Assembly: GCF_036323395.1 (NCBI RefSeq)
Contig: NZ_AP028907.1
Location: forward strand, 1,680,001 to 1,712,000
Origin: Pyrodictium abyssi
GTDB taxonomy: Archaea > Thermoproteota > Thermoprotei_A > Sulfolobales > Pyrodictiaceae
Length of the DNA: 32,000 bases
Reading direction: 5' to 3'
Part shown: piece after piece, positions 1 to 32,000 of the stretch
How positions within the stretch are numbered: the stretch's first letter is position 1
How the letters are laid out: each line of letters opens with the position of its first letter
Program-made: the position numbers and the translations under genes
The notes under the pieces: model-generated
The model's database searches: none
Seen by the model: the letters and a program-made list of their open reading frames with translations, nothing else
Told to the model about the DNA's origin: nothing

Positions 1-203
1 GGGATACCCTTCTCCATGAACTCCTTTACGAGCTTCTTCACAGCCCTCTTGCGCTCTACGAGCCTCCGCGCCTCCTCCAGGCCCATCTCTATCAGCATGT
101 TGTATGCGTGGTTCCGGCTACGGGCTATGCCAAGCCTAACCATCTCCTCGGCGAGCTCGGCGACCTCCCGGCGGACCTTGATGGTGACAGCTACAAGCGC
201 CAC
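1..203 (-). CDS. Ribbon-helix-helix (CopG/VapB-antitoxin-like) DNA-binding protein, partial (runs off the left edge)
   Basis: Absent from the ORF track because the window edge truncates it. My own minus-strand translation from GTG (203-201) gives VALVAVTIKVRREVAELAEEMVRLGIARSRNHAYNMLIEMGLEEARRLVERKRAVKKLVKEFMEKGI... and stays open to base 1. A short beta-strand (VTIKV) followed by two helices is the RHH pattern. Confidence 0.45.
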   Translation of the reverse strand, partial: MALVAVTIKVRREVAELAEEMVRLGIARSRNHAYNMLIEMGLEEARRLVERKRAVKKLVKEFMEKGI

Positions 204-327
204 AGGATGGTACACCCGGGTACACCTGGGGTGTCCCCTGAGTGTATTAGGGCTTTCGCCTAGCCGCGCTCTACGACCACCCCCCGGGGCAGCTGCGCGG
301 AGACGACCCGGGGGCAGGAATGAGCCT

Positions 328-741
328 TCAGTCCCGGGGGCTAGGCAGCGTCTCCGAGCCCCGGCCCTCCTCGGCGCTGCAGACAACGCCTCCTATCAGG
401 GCTCTGAGCTCCTTGACGAGCCTGCGGAGCGCCTCTTCGGCGCCGGGCCGGGCCCGGTAGTACTTCCTCATCGTGCCGGCTGGGCTCCGCGCCCAGTAGC
501 TCTCTAGGAGGCCAAGCTTCTCCAGCCTCTTCAGCACGTCGTACACCGTGCTCTCGCTGGGCGCTAGCCCGGGCGCAGCCTCCTCCAGGTAGCGGCGCAC
601 AGCGTAGCCGTGCAGGGGGCCACGGCGGGCTAGGAGGTCGAGCACCACGATGCTGTAGAGCCCGACCCTCAGGTCGCGGAGCAGCTTCTCGACAGCCCGG
701 TCCACGCCCGGCACCGGCCCCACACGTGCATACCCGGTCAC
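328..741 (-). CDS. PadR-family winged-helix transcriptional regulator
   Basis: 137-aa ORF with a GTG start. LYSIVVLDLLARRGPLHGYAVRRYLEE...STVYDVLKRLEKLGLLESYWA...RKYYR matches the PadR wHTH core pattern. Confidence 0.85.
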   Translation of the reverse strand: MTGYARVGPVPGVDRAVEKLLRDLRVGLYSIVVLDLLARRGPLHGYAVRRYLEEAAPGLAPSESTVYDVLKRLEKLGLLESYWARSPAGTMRKYYRARPGAEEALRRLVKELRALIGGVVCSAEEGRGSETLPSPRD

Positions 742-751
742 GCCCCGCTGC

Positions 752-1654
752 TCAGTATATCTCTGGAGGCTCCTCAGCCGGCTCCCCGTTCAGGGCCAGT
801 CTGTAGCCGCGCCGCCCCGCGTAGACGGCTATAGCGGCTGCTACTGCTAGGAAGCCTAGCGAAGCAGCCAGCCCCGCCGGCGGGGCTAGCAGCGGGCTCT
901 CCTCGACAGCGGCGTAGGCGAGGCCAGCCACAGCGTTCACCACGCCGTGCGTCACAGCCGGGGCTGCCACTGTGCCAGAGAGCGCCCGGAGCAGGGCGAG
1001 CACGAGGCCGCCGGACACCGTGAATACCAGGAACGCTAGGAGCGACGCCAGCCCGGTCAAGCCGCTGTAGTTGTAGCCCATGAGGGCTACCAGCGGGGCG
1101 TGCCAGAGCCCCCAGACCAGGCCGACTAGCACCGAGGCCCAGGCGAACCCCAGCCTGGAGCCGAGCCGGGCCAGGAGGTAGCCCCGCCAACCGGTCTCCT
1201 CGCCCAGCGCGAGCAGAGCATTCAACGTGGAGCCCGCCACCACGGCTTGCAGGAGCATCAGAGCCAGCAGGAAGGGCGCCGGCAGGGGAGGCTCCATGCC
1301 GCTGAGGAGCAGCCCCACAATCTCCCCGGGGCCGCGGAGCCGGAGCCCTAGAAGCGGGCTAACCAGGACCGCTACCCCGTAGGCAGCTAGGGGGACAGCA
1401 GCTGAGGCCGCTACTACGCCAGCGCGGCCCCTCCGTAGGCCTATACTGCGGAGGCCCTCCCGGACCCCATATCCCTCGCAGGCCAGCGCCGCCACGGCGC
1501 CGGCGAAGGGCGTGTACATCCGGGCAGCAGCCGCAAGGACAAACACGAGCCGGTCTCCGGCGTGGGGCAGGATTACGAGGAAGTCGATAGCATAGCCGAG
1601 GCCGAACGAGACAGCTATGAACACTAGGACCCCGGCTAGGCTCCTACCCGGCAC
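752..1654 (-). CDS. CPBP (CAAX/Abi) family intramembrane glutamic endopeptidase
   Basis: 300-aa polytopic membrane ORF. It has the three CPBP motifs: EETGWR (EExxxR), WGLWH (FxxxH-type) and HGVVN (HxxxN). It ends 10 nt upstream of the PadR start, same strand. Confidence 0.85.
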   Translation of the reverse strand: MPGRSLAGVLVFIAVSFGLGYAIDFLVILPHAGDRLVFVLAAAARMYTPFAGAVAALACEGYGVREGLRSIGLRRGRAGVVAASAAVPLAAYGVAVLVSPLLGLRLRGPGEIVGLLLSGMEPPLPAPFLLALMLLQAVVAGSTLNALLALGEETGWRGYLLARLGSRLGFAWASVLVGLVWGLWHAPLVALMGYNYSGLTGLASLLAFLVFTVSGGLVLALLRALSGTVAAPAVTHGVVNAVAGLAYAAVEESPLLAPPAGLAASLGFLAVAAAIAVYAGRRGYRLALNGEPAEEPPEIY

Positions 1655-1667
1655 CCCGCGGCGCCCC

Positions 1668-2021
1668 CTAGGCCGGCTCCACTACGACCGCCGTGCCGTA
1701 GGCTAGGACCTCGGCCGCGTACTGCGAGATAGCCGAGGTAGACAGCCTCAACCCGAGGACCGCATTCGCGCCCATCTCCCGGGCCTTCTCGGCGAGCCTC
1801 CGTAGGGCTAGCTCCCGGGCCTCAGCCAGCATCTCCGTGTACTCCTTCACCTCGCCGCCCATTAGGTTCCTAACGAACGCTACAATGTCCTTGCCAATAT
1901 GCTTCGCTAGTACCGCGCTAGCGCTCACGACGCCCAGCACGCGTACAACACGGTAGCCCGGGAGCTGCTCCAGCGTGGAGAGTATGACTTCCTGCACCTG
2001 GCCGGGCACAAGGCCCACCAT
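1668..2021 (-). CDS. YbjQ/UPF0145 family protein
   Basis: The ORF track gives 1668..2165, but family similarity starts at the internal ATG 2021-2019 (MVGLVPGQVQEVILSTLEQLPGYRVVRVLGVV...GANAVLGLRL...AYGTAVVVEP). A TATA box sits 23 nt upstream of that ATG. The residues upstream of it are Arg/Pro/Ala-rich. Confidence 0.8.
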   Translation of the reverse strand: MVGLVPGQVQEVILSTLEQLPGYRVVRVLGVVSASAVLAKHIGKDIVAFVRNLMGGEVKEYTEMLAEARELALRRLAEKAREMGANAVLGLRLSTSAISQYAAEVLAYGTAVVVEPA

Positions 2022-2044
2022 GTATACCCCGGGCTCCGAGGTAC

Positions 2045-2051
2045 TTATAAA
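2045..2051 (-). promoter_or_regulatory. TATA box (TTTATAA on the minus strand) for the YbjQ-CPBP-PadR gene string
   Basis: The plus strand reads GTACTTATAAATGTAC at 2041-2056, so the minus strand reads TTTATAA. It lies about 23 nt upstream of ATG 2021, the geometry expected for a leaderless archaeal mRNA. Confidence 0.5.
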
Positions 2052-2200
2052 TGTACTACTGGCGCCGCCGGCTAGAGGCTTCCGGGGCCCCGGGGCACGG
2101 GCCGCAGCAGCGAGAACGCGTAGAGACGGCGGAAAGCCTCTCGGAGCCCGGCGGCCCTGGAACAAAAACCCGGGGGCCGGTGGGAGCCCGTGGAGGAGGG

Positions 2201-2659
2201 CTAGCTCTTCTTAGCGGAGGCGGTCTCAACCACGAGCACGTCGACGCGGTGGCTTATCGAGACTATCTTGCTGGAGACGCTGCCTAGTATGAGTCTTTCT
2301 AGGCCGCCGCGGCCCCGGCGCCCCACGACGATTAGGTCGCAGCCGTTGCTCTCGGCGAAGTTTACCAGCTCCTCGGCTGGGTCGCCGACCAGGAGGACCG
2401 GCTCGACGCTCTCGAGCCCGGCTGCCTCCCGTATCTCCCTGACGAGCGCCTCGAGTTTCTCCCGGGCAGGCTTCTCCAGCTCCGTAGCAGCCGGTATCTC
2501 GGGGATGAGCATCTCGCCTAGGAACACCGTGGGCGGCGGCAGCACCGTCGCCACTAAGAGCCGGGCGCCGAGGCGCCGAGCCAGCTCCACCGCCTTCTCC
2601 ACTGCGAGACGGCTAGCCTCACTCCCGTCGTAGCCCACGAGGATACACGAGTAGACCAA
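2201..2659 (-). CDS. Universal stress protein (UspA family)
   Basis: 152 aa. ILVGYDGSEASRLAVEKAVELA...LIVVGRRGRGGLERLILGSVSSKIV contains the UspA ATP-binding G-x2-G-x9-G(S/T) motif. TTG start. Confidence 0.9.
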   Translation of the reverse strand: MVYSCILVGYDGSEASRLAVEKAVELARRLGARLLVATVLPPPTVFLGEMLIPEIPAATELEKPAREKLEALVREIREAAGLESVEPVLLVGDPAEELVNFAESNGCDLIVVGRRGRGGLERLILGSVSSKIVSISHRVDVLVVETASAKKS

Positions 2660-2765
2660 GAGCCTCTACACCGTATGTATAAGACTAGAGCCGGCGGGGC
2701 TAAAGCAGGTTCCCCCATAGAGGAGAGGCCGGCGGCTATAGGGGAGGGCCCAGGGTGCCAGGACT

Positions 2766-3728
2766 GTGAGCCTCGAGAAGGCATGGGGGCTGCTGGAGGC
2801 CGCACGTAGGCTGCACGTGGTCAGCCACGTGGACCTCGACGGGCTCGCCGCGGCCGCGCTCCTCCTGCGCTGGGCCCGGAGACGCGGCATAGAGGCCAGG
2901 CACAGCGTCGCCGGGGTACGCGGCCTCTACCGGATGCTGCGCCGCGCCCTCCAGGAGGCCGCGGGCCAGCCCGGCTCGCTGGTTGTTGTCGCCGACCTGT
3001 CGCCGCGCGGCAGAGACGACGCCGAGGCCATAGCGGGGCTGCTGCGCTGGGGCCAGCGGCTACTGTGGATAGACCACCACGAGTGGCCGGAGGGCGCCCG
3101 CGAAGCCCTGGAGCGGGCCGGCGCAGTAGTGGTCCACGACCGGTCGAGGGTCACGGCCGAGATAGCCTGCAGCGTAGCCCGCTGCGAAGGCGATGACCTA
3201 GAGCTCGTAGGGCTGGCGCGCGCCGACGACAGCTGCGCCGAGGATCCCCGTGGGCTCGCTGAGCGGTGGCGGCTGGTGCTACGCCACCTCGACTGGGAGG
3301 GGCTACGCCGGGCCGCCGAGGCCCTCGCCCAGGGCGAGCTCTGGCCGGACTGGGTCCGGGAGGTCTACGAGAGGGAGGCCCCCAGCTACTACAGCGAGAT
3401 ACGCGAGAAGACCAGCGTAGACCGCTACGAGTTCAACGGCCTACGGGTGGCCGTGGTCACCCCGCCGCCCCGAGCCAGCGGCTGCGACGTGCAGCGGCTA
3501 GGCCTAGTACCCGGCCCAGAGGAGGCTGACGTGGCCGTGATACTCTACCCCAGGGGCATCAGCATAAGGACGTGGGGCCAGCTACGGGCCGACTGCATAG
3601 CCTCTAGGCTTGGCGGAGGCGGCCACAGCCACGTAGCCGGCGCGCCCAGGCCCAGCACCACTATGGGCCCAGCGCAGATAGCCCGGATGGTGGCTAACGC
3701 AGCGGAGGAGTGCAGGACGGGGCAGTAG
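2766..3728 (+). CDS. DHH/DHHA1 family phosphoesterase (NrnA/RecJ-like)
   Basis: 320 aa with a GTG start. DHH motifs are intact: SHVDLDG (motif I), WIDHHEW (DHH motif III) and GGGGHSHVAG (DHHA1 GGGH). Confidence 0.8.
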   Translation: MSLEKAWGLLEAARRLHVVSHVDLDGLAAAALLLRWARRRGIEARHSVAGVRGLYRMLRRALQEAAGQPGSLVVVADLSPRGRDDAEAIAGLLRWGQRLLWIDHHEWPEGAREALERAGAVVVHDRSRVTAEIACSVARCEGDDLELVGLARADDSCAEDPRGLAERWRLVLRHLDWEGLRRAAEALAQGELWPDWVREVYEREAPSYYSEIREKTSVDRYEFNGLRVAVVTPPPRASGCDVQRLGLVPGPEEADVAVILYPRGISIRTWGQLRADCIASRLGGGGHSHVAGAPRPSTTMGPAQIARMVANAAEECRTGQ

Positions 3729-3776
3729 CGCCCCCGCTGGGCGGTTTCTGCCAGGCTGCATAGAAAAATAGCCCTC

Positions 3777-4319
3777 ATGCCCCCTCCAGGTAGCACGGGG
3801 AGCCGCCCCTTGGGGAAGCGTATACTCTTCCTAGTCGGCCCCGAGTTCGAGGACATCGAGCTCTACTACCCGCTCTACAGGCTGCAGGAGGAGGGCTACG
3901 AGACCATAGTCGCCGGCCCGAGCCGCGACACCCTGCCCGGGAAGAGGGGCTACAGCGTCAAGCCGGACCTCGCCTTTGAGGAGGTAGACCCGGGCGAGTA
4001 CGCTGGCCTAGTGCTGCCGGGCGGCCGGGGCCCCGAGAGGATAAGGAACAACGAGCACGTCAAGAGAATAGTGCGTGGCTTCTTCGAGGACGAGAGACCC
4101 GTGGCCGCTATCTGCCACGGGCCCCAGGTGCTGATAAGCGCTGGCGTGCTCCACGGCCGCCGAGCCACCAGTTACCCCGGGATAAAGGACGACGTCATAA
4201 ATGCCGGGGCCGTGTGGCTAGACCAGCCGGTGGTCGTGGACGGGAACCTGGTCACGGCAAGGATACCGCCGGACATGCCCATGTGGATGCGGGAGTACAT
4301 ACGGCTGCTAAGAGCCTAG
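3777..4319 (+). CDS. pfpI: DJ-1/PfpI family intracellular protease/deglycase
   Basis: It can be aligned by eye along its length with Pyrococcus protease I: ILFLVGPEFEDIELYYPLYRLQEEGY, LVLPGGRGPERIR and the nucleophile elbow AAICHGPQVLISAGVL. The true start may be the in-frame TTG at 3810 (MGKRILFLV). Confidence 0.9.
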   Translation: MPPPGSTGSRPLGKRILFLVGPEFEDIELYYPLYRLQEEGYETIVAGPSRDTLPGKRGYSVKPDLAFEEVDPGEYAGLVLPGGRGPERIRNNEHVKRIVRGFFEDERPVAAICHGPQVLISAGVLHGRRATSYPGIKDDVINAGAVWLDQPVVVDGNLVTARIPPDMPMWMREYIRLLRA

Positions 4320-5056
4320 GAGCCTGCGGCACCGCAGCGCCTCCCAGCCACAGCCCCCAGGGCCGCCAGCGCCAGGCCCACCACTGTTACCGCTAGTGCC
4401 CCGCTCCGCAGCTTTCCGGGGCTCATCAGCTCGAGCTTGGCTAGCAGCTCGTCCGCTGTCTTTAGGGCCGCCTTGGTCTCCTTCATGCTCTCTTCGAGCC
4501 GGCTCGGTGGCATAGCCTTCACTAGCTTATCAAGCGTCCCCATGTACGACTTGAGCCTAGCCGTATCGACCTCCCTAAGAAGAGAGGCTAGCTTCTTCAT
4601 ATTGGCTGATGTTTCCTGCGCCTGCCTCATCGCCTTAACCAGGTCTTTGAGGGACGCACCGAGCCCAAGGAGCGCTGCTGCCGGCTTCTCTGCTAGCTCG
4701 GCTAGACGATCCATGGTCTTGTTGTACCACCCACTATGGGTGACATTGTAGAATGTTTCCAGCAGCTCTAGCCCCTCCGAAGCGTTGCCAGCCACCATGC
4801 TGTACTCCTCTATCATCTTTTCCAGCGTGGGCAGCTGTTCTGCTAGGCTCCTGTACTCCTCTATGATGCCGCTCTCCTCTAGGACGTGGAGGAGCCTCTC
4901 GTACTCGTGTAACGCCTCCTTGTAGTTCATAGCCTTGCTGTAGAGCGGAGCATACATGGCTACCGTGAAGTAGTAGAGGAGCAAGCCTAGAGCAGCAAGC
5001 ACTACTCCGGCGCCTACGGCCGCCCCTGCCGAGAAGCATACACGTCTACCGGGCAT
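4316..5056 (-). CDS. Hypothetical doubly membrane-anchored coiled-coil protein
   Basis: 246 aa with an ATG start. Hydrophobic helices occur at both ends (AAVGAGVVLAALGLLLYYF... and ...GALAVTVVGLALAALGAVA). Between them is a Glu/Lys/Leu-rich helical region with three N-x-S/T sequons. No family recognised. Confidence 0.6.
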   Translation of the reverse strand: MPGRRVCFSAGAAVGAGVVLAALGLLLYYFTVAMYAPLYSKAMNYKEALHEYERLLHVLEESGIIEEYRSLAEQLPTLEKMIEEYSMVAGNASEGLELLETFYNVTHSGWYNKTMDRLAELAEKPAAALLGLGASLKDLVKAMRQAQETSANMKKLASLLREVDTARLKSYMGTLDKLVKAMPPSRLEESMKETKAALKTADELLAKLELMSPGKLRSGALAVTVVGLALAALGAVAGRRCGAAGS

Positions 5057-5115
5057 ACAGCGCCCCAGCCAAGGCAGCGCTCTGGACCCGATATATCTGT
5101 ATCCGTTACATTCGG

Positions 5116-6240
5116 CTAGTCTGGCCCCAGGCCCCGCGGCTCTAGGAGATGTAGCAGGTTCAGCTCAGTCTCTGGGTCGAAGAGCATCACGTGCTCGGCC
5201 GGCACGGAGACGTAGAGCTTCTCGCCCGCCCTGGGCCTTACGCTCGGCGGAGTCAGGACCTTAACCGGCACCCCCGCGACCATCACAGTCACTATGTTCT
5301 CCCTACCGAGCGGCTCCACCACGTAGACCTCGCCCTCGATACTCAGCGCCCCCGAAGCCGGCTCATAGCCTAGCCGGGCGTGCTCTGGCCGGAAGACCAC
5401 GACTACCTCCTCTATACCGGTCTCAGCGAGAGCCTTGGCATACTCCTCCCGGGGCGAGAGCCGGGCCCCTGCCACCTCGACCATGACCACGCCGTCGCGG
5501 AGGACCCTGCCCGGCAGCATGTTGGCGGGCGGGGAGCCTATGAAGCCGGCTACGAAGAGGTTCCGGGGCCGATTGTACACGTCATCGGGGCTGCCCACCT
5601 GCTGGACCCTACCCCGGTCTATCACTACTATCACGTCCGCTATACTCATGGCCTCAGCCTGGTCGTGCGTCACGTGTATAGCCGTTATCTCGAGGCGCCT
5701 CTGCAGCTTCTTCAGCTCAGCCCGGATCGTGAGCCTGAGGAGGGCGTCCAGGTTGCTGAGAGGCTCGTCAAGCAGAAGCACGTCTGGCTCCTTGACCAGG
5801 GCCCTCGCCAGTGCTACGCGCTGCTGCTGGCCGCCGCTAAGCTGGCCCGGGTACCGGTCGAGAAGCTCCTCTATCCTTAGGAGCCGCGCCACCTCCTGAA
5901 CCTTGGCGTCTATCTTCGACTCGGGGAGCTTCCTAAGCCTCATGGGGAACGCAATATTGTCATAAACCTTCATGTGGGGATAGAGGGCATAGTTCTGGAA
6001 CACGAGGCCCACGTTACGATCCTTCGGAGGCAGGTTTGTGACCTCGCGGTCGCCGAAGAATATTCTACCGCTCGTCGGCTTGTATATGCCGGCTATGAGG
6101 TAGAGGAGCGTACTCTTCCCGGAGCCGCTTGGCCCGAGGAGGGCAGAGAACCTGCCATCGGGGAACTCTAGGGTCACGTTATCGACCGCGACGACGCGGC
6201 CGAAGCGCTTAGTCACGTTCTCGAGCCTTACCTCGACCAT
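5116..6240 (-). CDS. Sugar ABC transporter ATP-binding protein (MalK/UgpC-like, CUT1)
   Basis: 374 aa. Walker A GPSGSGKST, signature LSGGQQQRVALARAL, Walker B LLLDEPLS, H-loop VTHD, plus a C-terminal MalK-type regulatory/TOBE-like extension. Confidence 0.95.
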   Translation of the reverse strand: MVEVRLENVTKRFGRVVAVDNVTLEFPDGRFSALLGPSGSGKSTLLYLIAGIYKPTSGRIFFGDREVTNLPPKDRNVGLVFQNYALYPHMKVYDNIAFPMRLRKLPESKIDAKVQEVARLLRIEELLDRYPGQLSGGQQQRVALARALVKEPDVLLLDEPLSNLDALLRLTIRAELKKLQRRLEITAIHVTHDQAEAMSIADVIVVIDRGRVQQVGSPDDVYNRPRNLFVAGFIGSPPANMLPGRVLRDGVVMVEVAGARLSPREEYAKALAETGIEEVVVVFRPEHARLGYEPASGALSIEGEVYVVEPLGRENIVTVMVAGVPVKVLTPPSVRPRAGEKLYVSVPAEHVMLFDPETELNLLHLLEPRGLGPD

Positions 6241-7197
6241 CTAGCCCTTCACCCCTCCACCCATTGCCTGGAGGAGGAGCTTCTGGGTCGCGACGAAGAA
6301 CACAATCGTGGGGAGGAGGTACAGGGTGCCAGCAGCCGCCGCTATTGGGAGGTAAGCTGTCTCTATGTTGCCCACTACCTCCTCTATGAAGGTCGCCAGC
6401 GTCTTTATGCCCCCGGTGTAGAGGAACACATGGACGTATATCAGGTCCTCCCAGCCCGCGAGGAACGCGAATATGGCGAGCGCTGCGATGCCAGGCTTCA
6501 CCTGGGGCAGGACTATCTGCCACCAGACCCGCAGCCTAGAGGCACCGTCTATCATCGCACTCCACTCGACCTCCCATGGTATACGGTCGAAGAAGCCCTT
6601 CATCAGCCAGATGCTCATAGGTATCTCCAGCGCGGCGCGGGCCAGTATCGTGTAGAGGAAACGGTACCCCGTCACAGCCTCGCGGGGCACGAGGCCGAGG
6701 CTCCACACGTAGATAGCGTAGACAGCTATTATGAGGGCAACGCCCGGGAAGGCGTGGAGCAGGATAATGAACTCCATGAGGCGGCGCCGGCCCCGGAACC
6801 GCATACGGGAGAACGCGTAGCCAGCCATCACGCTAGTAAGCACAACTATCACCGTGACCCCCGCCGCGACTAGCAGCGTGTTCAGCACTATCACGGCGAG
6901 GTCGCGGGCCGTGTAAAGCTGCCCGGCCGCTGGCTCTAGACGGCCCTCGAATAGGAGTCTCCAGTTCTCGAGGCTATAGCGCGCCGAGAATATATCGGGG
7001 CCGGAGAGCATCCGGTCCGCGAAGCTCGAGAGCACCAGGAGCAGGTAGAGCATGACGAGCGGCACTGTGGCTAGGCCGACGGCTAGGCCTAGCACTAGGG
7101 TGAGACGGCGCCGGGGCACAGTCTCCACGTCGCTGAACACTAGCCGCTCCTCCCCGGCGCCGCCCCCGCGCCGTATACCGGGCAGACGGAGACCCAT
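6241..7197 (-). CDS. Sugar ABC transporter permease (MalG-like)
   Basis: 318-aa polytopic ORF with a BPD-transporter EAA-type loop (IDGASRLRVWWQIVLP). Its stop directly abuts the ATPase start (6240/6241). Confidence 0.9.
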   Translation of the reverse strand: MGLRLPGIRRGGGAGEERLVFSDVETVPRRRLTLVLGLAVGLATVPLVMLYLLLVLSSFADRMLSGPDIFSARYSLENWRLLFEGRLEPAAGQLYTARDLAVIVLNTLLVAAGVTVIVVLTSVMAGYAFSRMRFRGRRRLMEFIILLHAFPGVALIIAVYAIYVWSLGLVPREAVTGYRFLYTILARAALEIPMSIWLMKGFFDRIPWEVEWSAMIDGASRLRVWWQIVLPQVKPGIAALAIFAFLAGWEDLIYVHVFLYTGGIKTLATFIEEVVGNIETAYLPIAAAAGTLYLLPTIVFFVATQKLLLQAMGGGVKG

Positions 7198-7199
7198 GG

Positions 7200-8144
7200 C
7201 TAGAGGTCACCCCTCGGCTCCTGCATCATGCGGTGGAACCCGAGTACACGGAGAGCCACTACGCCCAGAGCAGCCCCTATGACCACTAGTATCGTCGCCG
7301 CGGCCGCCGCTAGGCCCTGGTCGCTAGTGGTGAACGCTGTGTTGAACACATATAGGGCCCATGTGCTGCCCCACCACTTGTCGACCGCGCCCCACTCGAC
7401 GAGCAGGAATATGTGCGCGTACGTGGTTACCAGGCTGAGGAGCTGCCACACGGTGACGTAGACCAGATGCCAGCGGAGCTGGGGCACAAGCACGTAGCGT
7501 ACCAGCTGCCAGGTAGAGGCGCCGTCGACACGCGCCGCTATTAGGTGTTCTCTGGGGATGCTGCGCAGCGCGCTATAGAACACAACCATGCCGAAGCTTA
7601 CGCCGACGAACCCGTTGACTATGACCAGGATAACCCAGGCGCTGTAGGGGAGAAGCCCTGGATCAGTGCCCCACGATAGGGGCTTATCCATAACGCCTAG
7701 GCTTAGAAGAATACTGTTAAGCGTCCCTGACTTGTCTCCTAGGAAGAAGTAGTACCACATAAGCGAGTAGACGGCTATGGGCGTCATACGGGGGAGCATC
7801 CAGAGGACCCGGTAGGGGAGCGAAACCCGCTCCTCCATCAGGAACGTCGAGAGCGCTAGGGCGAGGCCTCCGAGCACGTTCACAGCGAGTGTAGTCGCGA
7901 CGAATACTATGGTTGTGCGCACCACCTTGCCGACGTCGGGGTCGTGCAGGATCATGTATGCTAGCCGCTCATAGTTGTAGGATGTGAGCTCGCCTAGGTA
8001 GCGGTGGAGATTCCAGTTCTCGAGCGGTGTGAAGCTGATGTAGATGGAGAGTACCAGAGGGACTATGTAGAACACGGCTACGAGTAGGAGAGCAGGTAGT
8101 AGGAAAAACGCTGCGGGGCTGGGCCTAGGCTTTGGCAGGGGCAC
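7200..8144 (-). CDS. Sugar ABC transporter permease (MalF-like)
   Basis: 314-aa polytopic ORF with an EAA-type loop (AARVDGASTWQLVRYVLVPQL). There is a 2-nt gap to the next permease. Confidence 0.9.
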   Translation of the reverse strand: MPLPKPRPSPAAFFLLPALLLVAVFYIVPLVLSIYISFTPLENWNLHRYLGELTSYNYERLAYMILHDPDVGKVVRTTIVFVATTLAVNVLGGLALALSTFLMEERVSLPYRVLWMLPRMTPIAVYSLMWYYFFLGDKSGTLNSILLSLGVMDKPLSWGTDPGLLPYSAWVILVIVNGFVGVSFGMVVFYSALRSIPREHLIAARVDGASTWQLVRYVLVPQLRWHLVYVTVWQLLSLVTTYAHIFLLVEWGAVDKWWGSTWALYVFNTAFTTSDQGLAAAAATILVVIGAALGVVALRVLGFHRMMQEPRGDL

Positions 8145-8185
8145 CGGGGGGCACCCCTCGGTGCTTGTAGCGGTGCCGACGGTGT

Positions 8186-9919
8186 TTATGGGAACTGCCA
8201 GTCCTTGGGTATCTCTCCTACTATCTCCACCGCCTTGGCCAGCTCTGGGTCCGCCTTCACCTTGCTTATGATGTAGTTCACCGCCTCCTCTGGCGTCATC
8301 TCGCCGCGCAGCACCTTGTCCACGGCGTCAGCGAATATCTTGGCGAGCTGCGGGTACTGCGGGTGTATCGGTGTCAGGTGTGTATATGCTAGCATCTTGC
8401 TCGCGCTAGCCAGGAACTCTATGTTTATCTCGTTGACAGTCGCCTTCACAATATCTGCTATCGCGTTCTTCACCTCGGGGCTTAGCTCGACCTCTAGCTT
8501 GGCTAGCTTATCCACCCAAGTTTTGTCGGATATTAGCTGCTCGGCTGCCTTTCTCACCGGTAGGTGTGCGCTTATGATGCTGTGTATCGCGTTTAGGTCC
8601 GGGTCGCTAGCCTTCACTACTAGCAGGAATGCTAGCATCTGGTAGACGTCGTGCAGCTCGTCGTACTTGGGGTTGTCCTTGCCAGCGTTGCTAGCTATCA
8701 TCCACACGAATGGCTGGCTGAGCGTCACGGGCTTGTCGCCGGGGTCACCGGCGGCGAAGAGCGTGTAGTAGAAGTACTTCTTCACCTCCTCGGCTGTTAG
8801 CGGCCTCTGCTCACCAGTCTTGGGGTCGGTGTAGTAGGGCTTGGTCTGCCACTCTGTCCAGTGCCAGGTGCCGCCTATCCATATCAGGGTCTTGCCGCTG
8901 ACAGTTGACGGGTGTATCTGCTTACCCCAGTCCCAGCTCATCATGTCCTCTGGTATGAGCTTGTCGCGCGCCATCTTCCACTCCACGTAGAGCCACTTGT
9001 AGACCGCTGGCACGTCTAGGACGAGCTTGCCTGTCTTGGGGTCGCTTAGCTTGCCGCCGAAGGCGTAGATGAACTGTATTAGGTCTGGGTGGGCGCTACC
9101 CTTACGGTGTAGTACTCCCCACTCGCTGCACCCGGTCTCCACGGCTAGCTTGGCGTAGCGGTAGATGTCGTGCCAGGTTACCTCGCCCTTCTGTATCTTC
9201 TCGGCTAGGCCTGTCAGTATGTCCTCGCCGGTCTTCTCCTTGATGCACGCTGCTACGTCGGTGCGCCAGTATAGAGGCCGCGCCTCAGTGTCTTGTGGCA
9301 CACCGTAGTACTTGCCCTTGTAGCGGACTGCGCCAAGCAAGCTCTGGTAGAAGTCGTTGAGGAAGTCGCGGTACGCCTCAAGGTACTGGGTTATGTCCAG
9401 GAGATAGCCCTCGTCGGCGAACCTTGCTATGTGCTTGTAGCTGTTAGCCATTATGTCGGGGTTAGCCTGGCTCTGGAAGGCCGCAGCGAAGTCCTCTGCC
9501 AGCTGGTCGCCGCCGCCGCGCTTGAACTTCTGCTCCACGGTTATCTTGAAGTCTACGCCATGCTTCTCTAGTATCTTGTTGAGCCTGTAGGCCGCCTCCA
9601 CGACGGCTAGGGTCCTCAGCACGCTGTTGGGGTCTCCAGCGCCCCAGACGGTGTACTTGGCCTCATGTATCCCCTGGGAGGCAAGGTACCGGCCTATAGC
9701 GACTATGTCCTGCTCTATGTTCCCGGTGAGCCTAGGCTTCTCGGGCTTAGCCTGCGCCGCCGGCTGTGCGGCCGGCTGGGTAGCCGGCGACGCTGGAGAC
9801 GTCTCCGCGGGGGCGGCTGGCTTCTCGCCTCCACGGAGGAGGAACGCGGCGCCGACCACCACGAGGAGGATGACTATGCCTGCTATGACTAGGCTCGTGC
9901 GCTGGGCCACGACTGTCAC
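8186..9919 (-). CDS. Extracellular solute-binding protein (family 1) of the ABC operon, membrane-anchored
   Basis: 577 aa with a GTG start. An N-terminal TM anchor (LVIAGIVILLVVVGAAFLL) is followed by an Ala/Pro/Gln/Thr-rich linker (PAAPAETSPASPATQPAAQPAAQAKPEKP), then a Trp/Tyr-rich SBP-like body. It is the first gene of the SBP-permease-permease-ATPase string. Confidence 0.85.
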   Translation of the reverse strand: MTVVAQRTSLVIAGIVILLVVVGAAFLLRGGEKPAAPAETSPASPATQPAAQPAAQAKPEKPRLTGNIEQDIVAIGRYLASQGIHEAKYTVWGAGDPNSVLRTLAVVEAAYRLNKILEKHGVDFKITVEQKFKRGGGDQLAEDFAAAFQSQANPDIMANSYKHIARFADEGYLLDITQYLEAYRDFLNDFYQSLLGAVRYKGKYYGVPQDTEARPLYWRTDVAACIKEKTGEDILTGLAEKIQKGEVTWHDIYRYAKLAVETGCSEWGVLHRKGSAHPDLIQFIYAFGGKLSDPKTGKLVLDVPAVYKWLYVEWKMARDKLIPEDMMSWDWGKQIHPSTVSGKTLIWIGGTWHWTEWQTKPYYTDPKTGEQRPLTAEEVKKYFYYTLFAAGDPGDKPVTLSQPFVWMIASNAGKDNPKYDELHDVYQMLAFLLVVKASDPDLNAIHSIISAHLPVRKAAEQLISDKTWVDKLAKLEVELSPEVKNAIADIVKATVNEINIEFLASASKMLAYTHLTPIHPQYPQLAKIFADAVDKVLRGEMTPEEAVNYIISKVKADPELAKAVEIVGEIPKDWQFP

Positions 9920-9937
9920 CCTTACCTAGAACTGCCG

Positions 9938-9946
9938 TATATATAG
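9938..9946 (-). promoter_or_regulatory. TATA box for the ABC transporter operon
   Basis: The plus strand reads TATATATAG, in an AT-rich divergent intergenic region. It lies about 20-27 nt upstream of the GTG at 9919. Confidence 0.5.
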
Positions 9947-10085
9947 GACATGGCTGAAATAATTAAGCGTTATCATTTTCCGCCCATGGACTGAGCTACA
10001 CCGTACTCCCAGCTTCTAACGGGATAGCTCCCCGGGCAGTGCTACGGGGGATGCTTACCTGACGCGAGGAGCCGGCTCGCTAGGC

Positions 10086-10093
10086 TTTTATTA
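10086..10093 (+). promoter_or_regulatory. TATA-like box for thrC
   Basis: TTTTATTA lies 22 nt upstream of ATG 10115, which is leaderless geometry. Confidence 0.45.
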
Positions 10094-10114
10094 CAGCGGG
10101 CAGCAGGAGTGGGC

Positions 10115-11389
10115 ATGGCGTGGGAGTTTGGATACGCGGCAGGCGATGCCCTTGGATTCGCGCATGAGGTAGAACTTTACTGCATCTCCTGCGGGGAGAG
10201 GTACCCGCCGCACCCCAGGCTGACACGCTGCACCCGCTGCGGCGGGCTCCTCGACGTAAGGGTGGCACCTAGGGAGCCCCCGTCCTGGCGGATATGGGAG
10301 CAGCGCAGGCCAGGGGTGTGGCGGTACTGGGAGCTACTACCAGCAGTCAGCGACACTAAGCCAGTGACGCTGGGCGAGGGCGCTACGCCGCTAGTGGAGC
10401 TCGAGCGTATAGGCCGGATGCTGGGGCTGAGGAGGCTCTACGCTAAGAACGAGGGCCAGAACCCCACCGGGAGCTTCAAGGACCGCGGCATGACCGTAGC
10501 GGTATCGCTGGCTAAGGCTATACGCGCGCGTGCCCTCATCGTGGCTAGCACTGGCAACACGGCAGCCAGCGTCTCAGCGTACGCTGCACGCGCCGGGCTG
10601 CGGAGGATAGTAGTGGTGCCGCGGAGAAAGACAGCGCTGGGCAAGCTGGCGCAGAGCGTACTCTACGGCGCAGACATAGTCGAGATCGAGGGAAGCTTCG
10701 ACGCGGCCCTCAAGGCCGTCATGACGGCTGTGGAGGAGGACCCGAGGCTCTACCCGCTGAACAGCTTCAACCCGTGGAGGCTCGAGGGCCAGAAGACCCT
10801 AGCCTACGAGGTCGCCGAGGCGCTGGGAGGCGAGCCGCCCGACTGGGTGGTTGTGCCCGTCGGCAACGCGGGCAACATATCGGCGATATGGAAGGGGTTC
10901 AAGGAGCTCTACCGCTACGGGCTGATAACCAGGCTCCCCCGGATGGCCGGGGTGCAGGCTGAGGGCGCTGCCCCGCTGGCGAGGGCGTGGCAGAAGGGCC
11001 TAGACAAGCCGCTGTTCGTCGACAAGCCGGAGACACGCGCCACAGCGATAAGGATCGGCCACCCGGTGAACTGGCCTAAGGCCATGCGCGCTGTGAAGGA
11101 GAGTAACGGCGTCTTCACCATAGTCAGTGACGAGGAGATCGTCAGGGCTCAGGCGATGCTAGCACGGCTCGAGGGCGTAGCGGTGGAGCCTGCTAGCGCC
11201 GCGAGCCTCGCAGGGCTGATGCGGCTCGTCGAGGACGGCGTCATAGCGCCGGACGAGACCGTAGTGATAGTGCTGACGGGCCACGGGCTGAAGGACCCAC
11301 AGGCCATGCTCGAGGCTGGCGCGAGGAGGTACGTGGCGGGAAGCCCCGAGGAGGCTGTGAAGATAGTACTAGGGCTCGCCGAGAGCTAG
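10115..11389 (+). CDS. thrC: Threonine synthase
   Basis: PLP-lysine motif GSFKDRGMTVAVS. N-terminal zinc-ribbon CxxC...CxxC (YCISCGERY...RCTRCGG). STGNTAAS and GNAGN motifs. The track start is GTG 10109; ATG 10115 is preferred because of the TATA spacing. Confidence 0.9.
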   Translation: MAWEFGYAAGDALGFAHEVELYCISCGERYPPHPRLTRCTRCGGLLDVRVAPREPPSWRIWEQRRPGVWRYWELLPAVSDTKPVTLGEGATPLVELERIGRMLGLRRLYAKNEGQNPTGSFKDRGMTVAVSLAKAIRARALIVASTGNTAASVSAYAARAGLRRIVVVPRRKTALGKLAQSVLYGADIVEIEGSFDAALKAVMTAVEEDPRLYPLNSFNPWRLEGQKTLAYEVAEALGGEPPDWVVVPVGNAGNISAIWKGFKELYRYGLITRLPRMAGVQAEGAAPLARAWQKGLDKPLFVDKPETRATAIRIGHPVNWPKAMRAVKESNGVFTIVSDEEIVRAQAMLARLEGVAVEPASAASLAGLMRLVEDGVIAPDETVVIVLTGHGLKDPQAMLEAGARRYVAGSPEEAVKIVLGLAES

Positions 11390-11449
11390 GGGCTAGACCC
11401 CCGGCATCCGGCAGCGCAGCCGAGCCACGAGCCGAGGCGCCGTTTTACC

Positions 11450-12337
11450 TCATCCACCCTGTACGATGTGCTGCGGCCGGGCATCGGCGCGGACTGCTAC
11501 CCGTTGTCCTCCCCCCGGGCCCTCTGCGTCCCTTCTGCCTGCTGCTTCTACGCGGCGTGTGTAGAGGAGGTAGCCCGTGTGGGCTATCATCGTGGTGCGT
11601 GGCCGGAGCGCGTCGCAGCGTGGCTCGTACTCGCGGAGTAGGACCTCGTAGACCCTGTTCTCTGCCCATCCCCCGTGGAGCTCCAGGGCTGCGAGGAGCC
11701 GGGCGACCTGGTTGACCGCCGGGAGGAAGAAGACCACTCCCGCGCCCGGCCGGAGAGCCCGGTGCAGGACGGGCAGTACAGCCCACGGGTCGGGCATGTC
11801 TACCACGGCTGCGTCTAGGCCCTCCTCGTCTACGCCGAGCCTGGCGTCCCGGTGCTTGAGCTCCACCCGGTCTAGCAGCCCCACCGTCTCTAGGTTCCGC
11901 CTAGCGGTCTCGAGCATGTCGCGCCGGATCTCATAGCTGTACACCCTGCCCTCGGGGCCCACGGCGCGGGCTAGGACTATCGTTGTGTAGCCGCTGCCTA
12001 CGCCTATCTCTAGGACACGGCTCCCCGGCTCTATGTCTAGGAGCATCAGTATGAACCCGTGGTCCTTCGGGTATATGACCTGGCTGCGGCGCCGCAGCCC
12101 CCTCTCCATGTAGTCTACCAGCCGCGGCTGGAGCACCAGCGCCTCGACACCACTGCTGAGCCGGACCCGGGAGCCGTAGCGGAGCCCCAGGAGGTCGTCG
12201 TGCCGTAGTACGCCCCGGTCGCTGCCCTGGACCCGGCCGCGCCCAACGCGGAATATGAAACGCCTCCTCTCGTCCACCACAAGCAGTACCGGGCAGCCCT
12301 CGCAGACTACGTCGCGGCAGCACTCCTCCCCCGCCAT
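11450..12337 (-). CDS. trmI: tRNA (adenine-N1)-methyltransferase, TrmI/GCD14 family
   Basis: 295 aa. QVIYPKDHGFILMLLDIEPGSRVLEIGVGSGYTTIVLA (SAM motif I), VVDMPDPW and a C-terminal RPRTTMIAHTGYLLYTRR are typical of the GCD14/TrmI fold. Confidence 0.85.
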   Translation of the reverse strand: MAGEECCRDVVCEGCPVLLVVDERRRFIFRVGRGRVQGSDRGVLRHDDLLGLRYGSRVRLSSGVEALVLQPRLVDYMERGLRRRSQVIYPKDHGFILMLLDIEPGSRVLEIGVGSGYTTIVLARAVGPEGRVYSYEIRRDMLETARRNLETVGLLDRVELKHRDARLGVDEEGLDAAVVDMPDPWAVLPVLHRALRPGAGVVFFLPAVNQVARLLAALELHGGWAENRVYEVLLREYEPRCDALRPRTTMIAHTGYLLYTRRVEAAGRRDAEGPGGGQRVAVRADARPQHIVQGG

Positions 12338-12426
12338 CCCCGTCTCGGCCCCAGGGAGCCACGTGCACGGCGCCAGGGCTGTATAATACCCGCTGGCCCC
12401 TCCAGAGGAAAGCTAGAGGCTTCAAG

Positions 12427-13044
12427 GTGCCACTGGGCTTGGATCCCGTAGACACGGGGGCCGGGGAGGGCGGAGGCCCACTGGGCAGTATGCGCCGCCA
12501 GCTGGGGAGGCCAGTGGTCCTGGCGGCTGCTGTGCTCGCCGCAGCTGCTGCCGCTGTCCTGCTCATGGGCTCCGGAGGGGGCTCCGACGGCCAGGCGGCT
12601 GTGGGCGGGCTGTTCTACCCGGAGACGCTGCCGGGCGGCTACAGCGTCGAGAAGGTAGTAGCGGGCGACGAGGCCCTAGCAATGGTCAAGGGTATACACT
12701 GGGAGCCGGGCATGGTTAGGGCTGAGAGGGCGCTCATAGTGGTCTACAGCGACGGGACACGGCTCTGGATAGTAGATACGGGCGGGGACGCCTGCGGCCT
12801 CGTGGCCAGGATGGCTGAGAAGATGAGGATGTACCAGGACCGGCTACCGTACACGGCGCCGGTAGAGCACAGTATAGGCGGCACAACGGTCTACATGTCG
12901 CTAGACAAGAGGGACGGCCGGCTCCACGTCTTCTGGTGCCGCGGCAGCCTAGCCGCCTGGGCGGAGCTAGGCGCCTCCGCCTACACGGGCCAGGGCGCCG
13001 CGCTAGAAGTGCTGAGCGCGCTCATACAGGGCGTCCACGCCTAA
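12427..13044 (+). CDS. Hypothetical membrane-anchored/secreted protein
   Basis: 205-aa ORF with a GTG start. The alternative ATG 12490 gives MRRQLGRPVVLAAAVLAAAAAAVLLMG, a signal/anchor-like N-terminus. TATAATA at 12381-12387 lies upstream. No family recognised. Confidence 0.6.
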   Translation: MPLGLDPVDTGAGEGGGPLGSMRRQLGRPVVLAAAVLAAAAAAVLLMGSGGGSDGQAAVGGLFYPETLPGGYSVEKVVAGDEALAMVKGIHWEPGMVRAERALIVVYSDGTRLWIVDTGGDACGLVARMAEKMRMYQDRLPYTAPVEHSIGGTTVYMSLDKRDGRLHVFWCRGSLAAWAELGASAYTGQGAALEVLSALIQGVHA

Positions 13045-13060
13045 GCAGTCTAGGCGCAGA

Positions 13061-13337
13061 CCCCCCGGGCTGGAGGAGTTAAGAGGCGGGCCCGGTGCTC
13101 CAAGCCAGCCTGGGGCGTGATGAACGCGCCGGAAGCGAACCCCGGACCGAGGCGCCCAGCAGCATCTGCGGCAAATAGGGCGCTGATGGCGTAAGCCGGG
13201 TTGGCTGAACCCCGGTCCTCTACGCCTCCTCGCCAGCGCTTCTCCGCGGAGGAGACGCGGCCCTGGTGATACTCGGGGATTCACTAGCCCCTAGGCCGTA
13301 ACCCCCAGGGCCGCTGCTGTAAGGAGGCTCTCCGGGG
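13061..13337. ncRNA. Candidate structured RNA(s) with k-turn / box C/D-like motifs; family and strand unassigned
   Basis: A 300-nt gap contains only Arg/Pro-rich shadow ORFs. Nested complementary segments: 13063-13068/13332-13337, 13070-13086/13217-13236, 13152-13157/13178-13183, and 13259-13266/13305-13312. Motifs: GTGATGA (13117-13123), CTGATGG (13183-13189), CTGA (13205-13208), and a GGC-GTAA-GCC tetraloop hairpin (13188-13197). Confidence 0.35.
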
Positions 13338-13344
13338 ACTAGCC

Positions 13345-13716
13345 GTGAGCGTGAGCATACAGGCTGCTGAGGCGCGCCACCCAGTAGCCCCGGGCCTACC
13401 CCTCGACAGGGCAGCCGAAGCCGCCTGTACAGCCGCGGCGGCCGCGGAGCATGAGTTCGAGGGGGACGTCTGGCTCCGGCTAGAGGAGATGCTCGTAGGG
13501 GAGCGGTTCACCGGCCTAGCCTGCGTGGAGTACGAGAACGGCCACACCCTAGGCCTCGCCGTCGTCGACGGCGTCGTGTTCGGCGCCTTCCTCGAGGACC
13601 CCGCCGGGGCCCCGGCGTGGGGCGAGGCAGCCGTGGCCGAGGCGGAGGCGCTCTGGGGCCCCGCCGTGGTGAGGCTAGCCCCTCTCAGCCTCGCCGAGCT
13701 AGAGGCAATAGCCTAG
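13345..13716 (+). CDS. Hypothetical protein (Ala/Glu-rich)
   Basis: 123-aa ORF with a GTG start. The C-terminal two thirds (WLRLEEMLVGERFTGLACVEYENGHTLGLAVVDGVVFGAFLED...) look protein-like. Its stop shares a CTAG with the convergent protease gene. No family recognised, and the 5' part could instead belong to the adjacent RNA region. Confidence 0.45.
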   Translation: MSVSIQAAEARHPVAPGLPLDRAAEAACTAAAAAEHEFEGDVWLRLEEMLVGERFTGLACVEYENGHTLGLAVVDGVVFGAFLEDPAGAPAWGEAAVAEAEALWGPAVVRLAPLSLAELEAIA

Positions 13717-14618
13717 CCCCAGGAGCCGGTGCGCCAGGCCAGCTTCTCTAGGAGGTAGAGCCTGTAGCCGGGCCGGGGGTGCGGGTTCACGAGGAACGCT
13801 ACGCCTCGGCCCCCGCGGGGCCGGAGGCACCGCAGCGTGTCCAGGTAGGCTCTGGCCAGCCGGGGCTTCTCCGGCCCCGCACCGGTTATCCTGTAGAGCG
13901 CCGATATGCTCCACGCGCCCGCCGCTTCTAGGGCGTAGATGTCCGCTAGGTGCTCCCATGCCCAGCTAAACTGCACCCAGGAGACCCCGGCAGCCAGGAG
14001 CACGGCAGCGGCCAGGGCTACGCCCACGGGGCCTTGCTGGAGGAGGCTGGCCACGCCCGTCGCGAGGGCTGAAGCAGCCACAGCAACCACGACGACGAAG
14101 ACCGTGGAGGGGACCGGGCGCAGCGCCTCCAGGTGGCCAACCTCGTGGGCCACTATGGCTGCTGCCTCCTCTGGCGCTAGCCGCTGGTAGAGCCCAGTGG
14201 TCGCGTAGACCCGGCCGGTGATGGCTACTGTGAACGCAGTGGGTATGGGCGAGGAGAGGATGGACACCCTGTGGACCTTGCCATGTATCCCGTATAGCAG
14301 GTTGTCCACGGTCCGGCGCCCGAAGTGGTAGTTGAGGACCATGTATGCGCCGGCTAGCGCCGGGAAGGCGAGCGATAGCGTAATCTTGTCGAAGTCTCCT
14401 ACGCCGCCGGTGAGAAGCATCATCGCCGTAACCGCCGAGAGCATTAGCATCCTTAGCCTCCTCCACGCCCCCTGGGGGTTGCTACGGGCTACGTACACGT
14501 ATGCCGCCGGCAGTAACGCCGAGACAGCCAGCCCCATGTAGAGTAGGGGTTCGCGCATACCCTGCACCGCCACGCCGCTCAGTACCGTCGTACAGCGTTC
14601 TGGCCCCCGGGCCGACAC
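13713..14618 (-). CDS. Membrane zinc metalloprotease, M48/HtpX-like (HExxH)
   Basis: 301 aa with several TM helices and AAAIVAHEVGHLEA (HExxH) after a TM pair. The alternative start ATG 14558 (MREPLLYMGLAV...) is plausible. Confidence 0.75.
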   Translation of the reverse strand: MSARGPERCTTVLSGVAVQGMREPLLYMGLAVSALLPAAYVYVARSNPQGAWRRLRMLMLSAVTAMMLLTGGVGDFDKITLSLAFPALAGAYMVLNYHFGRRTVDNLLYGIHGKVHRVSILSSPIPTAFTVAITGRVYATTGLYQRLAPEEAAAIVAHEVGHLEALRPVPSTVFVVVVAVAASALATGVASLLQQGPVGVALAAAVLLAAGVSWVQFSWAWEHLADIYALEAAGAWSISALYRITGAGPEKPRLARAYLDTLRCLRPRGGRGVAFLVNPHPRPGYRLYLLEKLAWRTGSWG

Positions 14619-14665
14619 GGCTGCTATAGCTGCTGTGGCTTCTGCTCCTCAGCCCCTGGGGCGAC

Positions 14666-14691
14666 AGCTAAGAGGCTATAGCCTCTTAGCT
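14666..14691. promoter_or_regulatory. Perfect 26-bp palindrome in a divergent promoter region (candidate operator)
   Basis: AGCTAAGAGGCTA|TAGCCTCTTAGCT is a 13+13 perfect inverted repeat with no spacer. It lies between the protease start (14618/14558, minus strand) and ATG 14749 (plus strand). Confidence 0.6.
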
Positions 14692-14748
14692 TCCTCCTAC
14701 GAAGGGTATAGCTGGGCGCGGACCACGGTAGGCGAGCGGTGAAGCGGC

Positions 14749-15252
14749 ATGGTGGATGAGCAAGGCATAGAGCCTCGTATAGAGAGGCTGCTGGCGTCGC
14801 TTGAGAAGATAAAGCAGCAGCTAGAGGACATAGCGCTCGACGAGATGAGCGAGGCGCGGGCCTACAGCAATATGGCGCGCGTGTGCTACGAGGATAATGC
14901 CCGCTGGAACCTGTTCCTCATAGCCATGGACAGTATAGTTCACCAGGAGATAGCGTGGGCACTGATACGCGCGATAAACGAGATACAGGTGATGGCTAAG
15001 GAGCTGCTTAGCCACCGGCCACGGCGCGAGGACATGGGCCAGGTGGTCGACCTCGTGGAGATACACAAGAGCATCGAGGACCTGGCTAAGTCCAGCTACG
15101 AGGGTCTACTCCACCTAGCCGAGCCGGGGACAACCCTCCGGAAGCTCCTCGAGCTCCTGGTCGAGGAGGAGAAGAAGCACGAGCAGCTAGCAGTAGCCAC
15201 GGTGAAGAGGCTGCGCAGCGTGCTCCAGGAGAGGGAGGGCGGGGAGAGCTAG
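14749..15252 (+). CDS. Hypothetical all-helical protein (possibly a ferritin-like four-helix bundle)
   Basis: 167 aa with an ATG start. Long amphipathic helices, with Glu/His positions (EARAY, VHQE, EIHK, EEEKKHE) loosely reminiscent of di-iron bundle proteins. The assignment is weak. Confidence 0.65.
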   Translation: MVDEQGIEPRIERLLASLEKIKQQLEDIALDEMSEARAYSNMARVCYEDNARWNLFLIAMDSIVHQEIAWALIRAINEIQVMAKELLSHRPRREDMGQVVDLVEIHKSIEDLAKSSYEGLLHLAEPGTTLRKLLELLVEEEKKHEQLAVATVKRLRSVLQEREGGES

Positions 15253-16103
15253 ACGTAGCCCTCCTCCATGCATATCTTCTTCATGACTAGGGCGTCGCGG
15301 TCGAGTATCGGGCTCTCCGATATCACAATGCCCTCGATGCCCGTCTCCCTGTAGCCGCGGCAGACAGTCCTCCACTCGGGGCCATACTCCTCCTCGGCGA
15401 GGGTGTGGTGCTCGCGCTCGCCTCCCCGGCCGTACTCTATCCTGCTGAAGTGCGTGTGTAGCGGCTTCACCGCCCAGGTGCCTAGCTCGCGCTCTATCCT
15501 CTCTATGACCTCTATAACGTGGTCGAGGCTGGTTATGTAGCTGCCCTCGCTCCTCGCGTAGAGGTGCGCCCAGTCCACCGTAGGCCGGCACATCTCTATC
15601 TCGCGGCAGATCTCTATCACGTCGTCCAGGCTCCCGACCTGGCTGCTCTTGCCCGTGGTCTCGGGCGACAGCCAGACCCCCTTGATGCCCTCCTGCCGCA
15701 TCCACTCGGCCAGGGGGCGTAGGTTCTCTACCACCTTGCGGAGCGCGTCGCGGGGGCTAGGGTTGTCCCTGTAGTAGCCCGGGTGGAACACGACCGCGTA
15801 CGCGCCCATCCAGCTCGCGGCCCGCAGGGCAGCCTTAAGCCTCTCGATGCTCTTCTTTACCGTCTCCTGGTTCCCCGCGAGGTTGATGTAGTATGGGGCG
15901 TGCATCGAGACTACTACGCCGTAGCGCTCAGCAGCCTCGCGTATAGCGCGGGCCTTCTGCTCGCTCACGCGGACCCCGCGTACAGCCTCGTACTCTATAG
16001 CGTCGAGGCCAATACCCGCTATGTACTCTATAGCCCTGGCGTAGTCGCCCTGCTTCATGCCCACCGGCTTGCCCGCCGGGCCAAACCTCATACGACGGCT
16101 CAT
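15249..16103 (-). CDS. nfo: Endonuclease IV / AP endonuclease family 2 (xylose-isomerase-like TIM barrel)
   Basis: 284 aa. MHAPYYINL, VVFHPGYY, SPETTGK, VDWAHLYA and HTHFSRIEYG...EHH follow the order of the Nfo metal-ligand motifs. Confidence 0.75.
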   Translation of the reverse strand: MSRRMRFGPAGKPVGMKQGDYARAIEYIAGIGLDAIEYEAVRGVRVSEQKARAIREAAERYGVVVSMHAPYYINLAGNQETVKKSIERLKAALRAASWMGAYAVVFHPGYYRDNPSPRDALRKVVENLRPLAEWMRQEGIKGVWLSPETTGKSSQVGSLDDVIEICREIEMCRPTVDWAHLYARSEGSYITSLDHVIEVIERIERELGTWAVKPLHTHFSRIEYGRGGEREHHTLAEEEYGPEWRTVCRGYRETGIEGIVISESPILDRDALVMKKICMEEGYV

Positions 16104-16280
16104 AGCGTCTCCCAGCCCTACACTACCAGGGCGCTGGGCCCCTTGAAGAGGCTCGCGGCATAGGAGACAGGCAGAGAGCCGGGACGAGGAGGGCTCAGCG
16201 GATCCACCCTCTGCATCCCCCGGGGCCCTAACGGCCCCGGGCTCGAGCCCGCCACACTCGTCACAGCCCCGGGCCGGTGT

Positions 16281-17864
16281 CTACCTGGCCCCGAGCACTA
16301 GGTGGGCTGCGAGCCCCATGTAGACTAGTGCTACGCTTATGTCAACTATCGTCGTGACGAGGGGGCCCGACACGGCTGCAGGGTCTGCGCCTAGCCGGCG
16401 CGCTACTATCGGGAGCGTTGCGCCTATTATATCGGCTAGGAGCGTGACTATAAGCAGCGTGAGCGCCACCGACAGCGACAGCATCACATCCCCGTCGCTA
16501 AGCACCATAGCGAACCCAAAGCCTATTGCCGCCAGGGTCGAGCCTATGAGAGCAGCCGTAGCCAGCTCCTTGAGGAACACGTAGACTATGTCGTGGCGGC
16601 TCCTCTCCGATATCTCGCCGAGGGCTAGGGCCCGGATAATCATTGAGCTAGCCTGGCTCCCCACGTTACCCCCAGTGTCCATCACCAGGGGTATGAAGGC
16701 CGCGAGCAGCGCTATACGCTGGATGACGTCCTCGTAGCCCTTGATTATGTTGGCTGTGACGCTCTCTATCGCGTATATGAGGAGGAGCCACGGGATCCGT
16801 GACTTGAAGAGATCGAGTATACTAGCTTTGAGGTACCTCTCCCGGGGCTTCTCGAGGCCACCCAGCAGGGCTATGTCCTCGGCCGCCTCCTCCGCGAGCA
16901 CGTCGGCTACATCCTCTATCGTTACTAGGCCGAGGAACCTGCCCTCACGGTCGACCACCGGCAGCCGGTTTATGTCGTAGCGTAGCATCATCCTGGCTAC
17001 CTCCTCCCGGTCCACCTCCGGCTCCACCGCCGCCCTCGGCCTCGCTGCGAGCCTCCCCAGCCTCTCGCCGGGGCTGGCACGGAGCAGCTGATCCACCGTG
17101 ACGAGGCCTACTAGGCGGCCCCCGTCGCCGACCACCACTATCGTGTCGCGGACGTCGTAGTCGCCGCTACGGAGCAGCTGCAGCGCCTGCTGCACAGTAT
17201 CGCTAGCACGTAGCACCGGCACACTGGTCGTCATCACGCCGCCAGCCGTGTCCGGGGGGTAGCGGAGCAGCTGCAGCGCCTCCCGGCGCAGGGGGTCCGG
17301 GAGCCTACCCAGGAGAAGGCGGCGCAGCTTCTCCGGCAGCTTCTGGAGCACGTCCACTGCCTCGTCGGGGTCGAGAGTCGCTATAGCCTTGGCCAGGTGA
17401 TCGGGGTCCAGGGACCCAGCTATCTCGCGGAGCGTAGCCTCGTCAGCCAGCAGCATGATCCTGCCGAGGCTCTGGGCGGAGAGGATACGGTAGAGCCTGC
17501 GCCTCACGTCGCCGGGGAGGCGGAGCAGCGCGTCGAGCAGGTCCGGGGGCTCCAGGTAGACCTCGAGGAGGTTGACCAGCCCAGGCTTGTCGAGGAGGAA
17601 CTCCGCCAGGAGTTCTGCGCCCTGGGGGCCCAGGGGCGCCGCCCGTACCTCCGCGTCCTCCCCCAGCTGCCCCGTTATCCTCTCCTCGAGCTCGCCCGGC
17701 TCCAGCGGAGAGTCGACTATCAGCAGGAGCCGGGCCCTATCCTCGACCGCGTAGCCCAGGCTAGTAACCAGGTTGACGCCCAGGCGGTGGAGTAGCCCCG
17801 TAGTCTCCGATAGAAGGCCCGGCCTGTCGGGAGCGTCCACCAGTACTACCAGCCTAGTCGCCAA
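16281..17864 (-). CDS. mgtE: Magnesium transporter MgtE with an N-terminal ACT domain
   Basis: 527 aa with a TTG start. Residues 1-80 look ACT-like (RLVVLVDAPDRPGLLSETTGLLHRLGVNLVTS). They are followed by the helical MgtE N-domain, a CBS pair (VMTTSVPVL...VVGDGGRLVGLVTVDQLL / MMLRYDINRLPVVDREGRFLGLVTIEDV) and the C-terminal MgtE TM domain. Confidence 0.9.
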   Translation of the reverse strand: MATRLVVLVDAPDRPGLLSETTGLLHRLGVNLVTSLGYAVEDRARLLLIVDSPLEPGELEERITGQLGEDAEVRAAPLGPQGAELLAEFLLDKPGLVNLLEVYLEPPDLLDALLRLPGDVRRRLYRILSAQSLGRIMLLADEATLREIAGSLDPDHLAKAIATLDPDEAVDVLQKLPEKLRRLLLGRLPDPLRREALQLLRYPPDTAGGVMTTSVPVLRASDTVQQALQLLRSGDYDVRDTIVVVGDGGRLVGLVTVDQLLRASPGERLGRLAARPRAAVEPEVDREEVARMMLRYDINRLPVVDREGRFLGLVTIEDVADVLAEEAAEDIALLGGLEKPRERYLKASILDLFKSRIPWLLLIYAIESVTANIIKGYEDVIQRIALLAAFIPLVMDTGGNVGSQASSMIIRALALGEISERSRHDIVYVFLKELATAALIGSTLAAIGFGFAMVLSDGDVMLSLSVALTLLIVTLLADIIGATLPIVARRLGADPAAVSGPLVTTIVDISVALVYMGLAAHLVLGAR

Positions 17865-17878
17865 GAGTCTCTGCCCCC

Positions 17879-18244
17879 TCAGCGCCCCTGCTTCTCGCTG
17901 CTCCTCTGGCGCCCCCGGAGGAGGGAGCCGAGGACACCCCCTATACCCGACAGCAGGGCGCCAGCCGCGCCCATGAGGACCAGTGCTGTGCCCACAGCGC
18001 CGCCGGCCAGCAGCCCCACTATGCCCGCAAAGAACGCGCCGAGGGCAGCCACTACGACGGCTACGAAGACCGCGCCGAATATCCCCGCCAGGAAGCCTGC
18101 CACGAGGCCACGGTGCGGAGGGCCGCCCGCCAGGAGCCCGGCCACCAGGCCACCGAGGAAGTCGGCAGCGAGCGGCGGCACCACAGCGGCAAGTAGTAGC
18201 CTAGCAACGAACCCCGCTAGGACAGCAGCAGCCATACCAGCCAA
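17879..18244 (-). CDS. Small Gly/Ala-rich integral membrane protein (glycine-zipper-like)
   Basis: 121 aa, almost entirely hydrophobic G/A/L/V repeats with a basic C-terminal tail. It ends 14 nt upstream of mgtE on the same strand. The opposite-strand ORF (17973..18335) is Pro/Arg/Thr-rich and looks like a shadow. Confidence 0.55.
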   Translation of the reverse strand: MAGMAAAVLAGFVARLLLAAVVPPLAADFLGGLVAGLLAGGPPHRGLVAGFLAGIFGAVFVAVVVAALGAFFAGIVGLLAGGAVGTALVLMGAAGALLSGIGGVLGSLLRGRQRSSEKQGR

Positions 18245-18346
18245 GACCGTGTTGCACCTCTACGCCCTGGCCCCTGGTGCTGGGGCGGCGCTGAGCCACA
18301 TTAATCTCCGCCGGCCCCCTGGGCCTGGGTCGTAGGGGCGCTAGAC

Positions 18347-19024
18347 TTGCCGGCCGCGGTCGTCGTGAAGATTAGCGGGAAGCATGTCAACCCGGACAAG
18401 CCGGGCATGGTGAAGAGCTACGCCGAGGTGCTACGCAGGCTCCACGAGGAGGGCTACCGGCTAGCCGTCGTCGTGGGCGGCGGCCCGGTAGCGAGAGCCT
18501 ACATCGCCGCGGCGCGGGAGGCCGGGGCGAACCGCGCGCTCCAGGACATGCTGGGCATAGAGGCGGCGAGGCTCAACGCCCGGCTGCTAGCAGCCGCGCT
18601 CCACCCCGACGCGTACCCTGAGCCGCCGCGGAGCATCTGGGAGGCCCTAGAAGCGGCCGCAACCGGCAGGATAGTGGTCGCGGGAGGCTTCCAGCCCGGA
18701 CAGAGCACCGCGGGCGTGGCAGCACTCCTGGCAGAGACGCTCAACGCCGACCTGCTCGTACTAGCCACCACGGTGGATGGCGTCTACACCGCCGACCCCC
18801 GGCGGAGCCCAGACGCCAAGCTCATACCACGCCTAGGCTATGGGGAGCTCCGCAGCGTGCTCGAGCAGAGCGTCGAGCCCGGCCGCTACGAGCTACTAGA
18901 CCCCCTAGCACTCTCCATCGTCGAGAGGAGCGGTATCAGGGTAAGGGTGGTGAACGGCTCGGACCCCGAGAACGTGGCGAGGGCTGCGAGAGGCGAGGAG
19001 GTAGGCAGCCTAGTAGCACCGTGA
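18347..19024 (+). CDS. pyrH: Uridylate (UMP) kinase, archaeal type
   Basis: 225 aa. VVKISGKHV, LAVVVGGGPVARAYI and VVAGGFQPGQSTAGVAALLAE match the amino-acid-kinase fold and PyrH pattern. The start may be TTG 18347 or GTG 18365. Confidence 0.9.
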   Translation: MPAAVVVKISGKHVNPDKPGMVKSYAEVLRRLHEEGYRLAVVVGGGPVARAYIAAAREAGANRALQDMLGIEAARLNARLLAAALHPDAYPEPPRSIWEALEAAATGRIVVAGGFQPGQSTAGVAALLAETLNADLLVLATTVDGVYTADPRRSPDAKLIPRLGYGELRSVLEQSVEPGRYELLDPLALSIVERSGIRVRVVNGSDPENVARAARGEEVGSLVAP

Positions 19025-19572
19025 GCACTGCGCGTCCCCGGCAGCGCACTCGACGGCGCTGGCAGCAAACGTTAACTATAATGTACAATAATTAGAATAA
19101 TCAAACATTGTTTTGAAAGTGTGAGTAAGGCCTATAACCCCCTTATACGACTGTTGAACACGTAATCTTGGAGGGCGAGGGCGGCAGCCGAGGCAGCGTA
19201 TCACCCCTTGGGGCCGACCGGGCCCAGAACTCTATGCACCACCGCCCGGCGGCCCAACAACCAGAACCACTCCAACCCGTTCTCCCATCAAGTCGCTAGG
19301 ACAAGCGATACTATGGCCTACGCTGTCCAGGCTCCTAGAGTTGGCGCTGAGGCCCCCCTAGATGCACCGCTTGCCTGTCAGGACAAACGCCTCCTCCTAT
19401 ATAAGCGTGCAATAGGCCAGCTCATGTTGCGGCGCTATACGCTCTACAGGATACCGCCATAGGCTCCGCCAGGGAGAGGCCGCGGTACTGGCTTCCCGGT
19501 AACACTGCCTCCTAAACCACACCCTGGGGCACCTAGCTATATTCATGCATTGGGAGAAGGAGGGTGGAGAGT

Positions 19573-20226
19573 ATGAAGAGGGAGACGGCGACACCGGGAG
19601 GAGCGCCAAGCGGTGGCAGCGGAGCCGGTGGGCCCGCCGCCGGAGACGCCCGTAAGACGCGGATGAAGCCGCTAGTACTCCTCGTCGCGCTGCTGCCGCT
19701 GCTAGCGCTCACAGCTATCGGCCTCACCTACGCCCAGTGGAGCGAGACACTAAGCCTATCAGCGACGATATCTACTGGTAGCCTAGACGTAGACATAAAG
19801 GCTAATGAGGCCACTGACGTGACAACGTCATCACAGTACATAGACGTGTCACTATCCTTGACCTCTACGGACTCCGATCAAGGAAATGAGCAGCTCTCTA
19901 TAACCATAGAGAAGGCCTACCCTGGCGCTGAGGTTAATGTCACCTTTACGCTGGAAAATGTTGGGACTATTCCAGCTCTAGCCACGATAAAGCTAAACAC
20001 TGACACTATACCAAGTGATGTTGCAGCATGTGTGAATGTAAAGCTGTACAACGCGCAAGGCAATCCCATAAACACGCCATACACGATACAGTTAGCCCCG
20101 GGAGAATTTGAGAAGTTTAAGCTAGGCATAGAGATACCAAGCAGCTGCGACCTCGAAGAGAACAAGAAGGACGCTATCCAGCTCAACAACATCGTAGAGG
20201 TTGATGTTGAGCAAAACGTGAGTTAG
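19573..20226 (+). CDS. Secreted TasA/camelysin/AbpA-like subunit with a SipW-class signal peptide
   Basis: ATG 19573 is preceded by GGAGG (19559-19563) at 9-nt spacing. GTG 19564 or ATG 19663 are alternative starts. The h-region and cleavage context MKPLVLLVALLPLLALTAIGLTYAQWSETLSLSATISTGSLDV resembles the SipW-dependent signal peptide of TasA-family proteins. The mature part is Ser/Thr/Asn/Val-rich and beta-like. The gene is visibly more AT-rich than its surroundings. Confidence 0.7.
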   Translation: MKRETATPGGAPSGGSGAGGPAAGDARKTRMKPLVLLVALLPLLALTAIGLTYAQWSETLSLSATISTGSLDVDIKANEATDVTTSSQYIDVSLSLTSTDSDQGNEQLSITIEKAYPGAEVNVTFTLENVGTIPALATIKLNTDTIPSDVAACVNVKLYNAQGNPINTPYTIQLAPGEFEKFKLGIEIPSSCDLEENKKDAIQLNNIVEVDVEQNVS

Positions 20227-20269
20227 CAGAGGTAGTGAGCACAATATAAGTAAGAAGCTGGTTCATCTG

Positions 20270-20275
20270 TTTTTT
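20270..20275 (+). terminator. Oligo-T tract downstream of the TasA-like gene
   Basis: A TTTTTT run lies 44 nt after the stop, flanked by complementary AGAAGC (20253-20258) and GCTTCT (20281-20286). Archaeal termination commonly occurs at oligo-T. Confidence 0.4.
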
Positions 20276-20398
20276 CAGCTGCTTCTAATCCTCGACCCAT
20301 GTATCCGACTCGCCTAACATGATGTTAACCGCTCACTGCTCTAAACTTCACCTACTCCTAGTTAAGCCCTGCCTACTGCCGGGACGAGTCTAACCCCA

Positions 20399-20405
20399 TT
20401 TATAA
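20399..20405 (+). promoter_or_regulatory. TATA box (TTTATAA) upstream of the signal-peptidase fusion gene
   Basis: Consensus archaeal TATA about 43 nt upstream of TTG 20448. It is immediately followed by the inverted repeat AAGCAT-CAT-ATGCTT (20404-20418). Confidence 0.5.
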
Positions 20406-20447
20406 GCATCATATGCTTCGGCATAAGAGAGCACTGCGGGAGACTTC

Positions 20448-21590
20448 TTGGAGCGCTACCTTGTACATTACTCTAGAGATGCCGGGCAAGCCGAGACGAT
20501 AGAAGTGTGGAAGCCTACACGGCTACTAGTTCTGCTCATCTCGCTATTTCTTGCTGAACTAGCATACCTAGCCAGCATTAAGCTTCACCTATATCCGCCG
20601 CTGGTGAGGGGGATAGCCTGGCTTATCGCAGGGCTCGTCTCTCTAAGGCTTACAAGAAGTGGGGGGAGTCTTGACGGCCTAGTAGCTGCTGGGCTGGCTT
20701 CGATACTTCATATGGCCTCGATGCTCGTCTACGGACTTGTGGTTGGGTTTGGACTAAACGCAATGGCTCCGAGCCGGGAGCTGATGTTCTATACTATGCT
20801 GTGGGTTGGGCTGACGGCGCTGGGCCGGGAGATGGTCCGCTCGGCTGCTATACGTGGTGGCCCGTTCTATGCTGTGTTCGCCGCCTACGTTTGGGGTGTT
20901 GTCTCGTGGTACCCACTAGTGAGTCTGCTGCTCGGCCATAATCTCGGCCTCTTTGGCTCGTTGCTCGAGGCTGTTAACAGGCTTGGCTTTATACTGGCTG
21001 GAGAGCTCGTGGCGTCGCTGCTGGTGTGGCTCTACGGCTGGCCGGCTGGCAGCCTATACATCGTCGCAGCCTATGGCCTCTTCACGTGGTTCCCGCTGAT
21101 ACCCGCAGGCACCGCTATAGGCAGGGCACTAGCCTTTGCTTCTGCTTCCAGCGTGGCCGCTGTGGCTATGTATGCTAGGGCTTCCGGCGAGAGGGGATGG
21201 TGGCGTATAGTAGCCGTCTACGCGGCAGCCATCACGGCTATGTGGATAGTGCTGGGCTCTACGGGCGTCCTAGGGTTCTACGTGTTCGCCGTTGGCTCTG
21301 GCTCCATGGAGCCGGTGCTGAAGCCTGGCGACCTGGTGATAGTGCGGAAGGCTTCCCTGGACTCGATAGGGGTGGGCGACATAGTTGCCTATCGTAGCCC
21401 TGAGAACGGCGTCGTGATAGTCCACCGTGTCGTGGCCATAGACGGTGACGCGCTGGTGACTAAGGGTGATGCGAACCCGGAGCCGGACCCCTTCCGGGTA
21501 ACAGGGGACATGGTGCTGGGGAAGGTGGTGGCGAGGGTGCCGCTGCTCGGCTACCTGGCTAGGGGCGCGTTCGCCAGCTACCTGAAATAG
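20448..21590 (+). CDS. Polytopic membrane domain fused to a type I signal peptidase (S26B, SipW/Sec11-like)
   Basis: 380 aa with a TTG start. About 270 N-terminal residues form roughly 8-9 hydrophobic helices. The C-terminal ~110 aa carry all S26 boxes in order: VGSGSMEP (Ser nucleophile), KPGDLVIV, VIVHRVV (His of the Ser/His type) and TKGDANPEPD. Confidence 0.8.
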   Translation: MERYLVHYSRDAGQAETIEVWKPTRLLVLLISLFLAELAYLASIKLHLYPPLVRGIAWLIAGLVSLRLTRSGGSLDGLVAAGLASILHMASMLVYGLVVGFGLNAMAPSRELMFYTMLWVGLTALGREMVRSAAIRGGPFYAVFAAYVWGVVSWYPLVSLLLGHNLGLFGSLLEAVNRLGFILAGELVASLLVWLYGWPAGSLYIVAAYGLFTWFPLIPAGTAIGRALAFASASSVAAVAMYARASGERGWWRIVAVYAAAITAMWIVLGSTGVLGFYVFAVGSGSMEPVLKPGDLVIVRKASLDSIGVGDIVAYRSPENGVVIVHRVVAIDGDALVTKGDANPEPDPFRVTGDMVLGKVVARVPLLGYLARGAFASYLK

Positions 21591-21606
21591 GGGCGAGGCG
21601 CGGCCC

Positions 21607-22923
21607 CTACCGCTGGAGGTGCTCTGGGCACTCCACCCGGTCTTTTAGGCTCCTTGTCTCCAGGCCCCCTTCTAGCCCTGGTGCTAGGAAGCTGCAGTCC
21701 GGCACGTCCCTGGCCACGACTGTGCCCGGGTAGATCCAGCTGTAGGCGCCCACCCTTACGCCGGGGAGGAGCGAGACGTTTATGCCGGTCTGCGCGTAGC
21801 CGCCCAGGAAGGCGCCCAGCTTCTTCCTGCCAGTGTCAACGCGGCGGCCCTTGAGCGTCATCCTCACAGTGGCGTGGTCGAAGCGGAGGTTCGCCGTGAC
21901 CGTGCCGGCCCCGAGGTTGACGTGCTCCCCTAGCACGCTGTCGCCCACGTAGTTGAAGTGCGGGGCCTTAGCCCCCTCCATGAGGATGCTGGCCTTTATC
22001 TCGGTGTGTGCCCCGGCCCGGCTGCCCTCTAGGAGGAAGCTCCAGGGCCTCAGCCGCGCCAGTGGCCCTGCCTCGCCCTCTATCCAGGCTGGGCCCTCTA
22101 CCACCGTGTGGCTGCGGACCACCGCGCCTGGGGCTACGTAGACGGGGCCGCGTAGCACCGCGCCTGGCTCAGCCTCGCCCTCGACGAGGGGCTCGCTGCG
22201 CCCCCTCATCTTCTCCTCGAAGACGGCCCTGTAGGCGTCTATCAGCTCCCAGGGCCGGCCCACGTCCATCCAGAGCCAGTCGCCCGACACGACGCGGACA
22301 CACGCCTCCTCCGCGAGCGCGGCGACGGCGTCCGTTACCTCTAGCTCGCCCCGGGGGCTGGGCTTCAGCCCGGCGAGGAGCTCCTCTAGGCGCTGGCGGG
22401 GCAGCAGGTAGACCCCCGTGTTCACTAGGCTCCCCGGCTTGGCGTCCATCGGCTTCTCGCGGAGCCCCCGGAGACAGCCCCGGCCGTCCGCCTCGACTAC
22501 GCCGTACTCCCAGGGCCTCTCGCTCGGCACAGCCGCGAGCGCCGGGGCCCCGGCCTCCGCTACGGCCTCTAGGAGGCCTCGGGAGACTAGCAGGTCGCCG
22601 TTGACCAGCAGCACCTCGTCGACGGAGCGCGGGAGGGCCTCCACGCCGACGCGGGCAGCGTCCCCGGTGCCGCGTGGCTCCGGCTGCACAGCGTAGGCCA
22701 CGCTGAAGCTCCTCTCCTCGAGCAGCCGCCGGGTAGCCTCGCCAGCCCACCCCGGGGAGACGACCACCACGACGCCGTCTACGAGGCCCCTTAGCTGGCC
22801 CAGGAGCCGGGTCAGCAGGGTCTCGCCGCCGGGGAGAGGGAGCAGAGGCTTAGGGCGCGTAGACGTGAGGGGCCAGAGGCGCTCGCCACGCCCAGCCGCG
22901 AGCACGACCGCGTAGCGGGACAA
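21607..22923 (-). CDS. Bifunctional sugar-1-phosphate nucleotidyltransferase / acyltransferase (GlmU-like, left-handed beta-helix C-terminus)
   Basis: 438 aa with a TTG start. N-terminal AVVLAAGRGERLWPLTSTRPKPLLPL matches the GxGxRL nucleotidyltransferase motif. The C-terminal third shows hexapeptide-repeat character (VGDSVLGEHVNLGAGTVTAN..., GINVSLLPGVRVGAYSWIYPGTVV). Confidence 0.85.
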   Translation of the reverse strand: MSRYAVVLAAGRGERLWPLTSTRPKPLLPLPGGETLLTRLLGQLRGLVDGVVVVVSPGWAGEATRRLLEERSFSVAYAVQPEPRGTGDAARVGVEALPRSVDEVLLVNGDLLVSRGLLEAVAEAGAPALAAVPSERPWEYGVVEADGRGCLRGLREKPMDAKPGSLVNTGVYLLPRQRLEELLAGLKPSPRGELEVTDAVAALAEEACVRVVSGDWLWMDVGRPWELIDAYRAVFEEKMRGRSEPLVEGEAEPGAVLRGPVYVAPGAVVRSHTVVEGPAWIEGEAGPLARLRPWSFLLEGSRAGAHTEIKASILMEGAKAPHFNYVGDSVLGEHVNLGAGTVTANLRFDHATVRMTLKGRRVDTGRKKLGAFLGGYAQTGINVSLLPGVRVGAYSWIYPGTVVARDVPDCSFLAPGLEGGLETRSLKDRVECPEHLQR

Positions 22924-23089
22924 CCCAGCCCTACCAAGCAGGGTGAAGCCCGGCCTCGGGCCCTAAAGGCAGCTACCCCGGCGCAGGCCTCATCACGCGG
23001 CTCAAGCCAGTGTCTTCATGCAGGTATACCTCCCTGGGACTCTCTATGTGCCCAGAGCACTGCCCGGGTAGCGAACACCCTATAACCCG

Positions 23090-23110
23090 GTATGCTAGCT
23101 AAGTATGCTA
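23090..23110 (+). promoter_or_regulatory. Tandem GTATGCTA repeats between the TATA box and the start of the small-ORF/NTase pair (candidate operator)
   Basis: GTATGCTA occurs at 23090-23097 and 23103-23110 (13-nt period), and the first copy overlaps the palindrome GCTAGC. They lie downstream of TATAA (23081-23085) and upstream of GTG 23121. Confidence 0.4.
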
Positions 23111-23120
23111 AGGGGCTGGC

Positions 23121-23357
23121 GTGGAGAACACTATACTCGACTACGGTGTGGTGGAAAAGCTGGCCCGTTCGAGGCGGCGTGAGGCGGCGAGGCTTTCGCT
23201 GCTCCTACGCGAGGCTGATAAGCCGCGGGGTGGCCGTAGAAGCCTCCGGGACGCCGTCCGTCTTGCCGAGATAGCGGTGGACGCCTCTCGGGCCATGCTG
23301 GAGGTAGTTGCGTGGGGGAAGGCTTGGGAGAAGAGGGTTCTGAAGCTGAAGCAGTAG
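23121..23357 (+). CDS. Small hypothetical protein (78 aa), candidate partner of the downstream nucleotidyltransferase
   Basis: GTG start. Helical and basic (ARSRRREAARLSLLLREADKPRGGRR). Its 3' end overlaps the next ORF by 46 nt on the same strand. Confidence 0.5.
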   Translation: MENTILDYGVVEKLARSRRREAARLSLLLREADKPRGGRRSLRDAVRLAEIAVDASRAMLEVVAWGKAWEKRVLKLKQ

Positions 23358-23995
23358 CTCTCCGTCTCTACCGCGAGCTCGTCGAGACGCTGCTGCCCAG
23401 ACTCCGGGGCGTGAGGGACGAGACTAGGAGGTTTCTCCTACTCCTAGCATGGCTCAATACCAGGCTCGAGGAGCTGGGTCTGGGCCGTGTTATCGTCACG
23501 GGCGGGTTCGCCGTGGAGGTCTACACGGGTAGGGTCTACCGTACAATGGATGTGGATGTCATCGTGGAGGGGCGTGGGGCGCTTAGGGTTATCGAGAAGC
23601 TGCTAAGCATGGTCTCGGAGCCGATTGGGCGGGGCTACCTGCCGCGCGAGGAGGCCCTCTCCCTCAAGTCCATAGACATTGTCTCGACTCTCTACGACCG
23701 CGGGGCAGCCCCCGTCAAGATTCTCGTGGACGGCTACTACGTGTATGTGGAGCCCCCGGAGGAGCTTGTTGTACGCTACCTCGCGGGCTGGAAGTTCTGG
23801 GGGTCGAGAGAGGACCGGGACAAGGCCCTCTGGGTCTACACGGTATGGCGCGACCGCCTGGACCAGGAGTACCTGCGGAGGCGGGCAAGGGAGGAGGGGG
23901 TTGAGGACAAGCTTAGGGAGCTGGCATCATTCGTAGAAAGCAGTGCATCCGCCACGGCCCCGTCGCGTGAACGCGGCACAGCGCGGGAGGAGTAG
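23312..23995 (+). CDS. Pol-beta-superfamily nucleotidyltransferase-fold protein (AbiEii/DUF1814-like pattern)
   Basis: 227 aa. VIVTGGFAVEVYTGRVYRTMDVDVIV fits the GG...R-x-T-x-D-x-D nucleotidyltransferase motif seen in AbiEii-type toxins. Start uncertain (GTG 23312 or TTG 23324). Confidence 0.65.
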   Translation: MGEGLGEEGSEAEAVALRLYRELVETLLPRLRGVRDETRRFLLLLAWLNTRLEELGLGRVIVTGGFAVEVYTGRVYRTMDVDVIVEGRGALRVIEKLLSMVSEPIGRGYLPREEALSLKSIDIVSTLYDRGAAPVKILVDGYYVYVEPPEELVVRYLAGWKFWGSREDRDKALWVYTVWRDRLDQEYLRRRAREEGVEDKLRELASFVESSASATAPSRERGTAREE

Positions 23996-24061
23996 GCTCC
24001 TCCTGCCGCGGGGCGCTTTAGCCGAGATAGTACTCATACACGTGTATAGAGATTGCCTGGC

Positions 24062-24685
24062 CTAGCGCTGGGCTAGTCTTCGGGCGTGCCGCTTCAGCGT
24101 CTCTAGGGCCTCGCGTAGGGTCTCCAGGCTAGGGGCCAGGGACACGTGGAGTGCGCGGCGGCGGTCGTCCAGGGTTACGCGGCGGAGGTCCACGCCGCGG
24201 GCTAGTAGCTCGTGGGCCAGCCTCTCGGCCTTCGATAGGGCCTCCTCGCCGCTGTAGAGCGCTGCGTAGGCGCGGCCCGCTATCACCACCTGCCTCTCGC
24301 GCAGCCGGGCCCGGGCCTCGGCAGTGTCGCGCTCTACTAGCCGGCGGACAGCGCGGTCCCCTGGGTCGTAGATGTGGGCCTCGCCGGGGAGCGGTGCTGT
24401 GAGCCTCAGGGTGACCTCTAGGCGGTCTCGGCGCCGCTGGAGCAGTATGACCGGTAGGTAGAACAGTATGTGGCCGGGCGGCATCGTGTAGAGTATCCAT
24501 GCACGGGTCGCCCAGGGCTGGTCCAGCTTGTACACGGCGCGGAAGCCTACCAGGTAGCCGAGGAGCGTGTACTCCTTGTCGCGGGGCCTAAGCGTGTCCT
24601 CGAGTAGGCCTACCACAGCCCTCATACGCATTATCATCGTGCGGCGTATCTGGAAGAACCAGACCACCGAGGCCATAGAGGCCAC
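24062..24685 (-). CDS. Hypothetical protein
   Basis: 207 aa with a GTG start. The C-terminal half is Arg/Ala/Leu-rich and helical. No family recognised. The frame stays open upstream to 24784 and encodes a hydrophobic stretch without a canonical start codon. Confidence 0.55.
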   Translation of the reverse strand: MASMASVVWFFQIRRTMIMRMRAVVGLLEDTLRPRDKEYTLLGYLVGFRAVYKLDQPWATRAWILYTMPPGHILFYLPVILLQRRRDRLEVTLRLTAPLPGEAHIYDPGDRAVRRLVERDTAEARARLRERQVVIAGRAYAALYSGEEALSKAERLAHELLARGVDLRRVTLDDRRRALHVSLAPSLETLREALETLKRHARRLAQR

Positions 24686-24906
24686 GAGCAGTGCGTAGAA
24701 CGCTAGGCCCAGCAGCCCTTCTAGGGCCAGCGCGCCTCCCCTCCACCGGCCGTCATGCCCACGTGTCTCCCCGCTGTGAACCCGTCAACAAGGCCCCGTG
24801 GTCTCGGGCCACGTCCCGGGTTTTAAGCCGTGGGGCCTGGTGCCACGGGGGCGCCAGGCTTACCGCTCTACCCGGGGCTGTAAGTGAGACAGTGGCGCTG
24901 AGAGCC

Positions 24907-25566
24907 ATGGCCAGGGTAGAGGACTTCGCAAAGGCTTGGAGCCCTCAGCCCAGGGGCCCCAACGTAATCGAGAAGATACGCAACACGATAAACCCTCCAC
25001 CGCCACTACGCCACAAGCTCGCTATGGCGCTTTACAAGCTGCGCGTCCAGAACAACAAGCTAGAGTACATAATAGCTAAGATGAAGGAGCGCGACCAGGC
25101 GCTCTTCGAGAAGGTCGTGCAGGCGCAGATGGAGAAGGACACCACTAGGGCCGCTATGTACGCCGCTGAGGTGGCTGAGCTAAGGAAGATGATAAAGAGC
25201 CTACTGACAGCCAAGTACGCGATAGAGAGGGTAGCGCTACGCCTAGAGACCGTGATGACCATGGGCGACGTGCTGGTAGGCCTAGCCCCCGTGGTAGGCG
25301 TGATCAAGGACCTACGCCGCTACCTAACCGGCCTAGTACCCGAGATAGGCATAGAGATGGCCGAGATAGGCGAGATGCTAGAAGCCGTGGTGACAGAGGC
25401 CGGCGAGTTCACAACGTTCATGAGCGCCCCGACAGTCTACAACGAGGAGGCCAGGAAGATAATGGAGGAGGCCGCCGCAGTCGCAGAGCAGCGCATGAAG
25501 GCCGAGTTCCCAGAGCTACCAAGCGCCTTCCCGAGCCCCACAGCCGGCCAGCAGGAGAACAAGTAA
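24907..25566 (+). CDS. ESCRT-III / Snf7 family protein (CdvB paralogue)
   Basis: The track ORF starts at 24691, but the family-like sequence begins at ATG 24907: MARVEDFAKAW...LRHKLAMALYKLRVQNNKLEYIIAKMKERDQALFEKVVQAQMEKDTTRAAMYAAEVAELRKM... This is the helical-hairpin core typical of crenarchaeal CdvB-type ESCRT-III, with an acidic/Pro-rich tail. Confidence 0.85.
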   Translation: MARVEDFAKAWSPQPRGPNVIEKIRNTINPPPPLRHKLAMALYKLRVQNNKLEYIIAKMKERDQALFEKVVQAQMEKDTTRAAMYAAEVAELRKMIKSLLTAKYAIERVALRLETVMTMGDVLVGLAPVVGVIKDLRRYLTGLVPEIGIEMAEIGEMLEAVVTEAGEFTTFMSAPTVYNEEARKIMEEAAAVAEQRMKAEFPELPSAFPSPTAGQQENK

Positions 25567-25587
25567 CACCACACCCTATCTTTCTCC

Positions 25588-25624
25588 GTGGGCCCTGGGC
25601 TCGGACGCGCTGGGCCCACTTTTT
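25588..25624 (+). terminator. Stem-loop plus T5 tract after the ESCRT-III gene
   Basis: GTGGGCCC (25588-25595) and GGGCCCAC (25612-25619) form a perfect 8-bp stem, immediately followed by TTTTT (25620-24). It begins 22 nt after the stop codon. Confidence 0.55.
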
Positions 25625-25715
25625 GCAGCCACCATAGAGGCCTCTCGCCTCCTGCTTCTCGTGCCGTATTGCACGTGGCTCTTGTCCTCTTAGGGCTAAG
25701 ACCCTGCCCTTGTGC

Positions 25716-26705
25716 CTAGGACTCGCTGCAGCCGTGGCGCACCTTTACGATGTACCCGCCTAGCTGCTTTACGTCCTCGAAGCTGCTGGGCGGGCGCCCC
25801 ATATGGGCTATGACTGAGAGGCTGGGCGGCGGGCTGAGCTTGCACCGGGTTTCCTCTAGCCTCGCTAGGCTCTGCTTCTCTATCCCGGTGAGGCCCAGGG
25901 CTTCCGCGCGCTCGCCGAGCACCCTGTTAGCTACTATCATCTTCAGCGCTATCTCGTGGCCGCGTAGCCTCTCCGCTATTACTCCGACCTCGTAGACGGG
26001 TAGCGGCTCCGGGGTAGCCACGGCTACGACACTGGTCCGCCTGGGGTCGGCTATCTCGGCCTGGAGCCTGCTGTAGCGGTCCCGTAGCTCGCCGAGCTTG
26101 CGGAGCACGGGGTCGTCGGCCTCGGGGCGGCGGCCGAGCGCGTTAGCGATGGCGTACTTGACTGCGACTATCCTCTCGCGTAGCTCCCGGAGCCTCTCCA
26201 CCCAGAAGAGGTGGAGCCTGGGCAGCGAGACCACGCGCAGCGCTATACCCGTAGGCGGCATGTCCACTACCACGACGTCTACGTCGCGGCGCTCGTAGAG
26301 CCCCGAGAGTATCCGGAGGAACACCTCCTCCTCGAAGCCCGGCGCCTCGCGTATAACCTCGACCGCTTTCTCGAGGCTGAGCGCTTGTAGTCCCGGCATG
26401 AGCCGGCGCAGTAGGAGCGAGTACTCCTCGGCAACCCGGCGGGCTAGGCCCTCCACCTCGTACTGCACCGCCCTTATCCCGGGCGCTGCCTCGACCTCCC
26501 GTAGCGGCCCGGGGAGCCCGAGGTACTCTAGCAGGTGGCCAGCAGGGTCCAGGCTCGCGACCAGGACACGGAGGCCCTCGCTGGCAAGCTCGTAGGCGAG
26601 GCGGAGGCCCACCGTGGTCTTCCCGACACCGCCCTTACCCATCACCATCACTACGTGGGGGCGCCGCCACGAGCCCGTATCTAGGCCGTCTATGAGCCTC
26701 GGCAA
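25716..26705 (-). CDS. ArsA/GET3-family P-loop ATPase
   Basis: 329 aa with a TTG start. The deviant Walker A VMGKGGVGKTTV followed by LVASLDPAGHLLEYLG (DPAH-type switch) is the ArsA-family signature. Confidence 0.85.
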   Translation of the reverse strand: MPRLIDGLDTGSWRRPHVVMVMGKGGVGKTTVGLRLAYELASEGLRVLVASLDPAGHLLEYLGLPGPLREVEAAPGIRAVQYEVEGLARRVAEEYSLLLRRLMPGLQALSLEKAVEVIREAPGFEEEVFLRILSGLYERRDVDVVVVDMPPTGIALRVVSLPRLHLFWVERLRELRERIVAVKYAIANALGRRPEADDPVLRKLGELRDRYSRLQAEIADPRRTSVVAVATPEPLPVYEVGVIAERLRGHEIALKMIVANRVLGERAEALGLTGIEKQSLARLEETRCKLSPPPSLSVIAHMGRPPSSFEDVKQLGGYIVKVRHGCSES

Positions 26706-26711
26706 CGCTCT

Positions 26712-27005
26712 CTACCACTCCCCGCCCATCCTGCTGAAGAGGTCTGCTATCACGTCCGAACCGCGCCAGGTCCTCTCGAAGAGTATCCGTGCCTCGTCCT
26801 CGAGCAGGGGTGCGAGATCCGCTGCCACGCCCAGGGGCGCGAGGGGTAGGCCGACGAGCCCGCCGAGCACTAGGCTGAGGAAGGCGTGCTCTAGCTCGAT
26901 GAGCTCCAGCTCTAGGGCCTCAACGCTCTGCTGTATCAGCGCCCCGTGCATCCCAGCCAGGAACGCCCTGGCCTCGTCTAGTAGCCGGCGGAGGGGATGC
27001 AGCAT
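26712..27005 (-). CDS. Small hypothetical protein co-oriented with the ArsA-like ATPase
   Basis: 97 aa with an ATG start, Leu/Glu/Ala-rich and helical. Its stop lies 6 nt upstream of the ATPase start. The antisense 208-aa ORF (26614..27240) is Ser/Arg/Pro-rich and is rejected. Confidence 0.5.
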   Translation of the reverse strand: MLHPLRRLLDEARAFLAGMHGALIQQSVEALELELIELEHAFLSLVLGGLVGLPLAPLGVAADLAPLLEDEARILFERTWRGSDVIADLFSRMGGEW

Positions 27006-27150
27006 AGCCCGTACAGCCCCGTCTAGATCTCGGCGTCCCTTTGCCCGAGAGGAGCTGGTGTTCGGGCGAGGGAAAAACAGTGGGAGGGGTAGAAGAGGGG
27101 AGCGGCTGGCCGGACTGGCTGCTGTTTACTCCGCGCTGGGTCCCCGGGCG

Positions 27151-28950
27151 TTAGCGTGCTACTGTCTTCGCTGCCTCAGCCTCCTTGGCCTTCTTTATGC
27201 CGGTCACGTAGAGGTATATCAGCAGGAAGTCGACCGCTAGGGACACTAGTACTATCGAGCCAGCGCCTATCTTCTGTATGGTCGGGTAGGTCGGCAGCAC
27301 CTTCACGGTCCACCAGATGAGGCCAACAGTCACTGTTATCCATAGGAACCACGCTGGTATCTGTATTAGCAGGCTAGTGGTGCCGCGTACTCTCAGCACC
27401 GCGTATACCCATAGCGCGCTAGTTAGCAGCGCTAGCGCTGCTAGCAGCTGGTTAGTGCCAGCGAAGGCCGGCCACACGATGTTGAAGGCGGCGACAGACT
27501 TGCCGTTTATCACTACGTTGGGGTAGCCTAGGGCTAAGCCTAGCAGCACCGCTATACCGCCGGCTACGAACCTGTTGGCTACCAGCCTGTAGGCGGATGG
27601 GTTCCTATCTGCGAGCCAGTCGAACATCTCCTGCCACGCGAACCTGGCCAGCCTGGTCGCGGAGTCTAGCGTCGTCAGCACGAAGGTAGCGAGTGCTATG
27701 CCGGCGAACTTGGCCATGAACACTGCTACTGCCTCGCTGCCACCGAGCGCCTGGCCCACGGTGAAGCCGTAGCCTAGTGTGAAGCGCTGTATCTTGTTGA
27801 GCGCTAGTATGCCCTTCTCCTGGTACGCCGCCACAACCTCGGGGCTCATGCCCATGGCGTTCAGGAAGCCCGTGAACTCGGGGTGCTGCCAGGCGTAGGC
27901 TATCGGTATTATCACCGCTAGGCTGGCGACTGCGCCCTCGGTTAGCATGCCGCCGTAGCCTATCAGTAGGGCGTCTAGCTCGTTGGCTAGCTGCTTGCTA
28001 GTGGTGCCGCTCGCCACTACGCTGTGGAAGCCGCTGAGAGAGCCGCAGGCTATTATGAGGGGTATTGCTGGCCAGAAGGGCGTCTCTACGCCGCCTAGTA
28101 TCTTCGGGGCGAAGCTGGTGTATGCTGGCCCGGTTAGGCCCTCGCCTGCTATGCCGAGCGAGCCTATGATGGCTAGGGCTACGAAGCCCCATAGCAGGTA
28201 CGCGTTGAGGTAGTCGCGTGGCTGTAGCAGGTACCATACCGGGAGGATGCTGGCTATGAAGCTGTAGAGTGCTAGCAGTAGCATCCACGTGTGGTAGGCG
28301 TCGCCGGGTAGTAGGAACGGGTACTTGACTGCGAACGCTATGCCCGCTAGCAGCAGCACTATGGCTGTCAGGGTGCTGGCTGCTGGGCCTAGCCTGGTAC
28401 GGTATAGTAGGAAGCCTAGCAGCACGGCTATGGGCATGTAGATCATCGCCTTGGAGGCTGCTGAGGGCTGTACGGCGAACAGCTTGGCGTTGACGCTGAA
28501 GAAGGCTGCTAGTACTAGTATCAGCGCCGAGTAGACGTATAGCAGGAATATGTACTTCGCCTTACGGCCCATCACGTTCTCTGAGACGGTCATTATCGAG
28601 ACTCCGCCGTGCCTTACGCTCGCCATTAGCGCGAGGTAGTCGTGCACAGCGCCTATGAACACGTTGCCGAATATCACCCATAGTATGGGTAGTGCCCAGC
28701 CATACGCCATCGCTATAGCTGGGCCGACTATGGGCCCTGCGCCAGCGATGCTGGCGAAGTGGTGGCCGTAGAGCACGTACTTGTTGGCGGGCACGTAGTC
28801 TACGCCGTCGAACCTAGTGTGTGCTGGCGTCTTGCGCTCGGCGGAGGCCTGTACGACCCTCTTCTCGAGTATGTGGCGGCCGTAGAACACGTAGGCGGCC
28901 GCGTAGACCACGAGGATGGCTAGTGCGACTAGGCCCGCGGGGACCGCCAC
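27151..28950 (-). CDS. cstA: Carbon starvation protein A (CstA family peptide/pyruvate transporter)
   Basis: 599-aa polytopic ORF. YVLYGHHFASIAGAGPIVGPAIAMAYGWALPILWVIFGNVFIGAVHDY is the conserved CstA N-terminal signature. The GTG start is preceded by AGGAGGTGA. Confidence 0.9.
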   Translation of the reverse strand: MAVPAGLVALAILVVYAAAYVFYGRHILEKRVVQASAERKTPAHTRFDGVDYVPANKYVLYGHHFASIAGAGPIVGPAIAMAYGWALPILWVIFGNVFIGAVHDYLALMASVRHGGVSIMTVSENVMGRKAKYIFLLYVYSALILVLAAFFSVNAKLFAVQPSAASKAMIYMPIAVLLGFLLYRTRLGPAASTLTAIVLLLAGIAFAVKYPFLLPGDAYHTWMLLLALYSFIASILPVWYLLQPRDYLNAYLLWGFVALAIIGSLGIAGEGLTGPAYTSFAPKILGGVETPFWPAIPLIIACGSLSGFHSVVASGTTSKQLANELDALLIGYGGMLTEGAVASLAVIIPIAYAWQHPEFTGFLNAMGMSPEVVAAYQEKGILALNKIQRFTLGYGFTVGQALGGSEAVAVFMAKFAGIALATFVLTTLDSATRLARFAWQEMFDWLADRNPSAYRLVANRFVAGGIAVLLGLALGYPNVVINGKSVAAFNIVWPAFAGTNQLLAALALLTSALWVYAVLRVRGTTSLLIQIPAWFLWITVTVGLIWWTVKVLPTYPTIQKIGAGSIVLVSLAVDFLLIYLYVTGIKKAKEAEAAKTVAR

Positions 28951-28956
28951 GGCTTC

Positions 28957-29190
28957 TCACCTCCTGCTTGCGGCCGGCTTGACTGTGACCGGGGTTTCGC
29001 CGAAGGCGATAGCCGGGCCTATGAGGAGGAGGAACCAGCCTACGAGGATCGCTATAGCGTCGGGGGTCCATGCCTCCTTGGAGCCTATGTGTCCCTTTCC
29101 TAGCGCGGCTACCACAGCGTAGATGAAGAGCAGTACGCCGATTGCTGTTAGGGCGAGCCCTAGCGCGCGGTTCGCCAAGGTATATAACAC
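28957..29190 (-). CDS. Small two-TM membrane protein upstream of cstA
   Basis: 77 aa with a GTG start and two hydrophobic helices. Its last codons contain the GGAGGTGA Shine-Dalgarno-like element for cstA, whose start lies 6 nt after its stop. Confidence 0.5.
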   Translation of the reverse strand: MLYTLANRALGLALTAIGVLLFIYAVVAALGKGHIGSKEAWTPDAIAILVGWFLLLIGPAIAFGETPVTVKPAASRR

Positions 29191-29407
29191 CCCGTAGACC
29201 TCATATATCCTTCAATTCTCCGGGGCCCCGGTGGGGGAGTAAGACCACCCACGTAAGTTAAAAGCGTTTCTTATCACAATAATCATCTGTATGCAACTGT
29301 ACAGCCCGGGCACCATATAGCATATTGGGGACCGGTGTCACCCATCTTAACCCCCTACACGGGCTACACTAGCAGGCCCCAAGGAGCAGAGCGGGGATTG
29401 ACAAAAG

Positions 29408-30628
29408 GTGGGCCAGAACAGTTACGTCGTTAGGCTCCTCCAGCGCCTAGTAGCCATACCGACAGTCAACCCGCCGGGTGAGCACTACGCCGAGATAGCT
29501 GAGCTGCTCCGCGATGAGCTGGAGGCTCTGGGCCTCGAGACCCGCGTCATAAGGGTGCCCGACGAGGTAGTCGAGAAGTACTACCCGTGGGCCCGGGGCT
29601 ACCCCCGCTACATAGTAGTCGCGCGCCTGGGCGAGGAGCGGCCAGTACTCCACTTCAACGGCCACTACGACGTGGTGCCGCCGGGGCAGGGGTGGAGCCG
29701 GGACCCCTTCGACCCAGTAGTCGAAGACGGCAAGCTGTACGGGCGCGGAGCCTCGGACATGAAGGGCGGGATAGCCGCTGTGATAGCGGCCGTCCGGAGC
29801 CTCGTGGAGGAGGGCTGGCGGCCCCGCCAGGGCAGCCTAGAGCTGAGCTTCACCCCCGACGAGGAGACGGGGGGCGAGACCGGCGTAGCCTACATGCTTG
29901 AGGAGGGCATAGCGCTCCCGGACTACGCTGTGGTAGCCGAGCCCAGCACGACTAGCAAGATATGGATTGGCAGCCGGGGCGCCGTGTGGATGAACGTCCA
30001 CGTCTACGGCCGGCAGGCCCACGGCTCAGCGCCCTGGCTCGGCCTCAACGCCTTCGAGGCAATGGTTGAGATAGCGCACCGGCTCATACACGGCTACAAG
30101 CCGAGGCTAGCCGAGCGGAGAACAGACCTGCCCATGGACGACCCCCGGGCGGTGAGCCCCACAGTCACCATAGGCGGCGAGGTAGAGGGGGGCGCCAAGA
30201 CCAACGTGGTGCCGGGCTACTACCGGTTCAGTATAGACCGCCGGCTCATACCCGGAGAGGACCCGGACCAGGTCGAGGAAGAGCTACGTAGCTTCATAAT
30301 GGAGGTGGCAAAGGACCTCCAGGAGAGAGGCTACCGTGTAGAAGTGGAGACAACAGGGAAGGCGCCCGCCACCTGGATCCCGCCAGACCACCCCTTCGTC
30401 GACACCGTGGCCGAGGCTGCTCGCGAAGCCACCGGGGTGGATCCCGCCAGGACCATCTGTGTCGGCGGCCTCGACACCAGGTACTTCCAGCAGCGCGGCA
30501 TCCCAGCAGTCACATACGGGCCCGGCGCGCTCGAAGCCGCCCATATGCCGGACGAGTACATCCCCATAGACGAGCTGGAGAGGGCTGTAAAGGCCTACAG
30601 GATACTGGTACGCAGAGTGCTAGGCTAG
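29408..30628 (+). CDS. M20 family metallopeptidase (ArgE/DapE/CPG2-like)
   Basis: 406 aa with a GTG start. Metal and catalytic motifs are in order: HFNGHYDVVP (HxD), GRGASDMKGG, TPDEETGG (EE), and a C-terminal HMPDEYI. Confidence 0.9.
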   Translation: MGQNSYVVRLLQRLVAIPTVNPPGEHYAEIAELLRDELEALGLETRVIRVPDEVVEKYYPWARGYPRYIVVARLGEERPVLHFNGHYDVVPPGQGWSRDPFDPVVEDGKLYGRGASDMKGGIAAVIAAVRSLVEEGWRPRQGSLELSFTPDEETGGETGVAYMLEEGIALPDYAVVAEPSTTSKIWIGSRGAVWMNVHVYGRQAHGSAPWLGLNAFEAMVEIAHRLIHGYKPRLAERRTDLPMDDPRAVSPTVTIGGEVEGGAKTNVVPGYYRFSIDRRLIPGEDPDQVEEELRSFIMEVAKDLQERGYRVEVETTGKAPATWIPPDHPFVDTVAEAAREATGVDPARTICVGGLDTRYFQQRGIPAVTYGPGALEAAHMPDEYIPIDELERAVKAYRILVRRVLG

Positions 30629-30751
30629 GGTCTAGAAGAGGTAGACCAGCCCTATAGCCGTCGAGTACGGTGGCCTCAGGAAGCGGACGGGTTAGCGGCG
30701 AAAAAGGATGGGCTCAGGCAGCCCCTACGTGTGGGGCTCTTCACGGCCTCG

Positions 30752-32000
30752 CTAGTGCTCTATACGCTTCTTCATGCCCCATGGCCACCAGGCGTGTCTG
30801 CCTAGTATCGAGACTACTAGTGGTGTCAGCAGGTATGCGGACATCAAGCCTGCAAGCAGCACTGTCGCTGCTAGCGTGAAGCCCATCTCCTGCATACCGA
30901 TATTGCTGGCCGTGAGCATTGAGGCGTAAGCGCTGGTTACTACGAGCGATAGCCCTACTATGAAGAGGCTTACCGCGCCAGCGGCCCTAGCTACTGCTTT
31001 CTTAGGGTCGCAGCCCGTGCGGTGGCACTCTTCTAGCGCTCTCGCTAGGAAGAAGCTGTTATAGTCCATACCGACTCCTAGCACCGCCATCATGGAGACT
31101 ATGTGGAGGAACCATACCACCTGCTTGCCCATAGCCTCCTGGAATACCAGTATGCTCGCCGTTATACCCATCATGGCCGCGCCCATTATAACCGCTAGCG
31201 CCGCTATGCTCGCGACTAAACTGCCGAATATCGCGGTGAATACCAGCACCATTAGCAGGCTCGCCGCCGGGAGGATGCGGTAGTAGTAGCGCTGGTGGAG
31301 CAGCTCGTCCATCTCTAGCACTCCGTAGGGCGCGCCGCCCACGTATACCTCGAAGCCGTGTTGCTCTGCATAGTTGTGGGCTATTCGGTGTATCTCCCTG
31401 ATAGCGTCTTCTCCCTCGCGGCTGTAGGGGTCTACGCCGAGCAGCACTTGGATGACTGCTATTCTCCCGTCCTCGCTGGTTAGCCGGGTGCCTCCGGCCT
31501 TCCTGGCCTCCTCTAGGCCCGTCTTGGCGCCGGTAGGCCTCGTAGGCGCCATCACCTTTGCTACTCCCGGCACCGAGGCTATCTCCTCGGTTAGCTCGTC
31601 GACCATGGCTGCTACCGTCTTATCGCTCCAGAGGCTGCGGGGTAGCACCGCCACGACGTAGACGGGGTCTGAGGCGCCTGGCATGAACTCCTTCTTGAGG
31701 ACATCGAAGGCTTCTAGCGCGGGGGCGTCGCTCGGGAGCATCAGCTTCATGTCGTGGCTGCCCTTGAAGTTCACGTAGAAGTAGCCAGATACCAGTATCA
31801 GGGCAGCCATAGCCGCTAGCAGCGGCACCTCATAGCGCAGCAGCGCCTTCATCACCCGGCTCTCCCGGTCCACATGCCTCTCCTTGCTCGGCCTCCTCGG
31901 CCACCAGAACCAGCTGCGGCCGCCCACGAGCGCTAGCAGTGCTGGCACGAGGGTGAGGCTCGCGAACGCCGTGGCTGCTACTGTTATCGGTATAGCCTCG
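30752..32000 (-). CDS. MMPL/RND-superfamily membrane transporter, C-terminal half (partial, continues past the right edge)
   Basis: The track ORF is 30752..31948, but the frame stays open to base 32000 (…EAIPITVAATAFASLTLVPALLALVGGRSWFWWP). That is the typical end of a first MMPL TM bundle, followed by a second soluble loop and TM bundle (GVGMDYNSFFLARALEE). Confidence 0.8.
   Translation of the reverse strand, partial: EAIPITVAATAFASLTLVPALLALVGGRSWFWWPRRPSKERHVDRESRVMKALLRYEVPLLAAMAALILVSGYFYVNFKGSHDMKLMLPSDAPALEAFDVLKKEFMPGASDPVYVVAVLPRSLWSDKTVAAMVDELTEEIASVPGVAKVMAPTRPTGAKTGLEEARKAGGTRLTSEDGRIAVIQVLLGVDPYSREGEDAIREIHRIAHNYAEQHGFEVYVGGAPYGVLEMDELLHQRYYYRILPAASLLMVLVFTAIFGSLVASIAALAVIMGAAMMGITASILVFQEAMGKQVVWFLHIVSMMAVLGVGMDYNSFFLARALEECHRTGCDPKKAVARAAGAVSLFIVGLSLVVTSAYASMLTASNIGMQEMGFTLAATVLLAGLMSAYLLTPLVVSILGRHAWWPWGMKKRIEH

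Follow-up and report, generated by a model that had tools for sequence, protein, structure and literature searches.

A secreted-protein gene and a signal peptidase gene lie side by side in an AT-rich patch of the Pyrodictium abyssi chromosome (order Desulfurococcales), raising the questions of which fibre family the secreted protein belongs to, whether its neighbour is the enzyme that cleaves it and how the patch arose. A 32,000-nt stretch of this chromosome, here called the window, was analysed. The product of 19573..20226 exactly matches WP_338249486.1 of P. abyssi, which is named AbpX, and the product of 20448..21590 (+ strand, 380 residues) exactly matches WP_338249487.1, a signal peptidase I (SPase I). 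AbpX of P. abyssi AV2 has been described by Sleutel et al. (Nat Commun 2025; PMC12518558) and in a preprint (bioRxiv 10.64898/2026.01.04.697558), and the protein and locus found here are the ones described there, down to the accession of the downstream SPase I and the cleavage site proposed. The locus and the interpretation of AbpX are already published, and the locus itself holds nothing beyond the 2025 and 2026 AbpX papers; strain-level mosaicism, a compositional anomaly and the intergenic oligo-T tract were not found in the preprint.

With a probability of roughly 0.93, the locus is a minimal two-gene abpX module of P. abyssi in which pre-AbpX is presumably cut by the adjoining peptidase, AbpX assembles into calcium-dependent donor-strand fibrils and the body of the subunit is exchanged by recombination. 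A preliminary description, made from the letters of the window, had proposed a fibre or biofilm-matrix locus in a Desulfurococcales-type crenarchaeon, and the identity of the subunit to solved P. abyssi AbpX structures bears this out. Both open reading frames are real, the hydrophobic signal segment ending in LTAIGLTYAQWSETLSLSATISTGSLDV is found in the first product, and the C-terminal part of the second carries all four motifs GSGSMEP, GDLV, VHRV and GDAN. The locus validates such a tool-less reading of raw sequence, by which a donor-strand fibre of TasA type and its peptidase were rightly identified.

Table 1. Features of the abpX locus, in window coordinates.
Feature	Position	Strand	Basis or remark
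Candidate archaeal TATA box TATATAAG	19398..19405	+	Putative; ~170 nt upstream of abpX ATG
Shine–Dalgarno-like GGAGGGTGGAG	19559..19569	+	Read from sequence; 3 nt before ATG 19573
AbpX signal peptide, aa 1–54	19573..19734	+	9SJ2 chains begin at Q55
Mature AbpX, 163 aa, jelly-roll body, and stop codon	19735..20226	+	Identity to 9SJ2 and 9RHP
AbpX donor strand, mature W2–I12 (precursor W56–I66)	19738..19770	+	Published cryoEM description
Low-GC, hyperdivergent, mosaic segment	19793..20596	.	AbpX body after ...GSLDVDI, spacer, first ~50 peptidase codons
Oligo-T (T6), candidate archaeal terminator/attenuator	20270..20275	+	Putative function; 44 nt after abpX stop
TTTATAA, candidate separate promoter	20399..20405	+	Weak candidate; 43 nt upstream of peptidase TTG start
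Peptidase N-terminal polytopic membrane domain, aa 1–275, ~9 TM helices	20448..21272	+	No known family
Peptidase S26 catalytic domain, aa 276–380, and stop codon	21273..21590	+	TIGR02228, PF10502

The longest reading frame of abpX, 19564..20226 (+), opens with GTG, and the annotated ATG at 19573 yields a precursor of 217 residues. The start is placed at 19573 because of the position of the Shine–Dalgarno-like element, as in WP_338249486.1; within this element, GGGTGGAG is invariant in the related loci L001 and L003. The signal peptide consists of a 30-residue Gly/Pro/Ala-rich n-region followed by a hydrophobic core ending in TYA, and the long n-region is found in all Pyrodictium AbpX alleles. 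The AbpX paper gives a 54-residue SPase I signal and takes the mature protein from Q55 (TYA/QW), the site near which cleavage had been predicted from the letters and at which the chains of the cryoEM fibril (PDB 9SJ2) start. Q55 is taken here as the native N-terminus; no report of a native N-terminus was found in the AbpX papers. In the junction, which reads TYA followed by QWSETLSLSATI, residues W56 and S57 are invariant among 12 homologues, and conservation reaches at least 90% at E58, T59 and L60.

Residues 55–217 are 100% identical to 9SJ2 (E = 1.4e-100) and to the crystal structure 9RHP, both entries being named AbpX. It is on these deposited structures of identical sequence that the jelly-roll fold and donor-strand polymerisation rest. 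The AbpX papers describe a TasA-superfamily jelly-roll subunit that polymerises by calcium-dependent, chaperone-free donor-strand complementation (PMC12518558; bioRxiv 10.64898/2026.01.04.697558), and they report a low pI and the calcium ligands D18, D46, D48, E52, E4 and E142 in mature numbering. The corresponding precursor residues D72, D100, D102, E106, E58 and E196 are present and kept in all Pyrodictium alleles, with E106 replaced by Asp in L001. These ligands are retained even in an allele whose body is 41% identical. The AlphaFold2 model of AbpX, built from a shallow alignment, is all-beta and poor (pLDDT 66).

Within the TasA superfamily, the subunit is a member of the AbpX clade, apparently rather than of AbpA. 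It had been called TasA/AbpA-type: the published structures uphold the TasA-superfamily part of that label, and the AbpA part is the less apt. AbpX has been placed nearer to TasA (16% identity) than to AbpA, and an AbpA homologue was not detected in P. abyssi by the authors of AbpX. By eye only, the AbpX junction resembles the TasA type. The links of the AbpX sequence itself to TasA and to AbpA are weak and sub-threshold. An AbpX-family profile searched against PDB sequences retrieved AbpX alone, with AbpA (7UEG) absent at E ≤ 10. Against Pfam Peptidase_M73, a comparison proposed in the preliminary description, AbpX scored 18.6 bits (E = 0.0018), which falls short of the 22.5-bit gathering threshold and covers only residues 111–153; matches to this family at E ≤ 0.1 occur in only 3 of the 12 homologues. 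The suggested structural comparison came out mixed: Foldseek searches with the poor model placed AbpA (7UEG) fifth (E = 8.8e-3, probability 0.98, TM 0.35/0.41) and returned no TasA in the top 50, where the matches were weak and AbpX's own entries were also missing. For the SipW-dependent signal-peptide model that had also been suggested, a scan of AbpX against NCBIfam at E ≤ 1 gave FxLYD_dom alone (E = 0.057), a search in which HMMER filters readily discard models of such short length.

Judged by sequence, the adjoining enzyme is an archaeal/ER-type Ser/His (not Ser/Lys) signal peptidase I, MEROPS S26B-like. It scores 81.9 bits against NCBIfam TIGR02228, the archaeal SPase I model (cut-off 51.85), and 37.9 bits against Pfam Peptidase_S26 (PF10502; curated cut-off 22.9). 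The catalytic residues Ser286 (GSGSMEP), His326 (VHRV), Asp341 and Asp347 (GDAN..D) are invariant in eight homologues. The SPase I part of the earlier 'SipW-type' assignment is thereby sound, and the SipW part is not: the SipW equivalog NF046067 gives 50.9 bits, below its curated cut-off of 190, and it matches all eight homologues, each far under that value. Foldseek listed SipA (4n31) and human SEC11A/C (7p2p/7p2q) among the best matches, and in these the S26 part alone was aligned. The low-confidence AlphaFold2 model (pLDDT 61) predicts helices across residues 23–272. The membrane domain has no Pfam or NCBIfam match, and phmmer over 1.84 billion representatives retrieved Pyrodictium proteins only; a four-sequence profile gained only three further multi-TM peptidases. 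The architecture is shared with four proteins of the comparison set (P0017, P0018, P0021 and P0022). An exosortase or CPBP-like membrane domain was considered and rejected, as a by-eye motif search showed no invariant polar residues in its support.

An AbpX-like gene and a multi-TM SPase are linked in five independent lineages, which agrees with the pairing expected from the preliminary description; the linkage was established by exact-protein look-ups, and a pattern scan of genome contigs gave one distant locus only. The pair occupies the same neighbourhood in L001 and L003 as in P. abyssi, and a different one in L005. In L007–L011, it occurs with HTH_45, minor and tip subunits and DUF5305. 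Upstream of abpX, TATATAAG is invariant inside a block conserved in three Pyrodictium strains. A T5–T6 run lies ~16–60 nt past the subunit-gene stop in all five lineages, in spacers that cannot be aligned, and TTTATAA upstream of the peptidase is found in the P. abyssi window and L012 only. The adjacency of abpX and the peptidase gene may not be a simple operon, and the oligo-T tract that follows abpX probably keeps expression of the peptidase below that of the abundant subunit. Rfam searches (whole window at the gathering threshold; 18950–20500 at an E-value threshold) and a tRNA scan returned nothing relevant, and folding 19105–19300 of the conserved 548-nt upstream spacer gave z = 0.32, with no sign of a structured RNA. 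A bacterial promoter/terminator scan is uninformative for an archaeon.

Each gene product admits another reading. The 217-residue product could be a camelysin-type metalloprotease (Peptidase_M73) or a CARDB-type cell-adhesion domain rather than a fibre subunit, as the weak Peptidase_M73 match (E = 0.0018), the UniRef name 'CARDB domain-containing protein' and a CARDB match at E = 0.025 in 1 of 12 homologues would have it; both matches lie under curated thresholds, and the identity of AbpX to solved fibril and monomer structures with donor-strand polymerisation makes this reading vanishingly improbable. The AbpX authors postulate that the downstream SPase I (WP_338249487.1) is the dedicated AbpX processing enzyme, and the adjoining peptidase is likewise postulated here to cleave AbpX. 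It is quite unlikely that a general, housekeeping SPase I has instead come to lie beside abpX by chance. In favour of this, the enzyme passes the TIGR02228 equivalog model, the oligo-T tract and a possible promoter of its own part the two genes, and the view spans 32 kb of the genome, so that a second SPase I elsewhere would escape notice. Against this, the pairing recurs in five lineages, one of them in a different neighbourhood, the N-terminus of the peptidase co-varies with the abpX segment, and the multi-TM architecture is atypical of SPase I and is reported by the AbpX authors specifically at abpX loci.

GC content in successive 500-nt intervals across 19001–21000 is 0.576, 0.558, 0.472 and 0.556, compared with 0.69–0.70 upstream and 0.62–0.72 downstream. 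The GC3 of abpX is 0.581 versus 0.787 ± 0.048 in 30 other ORFs of the window (z = −4.3). Within the locus, the AbpX body (GC3 0.53), the 221-nt spacer (GC 0.47) and peptidase codons 1–50 (GC3 0.48) are low, and values close to normal are seen in the signal-peptide codons (0.74) and the S26 domain (0.78). The AT-rich patch first placed at ~19.07–20.45 kb is thus real in both windowed GC and GC3, but its right limit shifts: because the spacer and the first 50 peptidase codons are also low in GC, the zone reaches ~20.6–21.0 kb. Compared with the syntenic strain L001, the segment 19793–20596 is 15–50% identical per 60-column block (one block reaches 73%), and its flanks are 90–95% identical between Pyrodictium strains. 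Synonymous sites in the segment are saturated (pS 0.76 and 0.72 versus 0.13–0.17 in flanking genes). Furthermore, the identity ranking of the alleles flips at the segment boundary, from 98% versus 81% before it to 41% versus 69% after it.

From this mosaic divergence, recombinational exchange of fibre-body alleles follows as the best explanation, and the data, drawn from few metagenome contigs of which several come from one project, suggest swapping of the body segment alongside a conserved signal peptide, donor strand and set of calcium ligands. The 'lateral acquisition' first proposed for the patch is better described as exchange of a fibre-body segment among Pyrodictiaceae. A contrasting explanation, in which the amino-acid make-up and codon usage preferred by an abundant secreted protein account for the whole patch, with no lateral or recombinational origin, is unlikely. 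It draws on a body rich in Asn, Ile, Lys, Thr and Ser (GC2 0.35), on the very different L001 allele being just as low in GC and on distant lineages having no compositional anomaly at the locus. The patch goes beyond an amino-acid effect, because GC3 is lowered too (0.53 versus 0.79), as are the spacer and the first 50 peptidase codons; the module of a 54%-GC relative has the same GC3, and neither the saturated synonymous differences nor the flipped ranking fits with composition as the whole cause. Composition or expression-linked codon usage could nevertheless account for part of the low GC.

A mechanism can be proposed for the two-gene module. Pre-AbpX would be exported by Sec and cut after TYA54, presumably by the next-door peptidase, whose Ser286/His326 S26 domain would be held outside the cell by ~9 membrane helices. 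Cleavage would release the N-terminal amphipathic strand which, in the presence of Ca2+, would enter the groove left open in the jelly roll of the following subunit, giving donor-strand complementation without a chaperone or usher. The resulting ~2.5-nm fibrils would pair antiparallel into a para-crystalline biofilm-matrix lattice. Others have demonstrated the structure of AbpX, its lattice and the polymerisation of the recombinant protein in dependence on calcium; ex vivo bundles have been assigned to AbpX by their matching dimensions, as a postulate.

With a fibre body that varies as a mosaic from strain to strain, AbpX would be a candidate for a polymorphic determinant of surface or matrix in archaeal biofilms, much as pilins or flagellins vary in bacteria, and natural AbpX variants would be usable in hydrogel-materials work. 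More tentatively, and rather doubtfully as a whole, 19793–20596 may be a hypervariable cassette that recombines and comes from a pool of Pyrodictiaceae alleles of lower GC, with a conserved handle at either end: the signal peptide and donor strand at one, the peptidase core at the other. If so, cassette exchange would alter the fibril surface and inter-fibril pairing contacts and leave the polymerisation chemistry constant. Strain-specific matrix lattices would then provide kin discrimination in hyperthermophilic biofilms or, alternatively, exchange would permit escape from fibre-binding viruses or predators. Residues of the CC2 lattice contact are no more variable than the background (changes at 2 of 8 positions where the bodies are 77% identical, and at 6 of 8 where they are 41% identical), so that selection on the pairing interface gains no specific support from them.

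Among known systems, the larger abpX loci of other Thermoproteota, such as Desulfurococcaceae (L007–L011; Zestosphaera in the paper), likewise place an AbpX-like major subunit with an AMWSETL junction beside a multi-TM SPase I. They add HTH_45 regulators, a minor subunit, a 460-residue SdrD_B-containing tip protein and a DUF5305 accessory protein, none of which occurs in P. abyssi, and their peptidases carry a C-terminal TM helix that the P. abyssi enzyme lacks. The AbpA bundling pili of Pyrobaculum calidifontis (PDB 7UEG) resemble AbpX as archaeal donor-strand fibres with antiparallel bundling, but the AbpX profile does not retrieve their sequence at E ≤ 10. The abpX locus differs from tapA-sipW-tasA of Bacillus subtilis (TasA fibres, PDB 8AUR) in having no TapA-like factor, in its calcium-triggered, chaperone-free polymerisation and in a peptidase with ~9 extra TM helices that scores far below the SipW cut-off. 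With tapA-sipW-tasA, the P. abyssi locus shares a secreted jelly-roll subunit, a junction of the T-[YW]-A-x-[WF]-[SN]-[ED] type, donor-strand polymerisation, an ER-type (Ser/His) signal peptidase alongside and a role in the biofilm matrix.

The products of the subunit gene and its downstream neighbour, the peptidase gene, are exact matches to two Pyrodictium abyssi proteins, WP_338249486.1 / BES82297.1 (PABY_18640) and WP_338249487.1 / BES82298.1 (PABY_18650), respectively. The presence of a subunit and peptidase locus is confirmed, and every string quoted in the preliminary description is found in the two products: the hydrophobic segment ending ...LTAIGLTYAQWSETLSLSATISTGSLDV in the 217-aa protein, and GSGSMEP, GDLV, VHRV and GDAN in the C-terminal third of the 380-aa protein. 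Over residues 55–217, the precursor has 100% identity with the protein chains in PDB 9SJ2 (named 'AbpX') and with 9RHP, a self-complemented construct entered under the name 'Archaeal bundling protein X'. P. abyssi (Pyrodictiaceae) belongs to the order Desulfurococcales, so the earlier guess at a Desulfurococcales-type host was right. The earlier interpretation is supported overall, with corrections to the clade, the type of peptidase and the term 'lateral'.

The AbpX papers name the same accessions and structures, and the locus is therefore already known from the literature, accession numbers included. WP_338249486.1 came to light when the P. abyssi proteome was searched in Foldseek with TasA (8AUR) as query (bioRxiv 2024.12.30.630787; PMC12518558). 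Sleutel et al. (Nat Commun 2025; PMC12518558; preprint bioRxiv 2024.12.30.630787) named the protein AbpX, assigned it to the TasA superfamily as closer to TasA than to AbpA, saw no homologue of AbpA in this species and presumed the adjoining signal peptidase I gene to be the operon partner of abpX. The AbpX preprint (10.64898/2026.01.04.697558) describes AbpX as a mature protein of 163 aa preceded by a signal peptide of 54 residues. It reports a 3.6 Å cryoEM fibril joined by donor-strand complementation via W2–I12, with three Ca2+ sites involving D18, D46, D48 and E52, plus E4 and E142 of neighbouring protomers, as well as a crystal structure and a para-crystalline lattice model. Both the processing of AbpX by the adjoining peptidase and the identification of the ex vivo bundles as AbpX, based on matching dimensions, are postulates of these papers (PMC12518558; 10.64898/2026.01.04.697558). 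What remains of interest is the membrane domain and specificity of the peptidase, and the cassette-like variation of the fibre body between strains.

Sequence identity makes it certain that the 217-aa protein belongs to the AbpX clade. The clade-defining features (a donor strand aromatic at position 2 and acidic at position 4, the Ca ligands and an adjoining multi-TM peptidase) were all found, and are kept among the collected homologues. Identity to published AbpX supports the proposed TasA-type fibre subunit with a neighbouring signal peptidase, and the AbpX clade replaces the AbpA-type assignment. At the sequence level, the links of AbpX to TasA and AbpA are weak. The suggested profile check gave 18.6 bits with Pfam Peptidase_M73 (camelysin/TasA), below the curated threshold of 22.5, which places the protein outside Pfam's TasA family. 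Of 12 AbpX-like proteins, three matched this model at E ≤ 0.1. From all PDB sequences, a 12-sequence AbpX profile retrieved AbpX itself and nothing else. Foldseek with a poor AF2 model of AbpX (pLDDT 66; alignment of seven sequences) ranked AbpA fifth (7UEG; E = 8.8e-3, probability 0.98, TM 0.35/0.41), with TasA missing from the top 50; chaperone–usher pilins were also among the matches. The TasA-superfamily link rests on published structures and HHsearch analyses.

Conserved linkage of the two genes, another check proposed earlier, was found in relatives (L001, L003, L005 and L007–L011). Both genes are kept in L001 and L003, Pyrodictium strains from Logan metagenomes that share synteny with the window. 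In the 54%-GC relative L005, the pair (9491–11149; abpX broken by a scaffold gap) lies in another neighbourhood, with PAPS reductase upstream and a DUF3782/PDDEXK gene downstream, so abpX and the peptidase gene move as one unit. Larger loci with HTH_45 regulators (L007–L009 and L010–L011) encode a major subunit of 178 or 183 aa, a minor subunit of 224 or 231 aa and a multi-TM peptidase of 395 or 404 aa. Their subunits match AbpX in BLASTP at E = 1e-15 to 8e-5, and have junctions of A-M-W-S-E/Q-T-L type. The gene after the peptidase encodes DUF5305 (340 aa) in L007–L009 and a 331-aa protein with no Pfam match in L010–L011; L007–L009 additionally encode a 460-aa SdrD_B-containing protein.

A QWNE motif was observed at the C-terminal end of the ~180-aa subunits (...[FY]AQWNEV..) and the 224-/231-aa minor subunits (...VQWNEY...); its sources are L006 5962–6522, L007 4232–4768, 4793–5467 and 5549–6931, L010 5494–6045 and 6195–6890, and the proteins P0006 and P0007. 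In the 460-aa protein of L007 it is internal: YIQWNEA marks the end of an AbpX-like domain at the N-terminus. The motif recalls A(M/Q)WSETL, the cleavage/donor-strand motif at the N-terminus of the mature subunits, and its W and E are spaced like W2 and E4 of the Ca clamp. It is absent from P. abyssi AbpX, whose last residues are ...VEQNVS.

The AT-rich patch noted earlier is borne out by windowed GC and GC3, and the graded values (Table) make it a trough with its centre at the fibre body and spacer. In GC3, the abpX body of P. abyssi is equal to the L005 module (0.54, 0.48), and distant lineages have no compositional anomaly at the abpX locus. In L001, the flanking DNA is 90–95% identical over about 20 kb. 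For 19793–20596, blastn gave no alignment to L001, and identity per 60-column block is 15–50%, with a single block at 73%. The left boundary of this segment falls directly after ...STGSLDVDI, with the signal peptide and donor strand about 88% identical in DNA to L001; the right boundary lies inside the peptidase gene, at around codon 50. Synonymous differences are elevated within the segment (Table), which points to a coalescence far deeper than that of the flanks, and not merely to faster amino-acid change. In milder form, the pattern recurs in the closest strain (L012, L014), with dS of 0.57 in the body versus 0.21 in the peptidase.

The ranking of allele identities reverses at the left boundary: residues 31–73 of P. 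abyssi AbpX share 98% identity with the L001 allele and 81% with P0003, a homologue from a lower-GC lineage, and the body (residues 74–217) shares 41% and 69%, respectively. The preliminary description had proposed lateral acquisition. The anomalous segment stands, but pS, the reversed ranking and GC3 are better read as exchange of fibre-body alleles. For the handful of contigs compared, recombination among Pyrodictiaceae would be the most economical reading, in which the homology arms would be the conserved signal and donor-strand region on one side and the core of the peptidase on the other. Metagenome assemblies break repeatedly in or near abpX, which is consistent with co-existing alleles or strain-level polymorphism in natural populations. 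Contigs L002 (1–282) and L004 (1–520) begin inside abpX, L005 has an N-run at abpX (9343–9498), and L012–L014 are whole contigs of only 1.2–2.9 kb. A term search of the AbpX preprint (10.64898/2026.01.04.697558) did not find the mosaic, hyperdivergent segment. In the 41%-identical L001 allele none of the six Ca ligands is lost, nor is either cysteine, so assembly chemistry is conserved. Change at the published lattice-contact (CC2) residues does not exceed the background, and gives no specific evidence for selection on the pairing interface.

Features of the abpX–peptidase locus (window positions unless a contig is named)
Feature	Position	Strand	GC3	pS vs L001	Remark
Candidate promoter motif, TATATAAG	19398-19405				putative; invariant, in conserved part of 548-nt upstream spacer
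GGAGGGTGGAG motif	3 nt before ATG 19573				putative Shine-Dalgarno-like signal
abpX ORF	19564-20226	+	0.581 (z = -4.3)		annotated ATG 19573, 217 aa; GC3 for whole gene
abpX signal-peptide codons			0.74
abpX codons 1-73				0.42
abpX body			0.53	0.76
abpX–peptidase spacer					GC 0.47
T5-T6 tracts before peptidase gene	20270-20275; L012 1430; L001 10350; L005 9743; L013 1150; L007 6947; L010 6923
TTTATAA	20399-20405				ahead of peptidase start; P. abyssi and closest strain only
Peptidase ORF	20448-21590	+			TTG start, 380 aa
Peptidase codons 1-50			0.48	0.72
Peptidase codons 51-260			0.63
Rest of peptidase				0.33
Peptidase S26 domain			0.78
N-terminal membrane domain	residues 1-275				about nine helices (AF2, low confidence)
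Catalytic domain	aa ~276-380				Ser286, His326, Asp341, Asp347 invariant (n = 8 homologues)
pyrH, mgtE, glmU-like gene				0.13-0.17
30 other ORFs of window			0.787 +/- 0.048

The spacer upstream of abpX (19025–19572) is unusually long and mostly conserved among Pyrodictium strains, with a 25%-GC block at about 19069–19110, a GC-rich block at about 19160–19290 and a variable indel stretch at 19257–19373. It has no Rfam match, and its folding energy is not below that of shuffled sequences (z = 0.32). Between mgtE and pyrH lies a Gly/Ala/Leu-rich, very hydrophobic 121-aa ORF (17879–18244, minus strand), of equal length in L001 and L003 and without a Pfam family.

Oligo-T is an archaeal termination signal. 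A T5–T6 run occurs about 16–60 nt after the subunit-gene stop in all five independent lineages, whose spacers are unalignable, making it a candidate for a conserved terminator or attenuator; by a rough estimate, such a run arises by chance in a 50-nt window in about 7% of cases per lineage. Together with TTTATAA between the genes, it suggests that the 'tentative operon' of the AbpX authors may be an attenuated or split unit, giving much subunit and little peptidase.

The peptidase, previously called SipW-type, exceeds the curated cut-offs of Pfam Peptidase_S26 (37.9 bits; cut-off 22.9) and NCBIfam TIGR02228, archaeal signal peptidase I (81.9 bits; cut-off 51.85). With the SipW equivalog model it reaches 50.9 bits, far under the cut-off of 190, and it is a multi-TM archaeal SPase I rather than a SipW equivalent. 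Foldseek with its AF2 model retrieved S. pyogenes SipA, human SEC11A and SEC11C, and LexA/UmuD, via the catalytic domain only. Ten TM helices have been ascribed to AbpX-associated SPase I enzymes (10.64898/2026.01.04.697558). The low-confidence AF2 model of the P. abyssi enzyme has about nine helices ahead of the catalytic domain; an odd number would be needed for that domain to face the cell exterior. Pfam and NCBIfam hold no family for the membrane domain, and phmmer against 1.84 billion representatives detected no homologues outside Pyrodictium; a profile search extended the same multi-TM architecture to a small number of other peptidases from Thermoproteota.

The P. abyssi locus has been termed 'minimalistic' beside those of other archaea (10.64898/2026.01.04.697558). 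The Pyrodictium loci lack the DUF5305 accessory gene of L007–L009, and the multi-TM AbpX-associated peptidases P0017, P0018, P0021 and P0022 have a C-terminal TM helix that the Pyrodictium peptidases lack. Common to SipW, SEC11 and the P. abyssi peptidase is the archaeal/ER-type Ser/His arrangement.
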